In this document: positions 1 to 64,000 of the stretch, piece after piece
How positions within the stretch are numbered: the stretch's first letter is position 1
Layout of the letters: every line of letters starts with the position of its first letter
From: Escherichia coli
GTDB taxonomy: Bacteria > Pseudomonadota > Gammaproteobacteria > Enterobacterales > Enterobacteriaceae
Direction: 5' to 3' (one strand)
Assembly (NCBI RefSeq): GCF_051903065.1
Contig: NZ_CP178438.1
Length of the DNA: 64,000 nt
Program-made: the position numbers and the translations under genes
The notes under the pieces: generated by a model
The model's input: only the letters and a program-made list of their open reading frames with translations
Database searches by the model: none
What the model was told of the DNA's origin: nothing

Positions 1-12755: not shown

Positions 12756-13472
12756 ATGAGACTTGAGTTTTCAATTTATCGCTATAACCCGGATGTTGAT
12801 GATGCTCCGCGTATGCAGGATTACACCCTGGAAGCGGATGAAGGTCGCGACATGATGCTGCTGGATGCGCTTATCCAGCTGAAAGAGAAAGATCCCAGCC
12901 TGTCGTTCCGTCGCTCCTGTCGTGAAGGTGTGTGCGGTTCCGACGGTCTGAACATGAACGGCAAGAATGGTCTGGCCTGTATTACCCCGATTTCGGCACT
13001 CAACCAGCCGGGCAAGAAGATTGTGATTCGCCCTCTGCCAGGTTTACCGGTGATCCGCGATTTGGTGGTAGACATGGGACAATTCTATGCGCAATATGAG
13101 AAAATTAAGCCTTACCTGTTGAATAATGAACAAAATCCGCCAGCTCGCGAGCATTTACAGATGCCAGAGCAGCGCGAAAAACTCGACGGGTTGTATGAAT
13201 GTATTCTCTGCGCATGTTGTTCAACCTCTTGTCCGTCTTTCTGGTGGAATCCCGATAAGTTTATCGGCCCGGCAGGCTTGTTAGCGGCATATCGTTTCCT
13301 GATCGATAGCCGTGATACCGAGACTGACAGCCGCCTCGACGGTTTGAGCGATGCATTCAGTGTATTCCGCTGTCACAGCATCATGAACTGCGTCAGTGTA
13401 TGTCCGAAGGGGCTGAACCCGACGCGCGCCATCGGTCATATCAAGTCGATGTTGTTGCAACGTAATGCGTAA
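12756..13472 (+). CDS. sdhB: Succinate dehydrogenase iron-sulfur subunit
   Basis: 238-aa ORF with Cys clusters for 2Fe-2S, 4Fe-4S and 3Fe-4S centres. Confidence 0.97.
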   Translation: MRLEFSIYRYNPDVDDAPRMQDYTLEADEGRDMMLLDALIQLKEKDPSLSFRRSCREGVCGSDGLNMNGKNGLACITPISALNQPGKKIVIRPLPGLPVIRDLVVDMGQFYAQYEKIKPYLLNNEQNPPAREHLQMPEQREKLDGLYECILCACCSTSCPSFWWNPDKFIGPAGLLAAYRFLIDSRDTETDSRLDGLSDAFSVFRCHSIMNCVSVCPKGLNPTRAIGHIKSMLLQRNA

Positions 13473-13483
13473 ACCGTAGGCCT

Positions 13484-13593
13484 GATAAGACGCGCAAGCG
13501 TCGCATCAGGCAACCAGTGCCGGATGCGGCGTGAACGCCTTATCCGGCCTACAAGTCATTACCCGTAGGCCTGATAAGCGCAGCGCATCAGGC
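13484..13593. repeat. REP/BIME palindromic units in sdhB-sucA spacer
   Basis: Repeated CCGTAGGCCTGATAAGRCGC / GCGTCGCATCAGGC-type imperfect palindromes. Confidence 0.7.
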
Positions 13594-13772
13594 GTAACAA
13601 AGAAATGCAGGAAATCTTTAAAAACTGCCCCTGACACTAAGACAGTTTTTAAAGGTTCCTTCGCGAGCCACTACGTAGACAAGAGCTCGCAAGTGAACCC
13701 CGGCACGCACATCACTGTGCGTGGTAGTATCCACGGCGAAGTAAGCATAAAAAAGATGCTTAAGGGATCACG

Positions 13773-16574
13773 ATGCAGAACAGCGCTTTGAAAGCCTGGT
13801 TGGACTCTTCTTACCTCTCTGGCGCAAACCAGAGCTGGATAGAACAGCTCTATGAAGACTTCTTAACCGATCCTGACTCGGTTGACGCTAACTGGCGTTC
13901 GACGTTCCAGCAGTTACCTGGTACGGGAGTCAAACCGGATCAATTCCACTCTCAAACGCGTGAATATTTCCGCCGCCTGGCGAAAGACGCTTCACGTTAC
14001 TCTTCAACGATCTCCGACCCTGACACCAATGTGAAGCAGGTTAAAGTCCTGCAGCTCATTAACGCATACCGCTTCCGTGGTCACCAGCATGCGAATCTCG
14101 ATCCGCTGGGACTGTGGCAGCAAGATAAAGTGGCCGATCTGGATCCGTCTTTCCACGATCTGACCGAAGCAGACTTCCAGGAGACCTTCAACGTCGGTTC
14201 ATTTGCCAGCGGCAAAGAAACCATGAAACTCGGCGAACTGCTGGAAGCCCTCAAGCAAACCTACTGCGGCCCGATTGGTGCCGAGTATATGCACATTACC
14301 AGCACCGAAGAAAAACGCTGGATCCAACAGCGTATCGAGTCTGGTCGCGCGACTTTCAATAGCGAAGAGAAAAAACGCTTCTTAAGCGAACTGACCGCCG
14401 CTGAAGGCCTTGAACGTTACCTCGGCGCAAAATTCCCTGGCGCAAAACGCTTCTCGCTGGAAGGCGGTGACGCGTTAATCCCGATGCTTAAAGAGATGAT
14501 TCGCCACGCTGGCAACAGCGGCACCCGCGAAGTGGTTCTCGGGATGGCGCACCGTGGTCGTCTGAACGTGCTGGTGAACGTGCTGGGTAAAAAACCGCAA
14601 GACTTGTTCGACGAGTTTGCCGGTAAACATAAAGAACACCTCGGCACGGGTGACGTGAAATACCACATGGGCTTCTCGTCTGACTTCCAGACCGATGGCG
14701 GCCTGGTGCACCTGGCGCTGGCGTTTAACCCGTCTCACCTTGAGATTGTAAGCCCGGTAGTTATCGGTTCTGTTCGTGCCCGTCTGGACAGACTTGATGA
14801 GCCGAGCAGCAACAAAGTGCTGCCAATCACCATCCACGGTGACGCCGCAGTGACCGGGCAGGGCGTGGTTCAGGAAACTCTGAACATGTCGAAAGCGCGT
14901 GGTTATGAAGTTGGCGGTACGGTACGTATCGTTATCAACAACCAGGTTGGCTTCACCACCTCTAACCCGCTGGATGCCCGTTCAACGCCGTACTGTACTG
15001 ATATCGGTAAGATGGTTCAGGCACCGATTTTCCACGTAAACGCGGACGATCCGGAAGCCGTTGCCTTTGTGACCCGTCTGGCGCTCGATTTCCGTAACAC
15101 CTTTAAACGTGATGTCTTCATCGACCTGGTGTGCTACCGCCGTCACGGCCACAACGAAGCCGACGAGCCGAGCGCAACCCAGCCGCTGATGTATCAGAAA
15201 ATCAAAAAACATCCGACGCCGCGCAAAATCTATGCTGACAAGCTGGAGCAGGAAAAAGTGGCGACGCTGGAAGATGCCACCGAGATGGTTAACCTGTACC
15301 GCGATGCGCTGGATGCTGGCGATTGCGTAGTGGCAGAGTGGCGTCCGATGAACATGCACTCTTTCACCTGGTCGCCGTATCTCAACCACGAATGGGACGA
15401 AGAGTACCCGAACAAAGTTGAGATGAAGCGCCTGCAGGAACTGGCTAAACGCATCAGTACGGTGCCGGAAGCGGTTGAAATGCAGTCTCGCGTTGCCAAG
15501 ATTTATGGCGATCGCCAGGCGATGGCTGCCGGTGAGAAACTGTTCGACTGGGGCGGCGCGGAAAACCTCGCTTACGCCACGCTGGTTGACGAAGGCATTC
15601 CGGTTCGCCTGTCGGGTGAAGACTCCGGTCGCGGTACCTTCTTCCACCGCCACGCGGTGATCCACAACCAGTCTAACGGTTCCACTTACACGCCGCTGCA
15701 ACACATCCATAACGGGCAGGGCGCGTTCCGCGTCTGGGACTCCGTACTGTCTGAAGAAGCCGTGCTGGCGTTTGAATACGGTTATGCCACCGCAGAACCA
15801 CGCACTCTGACCATCTGGGAAGCGCAGTTCGGTGACTTCGCCAACGGTGCGCAGGTGGTTATCGACCAGTTCATCTCCTCTGGCGAACAGAAATGGGGCC
15901 GGATGTGTGGTCTGGTGATGTTGCTGCCGCACGGTTACGAAGGGCAGGGGCCGGAGCACTCCTCCGCGCGTCTGGAACGTTATCTGCAACTTTGTGCTGA
16001 GCAAAACATGCAGGTGTGCGTACCGTCTACCCCGGCACAGGTTTACCACATGCTGCGTCGTCAGGCGCTGCGCGGGATGCGTCGTCCGCTGGTCGTGATG
16101 TCGCCGAAATCCCTGCTGCGTCATCCGCTGGCGGTTTCCAGCCTCGAAGAACTGGCGAACGGCACCTTCCTGCCAGCCATCGGTGAAATCGACGAGCTTG
16201 ATCCGAAGGGCGTGAAGCGCGTAGTGATGTGTTCTGGTAAGGTTTATTACGACCTGCTGGAACAGCGTCGTAAGAACAATCAACACGATGTCGCCATAGT
16301 GCGTATCGAGCAACTCTACCCGTTCCCGCATAAAGCGATGCAGGAAGTGTTGCAGCAGTTTGCTCACGTCAAGGATTTTGTCTGGTGCCAGGAAGAGCCG
16401 CTCAACCAGGGCGCATGGTACTGCAGCCAGCATCATTTCCGTGAAGTGATTCCGTTTGGGGCTTCTCTGCGTTATGCAGGCCGCCCGGCCTCCGCCTCTC
16501 CGGCGGTAGGGTATATGTCCGTTCACCAGAAACAGCAACAAGATCTGGTTAATGACGCGCTGAACGTCGAATAA
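13773..16574 (+). CDS. sucA: 2-oxoglutarate dehydrogenase E1 component
   Basis: 933-aa ORF, recognised SucA sequence. Confidence 0.97.
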
Positions 16575-16588
16575 ATAAAGGATACACA

Positions 16589-17806
16589 ATGAGTAGCGTA
16601 GATATTCTGGTCCCTGACCTGCCTGAATCCGTAGCCGATGCCACCGTCGCAACCTGGCATAAAAAACCCGGCGACGCAGTCGTACGTGATGAAGTGCTGG
16701 TAGAAATCGAAACTGACAAAGTGGTACTGGAAGTACCGGCATCAGCAGACGGCATTCTGGATGCGGTTCTGGAAGATGAAGGTACAACCGTAACGTCTCG
16801 TCAGATCCTTGGTCGCCTGCGTGAAGGCAACAGCGCCGGTAAAGAAACCAGCGCCAAATCTGAAGAGAAAGCGTCCACTCCGGCGCAACGCCAGCAGGCG
16901 TCTCTGGAAGAACAAAACAACGATGCGTTAAGCCCGGCGATCCGTCGCCTGCTGGCTGAACACAACCTCGACGCCAGCGCCATTAAAGGCACCGGTGTGG
17001 GTGGTCGTCTGACCCGTGAAGATGTGGAAAAACATCTGGCGAAAGCCCCGGCGAAAGAGTCTGCACCGGCAGCGGCTGCTTCGGCAGCGCAACCGGCTCT
17101 GGCTGCACGTAGCGAAAAACGTGTCCCGATGACTCGCCTGCGTAAGCGTGTGGCAGAGCGTCTGCTGGAAGCGAAAAACTCCACCGCCATGCTGACCACG
17201 TTCAACGAAGTCAACATGAAGCCGATTATGGATCTGCGTAAGCAGTACGGTGAAGCGTTTGAAAAACGCCACGGCATCCGTCTGGGCTTTATGTCCTTCT
17301 ACGTGAAAGCGGTGGTTGAAGCCCTGAAACGTTACCCGGAAGTGAATGCTTCTATCGACGGCGATGACGTGGTTTACCACAACTATTTCGACGTCAGCAT
17401 GGCGGTTTCTACGCCGCGCGGCCTGGTGACGCCGGTACTGCGTGATGTCGATACCCTCGGCATGGCAGACATCGAGAAGAAAATCAAAGAGCTGGCAGTT
17501 AAAGGCCGTGACGGCAAGCTGACGGTTGAAGATCTGACCGGTGGTAACTTCACCATCACCAACGGTGGTGTGTTCGGTTCCCTGATGTCTACGCCTATCA
17601 TCAACCCGCCGCAGAGCGCAATTCTGGGTATGCACGCTATCAAAGATCGTCCGATGGCTGTGAATGGTCAGGTTGAGATCCTGCCGATGATGTACCTGGC
17701 GCTGTCCTACGATCACCGTCTGATCGATGGTCGCGAATCCGTGGGCTTCCTGGTAACGATCAAAGAGTTGCTGGAAGATCCGACGCGTCTGCTGCTGGAC
17801 GTGTAG
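16589..17806 (+). CDS. sucB: Dihydrolipoyllysine-residue succinyltransferase (E2 of 2-oxoglutarate dehydrogenase)
   Basis: 405-aa ORF; lipoyl domain (ETDKVV), Ala/Pro-rich linker, catalytic domain. Confidence 0.97.
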
Positions 17807-17825
17807 TAGTTTAAGTTTCACCTGC

Positions 17826-18000
17826 ACTGTAGACCGGATAAGACATTATCGCCTTCTCCGGCAATTGAAGCCTGATGCGACGCTTAACGCGTCTTATCAG
17901 GCCTACGGGAAGCACCGATGTAGGTCGGATAAGGCGCTCGCGCCGCATCCGACAAGCGATGCCAGATGCGACGCTTACACGTCTTATCAGGCCTACGGGT
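17826..18000. repeat. REP/BIME cluster in sucB-sucC spacer
   Basis: Several inverted copies of the GCCTGATGCGACGCTT / AAGCGTCGCATCAGGC-type REP unit. Confidence 0.7.
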
Positions 18001-18081
18001 GACCGACAATACCCGGAAGCGATACGAAATATTCGGTCTACGGTTTAAAAGATAACGATTACTGAAGGATGGACAGAACAC

Positions 18082-19248
18082 ATGAACTTACATGAATATC
18101 AGGCAAAACAACTGTTTGCCCGCTATGGCTTACCAGCACCGGTGGGTTATGCCTGTACTACTCCGCGCGAAGCAGAAGAAGCCGCTTCAAAAATCGGTGC
18201 CGGTCCGTGGGTAGTGAAATGTCAGGTTCACGCTGGTGGCCGCGGTAAAGCGGGCGGTGTGAAAGTTGTAAACAGCAAAGAAGACATCCGTGCTTTTGCA
18301 GAAAACTGGCTGGGCAAGCGTCTGGTAACGTATCAAACAGATGCCAATGGCCAACCGGTTAACCAGATTCTGGTTGAAGCAGCGACCGATATCGCTAAAG
18401 AGCTGTATCTCGGTGCCGTTGTAGACCGTAGTTCCCGTCGCGTGGTCTTTATGGCCTCCACCGAAGGCGGCGTGGAAATCGAAAAAGTGGCGGAAGAAAC
18501 TCCGCACCTGATCCATAAAGTTGCGCTTGATCCGCTGACTGGCCCGATGCCGTATCAAGGACGCGAGCTGGCGTTCAAACTGGGTCTGGAAGGTAAACTG
18601 GTTCAGCAGTTCACCAAAATCTTCATGGGCCTGGCGACCATTTTCCTGGAGCGCGACCTGGCGTTGATCGAAATCAACCCGCTGGTCATCACCAAACAGG
18701 GCGATCTGATTTGCCTCGACGGCAAACTGGGCGCTGATGGCAACGCCCTGTTCCGCCAGCCTGATCTGCGCGAAATGCGTGACCAGTCGCAGGAAGATCC
18801 GCGTGAAGCACAGGCTGCACAGTGGGAACTGAACTACGTTGCGCTGGACGGTAACATCGGTTGTATGGTTAACGGCGCAGGTCTGGCGATGGGTACGATG
18901 GACATCGTTAAACTGCACGGCGGCGAACCAGCTAACTTCCTTGACGTTGGCGGCGGCGCAACCAAAGAACGTGTAACCGAAGCGTTCAAAATCATTCTCT
19001 CTGACGACAAAGTGAAAGCCGTTCTGGTTAACATCTTCGGCGGTATCGTTCGTTGCGACCTGATCGCTGACGGTATCATCGGCGCGGTAGCGGAAGTGGG
19101 TGTTAACGTACCGGTCGTGGTACGTCTGGAAGGTAACAACGCCGAACTCGGCGCGAAGAAACTGGCTGACAGCGGCCTGAATATTATTGCAGCAAAAGGT
19201 CTGACGGATGCAGCTCAGCAGGTTGTTGCCGCAGTGGAGGGGAAATAA
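18082..19248 (+). CDS. sucC: Succinyl-CoA synthetase beta subunit
   Basis: 388-aa ORF, recognised SucC sequence. Confidence 0.97.
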
Positions 19249-20117
19249 TGTCCATTTTAATTGATAAAAACACCAAGGTTATCTGCCAGGGCTTTACCGG
19301 TAGCCAGGGGACTTTCCACTCAGAACAGGCCATTGCATACGGCACTAAAATGGTTGGCGGCGTAACCCCAGGTAAAGGCGGTACTACCCACCTCGGCCTG
19401 CCGGTGTTCAACACCGTGCGTGAAGCTGTTGCTGCTACTGGCGCTACCGCTTCTGTTATCTACGTACCAGCACCGTTCTGCAAAGACTCCATTCTGGAAG
19501 CCATCGACGCAGGCATCAAACTGATTATCACCATCACTGAAGGCATCCCGACGCTGGATATGCTGACCGTGAAAGTGAAGCTGGATGAAGCAGGCGTTCG
19601 TATGATCGGCCCGAACTGCCCAGGCGTTATCACTCCGGGTGAATGCAAAATCGGTATCCAGCCTGGTCACATTCACAAACCGGGTAAAGTGGGTATCGTT
19701 TCCCGTTCCGGTACACTGACCTATGAAGCGGTTAAACAGACCACGGATTACGGTTTCGGTCAGTCGACCTGTGTCGGTATCGGCGGTGACCCGATCCCTG
19801 GCTCTAACTTTATCGACATTCTCGAAATGTTCGAAAAAGATCCGCAGACCGAAGCGATCGTGATGATCGGTGAGATCGGCGGTAGCGCTGAAGAAGAAGC
19901 GGCTGCGTACATCAAAGAGCACGTTACCAAGCCAGTTGTGGGCTACATCGCTGGTGTGACTGCGCCGAAAGGCAAACGTATGGGCCATGCGGGTGCCATC
20001 ATTGCCGGTGGGAAAGGGACTGCGGATGAGAAATTCGCTGCTCTGGAAGCCGCAGGCGTGAAAACCGTTCGCAGCCTGGCGGATATCGGTGAAGCACTGA
20101 AAACTGTTCTGAAATAA
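19248..20117 (+). CDS. sucD: Succinyl-CoA synthetase alpha subunit
   Basis: 289-aa ORF; start overlaps sucC stop. Confidence 0.97.
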
Positions 20118-20216
20118 ATATCTGTAATAAGAAATAGCCCTCGCCGCTTCCCTCTACAGGAATGGCGAAGGGCTGTCGGTTTCGACATGGTTGGCCATCG
20201 TATGATGGCCTTTTTT
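20118..20216 (+). ncRNA. sdhX: 3'UTR-derived small RNA SdhX (RybD) at the end of the sdh-suc transcript
   Basis: About 100 nt directly after the sucD stop with two stem-loops, the second a GC hairpin plus T-run terminator; position matches the described sucD 3'UTR sRNA. Confidence 0.5.
20193..20216 (+). terminator. Rho-independent terminator of sdhCDAB-sucABCD / sdhX
   Basis: Hairpin GGCCATC-GTAT-GATGGCC followed by TTTTTT. Confidence 0.75.
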
Positions 20217-20352
20217 ATGTCTTAAACGGTTAACCACGGTCGAAATCTGACTGCAGGCTTGACTGCATGACCACAACCACTGTGGATTGCCGCGACCGGT
20301 GATGCTGCCAACTTACTGATTTAGTGTATGATGGTGTTTTTGAGGTGCTCCA

Positions 20353-20628
20353 GTGGCTTCTGTTTCTATCAGCTGTCCCTCCTGTTCAGCTACTGACGGG
20401 GTGGTGCGTAACGGCAAAAGCACCGCCGGACATCAGCGCTATCTCTGCTCTCACTGCCGTAAAACATGGCAACTGCAGTTCACTTACACCGCTTCTCAAC
20501 CCGGTACGCACCAGAAAATCATTGATATGGCCATGAATGGCGTTGGATGCCGGGCAACAGCCCGCATTATGGGCGTTGGCCTCAACACGATTTTACGTCA
20601 CTTAAAAAACTCAGGCCGCAGTCGGTAA
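20353..20628 (+). CDS. insA: IS1 InsA (transposition inhibitor, N-terminal part of InsAB' transposase)
   Basis: 91-aa [25 protein letters not shown]... recognised IS1 InsA. Confidence 0.9.
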
Positions 20629-21050
20629 CCTCGCGCATACAGCCGGGCAGTGACGTCATCGTCTGCGCGGAAATGGACGAACAGTGGGGCTATGTCGGGG
20701 CTAAATCGCGCCAGCGCTGGCTGTTTTACGCGTATGACAGGCTCCGGAAGACGGTTGTTGCGCACGTATTCGGTGAACGCACTATGGCGACGCTGGGGCG
20801 TCTTATGAGCCTGCTGTCACCCTTTGACGTGGTGATATGGATGACGGATGGCTGGCCGCTGTATGAATCCCGCCTGAAGGGAAAGCTGCACGTAATCAGC
20901 AAGCGATATACGCAGCGAATTGAGCGGCATAACCTGAATCTGAGGCAGCACCTGGCACGGCTGGGACGGAAGTCGCTGTCGTTCTCAAAATCGGTGGAGC
21001 TGCATGACAAAGTCATCGGGCATTATCTGAACATAAAACACTATCAATAA
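20547..21050 (+). CDS. insB: IS1 InsB reading frame (expressed as InsAB' via -1 frameshift)
   Basis: Overlapping -1 frame ORF; slippery A-run (TTAAAAAACTC) at about 20603 in the insA/insB overlap. Confidence 0.85.
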
Positions 21051-21560
21051 GTTGGAGTCATTACCGCCGCGACCGACCGCAAGCCACGAATAAGAACGAC
21101 GGCGAATTTCGAATCGTTACCTGATGCACTGGCTTCCCAGCGTTTGACCGTAGCGTTAAGTAAATCAACAAAAGCGATGTTCACCGCTTTTCGTCAAGTC
21201 GTGCCATTTGTCAGCCAGGATCGGGTCTTTACCCCGGATATTGCAGCATCGCAAAAATTCTTAGATGGATATGCTATAAATCAAAAATAAAATCTTTGTT
21301 GATTGTTTATCATAATATCCACAGATATGATAAATGATATCAATTTAATAATTTTCACTTAATGTGATTCCGGATAATTCGAAAGGCGCTGTGCTTTTCG
21401 GATTATTATTATCTGATTAAGATATTTGTCACGCCAGCCTTACTGGTTTATAAATGTCAATCATGATTCTTATAAATTATTTATTGCTGCTTTGGTTACC
21501 ATTACTTCGTAATAAGTAATGTATTTTTGATGGTTTAAACTATTTTTAAGGGACGGCATT

Positions 21561-22153
21561 ATGCGAGGGAAAATACCTAAAACGGAACTGCTGGTGACTT
21601 TTGAGGTCGTCGCACGTCATGAAAGTTATACCAGAGCGGCAGAGGAGTTAGCGTTAACCCAAAGTGCAGTATTCAGACAAGTAAGTGCGCTGGAGGAATT
21701 TTTACGTACTCCGTTATTTTCACACTCTAAAAAACGCATTTTTCTTAATGATACAGGGAAGTATTACCTGGGGATAGTAAAAGAAACATTAAATAAGCTG
21801 GAACGCGATACCAATACCATTATGACCTGGCAGCCTACGGTTCAGGTTATTGAACTTGCCGTTAATCCTACTTTTAGTACCCACTGGTTGATCCCAAATT
21901 TACATGAATTCACAAAGTTACATCCCGATATTATTGTTAATATTCATTCTTTAGCTAATAACGGCGATTTTCTTAATCGGGAGTACGATGCTGTCATTAT
22001 GCGCGAAAATTTTTGCGCGCCCTGGGCGGAAGTAGAATATCTCTTTGATGAGGAGATTTTGCCGGTATGCAGCGGCAGTTTGCTTGCAATGTCCGATCAA
22101 AAGCTGTCAGTGGCAGAACTGCTTACTGAGTTACCGCTTCTGCATCAAAGCAC
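21561..22153 (+). pseudogene. LysR-family transcriptional regulator gene, 3'-truncated by IS903-type element
   Basis: N-terminal LysR-type HTH (ESYTRAAEELALTQSAVFRQVSALEE) and start of substrate-binding domain; frame runs straight into the IS inverted repeat at 22154; about 200 codons of an expected roughly 300. Confidence 0.7.
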
Positions 22154-23210
22154 GGCTTTGTTGAATAAATCAGATTTCGGGTAAGTCTCCCCCGTAGCGG
22201 GTTGTGTTTTCAGGCAATACGCACGCTTTCAGGCATACCTGCTTTCGTCATTTTGTTCAGCGCTCGTACCAGGGCCATAGCCTCTGCAACCTGACCATCG
22301 TAGTCACGCAGTGTCAGTGAACCCCCGAACAGCTGTTTTACCCGGTACATCGCCGTTTCCGCTATCGAGCGACGGTTGTAATCTGTTGTCCATTTCCACC
22401 GCGCATTACTCCCGGTCATTCGCTGATTAGCCACTGCACGGTTACGGTCTGCATATTCACCGGGCCAGTAACCCGCACCTTTTCGGGGAGGGATAAGCGC
22501 GCTGATTTTCTTACGCCGCAGTTCATCGTGACATAGCCGGGTATCGTAAGCGCCATCGGCGGCGGCTGACCTGATTTTCCGGTGGGTTTGCCGGATTAAC
22601 CCGGGGAAGGCCTCTGAGTCCGTAACGTTGTTCAGCGACAGGTCAGCGCAGATGATTTCATGTGTTTTACTGTCAACGGCGAGATGCAGCTTACGCCAGA
22701 TACGGCGGCGTTCCTGGCCATGCTTTTTGACTTTCCACTCGCCTTCACCGAAGACCTTCAGCCCGGTGGAATCAATTACCAGGTGTGCGATTTCACCCCG
22801 GGTGGGCGTTTTGAAACTGACATTAACCGACTTTGCCCGCCTGCTGACACAGCTGTAATCCGGGCAGCGTAGCGGAACGTTCATCAGAGAAAAAATGGAA
22901 TCAATAAAGCCCTGCGCAGCGCGCAGGGTCAGCCTGAATACGCGTTTAATGACCAGCACAGTCGTGATGGCAAGGTCAGAATAGCGCTGAGGTCTGCCTC
23001 GTGAAGAAGGTGTTGCTGACTCATACCAGGCCTGAATAGCTTCATCATCCAGCCAGAAAGTTATGGAGCCACGGTTGATGAGGGCTTTATTGTAGGTGGG
23101 CCAGTTGGTGATTTTGAACTTTTGCTTTGCCACGGAACGGTCTGCGTTGTCGGGAAGATACGTGATCTGATCCTTCAACTCAGCAAAAGTTCGATTTATT
23201 CAACAAAGCC
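22154..23210 (-). mobile_element. IS903-type insertion sequence (IS5 family), 1057 bp, no target-site duplication
   Basis: 18-bp terminal inverted repeats GGCTTTGTTGAATAAATC at both ends; single transposase ORF; flanks TCAAAGCAC vs ATTTATCAG do not match. Confidence 0.85.
22210..23133 (-). CDS. IS903-type transposase (DDE, IS5 family)
   Basis: ORF ending ...KAGMPESVRIA, recognised as IS903 transposase; start placed at the GTG giving 307 aa (longest ORF extends to 23178). Confidence 0.85.
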   Translation of the reverse strand: MAKQKFKITNWPTYNKALINRGSITFWLDDEAIQAWYESATPSSRGRPQRYSDLAITTVLVIKRVFRLTLRAAQGFIDSIFSLMNVPLRCPDYSCVSRRAKSVNVSFKTPTRGEIAHLVIDSTGLKVFGEGEWKVKKHGQERRRIWRKLHLAVDSKTHEIICADLSLNNVTDSEAFPGLIRQTHRKIRSAAADGAYDTRLCHDELRRKKISALIPPRKGAGYWPGEYADRNRAVANQRMTGSNARWKWTTDYNRRSIAETAMYRVKQLFGGSLTLRDYDGQVAEAMALVRALNKMTKAGMPESVRIA

Positions 23211-23581
23211 ATTTATCAGGCGAAAGTGGCCTCTGTTCACTCAGAAACAATCACTCCCGGTAAGTCATACCTGTTTCATCGATACATTTAAGTGATTATT
23301 ACTAATGAAACAATAACATAACGGGCTTACGGTCGGTGCTCATAAAGGCAACAATCAATTAACTTTGATAAAAATATGTTATGTAAAATAGCAACAAATT
23401 GGCTACTCTAATCAATTGGTATTATAAAAAGTTGATTGGGCGGTTCTGTTAAATAAAACACTGGTTTTTTATCTATACCTTTTCATTGTAATAATTGTGT
23501 TGCATAAATATTTCACAATAAATTAACAATAAAATCACCAATGATCTATGGTTTATACATAATTAACATATTTGGTTGGTT

Positions 23582-23595
23582 TTGATATAAATCAA
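23582..23595. promoter_or_regulatory. FNR-consensus box in cydA upstream regulatory region
   Basis: Perfect TTGAT-N4-ATCAA (TTGATATAAATCAA) about 340 bp upstream of cydA in a long AT-rich leader. Confidence 0.5.
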
Positions 23596-23932
23596 TTTTT
23601 AATTCTTGAAAAAAATCTGCAAAACACGATAAATTGTCGTAGATCAAATTGGTGAGATCGTGACAATTTCGCTATAAATTGATCACTGTCGAAAAATGCA
23701 AATTTGCTCAATAAAAACCTGTTTATTGTAAGGATTTTGCGGCGTAATATAATTACGGGATCAATTTGGTTTATTCATTAACATATTTGTAACTTTTTTA
23801 TCATTGTCTTTTCCTCTTTTGATGAAATGGCAACGATAGAGGCGAGCAAATAATTTTGTATTGGGGCATGCGTGTGACCCTTTCTAACGGGGTTCACTCT
23901 CGGAGTCTTCATGCGATGAGCAAGGAGTCATG

Positions 23933-25501
23933 ATGTTAGATATAGTCGAACTGTCGCGCTTACAGTTTGCCTTGACCGCGATGTACCACTTCCTTTTTGT
24001 GCCACTGACGCTCGGTATGGCGTTCCTGCTGGCCATTATGGAAACGGTCTACGTCCTTTCCGGCAAACAGATTTATAAAGATATGACCAAGTTCTGGGGC
24101 AAGTTGTTTGGTATTAACTTTGCTCTGGGTGTGGCTACCGGTCTGACCATGGAGTTCCAGTTCGGGACTAACTGGTCTTACTATTCCCACTATGTAGGGG
24201 ATATCTTCGGTGCGCCGCTGGCAATCGAAGGTCTGATGGCCTTCTTCCTCGAATCCACCTTTGTAGGTCTGTTCTTCTTCGGTTGGGATCGTCTGGGTAA
24301 AGTTCAGCATATGTGTGTCACCTGGCTGGTGGCGCTCGGTTCAAACCTGTCCGCACTGTGGATTCTGGTTGCGAACGGCTGGATGCAAAACCCAATCGCG
24401 TCCGATTTCAACTTTGAAACTATGCGTATGGAGATGGTGAGCTTCTCCGAGCTGGTGCTTAACCCGGTTGCTCAGGTGAAATTCGTTCACACTGTAGCGT
24501 CTGGTTATGTGACTGGCGCGATGTTCATCCTCGGTATCAGCGCATGGTATATGCTGAAAGGTCGTGACTTCGCCTTCGCTAAACGCTCCTTTGCTATCGC
24601 TGCCAGCTTCGGTATGGCTGCCGTTCTGTCTGTTATTGTTCTGGGTGATGAATCTGGTTACGAAATGGGCGACGTGCAGAAAACCAAACTGGCTGCTATT
24701 GAAGCTGAGTGGGAAACGCAACCTGCGCCTGCTGCCTTTACTCTGTTCGGCATTCCTGATCAGGAAGAGGAGACGAACAAATTTGCGATCCAGATCCCTT
24801 ACGCGCTGGGCATCATTGCAACGCGTTCCGTGGATACTCCAGTTATCGGCCTGAAAGAACTGATGGTGCAGCATGAAGAACGCATTCGTAACGGGATGAA
24901 GGCGTACTCTCTGCTCGAGCAACTGCGTTCTGGTTCTACCGACCAGGCGGTTCGTGACCAGTTCAATAGCATGAAGAAAGACCTCGGTTACGGTCTGCTG
25001 CTGAAACGCTATACGCCAAACGTGGCTGATGCGACTGAAGCTCAGATTCAACAGGCAACCAAAGACTCCATCCCGCGTGTAGCGCCGCTGTACTTTGCGT
25101 TCCGTATCATGGTGGCGTGTGGCTTCCTGCTGCTGGCAATCATCGCGCTCTCTTTCTGGAGTGTCATCCGCAACCGCATTGGCGAGAAAAAATGGCTCCT
25201 GCGCGCCGCGCTGTACGGTATTCCGCTGCCGTGGATTGCTGTAGAAGCGGGCTGGTTCGTGGCTGAATATGGCCGCCAACCGTGGGCTATCGGTGAAGTG
25301 CTGCCGACAGCTGTGGCGAACTCGTCACTGACCGCAGGCGATCTCATCTTCTCAATGGTGCTGATTTGCGGCCTGTATACCCTGTTCCTGGTGGCAGAAT
25401 TGTTCTTAATGTTCAAGTTTGCACGCCTCGGCCCAAGCAGCCTGAAAACCGGTCGCTATCACTTTGAGCAGTCTTCCACGACTACTCAGCCGGCACGCTA
25501 A
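23933..25501 (+). CDS. cydA: Cytochrome bd-I ubiquinol oxidase subunit I
   Basis: Recognised CydA sequence; start placed at second Met ([12 protein letters not shown]). Confidence 0.97.
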
Positions 25502-25516
25502 GACAGGAGTCGTCAA

Positions 25517-26656
25517 ATGATCGATTATGAAGTATTGCGTTTTATCTGGTGGCTGCTGGTTGGCGTTCTGCTGATTGGTTTTGCAGTCACTGACGGTTTC
25601 GACATGGGGGTGGGCATGCTCACCCGTTTTCTCGGTCGTAACGACACCGAGCGTCGAATTATGATTAACTCCATTGCTCCACACTGGGACGGTAACCAGG
25701 TTTGGCTGATCACCGCGGGCGGCGCACTCTTTGCTGCCTGGCCGATGGTCTATGCCGCTGCGTTCTCCGGCTTCTATGTGGCGATGATCCTCGTGCTGGC
25801 GTCTTTGTTCTTCCGTCCGGTCGGTTTTGACTACCGCTCCAAGATTGAAGAAACCCGCTGGCGTAACATGTGGGACTGGGGCATCTTCATTGGTAGCTTC
25901 GTTCCGCCGCTGGTAATTGGTGTAGCGTTCGGTAACCTGTTGCAGGGCGTACCGTTCAACGTTGATGAATATCTGCGTCTGTACTACACCGGTAACTTCT
26001 TCCAGTTGCTTAATCCGTTCGGCCTGCTGGCAGGCGTGGTGAGCGTAGGGATGATCATTACTCAGGGCGCAACCTATCTGCAAATGCGTACCGTGGGCGA
26101 ACTGCACCTGCGTACCCGTGCAACGGCTCAGGTGGCGGCACTGGTGACACTGGTCTGTTTCGCACTGGCTGGCGTATGGGTGATGTACGGTATCGATGGT
26201 TATGTCGTGAAATCGACAATGGACCATTACGCAGCCTCTAACCCGCTGAATAAAGAAGTGGTTCGTGAAGCTGGCGCATGGCTGGTTAACTTCAACAACA
26301 CGCCAATTCTGTGGGCTATTCCGGCACTGGGTGTGGTTCTGCCGCTGCTGACCATCCTGACTGCACGTATGGATAAAGCCGCGTGGGCGTTTGTGTTCTC
26401 CTCCCTGACGCTGGCCTGCATCATCCTGACAGCCGGTATCGCAATGTTCCCGTTTGTGATGCCGTCCAGCACCATGATGAACGCAAGTCTGACAATGTGG
26501 GATGCAACTTCCAGCCAGCTGACGCTTAACGTCATGACCTGGGTTGCGGTGGTTCTGGTACCGATCATTCTGCTCTACACCGCCTGGTGTTACTGGAAAA
26601 TGTTCGGTCGTATCACCAAAGAAGATATTGAACGTAACACCCACTCTCTGTACTAA
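25517..26656 (+). CDS. cydB: Cytochrome bd-I ubiquinol oxidase subunit II
   Basis: 379-aa polytopic membrane ORF immediately after cydA. Confidence 0.97.
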   Translation: MIDYEVLRFIWWLLVGVLLIGFAVTDGFDMGVGMLTRFLGRNDTERRIMINSIAPHWDGNQVWLITAGGALFAAWPMVYAAAFSGFYVAMILVLASLFFRPVGFDYRSKIEETRWRNMWDWGIFIGSFVPPLVIGVAFGNLLQGVPFNVDEYLRLYYTGNFFQLLNPFGLLAGVVSVGMIITQGATYLQMRTVGELHLRTRATAQVAALVTLVCFALAGVWVMYGIDGYVVKSTMDHYAASNPLNKEVVREAGAWLVNFNNTPILWAIPALGVVLPLLTILTARMDKAAWAFVFSSLTLACIILTAGIAMFPFVMPSSTMMNASLTMWDATSSQLTLNVMTWVAVVLVPIILLYTAWCYWKMFGRITKEDIERNTHSLY

Positions 26657-26670
26657 GTAAGGAGCTAAAA

Positions 26671-26784
26671 ATGTGGTATTTCGCATGGATTCTGGGAACG
26701 CTTCTTGCCTGTTCGTTTGGGGTAATCACCGCGCTGGCGCTTGAGCACGTCGAATCAGGCAAAGCCGGTCAAGAAGACATCTGA
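26671..26784 (+). CDS. cydX: Cytochrome bd-I small subunit CydX (37 aa); below the ORF-track length cut-off
   Basis: ATG at 26671 behind a GGAG ribosome-binding site; translation MWYFAWILGTLLACSFGVITALALEHVESGKAGQEDI; stop overlaps ybgE start. Confidence 0.8.
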   Translation: MWYFAWILGTLLACSFGVITALALEHVESGKAGQEDI

Positions 26785-27077
26785 TGAGTAAGATTATCGC
26801 AACCTTGTATGCGGTAATGGACAAGCGCCCCCTGCGGGCGCTTTCCTTCGTGATGGCGCTTCTGTTAGCAGGATGTATGTTTTGGGACCCATCACGTTTC
26901 GCCGCGAAGACCAGTGAACTGGAAATCTGGCATGGTTTATTGCTGATGTGGGCCGTCTGTGCTGGTGTGATTCACGGCGTGGGCTTTCGTCCGCAGAAGG
27001 TTCTTTGGCAAGGGATTTTTTGCCCATTGCTTGCCGATATTGTTCTCATTGTCGGGCTGATTTTCTTTTTCTTTTAA
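26784..27077 (+). CDS. ybgE: Small inner-membrane protein of the cyd operon
   Basis: 97-aa hydrophobic ORF overlapping the cydX stop (TGATG). Confidence 0.8.
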   Translation: MSKIIATLYAVMDKRPLRALSFVMALLLAGCMFWDPSRFAAKTSELEIWHGLLLMWAVCAGVIHGVGFRPQKVLWQGIFCPLLADIVLIVGLIFFFF

Positions 27078-27226
27078 ATCAGAATTCTCTTTAAAAAATT
27101 ATGGGCCGCGCCAGGCCCATAAATTTTTACGCTCCCTTAACTTGCCCTCATTCCCAAACCTCAATCGCGCGCGTATAGTAGCAGCGTTTAAAAGCTCTAA
27201 CTTTTGTTGCATTACCGGGATGTAAA

Positions 27227-28320
<1,094 letters not shown>

Positions 28321-28323
28321 GCC

Positions 28324-28752
28324 ATGGCCAGAGCGCGTGGACGAGGTCGTCGCGATCTCAAGTCCGAAATCAACATTGTACCGTTGCTGGACGTACTGCT
28401 GGTGCTGTTGCTGATCTTTATGGCGACAGCGCCCATCATCACCCAGAGCGTGGAGGTCGATCTGCCAGACGCTACTGAATCACAGGCGGTGAGCAGTAAC
28501 GATAATCCGCCAGTGATTGTTGAAGTGTCTGGTATTGGTCAGTACACCGTAGTGGTTGAGAAAGATCGCCTTGAGCGTTTACCACCAGAGCAGGTGGTGG
28601 CGGAAGTGTCCAGCCGTTTCAAGGCCAACCCGAAAACGGTCTTTCTGATCGGTGGCGCAAAAGATGTGCCTTACGATGAAATAATTAAAGCACTGAACTT
28701 GTTACATAGTGCGGGTGTGAAATCGGTTGGTTTAATGACGCAGCCTATCTAA
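28324..28752 (+). CDS. tolR: Tol-Pal system protein TolR
   Basis: 142-aa ORF, ExbD/TolR-like. Confidence 0.97.
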   Translation: MARARGRGRRDLKSEINIVPLLDVLLVLLLIFMATAPIITQSVEVDLPDATESQAVSSNDNPPVIVEVSGIGQYTVVVEKDRLERLPPEQVVAEVSSRFKANPKTVFLIGGAKDVPYDEIIKALNLLHSAGVKSVGLMTQPI

Positions 28753-28816
28753 ACATCTGCGTTTCCCTTGCTTGAAAGAGAGCGGGTAACAGGCGAACAG
28801 TTTTTGGAAACCGAGA

Positions 28817-30097
28817 GTGTCAAAGGCAACCGAACAAAACGACAAGCTCAAGCGGGCGATAATTATTTCAGCAGTGCTGCATGTCATCTTATTTGCGGCG
28901 CTGATCTGGAGTTCGTTCGATGAGAATATAGAAGCTTCAGCCGGAGGCGGCGGTGGTTCGTCCATCGACGCTGTCATGGTTGATTCAGGTGCGGTAGTTG
29001 AGCAGTACAAACGCATGCAAAGCCAGGAATCAAGCGCGAAGCGTTCTGATGAGCAGCGCAAGATGAAGGAACAGCAGGCTGCTGAAGAACTGCGTGAGAA
29101 ACAAGCGGCTGAACAGGAACGCCTGAAGCAACTTGAGAAAGAGCGGTTAGCTGCTCAGGAACAGAAAAAGCAGGCTGAAGAAGCCGCAAAACAGGCCGAG
29201 TTAAAGCAGAAGCAAGCGGAAGAGGCGGCAGCGAAAGCGGCGGCAGATGCTAAAGCGAAGGCCGAAGCGGATGCTAAAGCTGCGGAAGAAGCAGCGAAGA
29301 AAGCGGCTGCAGACGCGAAGAAAAAAGCAGAAGCAGAAGCCGCCAAAGCCGCAGCCGAAGCGCAGAAAAAAGCCGAGGCAGCAGCTGCGGCGCTGAAGAA
29401 GAAAGCGGAAGCGGCAGAAGCAGCTGCAGCTGAAGCAAGAAAGAAAGCGGCAACTGAAGCTGCTGAAAAAGCCAAGGCAGAAGCTGAGAAGAAAGCGGCT
29501 GCTGAAAAGGCTGCAGCTGATAAGAAAGCGGCAGCAGAGAAAGCTGCAGCCGACAAAAAAGCAGCAGAAAAAGCGGCTGCAGAAAAGGCAGCAGCTGATA
29601 AGAAAGCAGCGGCAGAAAAAGCCGCCGCAGACAAAAAAGCGGCAGCTGCAAAAGCAGCAGCTGAAAAAGCAGCAGCTGAAAAAGCCGCTGCAGCAAAAGC
29701 TGCCGCAGAGGCAGATGATATTTTCGGTGAGCTAAGCTCTGGTAAGAATGCACCGAAAACGGGGGGAGGGGCGAAAGGGAACAATGCTTCGCCTGCCGGG
29801 AGTGGTAATACTAAAAACAATGGCGCATCAGGGGCCGATATCAATAACTATGCCGGGCAGATTAAATCTGCTATCGAAAGTAAGTTCTATGACGCATCGT
29901 CCTATGCAGGCAAAACCTGTACGCTGCGCATAAAACTGGCACCCGATGGTATGTTACTGGATATCAAACCTGAAGGTGGCGATCCCGCACTTTGTCAAGC
30001 TGCGTTGGCAGCAGCTAAACTTGCGAAGATCCCGAAACCACCAAGCCAGGCAGTATATGAAGTGTTCAAAAACGCGCCATTGGACTTCAAACCGTAA
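28817..30097 (+). CDS. tolA: Tol-Pal system protein TolA (426 codons here)
   Basis: GTG start; N-terminal transmembrane anchor, long Ala/Lys/Glu-rich helical domain II, C-terminal domain III. Confidence 0.95.
   Translation: MSKATEQNDKLKRAIIISAVLHVILFAALIWSSFDENIEASAGGGGGSSIDAVMVDSGAVVEQYKRMQSQESSAKRSDEQRKMKEQQAAEELREKQAAEQERLKQLEKERLAAQEQKKQAEEAAKQAELKQKQAEEAAAKAAADAKAKAEADAKAAEEAAKKAAADAKKKAEAEAAKAAAEAQKKAEAAAAALKKKAEAAEAAAAEARKKAATEAAEKAKAEAEKKAAAEKAAADKKAAAEKAAADKKAAEKAAAEKAAADKKAAAEKAAADKKAAAAKAAAEKAAAEKAAAAKAAAEADDIFGELSSGKNAPKTGGGAKGNNASPAGSGNTKNNGASGADINNYAGQIKSAIESKFYDASSYAGKTCTLRIKLAPDGMLLDIKPEGGDPALCQAALAAAKLAKIPKPPSQAVYEVFKNAPLDFKP
29480..29700 (+). repeat. Imperfect tandem coding repeats in tolA domain II
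   Basis: Reiterated GCNGCNGARAARGCNGCNGCNGAYAARAAR units encoding (K)AAAEKAAADKK. Confidence 0.7.
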
Positions 30098-30229
30098 TCG
30101 CGATGCTGACTGTTCCGACGGTCAACATCAGGCACCGGTTGCCACGGGGTTCTGGTAGTTTTGTGTATTTTAGTTTGTTAACATTCTGCTAAATTATCGT
30201 GGGCCATCGGTCCAGATAAGGGAGATATG

Positions 30230-31522
30230 ATGAAGCAGGCATTACGAGTAGCATTTGGTTTTCTCATATTGTGGGCATCAGTTCTTCATGCTGAAGTCCG
30301 CATTGTGATCGACAGCGGTGTAGATTCCGGTCGTCCTATTGGAGTTGTTCCTTTCCAGTGGGCGGGCCCTGGTGCGGCACCTGAAGATATTGGCGGCATC
30401 GTTGCTGCCGACTTGCGTAACAGCGGTAAATTTAATCCGTTAGATCGCGCTCGTCTGCCACAGCAGCCGGGTAGTGCGCAGGAAGTACAACCAGCTGCAT
30501 GGTCCGCGCTGGGTATTGACGCTGTAGTTGTCGGTCAGGTCACTCCGAATCCGGATGGTTCTTACAATGTTGCTTATCAACTTGTTGACACTGGCGGCGC
30601 ACCGGGTACTGTACTTGCTCAGAACTCGTACAAAGTGAACAAGCAGTGGCTGCGTTATGCTGGTCATACCGCCAGTGATGAAGTGTTTGAAAAACTGACC
30701 GGTATTAAAGGTGCGTTCCGTACCCGTATTGCCTACGTTGTTCAGACCAACGGCGGTCAGTTCCCGTATGAACTGCGCGTATCTGACTATGACGGTTACA
30801 ACCAGTTTGTCGTTCACCGTTCACCACAGCCGCTGATGTCCCCGGCGTGGTCACCAGACGGTTCTAAACTGGCTTATGTGACCTTCGAAAGCGGTCGTTC
30901 CGCGCTGGTTATCCAAACGCTGGCAAACGGCGCTGTACGTCAGGTGGCTTCATTCCCGCGTCACAACGGTGCGCCTGCATTCTCGCCAGACGGCAGCAAA
31001 CTGGCATTCGCGTTGTCGAAAACCGGTAGCCTGAACCTGTACGTAATGGATTTGGCTTCTGGTCAGATCCGCCAGGTGACTGATGGTCGCAGTAACAATA
31101 CCGAACCGACCTGGTTCCCGGACAGCCAGAACCTGGCATTTACTTCTGACCAGGCCGGTCGTCCACAGGTTTATAAAGTGAATATCAACGGCGGTGCGCC
31201 ACAACGTATTACCTGGGAAGGTTCGCAGAACCAGGATGCGGATGTCAGCAGCGACGGTAAATTTATGGTAATGGTCAGCTCCAACGGTGGGCAGCAGCAC
31301 ATTGCCAAACAAGATCTGGCAACGGGAGGCGTACAAGTTCTGTCGTCCACGTTCCTGGATGAAACGCCAAGTCTGGCACCTAACGGCACTATGGTAATCT
31401 ACAGCTCTTCTCAGGGGATGGGATCCGTGCTGAATTTGGTTTCTACAGATGGGCGTTTCAAAGCGCGTCTTCCGGCAACTGATGGACAGGTCAAATTCCC
31501 TGCCTGGTCGCCGTATCTGTGA
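30230..31522 (+). CDS. tolB: Tol-Pal system periplasmic protein TolB
   Basis: Recognised TolB sequence; start placed at the second Met (MKQALRV). Confidence 0.95.
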
Positions 31523-31532
31523 TAATAATTAA

Positions 31533-32078
<546 letters not shown>

Positions 32079-32087
32079 GAGAATTGC

Positions 32088-32879
32088 ATGAGCAGTAACT
32101 TCAGACATCAACTATTGAGTCTGTCGTTACTGGTTGGTATAGCGGCCCCCTGGGCCGCTTTTGCTCAGGCACCAATCAGTAGTGTCGGCTCAGGCTCGGT
32201 CGAAGACCGCGTCACTCAACTTGAGCGTATTTCTAATGCTCACAGCCAGCTTTTAACCCAACTCCAGCAACAACTCTCTGATAATCAATCCGATATTGAT
32301 TCCCTGCGTGGTCAGATTCAGGAAAATCAGTATCAACTGAATCAGGTCGTGGAGCGGCAAAAGCAGATCCTGTTGCAGATCGACAGCCTCAGCAGCGGTG
32401 GTGCAGCGGCGCAATCAACCAGCGGTGATCAAAGCGGTGCGGCGGCATCAACGACGCCGACAGCTGATGCTGGTACTGCGAATGCTGGCGCGCCGGTGAA
32501 AAGCGGTGATGCAAACACGGATTACAATGCAGCTATTGCGCTGGTGCAGGATAAATCCCGCCAGGATGACGCAATGGTGGCATTTCAGAATTTCATCAAA
32601 AATTACCCTGATTCAACTTACCTGCCAAACGCCAATTATTGGCTGGGTCAGTTAAACTACAACAAGGGTAAAAAAGATGATGCGGCGTACTATTTTGCTT
32701 CGGTAGTGAAAAACTATCCGAAGTCACCAAAGGCTGCAGATGCGATGTTTAAAGTCGGCGTCATCATGCAGGACAAAGGTGACACCGCAAAAGCGAAAGC
32801 CGTATACCAGCAGGTTATCAGTAAATACCCTGGTACTGATGGCGCTAAACAGGCGCAAAAACGTCTGAACGCGATGTAA
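32088..32879 (+). CDS. cpoB: Cell-division coordinator CpoB (YbgF), TPR protein
   Basis: 263-aa ORF with signal peptide, coiled-coil and TPR regions. Confidence 0.95.
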   Translation: MSSNFRHQLLSLSLLVGIAAPWAAFAQAPISSVGSGSVEDRVTQLERISNAHSQLLTQLQQQLSDNQSDIDSLRGQIQENQYQLNQVVERQKQILLQIDSLSSGGAAAQSTSGDQSGAAASTTPTADAGTANAGAPVKSGDANTDYNAAIALVQDKSRQDDAMVAFQNFIKNYPDSTYLPNANYWLGQLNYNKGKKDDAAYYFASVVKNYPKSPKAADAMFKVGVIMQDKGDTAKAKAVYQQVISKYPGTDGAKQAQKRLNAM

Positions 32880-33042
32880 TGCATAACACACGACCAGAAG
32901 TCGCATTATTTCTGGTCGTGTCGTGCGAATCATAAGCAGTTGAGTGATCTACATCGAAATTTTTGTTGCGCTCAAGTCTGAAATCAGTAATATATGCCGC
33001 CGTTGCCACGGGATATCAAACAAACCGAAAGCAACGAAAAGT

Positions 33043-33118
33043 GGGTCGTTAGCTCAGTTGGTAGAGCAGTTGACTTTTAATCAATTGGTCGCAGGTTCGA
33101 ATCCTGCACGACCCACCA
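33043..33118 (+). tRNA. lysT: tRNA-Lys (anticodon UUU)
   Basis: 76 nt, GGGTCGTTAGCTCAGTTGGTAGAGC...CUUUUAAUC anticodon loop...CACCA. Confidence 0.95.
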
Positions 33119-33153
33119 CTAACCTAGTTAGTTGTAGTATCCAGCGTAGTATC

Positions 33154-33229
33154 GGGTGATTAGCTCAGCTGGGAGAGCACCTCCCTTACAAGGAGGGGGT
33201 CGGCGGTTCGATCCCGTCATCACCCACCA
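33154..33229 (+). tRNA. valT: tRNA-Val (anticodon UAC)
   Basis: 76 nt, GGGTGATTAGCTCAGCTGGGAGAGC...CUUACAAGG anticodon loop...CACCA. Confidence 0.95.
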
Positions 33230-33231
33230 CC

Positions 33232-33307
33232 GGGTCGTTAGCTCAGTTGGTAGAGCAGTTGACTTTTAATCAATTGGTCGCAGGTTCGAATCCTGCACGA
33301 CCCACCA
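33232..33307 (+). tRNA. lysW: tRNA-Lys (UUU)
   Basis: Identical copy of the tRNA-Lys sequence. Confidence 0.95.
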
Positions 33308-33358
33308 CTAATTACGGTGGGTTCGGTGGAAGTAGTTTGTAGTATCCAGCGCAGTATC

Positions 33359-33434
33359 GGGTGATTAGCTCAGCTGGGAGAGCACCTCCCTTACAAGGAG
33401 GGGGTCGGCGGTTCGATCCCGTCATCACCCACCA
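33359..33434 (+). tRNA. valZ: tRNA-Val (UAC)
   Basis: Identical copy of the tRNA-Val sequence. Confidence 0.95.
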
Positions 33435-33437
33435 CTC

Positions 33438-33513
33438 GGGTCGTTAGCTCAGTTGGTAGAGCAGTTGACTTTTAATCAATTGGTCGCAGGTTCGAATCCT
33501 GCACGACCCACCA
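33438..33513 (+). tRNA. lysY: tRNA-Lys (UUU)
   Basis: Identical copy of the tRNA-Lys sequence. Confidence 0.95.
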
Positions 33514-33593
33514 ATTTTAACATCAAACTCAGATGTTAAGCGTGAAGGATAACGTTGCGCCAGCAACGGCCCGTAGGGCGAGCGAAGCGAGTC

Positions 33594-33611
33594 ATCCTGC
33601 ACGACCCACCA
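33594..33611 (+). other. Orphan 18-nt copy of the tRNA-Lys 3' end (ATCCTGCACGACCCACCA) in the lysY-lysZ spacer
   Basis: Exact match to the last 18 nt of the tRNA-Lys genes with no upstream tRNA body. Confidence 0.6.
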
Positions 33612-33659
33612 ATCTTAAAGATTGGCCCCGAGTAAAAATCTTTCAGGTAACACCCGTAT

Positions 33660-33735
33660 GGGTCGTTAGCTCAGTTGGTAGAGCAGTTGACTTTTAATCA
33701 ATTGGTCGCAGGTTCGAATCCTGCACGACCCACCA
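33660..33735 (+). tRNA. lysZ: tRNA-Lys (UUU)
   Basis: Identical copy of the tRNA-Lys sequence. Confidence 0.95.
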
Positions 33736-33768
33736 TCCTGAATGATTAAAGCAGCATAATCCCGCAAG

Positions 33769-33844
33769 GGGTCGTTAGCTCAGTTGGTAGAGCAGTTGAC
33801 TTTTAATCAATTGGTCGCAGGTTCGAATCCTGCACGACCCACCA
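33769..33844 (+). tRNA. lysQ: tRNA-Lys (UUU)
   Basis: Identical copy of the tRNA-Lys sequence. Confidence 0.95.
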
Positions 33845-33850
33845 ATGTAA

Positions 33851-33876
33851 AAAAGCGCCCTAAAGGCGCTTTTTTG
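33851..33876 (+). terminator. Rho-independent terminator of the lysT tRNA operon
   Basis: Hairpin AGCGCC-CTAA-AGGCGCT followed by TTTTT. Confidence 0.7.
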
Positions 33877-34030
33877 CTATTCAGGCATCTCTCAATTTCA
33901 ATTCTTGACCCTGATGACATACTCCGCGCTTGCTGCGTAAACAACTTTACGTCGGAGGAATAAGACGCAAAGTGTGGCATTCGGCATCTCATACGTAATT
34001 CGAGTGACTTTTCCCCACCATTCGACTATC

Positions 34031-34048
34031 TTGTTTAGCATATAAAAC
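34031..34048. promoter_or_regulatory. Candidate NadR operator (NAD box) upstream of nadA
   Basis: TGTTTA-GCATAT-AAAACA palindrome about 75 bp upstream of the nadA start, close to the TGTTTA-N6-TAAACA consensus. Confidence 0.5.
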
Positions 34049-34121
34049 AAATTACACCGATAACAGCGAATATCACGCTAATGTCGGTTTTAACGTTAAG
34101 CCTGTAAAACGAGATGGTAAG

Positions 34122-35165
34122 ATGAGCGTGATGTTTGATCCAGACACGGCGATTTATCCTTTCCCCCCGAAGCCGACGCCGTTAAGCATTGATGAAAAAG
34201 CGTATTACCGCGAGAAGATAAAACGTCTGCTAAAAGAACGTAATGCGGTGATGGTTGCCCACTACTATACCGATCCCGAAATTCAACAACTGGCAGAAGA
34301 AACCGGTGGCTGTATTTCTGATTCTTTGGAAATGGCGCGCTTCGGTGCAAAGCATCCCGCTTCTACGTTGTTAGTCGCTGGGGTGAGATTTATGGGAGAA
34401 ACCGCCAAAATTCTCAGTCCGGAAAAAACAATTCTGATGCCGACACTTCAGGCTGAATGTTCACTGGATCTCGGCTGCCCTGTTGAAGAATTTAACGCAT
34501 TTTGCGATGCCCATCCCGATCATACTGTCGTCGTCTACGCCAACACTTCTGCTGCGGTAAAAGCGCGGGCAGATTGGGTGGTAACTTCAAGCATTGCCGT
34601 CGAACTTATTGATCATCTGGATAGTTTGGGTGAAAAAATCATCTGGGCACCCGACAAACATCTGGGGCGTTACGTGCAAAAACAGACGGGCGCAGACATT
34701 TTATGCTGGCAGGGTGCCTGCATTGTGCATGATGAATTTAAGACTCAGGCGTTAACCCGCTTGCAAGAAGAATACCCGGATGCTGCCATACTGGTGCATC
34801 CAGAATCACCACAAGCTATTGTCGATATGGCGGATGCGGTCGGTTCCACCAGTCAACTGATCGCTGCTGCAAAAACATTGCCACATCAGCGGCTTATCGT
34901 GGCAACCGATCGGGGCATTTTCTACAAAATGCAGCAGGCGGTGCCAGATAAAGAGTTACTGGAAGCACCAACCGCGGGTGAGGGCGCAACCTGCCGCAGC
35001 TGCGCGCATTGTCCGTGGATGGCCATGAATGGCCTTCAGGCTATCGCTGAGGCATTAGAACAGGAAGGAAGTAATCACGAGGTTCATGTTGATGAGAGGC
35101 TGCGAGAGAGGGCGCTGGTGCCGCTCAATCGTATGCTGGATTTTGCGGCTACACTACGTGGATAA
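34122..35165 (+). CDS. nadA: Quinolinate synthase
   Basis: 347-aa ORF, recognised NadA sequence. Confidence 0.97.
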
Positions 35166-35202
35166 CGAATAATAAGGCGTAACGTTACGCTTTGGGGGAA
35201 AG

Positions 35203-35922
35203 ATGGATTTTTTTAGTGTGCAGAATATCCTGGTACATATACCAATAGGGGCAGGCGGTTATGATCTCTCATGGATCGAAGCGGTAGGCACGATCGCCGG
35301 GTTGCTGTGTATTGGCCTTGCCAGTCTGGAGAAGATCAGCAACTACTTCTTTGGCCTGATCAACGTCACCTTGTTTGGCATTATTTTCTTTCAGATTCAG
35401 CTGTATGCCAGCCTGCTATTACAGGTGTTTTTCTTTGCCGCGAATATTTACGGTTGGTATGCGTGGTCGCGACAAACCAGTCAGAACGAGGCGGAGTTGA
35501 AAATTCGCTGGTTGCCATTGCCGAAGGCGCTAAGCTGGTTGGCGGTTTGCGTTGTTTCGATTGGTCTGATGACGGTATTTATCAATCCGGTGTTTGCATT
35601 TTTGACCCGCGTGGCAGTCATGATCATGCAAGCATTAGGATTACAGGTTGTGATGCCTGAACTGCAACCGGACGCTTTCCCGTTCTGGGATTCATGCATG
35701 ATGGTGTTATCTATCGTGGCAATGATTCTGATGACGCGTAAGTATGTGGAAAACTGGCTGTTGTGGGTGATTATTAACGTGATTAGCGTCGTTATTTTTG
35801 CACTTCAGGGCGTTTACGCCATGTCTCTGGAGTACATCATCCTGACCTTTATTGCGCTCAACGGCAGCCGGATGTGGATCAACAGCGCACGTGAAAGAGG
35901 CTCACGCGCGCTGTCCCATTAA
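35203..35922 (+). CDS. pnuC: Nicotinamide riboside transporter PnuC
   Basis: 239-aa polytopic membrane ORF directly downstream of nadA. Confidence 0.95.
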
Positions 35923-36860
35923 TGGTGATGATGTGAATGGCCAGACACCCCTTCATTCAGGTGGCAGTCTGGCCCATGACAAGGTTGATATTCCATCTGA
36001 ATGGTGGCGTGCTCAATCTGATAGTGATCCATCAGGTAGTGTTGGATCTGATCCAACAAGGCATCGTGATCGTGTGGTGGGATCACCTGCACATGCAGCG
36101 TTATCACCGGCTTCTCGCCTACCATCCATACATGTACATGGTGCACATTGCGGACTTCTGGGATTTCCCGGCACATACGACGCTTCAGTTCAGCGATATC
36201 CAGCGATACCGGTGCACCTTCAAGTAATTCATTCACGCTATCTTTCAACAGTCGCCACGCGCTACGCAGAACCAGAAGCGACACCAGTATCGAGAGAATG
36301 GGGTCAGCAGGTGTCCAGCCGGTCCAGATAATAATCAACGCGGCAATAATAGCCCCAACCGAACCCAGCAGGTCCCCGAGCACATGCAGTGCCGCTGCTC
36401 GTACGTTGAGGTTTTTCTCTTCGCTGCCGTGATGAAGTAACCAGAAAGAAAGTATATTTGCCAGCAACCCAGCCACGGCAATTGCCATCATCATGCCGCC
36501 CTCGACCGGACGCGGCGTGCGGAAGCGTTCTATCGCCTCCCAGACAATCAAAATGGTAATTACCACGAGGGCGATGGCATTCACAAACGCCGCGAGCGTG
36601 GTCAGTCTTAGCCAACCGAAAGTGTGGCGAATGGTGGGAGGACGACGTGAAAATTGCACGGCGAGTAGGGCGAAAAGCAGGGCGGCAGTATCGGTCAACA
36701 TATGACCCGCATCGGCCAGCAAAGCCAGAGAACCAGAAAGAAAACCACCAATGACTTCTATCAGCATAAACCCGGCAGTCACGCCGAAAGCATACAACAA
36801 GCGACGAGCATTATTATCTTCTGGCAGGTGTGAGGACGTGTGTGAGTGTGAGTGCACCAT
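35919..36860 (-). CDS. zitB: Zinc efflux transporter ZitB (cation diffusion facilitator)
   Basis: 313-aa ORF with His-rich N- and C-termini (MVHSHSH...GHSHHHH); 3' end overlaps pnuC 3' end by 4 bp. Confidence 0.95.
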
Positions 36861-36973
36861 GACGAGTCATCCCTTAATTATTCTCACTTAACTTTATGAC
36901 ATCATACTGCTTTTAGAAGGGAAAAATTAAAAGGGAGAGACTCCGCTCTCCCATTATTGGCTATTTTGCAGGG

Positions 36974-37354
36974 TTACTGCGTGGTACCGTCGGTTTTGGT
37001 ATCGACATCATTATTGATGCCATCACCGGTTTGTACCTTTTTATTGATATCCGGGCAGCGACCATCTTTGCACATGGTGTTCTTGTGCTCTTCATCTTTG
37101 GTCATGCCGTCATTGTTCATTGAAGAACCATCCGAATGCAGCATTGTGCCGCCAGAACCGGTATTTACCCCGTTATTGTCGACGTTATTTGGCGCAACAT
37201 TTTCACGGGCGTCAGGGGCTACCTGGCCCGCATCAGCGGCGGCGTTTGCCTGGCCGTTATTAGTTTGCGCTCCGCTATCGGCAGCCAGTGCGGCACCGCT
37301 GGCAAGGCTTAGAGTGGCAGTCAGAAATAATGTGGCCAGTTTTGTCATTTTCAT
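36974..37354 (-). CDS. ybgS: Secreted low-complexity protein YbgS
   Basis: 126-aa ORF with signal peptide and Asn/Gly/Asp-rich body. Confidence 0.85.
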
Positions 37355-37581
37355 AGGATGCTCCTGTTATGGTCGTTATGTCGGATAACCTCTTCCAACA
37401 GTGCATTTGCAGGTGAATATAAGGCATTGGTTTAAGATTTCAGCCAGGTTATGAAACGCAGCAGAGAATCTTGAAATAATTAACAAACAAAGGAGTTACA
37501 GTTAGAAATTGTAGGAGAGATCTCGTTTTTCGCGACAATCTGGCGTTTTTCTTGCTAATTCCAGGATTAATCCGTTCATAG

Positions 37582-37599
37582 TGTAAAACCCCGTTTACA
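37582..37599. promoter_or_regulatory. TyrR box upstream of aroG
   Basis: TGTAAA-N6-TTTACA (TGTAAAACCCCGTTTACA) about 70 bp upstream of the aroG start. Confidence 0.6.
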
Positions 37600-37669
37600 C
37601 ATTCTGACGGAAGATATAGATTGGAAGTATTGCATTCACTAAGATAAGTATGGCAACACTGGAACAGAC

Positions 37670-38722
37670 ATGAATTATCAGAACGACGATTTACGCATCA
37701 AAGAAATCAAAGAGTTACTTCCTCCTGTCGCATTGCTGGAAAAATTCCCCGCTACTGAAAATGCCGCTAATACGGTTGCCCATGCCCGAAAAGCGATCCA
37801 TAAAATCCTGAAAGGGAATGATGATCGCCTGTTAGTGGTGATTGGTCCGTGCTCAATTCATGATCCTGTAGCGGCTAAAGAGTACGCAACTCGCTTGTTG
37901 GCGCTGCGTGAAGAGCTGAAAGATGAGCTGGAAATCGTAATGCGCGTCTATTTTGAAAAGCCGCGCACCACGGTGGGCTGGAAAGGGCTGATTAACGATC
38001 CGCATATGGACAATAGCTTCCAGATCAACGACGGTTTGCGTATTGCCCGTAAATTGCTGCTCGATATTAACGACAGCGGTCTGCCAGCGGCGGGTGAGTT
38101 TCTCGATATGATCACCCCACAATATCTCGCTGACCTGATGAGCTGGGGCGCAATTGGCGCACGTACCACCGAATCGCAGGTGCACCGCGAACTGGCATCA
38201 GGGCTTTCTTGTCCGGTCGGCTTCAAAAATGGCACCGACGGTACGATTAAAGTGGCTATCGATGCCATTAATGCCGCCGGTGCGCCGCACTGCTTCCTGT
38301 CCGTAACGAAATGGGGGCATTCGGCGATTGTGAATACCAGCGGTAACGGTGATTGCCATATCATTCTGCGCGGCGGTAAAGAGCCTAACTACAGCGCGAA
38401 GCACGTTGCTGAAGTGAAAGAAGGGCTGAACAAAGCAGGCCTGCCAGCACAGGTGATGATCGATTTCAGCCATGCTAACTCGTCAAAACAATTCAAAAAG
38501 CAGATGGATGTTTGTGCTGACGTTTGCCAGCAGATTGCCGGTGGCGAAAAGGCCATTATCGGTGTGATGGTGGAAAGTCATCTGGTTGAAGGCAATCAGA
38601 GCCTGGAGAGCGGGGAGCCGCTGGCCTATGGTAAGAGCATCACCGATGCCTGCATTGGCTGGGAAGATACCGATGCTCTGTTACGTCAACTGGCGAACGC
38701 AGTGAAAGCGCGTCGCGGGTAA
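37670..38722 (+). CDS. aroG: DAHP synthase, Phe-sensitive
   Basis: 350-aa ORF, recognised AroG sequence. Confidence 0.97.
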   Translation: MNYQNDDLRIKEIKELLPPVALLEKFPATENAANTVAHARKAIHKILKGNDDRLLVVIGPCSIHDPVAAKEYATRLLALREELKDELEIVMRVYFEKPRTTVGWKGLINDPHMDNSFQINDGLRIARKLLLDINDSGLPAAGEFLDMITPQYLADLMSWGAIGARTTESQVHRELASGLSCPVGFKNGTDGTIKVAIDAINAAGAPHCFLSVTKWGHSAIVNTSGNGDCHIILRGGKEPNYSAKHVAEVKEGLNKAGLPAQVMIDFSHANSSKQFKKQMDVCADVCQQIAGGEKAIIGVMVESHLVEGNQSLESGEPLAYGKSITDACIGWEDTDALLRQLANAVKARRG

Positions 38723-38743
38723 GGTTTCATTGTTGGATGCGCC

Positions 38744-38815
38744 GCATGGATGGCGCATCCGATGAATAACCGTAGGTCTGATAATATGCGAGCGTCGCAT
38801 CAGGCAGTGCTTCGT
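38744..38815. repeat. REP-like palindromic unit downstream of aroG
   Basis: GGATGCGCCGCATGGATGGCGCATCC palindrome and GCGTCGCATCAGGC REP motif. Confidence 0.5.
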
Positions 38816-38831
38816 GGTTAGCGACGAAAAA

Positions 38832-38871
38832 CAAAAAAGCCGACTCATTTGCAGTCGGCTTTCTCATTTTT
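38832..38871. terminator. Bidirectional rho-independent terminator between convergent aroG and gpmA
   Basis: Hairpin AGCCGACT-CATTTGC-AGTCGGCT flanked by an A-run upstream and a T-run downstream. Confidence 0.7.
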
Positions 38872-38884
38872 AAGCGAATGACGT

Positions 38885-39637
38885 TTACTTCGCTTTACCC
38901 TGATTAGCAACCGCCGCTGCTTTCGCCGCGATCTCGTCAGCATTACCCAGATAATAACGTTTCAGCGGTTTGAAATTCTCGTCGAACTCATACACCAGCG
39001 GCACGCCAGTCGGGATATTCAGCTCAAGAATCTCTTCTTCGCTCATGTTATCAAGATATTTCACCAGCGCACGTAAAGAGTTACCGTGTGCAGCGATGAT
39101 CACGCGCTCACCGCTCTTCATACGCGGCAGAATGGTTTCATTCCAGTAAGGGATCACGCGGTCAATGGTCAGCGCCAGGCTTTCCGTCAGCGGCAGTTCT
39201 TTCTCGCTCAGTTTCGCGTAACGCGGATCGTGACCCGGATAACGCTCATCATCTTTAGTCAGTTCCGGCGGAGTCACTGCAAAACCACGACGCCACTGTT
39301 TCACCTGCTCGTCGCCATATTTTTCAGCAGTTTCCGCTTTGTTCAGACCCTGCAACGCACCGTAGTGACGTTCGTTCAGTTTCCAGGATTTCTCAACGGG
39401 CAGCCATGCCTGATCCAGTTCGTCCAGCACATTCCACAGGGTATGGATAGCGCGTTTCAGCACAGAGGTGTAAGCAAAGTCAAAGCTGTAACCTTCCTCT
39501 TTCAGCAGCTTACCTGCTGCTTTTGCTTCGCTTACGCCTTTCTCAGACAGATCCACGTCGTACCAACCGGTGAAACGGTTTTCTTTGTTCCACTGACTTT
39601 CGCCATGACGAACCAGAACCAGCTTAGTTACAGCCAT
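38885..39637 (-). CDS. gpmA: 2,3-bisphosphoglycerate-dependent phosphoglycerate mutase
   Basis: Start placed at [17 protein letters not shown] (catalytic RHGE motif); 250 aa. Confidence 0.95.
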
Positions 39638-39662
39638 ATACTTACTCCTCAAATCATCTTTT

Positions 39663-39685
39663 AATGATAATAATTCTCATTATAT
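39663..39685. promoter_or_regulatory. Candidate Fur box upstream of gpmA
   Basis: AATGATAATAATTCTCATTAT resembles the GATAATGATAATCATTATC Fur consensus, just upstream of the gpmA start. Confidence 0.4.
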
Positions 39686-39839
39686 TGCTGTGACGAAGCA
39701 ACAGCAATGCTTACGCATAACCATAGCGAAAATAGTGTCGCAGTGTAAGGTTGTTGTGAATATTGAGTTGCAAATATGTCGGTGTTTGCTGGTGATTTGA
39801 ACATTACAAGGGGAAAGCCCTCATCGCGAGGGCTTAAAC

Positions 39840-40880
39840 TTACTCAGCAATAAACTGATATTCCGTCAGGCTGGAATACTCTTCACCAGGATGCAGGAAG
39901 CAGTCCGGTTGCGGCCATTCAGGGTGGTTCGGGCTGTCCGGCAGAAACTCGCTTTCCAACGCCAGCCCTTGCCAGTCGGCGTAAGGTTCGGTTCCCCGCG
40001 ACGGTGTGCCGCCGAGGAAGTTGCCGGAGTAGAATTGCAGAGCCGGAGCGGTGGTGTAGACCTTCAGCTGCAATTTTTCATCTGCTGACCAGACATGCGC
40101 CGCCACTTTCTTGCCATTGCCTTTGGCCTGTAACAAGAATGCGTGATCGTAACCTTTCACTTTGCGCTGATCGTCGTCGGCAAGAAACTCACTGGCGATG
40201 ATTTTGGCGCTGCGGAAATCAAAAGACGTTCCGGCGACAGATTTCAGGCCGTCGTGCGGAATGCCGCCTTCATCAACCGGCAGATATTCGTCCGCCAGAA
40301 TCTGCAACTTGTGATTGCGCACGTCAGACTGCTCGCCGTCAAGATTGAAATAGACGTGATTAGTCATATTCACCGGGCAAGGTTTATCAACTGTGGCGCG
40401 ATAAGTAATAGAGATACGGTTATCGTCGGTCAGACGATATTGCACCGTCGCGCCGAGATTACCCGGGAAGCCCTGATCGCCATCATCTGAACTCAGGGCA
40501 AACAGCACCTGACGATCGTTCTGGTTCACAATCTGCCAGCGACGTTTGTCGAATCCTTCCGGGCCGCCGTGCAGTTGGTTAACGCCCTGACTTGGCGAAA
40601 GCGTCACGGTTTCACCGTCAAAGGTATAACGGCTATTGGCGATGCGGTTGGCGTAACGACCAATAGAGGCCCCCAGAAATGCGGCCTGATCCTGATAGCA
40701 TTCCGGGCTGGCGCAGCCAAGCAGCGCCTCGCGGACGCTGCCATCGGAAAGCGGAATACGGGCTGAAAGTAAAGTCGCACCCCAGTCCATCAGCGTGACT
40801 ACCATCCCTGCGTTGTTACGCAAAGTTAACAGTCGGTACGGCTGACCATCGGGTGCCAGTGCGGGAGTTTCGTTCAGCAC
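39840..40880 (-). CDS. galM: Aldose 1-epimerase (galactose mutarotase)
   Basis: 346-aa ORF, last gene of the gal operon. Confidence 0.95.
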
Positions 40881-42022
40881 TGTCCTGCTCCTTGTGATGG
40901 TTTACAAACGTAAAAAGTCTCTTTAATACCTGTTTTTTCTTCATATTGTTCAGCGACAGCTTGCTGTACGGCAGGCACCAGCTTTTCCGGGATCAGGGCG
41001 ATAATACAGCCACCAAATCCACCGCCGGTCATGCGTACGCCACCTTTGTCGCCAATCACAGCTTTTACGATTTCGACCAGGGTGTCAATTTGCGGCACGG
41101 TGATTTCGAAATCATCGCGCATAGAGGCATGAGACTCTGCCATCAACTCGCCCATACGTTTCAGGTCGCCTTGCTCCAGCGCGCTGGCAGCTTCAACGGT
41201 GCGGGCGTTTTCAGTCAGGATATGACGCACACGTTTCGCTACGATCGGGTCCAGTTCATGCGCTACGGCGTTGAACTCTTCAATGGTGACATCGCGCAGG
41301 GCCGGTTGTTGGAAGAAACGCGCACCGGTTTCACACTGCTCACGGCGGGTGTTGTATTCGCTGCCAACCAGGGTACGTTTGAAGTTACTGTTGATGATGA
41401 CCACAGCCACGCCTTTCGGCATGGAAACCGCTTTGGTCCCCAGCGAGCGGCAGTCGATCAGCAAGGCGTGATCTTTTTTGCCGAGCGCGGAAATAAGTTG
41501 ATCCATGATCCCGCAGTTACAGCCAACAAACTGGTTTTCTGCTTCCTGACCGTTAAGCGCGATTTGTGCGCCGTCCAGCGGCAGATGATAAAGCTGCTGC
41601 AATACGGTTCCGACCGCCACTTCCAGTGAGGCGGAAGAACTTAACCCGGCACCCTGCGGCACGTTGCCGCTGATCACCATGTCCACGCCGCCGAAGTTGT
41701 TGTTACGCAGTTGCAGATGTTTCACCACGCCACGAACGTAGTTAGCCCATTGATAGTTTTCATGAGCGACAATGGGCGCATCAAGGGAAAACTCATCAAG
41801 CTGATTTTCATAATCGGCTGCCATTACGCGAACTTTACGGTCATCGCGTGGCGCACAGCTAATGACAGTTTGATAATCAATCGCGCAGGGCAGAACGAAA
41901 CCGTCGTTGTAGTCGGTGTGTTCGCCAATCAGATTCACGCGGCCAGGCGCCTGAATGGTGTGAGTGGCAGGGTAGCCAAATGCGTTAGCAAACAGAGATT
42001 GTGTTTTTTCTTTCAGACTCAT
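40874..42022 (-). CDS. galK: Galactokinase
   Basis: 382-aa ORF with GHMP kinase motifs. Confidence 0.97.
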
Positions 42023-42025
42023 TTC

Positions 42026-43072
42026 TTACACTCCGGATTCGCGAAAATGGATATCGCTGACTGCGCGCAAACGCTCTGCTGCCTGTTCTGCCGTCAGATC
42101 ACGCTGGGTTTCTGCCAGCATTTCATAACCGACCATAAATTTACGTACGGTGGCGGAGCGCAACAGAGGCGGATAAAAGTGCGCGTGCAGCTGCCAGTGT
42201 TGATTCTCTTCGCCATTAAACGGCGCGCCGTGCCAGCCCATAGAGTAGGGGAAAGAGCACTGGAAGAGGTTGTCATAGCGACTGGTCAGCTTTTTCAACG
42301 CCAGCGCCAGATCGCTGCGCTGGGCGTCGGTCAAATCGGTGATCCGCAAAACGTGGGCTTTGGGCAGCAGCAGCGTTTCGAACGGCCAGGCAGCCCAGTA
42401 AGGCACAACAGCTAACCAGTGTTCGGTTTCGACAACGGTACGGCTACCGTCTGCCAGCTCGCGCTGAACATAATCCACCAGCATTGGCGATTTCTGCTCG
42501 GCAAAATATTCTTTTTGCAGGCGGTCTTCGCGCTCAGCTTCGTTAGGCAGGAAGCTATTTGCCCAAATCTGTCCGTGCGGATGCGGGTTAGAGCAGCCCA
42601 TCGCCGCGCCTTTGTTTTCAAATACCTGCACCCACGGATACGTTTTTCCCAGCTTTGCGGTTTGCTCCTGCCAGGTTTTGACGATTTCCGTCAATGCCGC
42701 AACGCTGAGTTCTGGCAGTGTTTTACTGTGATCCGGTGAAAAGCAGATCACCCGGCTGGTACCGCGCGCGCTCTGGCAACGCATCAGCGGATCGTTGCTT
42801 TCTGGCGCATCCGGCGTGTCAGACATCAAGGCCGCAAAGTCATTAGTGAAAACGTAAGTCCCGGTGTAATCGGGGTTTTTATCGCCTGTCACCCGCACAT
42901 TACCTGCGCAGAGGAAGCAATCTGGATCGTGCGCAGGTAACACCTGTTTGGCTGGCGTTTCCTGCGCCCCCTGCCAGGGGCGCTTAGCGCGATGCGGTGA
43001 AACCAGAATCCATTGCCCGGTGAGCGGGTTGTAGCGGCGATGTGGATGATCAACGGGATTAAATTGCGTCAT
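42026..43072 (-). CDS. galT: Galactose-1-phosphate uridylyltransferase
   Basis: 348-aa ORF with HPHGQ active-site motif. Confidence 0.97.
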
Positions 43073-43081
43073 GGTCGTTCC

Positions 43082-44098
43082 TTAATCGGGATATCCCTGT
43101 GGATGGCGTGACTGCCAGTGCCAGGTGTCCTGCGCCATTTCATCGAGTGTGCGCGTTACGCGCCAGTTCAGTTCACGGTCGGCTTTGCTGGCGTCCGCCC
43201 AGTAGGCCGGAAGGTCGCCCTCGCGACGCGGTGCAAAATGATAATTAACCGGTTTGCCGCAGGCTTTGCTGAAGGCATTAACCACGTCCAGCACGCTGCT
43301 GCCTACGCCAGCACCGAGGTTGTAGATGTGTACGCCTGGCTTGTTCGCCAGTTTTTCCATCGCCACGACGTGACCGTCCGCCAGATCCATTACGTGGATG
43401 TAATCGCGTACGCCAGTACCGTCTTCGGTCGGATAATCGTTACCAAAAATCGCCAGCGAGTCGCGACGGCCTACAGCAACCTGGGCGATGTATGGCATCA
43501 GGTTATTCGGAATGCCTTGCGGATCTTCGCCCATATCGCCCGACGGATGCGCGCCAACCGGGTTGAAGTAGCGCAGCAGGGCAATGCTCCAGTCCGGCTG
43601 GGCTTTTTGCAGATCGGTGAGGATCTGTTCCACCATCAGCTTGCTTTTGCCGTAAGGGCTTTGCGGTGTGCCGGTCGGGAAGCTTTCAACGTATGGAATT
43701 TTGGGCTGATCGCCATAAACGGTGGCGGAGGAGCTAAAAATAAAGTTTTTGACGTTAGCGGCGCGCATGGCGCTAATCAGGCGCAGAGTACCGTTGACAT
43801 TGTTGTCGTAATATTCCAGCGGTTTTTGTACCGATTCGCCAACGGCTTTCAGCCCGGCGAAGTGGATCACGGTGTCGATAGCGTGATCGTGCAGGATCTC
43901 GGTCATCAACGCTTCGTTACGGATATCGCCTTCAACAAACGTTGGATGTTTGCCGCCTAAACGCTCGATAACAGGCAGTACGCTGCGCTTACTGTTACAG
44001 AGGTTATCAAGAATGATGACATCATGACCGTTTTGCAGTAATTGCACACAGGTATGACTTCCAATGTAACCGCTACCACCGGTGACCAGAACTCTCAT
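43082..44098 (-). CDS. galE: UDP-glucose 4-epimerase
   Basis: Start placed at MRVLVTGGSGYIGSH (Rossmann motif); 338 aa. Confidence 0.97.
   Translation of the reverse strand: MRVLVTGGSGYIGSHTCVQLLQNGHDVIILDNLCNSKRSVLPVIERLGGKHPTFVEGDIRNEALMTEILHDHAIDTVIHFAGLKAVGESVQKPLEYYDNNVNGTLRLISAMRAANVKNFIFSSSATVYGDQPKIPYVESFPTGTPQSPYGKSKLMVEQILTDLQKAQPDWSIALLRYFNPVGAHPSGDMGEDPQGIPNNLMPYIAQVAVGRRDSLAIFGNDYPTEDGTGVRDYIHVMDLADGHVVAMEKLANKPGVHIYNLGAGVGSSVLDVVNAFSKACGKPVNYHFAPRREGDLPAYWADASKADRELNWRVTRTLDEMAQDTWHWQSRHPQGYPD
44065..44080. promoter_or_regulatory. gal internal operator OI (GalR/GalS site) inside the 5' end of galE
   Basis: ATGTAACCGCTACCAC on the plus strand is the reverse complement of the OI sequence GTGGTAGCGGTTACAT. 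Confidence 0.7.
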
Positions 44099-44176
44099 AA
44101 TTCGCTCCATTAGGCTTATGGTATGAAATAACCATAGCATAACAAAGATGCGAAAAGTGTGACATGGAATAAATTA

Positions 44177-44192
44177 GTGGAATCGTTTACAC
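44177..44192. promoter_or_regulatory. gal external operator OE (GalR/GalS site) in the galP1/P2 promoter region
   Basis: GTGGAATCGTTTACAC on the plus strand is the reverse complement of the OE sequence GTGTAAACGATTCCAC. Confidence 0.75.
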
Positions 44193-44359
44193 AAGAGTTT
44201 AGCCATTTTTTATGTGCGATTAAGTGATTATAAAACAGAGGGTTTATGAATGATTGCGCTTTTTATCTGAAAAAAAGACGCGGTTTCATGCCTGCATGCG
44301 TCGAACCGTTGGCCGGAGAGGGCGCTTAGGCCGCCTCCGGCAAGGTCAGCACTACCGAC

Positions 44360-45832
44360 TCAATATATTTTTGTCAGCACATAGCGATAGAGTCCACCGT
44401 CCGGCACGAACTCAAGACGATGGGTAATACAGGCAGGCGCATCTTCAGCGTGGTGCGAAACAAACAACAATTGCGTTTCACCTTCGCTAATCAGCACATC
44501 AACAAAACGGCGGATAAGCTGGCGATTCAGCGGATCAAGCCCCTGTAGTGGTTCATCGAGAATAAGCAACGTCGGATGTTTCACCAGTGCGCGGACGATC
44601 AGCGCCAGACGCTGCTGTCCCCAGGAAAGACTATGGAAAGGAGCGTCAGCCGTGCGTTTATCAATGCCGAGAATATCCAGCCACTGCTGCACCAGCTTTT
44701 GCTGGCGATCCGAAACGGCCTGATAAATACCAATCGAATCAAAATAGCCAGAAAGAATCACATTACGCACAGTAGTACTGACACGGTAATCCAGATGCAA
44801 ACTACTACTGACGTAACCAATATGTTTCTTGATGTCCCAGATGGTTTCACCGCTGCCGCGACGTCGGCCGAAAAGCGTTAAATCGTTGCTGTATCCCTGC
44901 GGATGATCGCCAGTGATAAGGCTCAATAACGTTGATTTTCCCGCGCCATTTGGCCCGACAATTTGCCAGTGCTCGCCCGGATTCACCCGCCAGCTAAGGT
45001 TATTAAGAATGGGGCGATCATTATAAGAAACCACGCCATTGTTCAGCACAATGCGCGGTTCGTTGGCGGGCAGGGCGTGACGCGCCGAAGGTTCATCTGG
45101 TTCCGGCTGTTGCACGCCATCAAGCCGTTCACTGTGCGCTAGTTGCGCAACGAGTGCCTGCTGGAGTAGTTCCTCTTTAGCGCCAGTTTCCGCTAACGTG
45201 CAATCCGCCAGCACGCCAGCAAACTGGACAAATTCCGGGATCTCATCGAAGCGATTAAGCACCAGTACCAGGGTAATACCGGACTGATGTAACGAGGCGA
45301 GTAATTCTGCCAGTTGCTGACGTGAGGCAACATCCAGACCATCGAACGGTTCATCAAGAATCAATAAGTCAGGCTCCGACATCAGTGCCTGACACAGCAG
45401 GATTTTACGTGTCTCGCCAGTGGAAAGATATTTAAAGCGTCGGTCGAGAAGGGCGGTAATACCGAACTGCTGCGCCAGCTGCATGCAACGCGGTGCATCC
45501 TTAACTTCATCCTGAATGATTTCAGCCGTGGTGCGTCCGGTGTCATCTTCGCCAGGACTAAGCATATCGGTGTTATTGCGCTGCCATTCGTCGCTGACAA
45601 GCTTTTGCAATTGCTCGAAGGAGAGACGAGTGATGTGGGAAAACTGGCTTTGCCGTTCACCTTTCAAAAGCGGAAGTTCTCCCGCCAGCGCGCGGGCCAG
45701 CGCCGACTTGCCACTACCGTTAGAACCGACAAACGCCCAACTATCACCCGCGTTTAACGTTAGCTGAGGCAATTGCAGCGTTTTTGTGTCGCTAAGACGA
45801 AACGTGCCTTGCAAAATTTGCAACGATGACAT
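44360..45832 (-). CDS. modF: ABC-type ATPase ModF (two nucleotide-binding domains)
   Basis: Start placed at MSSLQI; two Walker A motifs (GSNGSGKS, GPNGAGKS). Confidence 0.9.
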   Translation of the reverse strand: MSSLQILQGTFRLSDTKTLQLPQLTLNAGDSWAFVGSNGSGKSALARALAGELPLLKGERQSQFSHITRLSFEQLQKLVSDEWQRNNTDMLSPGEDDTGRTTAEIIQDEVKDAPRCMQLAQQFGITALLDRRFKYLSTGETRKILLCQALMSEPDLLILDEPFDGLDVASRQQLAELLASLHQSGITLVLVLNRFDEIPEFVQFAGVLADCTLAETGAKEELLQQALVAQLAHSERLDGVQQPEPDEPSARHALPANEPRIVLNNGVVSYNDRPILNNLSWRVNPGEHWQIVGPNGAGKSTLLSLITGDHPQGYSNDLTLFGRRRGSGETIWDIKKHIGYVSSSLHLDYRVSTTVRNVILSGYFDSIGIYQAVSDRQQKLVQQWLDILGIDKRTADAPFHSLSWGQQRLALIVRALVKHPTLLILDEPLQGLDPLNRQLIRRFVDVLISEGETQLLFVSHHAEDAPACITHRLEFVPDGGLYRYVLTKIY

Positions 45833-45899
45833 TTTGTATCCCATTTTTTGCAGCGATTAATGACAGGGATACGTGTTTCATAACAAATTGTCAACACGC

Positions 45900-46688
45900 T
45901 TAGCAAAGCGTGGCGATAATCACGCTGTCGGCGTTGAAGTAAGCCTTGACATTCTGCCCTTGTTCAAGAGAAGCTGCTTCATTTACCGGCACCGTGGCGC
46001 ACAAGGTTTGCCCGTCAGGTAACGCCATTAACACTTCGCACTGTTCTGCGCCGCGCTCTATATGGCGAATAATGCCCGGCAATTGGTTGTCGGCACTCTG
46101 GGCTACAGCGTCATCCTGGGTAATGTTCACCCACGGCGCTTTCAGCAGAATCAACACTTCTTTGCCTTCATCCAGCCCCAGACGCGCACCGCTTTGTGCG
46201 GTAATCGCGGCTTTCAGGCGCGTTTTACCGTCTGCCAGTAACACGTCTACATGTTGTTGAACATCATCATTATTACGAGCGGTGATCGTACCGAACCACT
46301 GGTTACGGGCGCTGGTCTGCAGTGAAAAACGTGAGATGGCTGCCAGCAGACTATTGAGTGGCAGGGCGTCGTCATCACTTAATACATCAAAGGCTTTTTG
46401 CTGGATCTGGGCGAGCAGATCGTAAAGCTGAATCAGTCGTTGGCCATAGCGAGTCAGCATCGCGCCGCCGCCGCCTTTTCCGCCTGTTGCGCGCTCAACC
46501 AGCGTATGCTCGCTTAACTGATTCATTTCGTTAATGGCATCCCAGGCGCTTTTATAGCTGATACCGGCATCTTTCGCCCCCTGGCTGATGGAACCGGAAA
46601 GCGCAATATGTTTTAGTAGTGAAATGCGGCGTGGGTCGGCAAAGAGCTTTTGTTGAAGCTTAAGGGTGAGAAGGATTTCGGCCTGCAT
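45900..46688 (-). CDS. modE: Molybdate-responsive transcriptional regulator ModE
   Basis: 262-aa ORF, recognised ModE sequence. Confidence 0.95.
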   Translation of the reverse strand: MQAEILLTLKLQQKLFADPRRISLLKHIALSGSISQGAKDAGISYKSAWDAINEMNQLSEHTLVERATGGKGGGGAMLTRYGQRLIQLYDLLAQIQQKAFDVLSDDDALPLNSLLAAISRFSLQTSARNQWFGTITARNNDDVQQHVDVLLADGKTRLKAAITAQSGARLGLDEGKEVLILLKAPWVNITQDDAVAQSADNQLPGIIRHIERGAEQCEVLMALPDGQTLCATVPVNEAASLEQGQNVKAYFNADSVIIATLC

Positions 46689-46690
46689 AA

Positions 46691-46966
<276 letters not shown>

Positions 46967-47088
46967 TTCCCTGAATGCCCGCTTTTGCGGGCGTTATCTT
47001 TTTTCTCAACTTCCTGCTTTTCCTGCCGATATTTTTTCTAGCTACCTCTCAAAGGTTAACAATAACTGCTGGGAAAATTCTGAGCTTA

Positions 47089-47122
47089 CCGTTATATTGA
47101 CGCCTACATAACGTTATATAAA
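47089..47122. promoter_or_regulatory. Candidate ModE operator in the modA promoter
   Basis: CGTTATAT ... TACATAACGTTATATA repeated elements immediately upstream of modA. Confidence 0.4.
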
Positions 47123-47132
47123 GGGGTTATAA

Positions 47133-47906
47133 ATGGCGCGTAAATGGTTAAATCTGGTTGCCGGAGCGGCACTCTCTTTCACTGTTGCTGGCAATGCACT
47201 GGCGGACGAAGGGAAAATCACGGTTTTTGCGGCAGCATCGCTGACGAACGCAATGCAGGACATTGCTACGCAGTATAAAAAAGAGAAAGGCGTGGGTGTG
47301 GTTTCTTCTTTTGCCTCGTCTTCTACCCTGGCCCGTCAGATTGAAGCGGGTGCGCCTGCGGATCTGTTTATTTCTGCCGATCAGAAATGGATGGATTATG
47401 CGGTTGATAAAAAAGCGATCGATACAGCTACGCGTCAGACACTGCTCGGCAATAGCCTGGTCGTTGTAGCACCGAAAGCCAGCGAGCAGAAAGATTTCAT
47501 CATCGACAGCAAAACTAACTGGACTTCGCTGCTGAATGGCGGTCGTCTGGCTGTTGGCGATCCTGAACATGTTCCTGCTGGCATTTATGCGAAAGAAGCA
47601 CTGCAAAAACTGGGCGCATGGGATACGCTCTCTCCGAAACTGGCCCCAGCGGAAGATGTACGTGGGGCGCTGGCGCTGGTCGAACGTAACGAAGCGCCTC
47701 TGGGCATTGTCTACGGTTCTGACGCAGTTGCCAGCAAAGGGGTAAAAGTAGTCGCCACCTTCCCGGAAGATTCGCATAAAAAAGTGGAATATCCGGTTGC
47801 TGTCGTGGAAGGACATAACAACGCCACGGTGAAAGCATTTTATGATTATTTGAAAGGGCCGCAGGCAGCGGAAATCTTTAAACGTTACGGATTTACAACT
47901 AAGTAA
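47133..47906 (+). CDS. modA: Molybdate ABC transporter periplasmic binding protein
   Basis: 257-aa ORF with signal peptide. Confidence 0.95.
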   Translation: MARKWLNLVAGAALSFTVAGNALADEGKITVFAAASLTNAMQDIATQYKKEKGVGVVSSFASSSTLARQIEAGAPADLFISADQKWMDYAVDKKAIDTATRQTLLGNSLVVVAPKASEQKDFIIDSKTNWTSLLNGGRLAVGDPEHVPAGIYAKEALQKLGAWDTLSPKLAPAEDVRGALALVERNEAPLGIVYGSDAVASKGVKVVATFPEDSHKKVEYPVAVVEGHNNATVKAFYDYLKGPQAAEIFKRYGFTTK

Positions 47907-48595
47907 TGATACTGACCGATCCAGAATGGCAGGCGGTTTTGCTAAGCCTGAAAGTTTCTTCCCTGGCTGTGCTGTTTAGCCTGCCGTTTGGGATCTTTTT
48001 TGCCTGGTTACTGGTGCGTTGCACGTTTCCGGGCAAATCTCTGCTCGACAGCGTACTGCATCTACCGCTGGTGTTACCGCCCGTGGTCGTCGGTTACTTA
48101 TTATTAGTTTCGATGGGGCGGCGCGGATTTATCGGTGAACGTCTGTATGACTGGTTTGGTATAACCTTCGCCTTTAGCTGGCGCGGCGCGGTTCTCGCTG
48201 CCGCCGTCATGTCGTTTCCGCTGATGGTGCGGGCAATTCGTCTGGCGCTGGAAGGGGTTGATGTCAAACTGGAACAGGCCGCAAGAACACTGGGGGCCGG
48301 GCGCTGGCGCGTTTTCTTTACTATCACGTTACCGCTGACCTTACCGGGAATTATTGTTGGTACGGTACTGGCTTTTGCTCGTTCTCTCGGTGAATTTGGC
48401 GCAACCATCACCTTTGTGTCGAACATTCCTGGTGAAACGCGAACCATTCCTTCTGCCATGTATACCCTGATTCAGACCCCCGGCGGGGAAAGTGGCGCAG
48501 CGAGACTGTGCATTATTTCTATTGCGCTGGCGATGATCTCCCTGTTGATTTCAGAATGGCTGGCCAGAATCAGCCGTGAACGGGCGGGGCGCTAA
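47906..48595 (+). CDS. modB: Molybdate ABC transporter permease
   Basis: 229-aa membrane ORF; start overlaps modA stop. Confidence 0.95.
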
Positions 48596-48597
48596 TC

Positions 48598-49656
48598 ATG
48601 CTGGAACTGAATTTTTCCCAGACGTTGGGCAACCATTGCCTGACTATTAATGAAACGCTGCCCGCCAATGGCATCACTGCTATCTTTGGCGTCTCCGGTG
48701 CCGGAAAAACTTCGCTGATTAACGCCATCAGTGGACTGACGCGCCCGCAAAAAGGGAGGATTGTCCTCAATGGTCGGGTACTAAATGATGCCGAAAAAGG
48801 TATCTGCCTGACGCCAGAAAAGCGTCGCGTTGGCTATGTTTTTCAGGATGCGCGGCTGTTTCCGCATTACAAAGTGCGTGGCAATCTGCGCTACGGCATG
48901 GCGAAAAGCATGGTCGATCAGTTCGATAAGCTGGTGGCGCTTTTAGGCATTGAACCGTTGCTTGACCGTTTACCAGGCAGCCTGTCCGGAGGCGAAAAAC
49001 AGCGCGTAGCGATTGGGCGGGCTTTGCTGACGGCACCAGAATTGCTGTTGCTGGATGAACCGCTGGCGTCACTGGATATTCCGCGTAAACGCGAACTGTT
49101 GCCTTATCTGCAACGTCTGACGCGGGAAATCAACATCCCGATGTTGTATGTCAGCCATTCGCTGGATGAGATCCTCCATCTGGCAGACAGAGTGATGGTA
49201 CTGGAAAACGGTCAGGTGAAAGCCTTTGGCGCGCTGGAAGAAGTCTGGGGTAGTAGCGTGATGAATCCGTGGCTGCCGAAAGAGCAACAAAGTAGCATTC
49301 TGAAAGTGACGGTACTTGAGCATCATCCGCATTACGCGATGACTGCGCTGGCGCTGGGCGATCAGCATTTGTGGGTCAATAAGCTGGACGAACCGCTGCA
49401 AGCTGCGCTACGTATCCGCATTCAGGCTTCCGATGTTTCTCTGGTTTTACAACCGCCGCAGCAAACCAGCATTCGTAACGTATTGCGGGCAAAAGTTGTT
49501 AATAGTTATGACGACAACGGCCAGGTAGAAGTGGAGCTGGAAGTCGGCGGTAAAACGCTGTGGGCGCGTATCAGCCCGTGGGCCAGGGATGAACTGGCGA
49601 TCAAACCTGGCCTGTGGCTGTACGCGCAAATTAAAAGTGTGTCGATAACCGCCTGA
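48598..49656 (+). CDS. modC: Molybdate ABC transporter ATPase
   Basis: 352-aa ORF with Walker [10 protein letters not shown] and ABC signature LSGGEKQR. Confidence 0.95.
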
Positions 49657-50475
49657 TTAAATCAGGTGGCTATAAATGAACTGGGCAATGCTGTCGGTGG
49701 TGTTATCACCAATCACAATGTTGGCGCGCGCTTTTACCGCGTCATCGGCGTTGCCCATCGCCACGCCTGTACCAGCGGCCTCCAGCATACTGATATCATT
49801 AAAGTTATCGCCGAACGCCACGACGTTTTCCATCGACCAGCCTTGCGCCTCAACCCATTTCGTCAAACGTTTACCTTTGCTGTTGCCGCCGCGTGCAATA
49901 TCAACCTGATCGTGCCAGGACCATTCACACTCCAGTCCCAGTTCATGTTCGACATGCTTACCAAAATGCTGCAATTGCGGCAGGTCATCGTGCGTCAGGG
50001 CGAACTTCCATACGGCGTTAACTTGTTGCGCCGTTTCAGCCAGAGAAGCGACTTGTGTGAAAGTCGGACGCTGTTCCGGCGGCAGGGTTTGCGCCCAGTT
50101 AGACGTGCGAATGACATGCCCGGTCGGGTGCTCATAGACCATTGCATCATCCACATACATCAGACCGTGAATGTGGTGTTCATTCAGCATCTCAATGAGT
50201 TGCAGGGCTTTATTAACGGGCATTGGGTCCGCTTCCAGCACGGTTTTTGCATGATAATCATACAAATAGGTGCCATTACAGCAAATAGCAGGTGTATCCA
50301 GCGCCAGCGCCTGATAAAAAGGATGAATAGCGACGTGATGGCGACCTGTGACGATGATTAATTGATAGCCTGCTTCGCGAGCGCGGGCCAGGGCTTCTAT
50401 CGATGAAGGAAGCAGGGTCTTTTTCGGGGTCAATAAGGTGCCGTCTAAGTCGAGAGCAATCACGCGTGTGGTCAT
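49657..50475 (-). CDS. ybhA: HAD-family sugar-phosphate/pyridoxal-phosphate phosphatase
   Basis: Start placed at MTTRVIALDLDGTLL (HAD motif I); the ORF track extends 34 codons upstream. Confidence 0.9.
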   Translation of the reverse strand: MTTRVIALDLDGTLLTPKKTLLPSSIEALARAREAGYQLIIVTGRHHVAIHPFYQALALDTPAICCNGTYLYDYHAKTVLEADPMPVNKALQLIEMLNEHHIHGLMYVDDAMVYEHPTGHVIRTSNWAQTLPPEQRPTFTQVASLAETAQQVNAVWKFALTHDDLPQLQHFGKHVEHELGLECEWSWHDQVDIARGGNSKGKRLTKWVEAQGWSMENVVAFGDNFNDISMLEAAGTGVAMGNADDAVKARANIVIGDNTTDSIAQFIYSHLI

Positions 50476-50593
50476 GGCGTATTCCAGATTAAGGTTAAGA
50501 ATTTTCGTCTGCGCGAATGGTACACCGATACCACTATCGGACAAAATTCTGCGTTTTAATTCAGCATTCACCGCCAAAAGCGACTAATTTTAG

Positions 50594-51625
<1,032 letters not shown>

Positions 51626-51665
51626 CCGCTGATTTACCCGGCGCAGCCTCTCCTGCGCCGGTGTA

Positions 51666-52619
51666 TTAACCTATCTCCTGTAACGCATGTCTCTGGCGTT
51701 CGACGATATTGGTCCACAAATTGTCTTTATCGTCAGTCCACAAATTAATCAGCAAGGCAAAAAAGCGTTCAGCTGCCGGAGAAAGCACGGCATCTTTGCG
51801 GCGAATAATCCCCAATGTCCGACGTATAACGGGTTCCACCAGTGGGATACCAATAATCGAAGAATAGGGCGCATGGGGCATTGCCAGACCAGGAAGCGCT
51901 GAAATCCCCAGTCCTGCCTCCACCAGTCCTAATGACGTCGAAAGATGACGCACTTCGTAAAACCAGTCCAGCTTCCAGGGCTTGTCGGCTAGCTGTTGTT
52001 CTATCAACAGTCGGTTGCCGCTGGAGGAGCGTACGCCAATCATTTTGTAACCCACTAACTCCTGCCATTCTACAAGCTGCTTTTTGGCCAATGGATGGTC
52101 ACGCCGACAGGCCAGCACGAACGGCTCGTTGACCAGTGGGCTAAAATCAATGGATGAATTTGTGACGTTGTTCATGTTTATGCCAAAGTCTGATTCGTTA
52201 CATAGCACCGATTCCATGCAATTATTCGTGCCTTGTTCCAGAATCCGCACTTTAATATTGGGATACAGCTCATTAAATTTACCGATTGCCAGCGGTAAAA
52301 AATAAAATACTGCGGTCGGAATACACGCTAACGTCACCATACCACGATGATAAGCATTCATATCACGAATATTAAAAAGCGTTTCATCGAATTTCTTTAT
52401 TAATTCCCGCGCCTCCGGGAGCAACCTTTTTCCTGCTTTTGTTAACGTAACCTTGCGAGTTGTACGCTCAAATAGTTGAATATGTAAATCTTCCTCCATC
52501 TTTTTTATTCTTCGCGTTAATGCAGGTTGCGTAATGTTGAGTAATTTAGCGGCATTGTTAAATGAACTGGACTCTGCCAGTATGACAAATGCCTTCATAC
52601 TTGATAATTCATGCTTCAT
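51666..52619 (-). CDS. ybhD: LysR-family transcriptional regulator, divergent from ybhHIJ
   Basis: Start placed at MKHELSSMKAFVILAESSSF; N-terminal HTH. Confidence 0.85.
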   Translation of the reverse strand: MKHELSSMKAFVILAESSSFNNAAKLLNITQPALTRRIKKMEEDLHIQLFERTTRKVTLTKAGKRLLPEARELIKKFDETLFNIRDMNAYHRGMVTLACIPTAVFYFLPLAIGKFNELYPNIKVRILEQGTNNCMESVLCNESDFGINMNNVTNSSIDFSPLVNEPFVLACRRDHPLAKKQLVEWQELVGYKMIGVRSSSGNRLLIEQQLADKPWKLDWFYEVRHLSTSLGLVEAGLGISALPGLAMPHAPYSSIIGIPLVEPVIRRTLGIIRRKDAVLSPAAERFFALLINLWTDDKDNLWTNIVERQRHALQEIG

Positions 52620-52802
52620 TATTACTCCGGAAAATGGAAGCGTTGATTTTGGGTGGCTGGCCGTTAAAAATTTTAACTGCATTTAGCCAACTTAAATTAA
52701 TGAAAAAATGTTATTAATCGTTGAGCTAAAGTCATTAGAGATGCTTTGCCCTTAATGTAACCATATCGCAATAAGTTATGTTTTTAAATTGAGGGCATTA
52801 TT

Positions 52803-53855
52803 ATGAAAAAAATACCCTGCGTGATGATGCGAGGTGGAACCTCGAGGGGCGCGTTCCTGTTAGCGGAACATTTACCCGAAGATCAAACGCAGCGCGATAA
52901 AATATTGATGGCAATTATGGGTTCCGGTAACGATCTGGAAATTGACGGTATTGGCGGCGGTAATCCGCTGACCAGTAAAGTCGCCATTATTAGCCGTTCC
53001 AGCGATCCGCGTGCTGATGTCGATTATCTGTTTGCTCAAGTTATCGTCCATGAGCAACGTGTCGATACCACGCCTAACTGCGGCAATATGCTGTCTGGCG
53101 TTGGGGCATTCGCCATTGAAAATGGTTTGATTGCAGCGACTTCGCCAGTTACCCGCGTACGTATCCGCAACGTCAATACGGGTACGTTTATCGAAGCTGA
53201 TGTGCAAACACCAAATGGTGTTGTCGAGTACGAGGGTAGCGCCAGAATTGACGGCGTACCGGGTACTGCCGCACCGGTTGCGCTCACTTTCCTGAATGCC
53301 GCTGGAACGAAAACCGGAAAAGTTTTCCCGACTGATAATCAGATTGATTATTTTGACGATGTCCCGGTGACCTGTATCGATATGGCGATGCCAGTCGTCA
53401 TTATTCCGGCTGAATATCTGGGAAAAACAGGCTATGAATTACCGGCGGAACTGGATGCCGACAAAGCATTATTAGCCCGCATTGAATCTATCCGTCTACA
53501 AGCGGGTAAAGCAATGGGCTTAGGTGATGTCAGTAATATGGTTATCCCTAAACCTGTGCTTATTTCTCCAGCGCAGAAAGGCGGGGCAATTAATGTGCGT
53601 TATTTTATGCCGCATTCTTGCCATCGCGCGTTGGCGATAACCGGTGCTATTGCTATTTCCAGTAGTTGTGCATTGGAAGGCACCGTCACCCGACAAATCA
53701 TCCCTTCTGTAGGATATGGCAATATCAATATTGAACACCCCAGTGGTGCGCTCGACGTTCATTTAAGTAATGAAGGTCAGGATGCCACGACGTTACGCTC
53801 ATCTGTTATTCGGACGACCAGAAAAATATTTTCCGGTGAAGTTTATCTTCCCTGA
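52803..53855 (+). CDS. ybhH: PrpF/AcnD-accessory-family putative isomerase
   Basis: 350-aa ORF starting MKKIPCVMMRGGTSRG, characteristic of the PrpF-like fold. Confidence 0.85.
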   Translation: MKKIPCVMMRGGTSRGAFLLAEHLPEDQTQRDKILMAIMGSGNDLEIDGIGGGNPLTSKVAIISRSSDPRADVDYLFAQVIVHEQRVDTTPNCGNMLSGVGAFAIENGLIAATSPVTRVRIRNVNTGTFIEADVQTPNGVVEYEGSARIDGVPGTAAPVALTFLNAAGTKTGKVFPTDNQIDYFDDVPVTCIDMAMPVVIIPAEYLGKTGYELPAELDADKALLARIESIRLQAGKAMGLGDVSNMVIPKPVLISPAQKGGAINVRYFMPHSCHRALAITGAIAISSSCALEGTVTRQIIPSVGYGNINIEHPSGALDVHLSNEGQDATTLRSSVIRTTRKIFSGEVYLP

Positions 53856-53930
53856 AAAGATTCGTTGTCAGGATAAGGACAATCAATAAAGGACTTCTGT
53901 ATGAGTCATACAGAAAGAACAGGATTTTAA

Positions 53931-55364
53931 ATGAATAAGAAATCGTTATGGAAGCTAATTCTGATATTAGCGATCCCATGTATTATTGGCTTTATGCCAG
54001 CTCCGGCAGGATTAAGCGAACTGGCGTGGGTGCTTTTTGGTATTTACCTGGCGGCCATTGTGGGGCTGGTTATCAAGCCTTTCCCGGAACCTGTCGTACT
54101 GTTAATTGCCGTTGCTGCCTCCATGGTGGTGGTCGGTAACTTATCCGACGGTGCGTTTAAAACCACCGCCGTATTAAGCGGTTACTCTTCAGGTACTACC
54201 TGGCTGGTGTTCTCGGCGTTTACCTTAAGCGCCGCATTTGTGACCACCGGTTTAGGTAAACGTATTGCCTATCTGCTGATTGGTAAAATCGGTAACACCA
54301 CGCTGGGTCTGGGTTACGTTACGGTATTCCTCGATCTGGTACTGGCTCCGGCAACACCGTCTAACACCGCGCGTGCGGGCGGCATTGTGTTACCGATCAT
54401 CAACAGCGTGGCGGTGGCTTTGGGGTCCGAACCGGAAAAAAGTCCGCGTCGTGTCGGACATTACCTGATGATGTCCATTTACATGGTCACCAAAACCACC
54501 AGCTATATGTTCTTTACCGCAATGGCGGGGAACATTCTGGCGCTGAAAATGATCAACGACATTCTGCACCTGCAAATTAGCTGGGGTGGATGGGCGCTGG
54601 CCGCCGGATTGCCGGGCATCATTATGCTGCTGGTCACCCCGCTGGTGATTTACACCATGTATCCACCAGAAATTAAGAAGGTGGATAACAAAACCATCGC
54701 TAAAGCGGGCCTTGCCGAACTGGGACCGATGAAAATCCGCGAAAAAATGCTGCTCGGTGTCTTTGTGCTGGCGCTGCTGGGCTGGATTTTCAGTAAGTCT
54801 CTGGGGGTTGATGAATCCACCGTGGCAATCGTTGTTATGGCGACCATGCTGCTGCTGGGTATCGTTACCTGGGAAGACGTGGTTAAAAATAAAGGCGGCT
54901 GGAATACCTTAATCTGGTACGGCGGTATTATCGGCTTAAGCTCCTTATTATCGAAAGTTAAATTTTTCGAATGGTTAGCTGAAGTCTTTAAAAATAACCT
55001 GGCATTTGATGGTCACGGTAACGTTGCTTTCTTCGTTATTATTTTCCTCAGCATCATCGTGCGTTATTTCTTCGCTTCCGGTAGTGCCTATATCGTTGCT
55101 ATGTTACCGGTATTTGCCATGCTGGCGAACGTCTCCGGCGCACCGTTAATGTTAACCGCGCTGGCACTGTTGTTCTCCAACTCCTATGGCGGCATGGTTA
55201 CTCACTATGGCGGCGCGGCAGGTCCGGTCATCTTTGGCGTGGGTTACAACGATATTAAATCCTGGTGGTTGGTCGGTGCGGTACTGACGATATTAACCTT
55301 CCTGGTGCATATCACCCTCGGCGTGTGGTGGTGGAATATGCTGATCGGCTGGAACATGCTGTAA
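53931..55364 (+). CDS. ybhI: Putative di/tricarboxylate transporter (DASS/SLC13-like)
   Basis: 477-aa polytopic membrane ORF. Confidence 0.85.
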   Translation: MNKKSLWKLILILAIPCIIGFMPAPAGLSELAWVLFGIYLAAIVGLVIKPFPEPVVLLIAVAASMVVVGNLSDGAFKTTAVLSGYSSGTTWLVFSAFTLSAAFVTTGLGKRIAYLLIGKIGNTTLGLGYVTVFLDLVLAPATPSNTARAGGIVLPIINSVAVALGSEPEKSPRRVGHYLMMSIYMVTKTTSYMFFTAMAGNILALKMINDILHLQISWGGWALAAGLPGIIMLLVTPLVIYTMYPPEIKKVDNKTIAKAGLAELGPMKIREKMLLGVFVLALLGWIFSKSLGVDESTVAIVVMATMLLLGIVTWEDVVKNKGGWNTLIWYGGIIGLSSLLSKVKFFEWLAEVFKNNLAFDGHGNVAFFVIIFLSIIVRYFFASGSAYIVAMLPVFAMLANVSGAPLMLTALALLFSNSYGGMVTHYGGAAGPVIFGVGYNDIKSWWLVGAVLTILTFLVHITLGVWWWNMLIGWNML

Positions 55365-55546
55365 ATATACTCGTCATACTTCAAGTTGCATGTGCTGCGT
55401 CTGCGTTCGCTCACCCCAGTCACTTACTTATGTAAGCTCCTGGGGATTCACTCGCTTGTCGCCTTCCTGCTACTCGAATTATTTAGAGTATATCCATTTA
55501 TTATCTTTCTGCGCACTTCACGGTGCGCAGATATCTGGAGCATTTG

Positions 55547-57808
55547 ATGATCAAGTTATCTGAAAAAGGCGTGTTTCTCGCCAGTAATAACGAAATAATT
55601 GCCGAAGAACATTTCACCGGCGAAATTAAAAAAGAAGAAGCCAAAAAAGGCACTATTGCCTGGTCTATTCTCTCTTCTCATAATACGTCCGGAAATATGG
55701 ATAAACTTAAAATTAAGTTTGATTCATTAGCCTCTCACGATATTACCTTTGTTGGTATTGTACAGACCGCTAAAGCGTCCGGTATGGAACGTTTCCCGCT
55801 GCCGTATGTGCTGACCAACTGCCATAACTCACTTTGCGCCGTCGGCGGCACCATTAACGGTGATGACCATGTTTTTGGTTTATCGGCGGCTCAGCGTTAT
55901 GGCGGTATTTTTGTGCCTCCGCATATTGCGGTCATCCATCAATATATGCGTGAGATGATGGCAGGTGGCGGCAAAATGATCCTCGGGTCAGACAGCCACA
56001 CCCGCTACGGTGCATTAGGGACAATGGCAGTCGGTGAGGGCGGCGGTGAGTTGGTAAAACAGCTGCTTAATGACACCTGGGATATCGACTATCCGGGAGT
56101 TGTTGCGGTGCATCTGACCGGAAAACCAGCGCCGTATGTTGGGCCGCAGGATGTGGCGCTGGCTATCATCGGTGCCGTGTTCAAAAACGGCTACGTCAAA
56201 AACAAAGTGATGGAATTCGTAGGTCCCGGTGTTGCTGCGCTCTCTACCGATTTCCGTAACAGCGTTGACGTTATGACCACTGAAACGACCTGTTTAAGTT
56301 CTGTCTGGCAAACCGATGAAGAAGTCCATAACTGGCTGGCGCTGCACGGTCGCGGCCAGGATTACTGCCAGCTTAACCCTCAACCGATGGCGTACTACGA
56401 TGGCTGCATCAGCGTTGATTTAAGCGCCATCAAACCAATGATTGCGCTGCCGTTCCACCCGAGCAACGTGTATGAAATCGACACACTGAACCAGAACCTG
56501 ACCGACATTCTGCGTGAGATTGAAATTGAGTCCGAACGCGTGGCGCACGGTAAAGCCAAACTCTCGCTGCTGGATAAAGTGGAAAATGGTCGCCTGAAAG
56601 TGCAGCAGGGGATTATCGCGGGCTGTTCTGGCGGTAACTACGAAAACGTCATCGCGGCGGCGAATGCACTGCGCGGTCAATCTTGTGGCAATGACACCTT
56701 CTCGTTGGCGGTTTACCCGTCATCACAGCCGGTGTTTATGGACTTAGCCAAAAAAGGTGTGGTAGCAGATTTGATTGGCGCAGGCGCAATTATCAGAACC
56801 GCGTTCTGCGGCCCATGCTTTGGCGCGGGCGATACGCCAATCAACAACGGTTTAAGTATTCGCCACACCACGCGTAACTTCCCGAACCGCGAAGGCTCTA
56901 AGCCAGCTAATGGGCAGATGTCAGCGGTGGCGTTGATGGACGCTCGTTCTATCGCTGCGACTGCGGCAAACGGTGGCTATTTAACCTCTGCCAGCGAACT
57001 TGATTGCTGGGACAACGTGCCGGAGTACGCCTTCGATGTAACGCCGTATAAAAATCGCGTCTATCAAGGATTTGTGAAAGGGGCGACCCAGCAACCGCTG
57101 ATTTACGGACCGAACATTAAAGACTGGCCGGAATTGGGTGCGCTGACTGACAATATCGTCCTCAAAGTGTGCTCGAAGATCCTCGACGAAGTGACCACCA
57201 CCGACGAACTGATCCCTTCCGGTGAAACCTCTTCTTATCGTTCAAATCCGATTGGTCTGGCGGAGTTTACCCTGTCTCGCCGCGATCCAGGTTATGTTGG
57301 CAGAAGTAAAGCGACTGCTGAGCTGGAAAATCAGCGTCTGGCGGGGAATGTCAGCGAGCTGACAGAGGTGTTTGCGCGCATTAAGCAGATTGCTGGTCAG
57401 GAGCATATTGATCCGCTGCAAACTGAAATTGGCAGCATGGTCTATGCGGTGAAACCAGGCGATGGTTCTGCGCGTGAACAGGCGGCGAGCTGCCAGCGTG
57501 TGATTGGCGGTCTGGCGAATATTGCCGAGGAGTACGCGACTAAACGCTACCGTTCTAACGTCATCAACTGGGGGATGTTACCGCTGCAGATGGCGGAAGT
57601 GCCAACCTTTGAAGTGGGGGATTACATTTACATCCCTGGCATTAAAGCGGCGCTGGATAATCCGGGTACGACGTTTAAAGGTTATGTGATCCATGAAGAT
57701 GCGCCGGTAACGGAAATTACGCTCTATATGGAAAGTCTGACTGCTGAAGAGCGCGAGATTATCAAGGCGGGTAGTTTGATTAACTTCAATAAAAACCGTC
57801 AGATGTAA
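55547..57808 (+). CDS. ybhJ: Aconitase-family protein (putative hydratase)
   Basis: Start placed at MIKLSEKG; large ORF with aconitase-like Cys-containing catalytic region and swivel domain. Confidence 0.85.
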
Positions 57809-57821
57809 AAAGCGCCATGTG

Positions 57822-57937
<116 letters not shown>

Positions 57938-57948
57938 GTTAATAGCTC

Positions 57949-59232
57949 TTACTTCTTCGCCTCTGCAACCACTTTGCTACCCACGCCGCGATTATTGTAT
58001 TCCCACATGCGGTTGTAGTTAGTGTCATTCAGATTGCGCTGTATTTCGTCGCTATCGTCAACGCTGCCGGTATTACCCGCAAATGGACGATTGGAAATCA
58101 CCGCATCGCCCCACGGTTTAACCGTGTTAAAACCTTCGTTGATGGCGCTATCACGGATCACCACCTGACCGTTGGTATTGGCATCAACATCCAGCGAGCG
58201 GCCCAGTTGTGCCACGCCATCACCGGAAGCATTGAAACGGCTGTTTACGGCGAGGAAACCGTAATAGATGTTGGACAGCGTAGCCGGTGCAAACACATAC
58301 GCTTCTTGCTGAGTACGTGAGTTCACCACGCGGAATTCGGTGTTATCGAACACCACTGCGCCGCGACCAGAAACGATATCCACATCCCCTTCAATATAGC
58401 TGTTGGTCACCAGCGTACGCGGCTGACGGTTGGTTTCCAGACGGTTCTGCACACCGCTGTTGGTGACAAAGAAGGTGTTCTGACGACCGAGAATGTTAAC
58501 GTTGTTAATCTGTACCTGGTCACCGTCAGTACGCAGTGCCACCGCCGGATGGTTACCTGCATCTACGCTATCGCCCAGCGTGTTTTCGATGGTCAGATTT
58601 TGCAGTTGCAGGCCATTGTTTTGTGACCAGAAGACCGCAGAACACAGAACACCGATACTGTCGCTGCGTTTGCTCTGGCAGCTATCGTACATATACCACG
58701 CTGGTTTACCTGGCATATATTTGCCGCGCGGGTTGACGTCGTGACGCCAGTCGGCAGGGCTCATGCCACCATCAAGGGAAAGCCCAATCTTCACATCAAT
58801 CGGTTTTTCACCTGTACCGTACAGAGTAATTCCACCCGGGGCGGCAGGGACATACACCGTTCCCTGATACTCACCAGGCATCACGGCAATATACTGGCGC
58901 TTGTTGGTACGCTTGATAATTGCCGCATCTACCGCCGCCTGAATCGTGGTATGCGTTACACCTTGAGTACCCGCCGGGCCGACAACAAAGTCAGGTTGTG
59001 TAGGCAGGGTAATCGGGGAAGGATTCCACGCTGCAGCACCTGGTGTCAGGGATGCAAAATAGTGTTGAGCATCGAAATTCTGCGCTTCTTTTGCCGACAG
59101 AATCGGGCGAGAAGAGGTACCAGGCGCAGTTTGATCAGAAGGACGTTGATCGGGTGGTGTTGAGCTACAGGCGGTCAGCGTCACGCCAAAAGCCAATGCC
59201 AGCGCCAGACGGGAAACTGAAAATGTGTTCAC
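57949..59232 (-). CDS. ybhC: Outer-membrane lipoprotein acyl-CoA thioesterase (pectinesterase-like fold)
   Basis: 427-aa ORF with lipoprotein signal (LTACSS). Confidence 0.9.
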   Translation of the reverse strand: MNTFSVSRLALALAFGVTLTACSSTPPDQRPSDQTAPGTSSRPILSAKEAQNFDAQHYFASLTPGAAAWNPSPITLPTQPDFVVGPAGTQGVTHTTIQAAVDAAIIKRTNKRQYIAVMPGEYQGTVYVPAAPGGITLYGTGEKPIDVKIGLSLDGGMSPADWRHDVNPRGKYMPGKPAWYMYDSCQSKRSDSIGVLCSAVFWSQNNGLQLQNLTIENTLGDSVDAGNHPAVALRTDGDQVQINNVNILGRQNTFFVTNSGVQNRLETNRQPRTLVTNSYIEGDVDIVSGRGAVVFDNTEFRVVNSRTQQEAYVFAPATLSNIYYGFLAVNSRFNASGDGVAQLGRSLDVDANTNGQVVIRDSAINEGFNTVKPWGDAVISNRPFAGNTGSVDDSDEIQRNLNDTNYNRMWEYNNRGVGSKVVAEAKK

Positions 59233-59278
59233 AGGTTGCTCCGGGCTATGAAATAGAAAAATGAATCCGTTGAAGCCT

Positions 59279-59366
59279 GCTTTTTTATACTAAGTTGGCC
59301 TTATAAAAAAGCATTGCTTATCAATTTGTTGCAACGAACAGGTCACTATCAGTCAAAATAAAATCA
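59279..59366. other. Lambda attL: bacterial B arm, 15-bp core GCTTTTTTATACTAA (59279-59293), then phage P' arm
   Basis: Host-side sequence CTGC + core as in attB, followed by GTTGGCCTTATAAAAAAGCATTGCTTATCAATTTGTTGCAACGAACAGGTCACTATCAGTCAAAATAAAATCATTATTTGATTTC, recognised as the lambda P' arm. Confidence 0.85.

Positions 59367-64000: not shown

Follow-up and report, generated by a model that had tools for sequence, protein, structure and literature searches.

The ybhD, ybhH, ybhI and ybhJ genes of Escherichia coli may form a LysR-controlled module that brings one of the aconitate isomers into the cell (most likely trans-aconitate of plant origin) and feeds it into citrate metabolism, a reading to which we assign a probability of about one half. 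YbhI, a DASS family member whose closest resemblance is to CitT and other exchangers, would import the tricarboxylate and may swap it for succinate or malate. YbhH would use Lys59 and Cys93 for a 1,3-allylic proton shift converting trans-aconitate to cis-aconitate, and YbhJ, a predicted [4Fe-4S] aconitase from a family otherwise typical of gut anaerobes, would turn cis-aconitate into citrate and/or isocitrate. Citrate lyase, which this genome encodes as citCDEFXG ~140 kb from the ybh cluster, or isocitrate dehydrogenase could then use up these products. YbhD, bound to an ATTAAT-N11-ATTAAT dyad, would hold the operon off until its effector arrives, presumably an aconitate isomer or citrate. What we infer throughout is which substrates are used, how transport works, which effector acts and where YbhD binds.

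The first-pass annotation had stated that neither substrate nor inducer is established, which agrees with our literature search: we found no enzyme activity, transport, inducer or defined substrate for YbhD, YbhH, YbhI or YbhJ. Regulation, however, is partly known from published work (PMC9068703).

Organization of the ybh locus

The window, i.e. the whole stretch of 64,000 nucleotides analysed, belongs to the E. coli chromosome and is 100% identical to E. coli NZ_AP045789.1, where the RefSeq annotation gives four genes; gene coordinates in the window equal the position in L001 plus 46999. The features are:

51666-52619, minus strand: ybhD, 317 aa, LysR-type transcription regulator (RefSeq and Pfam)
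52620-52802: ybhD/ybhH divergent control region, with a LysR box candidate inside
52803-53855, plus strand: ybhH, 350 aa, PrpF-family 1,3-allylic isomerase; proposed aconitate (trans/cis) isomerase
53894-53916, plus strand: stem-loop in the ybhH-ybhI spacer, 10-bp stem
53931-55364, plus strand: ybhI, 477 aa, DASS-family anion transporter; proposed tricarboxylate/dicarboxylate exchanger
55365-55546: ybhI-ybhJ spacer, filled by a dispersed repeat of ERIC/IRU type
55547-57808, plus strand: ybhJ, 753 aa, aconitase-family [4Fe-4S] hydratase; proposed cis-aconitate hydratase/aconitase
57826-57935: palindromic repeats of REP/BIME type 3' of the ybhJ stop

The first-pass annotation had placed the open reading frames exactly, and the RefSeq annotation together with Pfam and NCBIfam matches bears out both its arrangement of a LysR-type ybhD divergent from co-oriented ybhH-ybhI-ybhJ and its assignment of the products to PrpF-like, DASS and aconitase families. 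Longer reading frames exist for ybhD (338 aa, continuing to 52682) and ybhJ (761 aa, beginning at GTG 55523). The region is kept at a coverage of at least 80% in 5314 of 5426 complete E. coli genomes (98%); ybhD, ybhH, ybhI and ybhJ are genuine conserved genes, and chance reading frames are excluded.

The stem-loop in the 75-bp spacer between ybhH and ybhI is possibly an mRNA processing or stability element. The ybhI-ybhJ spacer contains ERIC2 and ERIC1R primer motifs, and its sequence has a median of 5 matching places per E. coli genome. As the corresponding spacer of Citrobacter comprises just 72 bp, ybhJ is probably co-transcribed with ybhHI. The palindromes downstream of ybhJ mark the end of the unit, ahead of the convergent ybhC; for the entire region the median number of matching places is 26 per genome.

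Active site and genomic context of YbhJ

YbhJ consists of Aconitase and Aconitase_C domains and has its own NCBIfam equivalog, NF008503. Cys360, Cys421, Cys424, Ser641, His93, His131, His151, Asp149, Asp553 and Glu246 correspond in the alignment to catalytic residues of mitochondrial aconitase, namely its three cluster cysteines, Ser642, His101, His147, His167, Asp165, Asp568 and Glu262. The four carboxylate-binding arginines of mitochondrial aconitase (Arg447, Arg452, Arg580 and Arg644) are all kept as Arg443, Arg448, Arg565 and Arg643, suggesting that the substrate of YbhJ is a tricarboxylate. In an alignment of 81 family members from four phyla all 19 positions tested are invariant or near-invariant, with D553 and R565 being invariant, a pattern typical of an enzyme under selection. 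Judged by its sequence, YbhJ looks like a working tricarboxylate hydratase.

Relatives of YbhJ that are 60-72% identical and have identical active-site residues occur in gut anaerobes beside citrate synthase, isocitrate dehydrogenase or citrate lyase. We counted such neighbours, whose identities were checked by Pfam and NCBIfam, at 56 loci (52 from anaerobes other than Collinsella, three enterobacterial and one from a metagenome), and 19 of them have a citrate synthase, an isocitrate-dehydrogenase-type gene or a citrate lyase within 5 kb. In Collinsella the ybhJ homolog has dnaK, dnaJ and clpB around it and no partner genes, a setting that resembles that of a housekeeping gene. Complete clusters are found in Acidaminococcus fermentans (L046, lysR/prpF-matC-ybhJ), which is a documented trans-aconitate fermenter, in Oribacterium (L044, lysR/prpF-matC-ybhJ-citDEF) and, in a different gene order (lysR/ybhJ-prpF-matC), at L072, L075 and L076. 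In Klebsiella aerogenes ybhD-H-I-J adjoins citrate-fermentation genes which, from their Pfam families, we name citA/citB, oadGAB and citS. YbhH-like genes also accompany a LysR gene and an MFS transporter next to citCDEF in Dickeya, a LysR gene, two carriers and an OprD-family porin in Pseudomonas, and a LysR gene and an ABC importer in Rhizobium. The combination of isomerase and uptake functions without downstream enzymes at the Klebsiella, Dickeya, Pseudomonas and Rhizobium loci is in keeping with a product that already belongs to central metabolism. Trans-aconitate is a carbon source for K. pneumoniae (PMC2656620) and is assimilated by Enterobacterales isolates including Citrobacter, Enterobacter and Providencia, the isomerase genes of which await identification (PMC13188880).

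The proposal of the first-pass annotation that the module degrades or salvages a tri- or dicarboxylic acid is thus supported and can be narrowed, to a tricarboxylate by the arginines and to aconitate, citrate or isocitrate by the comparative genomic context. Several observations nevertheless run against aconitate. Most YbhJ homologs of anaerobes lack a PrpF neighbour, and at L013 and L005 YbhJ coexists with a second, conventional aconitase, hinting at a distinct role. Six active-site or cluster-shell residues of aconitase differ in YbhJ (Q72H, D100C, N170Y, N258V, N446T and S643A). In E. coli engineered to make trans-aconitate the compound accumulates (PMC12492653). E. coli is not known to use it for aerobic growth.

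Alternatively, the module might handle another acid of this chemical class, unsaturated or hydroxylated. YbhH would make its cis-ene form, to which YbhJ would add water to give a substituted malate; the acids considered are 2-methylaconitate, homoaconitate, itaconate/citraconate (compare Mii/DmdAB of nicotinate fermentation), hydroxycitrate or a tricarboxylate lactone. PrpF-family and aconitase-family enzymes do act consecutively in other pathways, e.g. Ralstonia acnD-prpF, the six replacements in YbhJ would suit a different substrate, Mii (PDB 3G7K) matches YbhH at 2.6e-67, and one Edwardsiella YbhJ bears the UniRef name '2,3-dimethylmalate dehydratase'. Some YbhJ clusters, moreover, carry a divergent Iso_dh, a PF10282 lactonase, an Fe-ADH or an RraA-like aldolase, besides the separate standard aconitase of some genomes. 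However, the arginines that hold three carboxylates argue against dicarboxylates such as citraconate and dimethylmaleate, and members with the same active-site residues stand in citrate synthase-YbhJ-isocitrate dehydrogenase trios and beside citrate lyase. YbhH reaches 186 bits on the PrpF equivalog (cut-off 440) and YbhJ 63 bits on the AcnD equivalog (cut-off 1420), both falling far short, so that the PrpF/AcnD methylcitrate pair invoked in the first-pass annotation holds only as an analogy. We regard a different acid as unlikely.

YbhI and control by YbhD

YbhI matches the Na_sulph_symp/DASS model TIGR00785 with 554 bits (cut-off 199). It is 33% identical over the full length to CitT, the citrate/succinate antiporter of the same genome, and 36% identical to the spinach 2-oxoglutarate/malate translocator, and among solved structures it comes closest to DiT1 and DiT2, both chloroplast transporters, and to PDB 6WTW, the last being deposited only under the name DASS family sodium-coupled anion symporter. 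CitT-, DiT1- and DiT2-type transporters are exchangers, and on the basis of these similarities we propose that YbhI is a tricarboxylate/dicarboxylate exchanger.

YbhD comprises an HTH_1 domain (residues 6-64) and a LysR_substrate domain (residues 91-290) according to Pfam. The divergent control region contains the dyad ATTAAT-N11-ATTAAT at 52696-52718 (inverted repeat I5), a LysR box candidate of the T-N11-A type. Across E. albertii, Citrobacter and Klebsiella aerogenes its left half-site ATTAAT is invariant and its right half-site conserved or partly conserved, and we infer that the dyad is the YbhD site. Rodionova et al. 2022 reported a ChIP-exo site for YbhD, control by Nac and a strong up-regulation of ybhH on deletion of ybhD (PMC9068703).

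The same study describes the only phenotype reported for the cluster, and this concerns malate rather than aconitate: ybhD deletion affected growth only when L-malate was added (PMC9068703). Following Rodionova et al., the module might mainly be a system for C4-dicarboxylates, with YbhI moving L-malate and YbhH and YbhJ acting on a malate-related acid, which would also suit the resemblance of YbhI to the spinach translocator and to the dicarboxylate transporters DiT1 and DiT2. We consider this improbable, since it is hard to see what a PrpF isomerase and an aconitase-type enzyme would do with malate, fumarases and Dcu/DctA carriers are already present in E. coli, and the contexts of the homologs point to citrate, not malate. 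The phenotype is equally compatible with malate being a mere counter-substrate of a de-repressed exchanger.

Catalytic status of YbhJ

YbhJ might also be a non-catalytic or regulatory aconitase paralog, e.g. a redox or iron sensor, in a cluster that is cryptic or decaying in E. coli. One paper, which refers to Blank, Green & Guest 2002, treats it as an aconitase paralog lacking catalytic activity and describes a ybhJ deletion as H2O2-sensitive with low NADPH (PMC4054840). Several second-shell cluster residues are altered, an ERIC repeat separates ybhI from ybhJ, and numerous YbhJ variants truncated to 634 aa are in circulation within the species. Blank, Green & Guest reportedly found that a ybhJ knockout made no difference to the aconitase activity remaining in an acnAB mutant; this test, on which the 'inactive' claim rests, was presumably done while ybhJ was repressed by YbhD. 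Together with the conserved catalytic and ligand residues in the 81-sequence alignment, the intact cluster in 98% of the complete E. coli genomes and an 18-fold up-regulation of ybhJ in algal co-culture (PMC10972114), this makes a loss of catalysis hardly probable.

Substrate assignment of YbhH

YbhH gives a full-length PrpF match (PF04303, 2e-167), and PDB 6OTV is YbhH itself. Lys59 and Cys93 align with Lys66 and Cys100 of LigU, the residues mutated in 6P3H and 6P3K; by this alignment the catalytic Lys/Cys pair is retained. YbhH shares 41% identity with TbrA, the aconitate isomerase of Bt, and, counting against the aconitate model, 46-49% with LigU and GalD, the context-validated 4-oxalomesaconate (OMA) isomerases.

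It is very improbable that RefSeq names YbhH correctly as a 4-oxalomesaconate tautomerase/isomerase and that the module processes gallate/protocatechuate ring-cleavage products with YbhJ in place of the usual hydratase, even though YbhH scores 514 bits on NF033377 (cut-off 440), RraA-like aldolases adjoin some YbhJ homologs and, in our view, aconitase-type hydration of KCH, i.e. cis-aconitate plus one keto carbon, is chemically conceivable: NF033377 is unspecific, as the proven aconitate isomerase TbrA reaches 413 bits, YbhH falls into a sister clade not nested within GalD/LigU, and no dioxygenase, GalB/LigJ hydratase or GalC/LigK aldolase was found near ybhH in E. coli, Klebsiella, Pseudomonas, Dickeya or Rhizobium. 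Genes of these kinds do surround true GalD and LigU, whereas YbhH-clade genes always have transporters as companions and never the hydratase and aldolase of the OMA pathway. The RefSeq name is probably wrong.

Relation to characterized systems

The proposed aconitate module resembles tarR/tarA-tarB of B. velezensis FZB42 (PMC11495376), where a LysR gene is divergent from an operon for a membrane importer and an isomerase of the PrpF superfamily. In both cases the acid would simply be imported and isomerised to a TCA intermediate, with nothing further. It differs in that the E. coli transporter is of the DASS and the tar importer of the MFS type, in its additional dedicated aconitase-family enzyme, and in that YbhD is repressor-like (ybhH rises in the deletion) and TarR an activator. 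The comparison with YbhH runs through the related enzyme TbrA, only 41% identical. The Acidaminococcus and Oribacterium clusters contain the same four functional parts, the latter with citDEF, and each encodes a YbhJ ortholog that shares 67% identity and the same active-site residues with the E. coli protein; unlike in E. coli, the carrier belongs to the MatC/CitMHS family and the PrpF protein, 40% identical to YbhH, to a different subclade. The link between the A. fermentans cluster and the fermentation is a putative one, drawn only from a gene list in the genome paper.

AcnD/PrpF of the 2-methylcitrate cycle (Shewanella, Ralstonia; PMC5690661) likewise combine an aconitase-family dehydratase with a cis/trans isomerase of the PrpF family, the two acting together on a tricarboxylate of the aconitate type. 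Unlike in those systems, prpB and prpC neighbours are absent at the ybh cluster. For propionate E. coli uses PrpD. GalD/LigU (PDB 6P3H/J/K) share fold and Lys/Cys pair with YbhH, and their substrate skeleton appears to us as aconitate plus one keto carbon, but the genomic context is completely different and the clade separate. Within E. coli, citCDEFXG-citT couples a DASS-family exchanger to a lyase, and ttdR/ttdAB-ttdT combines a DASS-family exchanger with an Fe-S hydratase and a divergent LysR regulator; in contrast to both, the substrates and enzymes of the ybh module differ, and antiport by YbhI is a prediction. The assignment of aconitate to this module is specific and open to simple experimental testing.

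The ybhD-ybhHIJ cluster in the window

The first-pass annotation had described a LysR-type regulator gene divergent from genes for a PrpF-family protein, a DASS-type transporter and an aconitase-family protein. ORF positions, RefSeq, Pfam and NCBIfam confirmed both the reading frames and this gene set.

Genes of the cluster in the window (RefSeq)
51666-52619, minus strand: ybhD, LysR-type regulator, 317 aa
52803-53855, plus strand: ybhH, PrpF-family protein, 350 aa
53931-55364, plus strand: ybhI, DASS-type transporter, 477 aa
55547-57808, plus strand: ybhJ, aconitase-family protein, 753 aa

The cluster is flanked by pgl on one side and by the convergent ybhC on the other. Positions 51000-58500 match NZ_AP045789.1 with 100% identity and occur at a coverage of at least 80% in 5314 of 5426 complete E. 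coli genomes; an Rfam scan of this stretch gave no RNA family. ybhD and ybhH are mildly AT-rich (45-48% GC vs 50% for the window) and ybhJ is ordinary (51%); the AT-richness of ybhD and ybhH is too mild to make a case for recent transfer.

The ybhI-ybhJ spacer (55365-55546, 182 bp) is a dispersed repeat with a median of 5 matching places per E. coli genome, which we take to be of the ERIC/IRU type, with both classical ERIC primer sequences in it. In Citrobacter this spacer measures only 72 bp, making co-transcription of ybhJ likely. Palindromic repeat units, presumably of the REP/BIME type, lie at 57826-57935, directly past the ybhJ stop codon and before ybhC; together with the ERIC copy they account for the whole region having a median of 26 matches per genome.

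Two observations concern the flanks. Just past ybhC, at 59367-61281, the window carries a tyrosine recombinase/integrase pseudogene lacking its N-terminal part and a transposase gene of the IS481 family, presumably near the position of the K-12 lambda attachment site, and this stretch may be the remnant of an integrated element. On the other side pgl (50630-51625), immediately upstream of ybhD, encodes a seven-bladed lactonase of family PF10282. A PF10282 lactonase gene also adjoins the MatC carrier gene in a Firmicutes YbhJ cluster (locus L054:329-1417; L-numbers denote comparison loci from other genomes or metagenomes), and a homolog grouped with it by blastp alone (L013:14534-15694, c54) likewise adjoins a gene for a MatC-type carrier. 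These neighbours could hint at a tricarboxylate-lactone substrate in the L054 and L013 clusters; the pgl-ybhD adjacency is absent in Klebsiella and may thus be coincidental.

YbhH, a PrpF-family protein outside PrpF sensu stricto and probably outside GalD/LigU

YbhH matches PF04303 over residues 1-350 (profile positions 1-371, E-value 2.2e-167) and hence belongs to the PrpF family. We take Lys73/Cys107 to be the PrpF counterparts of the catalytic pair. In YbhH this pair is Lys59/Cys93, equivalent to Lys66/Cys100 of the 4-oxalomesaconate (OMA) isomerase LigU, the residues mutated in PDB entries 6P3H (K66M) and 6P3K (C100S). The structure of YbhH itself was deposited as that of an uncharacterised protein (PDB 6OTV); the window protein differs from this crystallised K-12 form at residues 298 (Ile for Val) and 333 (Ser for Ala).

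The cluster resembles the AcnD/PrpF pair in that a PrpF isomerase is coupled to an aconitase-family enzyme, but a methylcitrate reading was rejected on the equivalog scores (YbhH, 186 bits vs a cut-off of 440.55 for PrpF sensu stricto, TIGR02334; YbhJ, 63 bits vs 1419.85 for AcnD, TIGR02333) and on gene context, acnD and prpBC being present in Ralstonia and absent near ybhH.

RefSeq names YbhH '4-oxalomesaconate tautomerase' because it passes the cut-off of model NF033377 (514 vs 440 bits). TbrA of Bt (L088:3998-5071), a proven aconitate isomerase, reaches 413 bits on the same model, indicating that NF033377 fails to separate OMA-tautomerase from aconitate-isomerase activity. Genes for a ring-cleavage dioxygenase, a GalB/LigJ hydratase or a GalC/LigK aldolase were found neither near ybhH nor near its 57-80% identical relatives; true GalD and LigU genes have dioxygenase, hydratase and aldolase genes all around them. 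Next to the genes of the relatives in Pseudomonas and Dickeya (about 62-63% identity) and in Rhizobium and Providencia (about 57%) there are only genes for a LysR regulator and uptake proteins, with citCDEF also adjacent in Dickeya. In a neighbour-joining tree of 15 sequences, calculated without bootstrap, the YbhH clade is sister to GalD plus LigU and falls outside that clade. The OMA-tautomerase reading was rejected on context, tree and the lack of specificity of NF033377, the RefSeq name thus being probably wrong, and the module as a whole stands outside the AcnD, PrpF sensu stricto and GalD/LigU equivalogs. NF033377 gives its name to the entire YbhH clade, including Pseudomonas, Dickeya, Rhizobium and Klebsiella proteins without gallate or protocatechuate context, which is likely a case of systematic over-annotation.

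Structurally, 4-oxalomesaconate corresponds to aconitate plus one keto carbon, and later work describes both the LigU isomerisation (citing Hogancamp & Raushel 2018) and the aconitate isomerase reaction (citing Klinman & Rose 1971) as 1,3-allylic shifts. The pairing of an isomerase with importers and nothing further agrees with cis-aconitate as the product, since that compound already belongs to central metabolism.

YbhI, YbhD and the intergenic elements

YbhI scores 554 bits against the DASS model TIGR00785 (cut-off 199) and shares 33% identity across its whole length with CitT, the citrate/succinate antiporter encoded in the same genome by a gene that lies beside citCDEFXG, about 140 kb from the cluster. 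Its best PDB matches are the chloroplast transporters DiT1 and DiT2 and entry 6WTW, all of which we take to be exchangers. On sequence grounds YbhI is a putative member of the exchanger branch (CitT/TtdT/DiT) of the DASS family.

YbhD has the features of a LysR-type regulator, i.e. an N-terminal HTH_1 domain followed by a LysR substrate domain, a divergent operon and a T-N11-A dyad. This dyad, ATTAAT-N11-ATTAAT, is located at 52696-52718 in the ybhD-ybhH spacer. In four genera the left ATTAAT does not vary and the right one is fully or partly conserved. The dyad is a possible LysR box of the T-N11-A type. Rodionova et al. 2022 (PMC9068703) reported a ChIP-exo site for YbhD, control of ybhHI by Nac and a strong increase of ybhH expression in a ybhD deletion strain, demonstrating repression rather than activation. 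The deletion also caused a growth phenotype upon addition of L-malate, and the system was labelled 'L-malate utilization related'; the supplement of this paper gives no values for ybhJ expression. An exchange mode of YbhI would also account for the malate phenotype of the de-repressed strain.

A promoter and terminator scan of the region was uninformative, yielding fewer promoter-like sites than shuffled sequences and none in the ybhD-ybhH spacer. The 75-bp ybhH-ybhI spacer contains a stem-loop with a 10-bp stem (53894-53916), flagged as terminator-like on the minus strand, which may affect the relative mRNA levels of ybhH and ybhI.

YbhJ retains the cluster cysteines, catalytic serine and carboxylate-binding arginines of aconitase

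YbhJ comprises the domains PF00330 and PF00694, and we aligned it together with its family profile to mitochondrial aconitase. Cys360, Cys421, Cys424 and Ser641 of YbhJ correspond to Cys358, Cys421, Cys424 and Ser642 of the mitochondrial enzyme and are invariant in 81 homologs. All carboxylate-binding arginines are kept (YbhJ Arg443/448/565/643, mitochondrial Arg447/452/580/644), as are His93, His131, His151, Asp149, Asp553 and Glu246 (mitochondrial His101/147/167, Asp165/568 and Glu262) and the counterpart of mitochondrial Ser166. Of 19 positions tabulated in 81 family members, 17 are invariant and two deviate in a single sequence each; Asp553 and Arg565 show no variation in this alignment of 81 sequences. 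Six residues of the active site or cluster shell are replaced in YbhJ (mitochondrial numbering): Gln72 by His, Asp100 by Cys, Asn170 by Tyr, Asn258 by Val, Asn446 by Thr and Ser643 by Ala. Judged from the alignment, YbhJ looks like a functional Fe-S hydratase with a tricarboxylate as ligand and a modified cluster shell. It reaches the cut-off of no named aconitase equivalog in NCBIfam. We consider it probable that it acts on the aconitate/citrate/isocitrate set.

YbhJ has been termed a catalytically inactive aconitase paralog (PMC4054840, citing Blank, Green & Guest 2002), and the same paper reports sensitivity to H2O2 and low NADPH upon deletion of ybhJ. Expression of ybhJ rises 18-fold in E. 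coli/Chlamydomonas co-culture (PMC10972114). Our literature search gave no paper tying ybhH, ybhI or ybhJ to a defined substrate. Many E. coli YbhJ protein clusters (entries P0029-P0055), some of them on dozens of contigs, have 634 or 648 aa vs 753 aa; part of the population may carry truncated alleles, or the start codon may have been called differently.

YbhJ relatives in gut and rumen anaerobes

The nearest relatives of YbhJ outside Enterobacterales are 60-72% identical and occur in gut and rumen anaerobes (loci L008-L085), the hosts being Lachnospiraceae/Enterocloster, Blautia, Collinsella, Megasphaera, Acidaminococcus, Oribacterium, Ellagibacter and Synergistales. At this level the family spans Enterobacterales, Bacillota (Lachnospiraceae, Negativicutes), Actinomycetota (Collinsella, Ellagibacter) and Synergistota, an unusually high identity across phyla that suggests horizontal spread of YbhJ among gut bacteria. 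We clustered the neighbours of these relatives and named them by Pfam and NCBIfam.

Neighbourhoods of YbhJ relatives
citrate synthase and an isocitrate-dehydrogenase-type gene: e.g. L010, L011, L021, L023, L059, L063, L065
NADP-dependent isocitrate dehydrogenase (NADP-IDH): Synergistales
citrate lyase citDEF: L008, L044, L054

A gene for citrate synthase, an isocitrate-dehydrogenase-type enzyme or citrate lyase lies within 5 kb of the ybhJ homolog in 19 of 56 loci (52 non-Collinsella anaerobe loci, three enterobacterial loci and one metagenome locus), a count that refers to close homologs and not to E. coli itself. The active-site residues agree with those of E. coli YbhJ, so that the YbhJ family is most simply read as true aconitases. 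In Collinsella, ybhJ has a housekeeping-like placement among dnaK, dnaJ, clpB and a gene for a MerR-family regulator, hspR-like judging by its position, and this heat-shock neighbourhood carries no pathway information. Metagenome contig L005 (199-10202) has an operon on each side of a single LysR gene. Between them the two operons code for a PrpF protein, a divergent Iso_dh-family dehydrogenase and three proteins of the aconitase family (756, 650 and 733 aa), presumably a more elaborate tricarboxylate pathway.

The whole module also recurs in other bacteria.

Occurrence of the module
Acidaminococcus fermentans (L046): lysR / prpF-matC-ybhJ, flanked by the unrelated lgt and leuS
Oribacterium (L044): lysR / prpF-matC-ybhJ-citD-citE-citF
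L072, L075 and L076: lysR / ybhJ-prpF-matC
Klebsiella aerogenes (L086): lysR / ybhH-ybhI-second carrier-ybhJ

A. fermentans is a documented trans-aconitate fermenter, and among the candidate genes its genome paper gives one for a MatC carrier with an 'aconitate hydratase domain protein' gene next to it (PMC3035267). After the K. aerogenes cluster come genes assigned by Pfam to families that fit citA/citB, oadGAB and citS; with names inferred from these families, this is the citrate-fermentation locus. K. pneumoniae can use trans-aconitate as sole carbon source (PMC2656620). Its Ozaenae and CC82 lineages no longer have this ability.

A proposed model for aconitate utilization

We propose that YbhI would import (trans-)aconitate, YbhH would convert trans-aconitate to cis-aconitate and YbhJ would hydrate the latter to citrate or isocitrate, which would then be passed on to citrate lyase or Icd, with YbhD holding the operon repressed until an effector appears. 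We give this model as a whole roughly even odds (about 0.5). The tarR/tarA-tarB trans-aconitate system of Bacillus velezensis FZB42 (PMC11495376) is built alike, with genes for a PrpF-superfamily isomerase and for an importer alongside a divergent LysR gene, but the E. coli transporter is from another family.

Several findings count against the model. One is the substitution of six residues in the active site or cluster shell of YbhJ. YbhH is nearer in sequence to the OMA isomerases than to TbrA, to which it is 41% identical and the gene of which is accompanied by one for a DMT exporter. YbhJ co-occurs with a conventional aconitase in some organisms (L013, L005), and some clusters contain extra enzymes (a divergent Iso_dh, a PF10282 lactonase, an Fe-ADH, an RraA-like aldolase). 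Finally, trans-aconitate builds up in E. coli engineered to produce it (PMC12492653).

trans-Aconitate inhibits aconitase (Saffran & Prado 1949, as cited in later work), so that a dedicated aconitase might be needed; a tolerance of YbhJ to the inhibitor is no more than a guess. In an extension that we regard as rather unlikely, YbhJ would be a distinct aconitase lineage shared horizontally among gut bacteria, whose altered cluster environment (D100C, N258V, N446T) might confer resistance to trans-aconitate; in concert with citrate lyase, YbhH and YbhI, such an enzyme would enable E. coli to ferment dietary trans-aconitate in the gut via aconitate/succinate exchange, and the best-studied bacterium would thereby gain a new carbon source for anaerobic growth.

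The four genes and the regulator link were already known; added here are a predicted substrate, the likelihood that YbhH is misnamed in the databases and the view of the YbhJ family as an anaerobe-type aconitase, a dedicated enzyme family for which our literature search gave no biochemical characterisation in any organism. Grasses, cereals and sugar crops contain much trans-aconitate, which rumen and gut microbes process. Enterobacterales assimilate it by genes still to be named (PMC13188880), for which the YbhH clade is an obvious candidate. If the aconitate model is true, the name '4-oxalomesaconate tautomerase', spread over thousands of genomes, would be corrected, and four of the remaining function-unknown genes of E. 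coli would gain a concrete, testable role.
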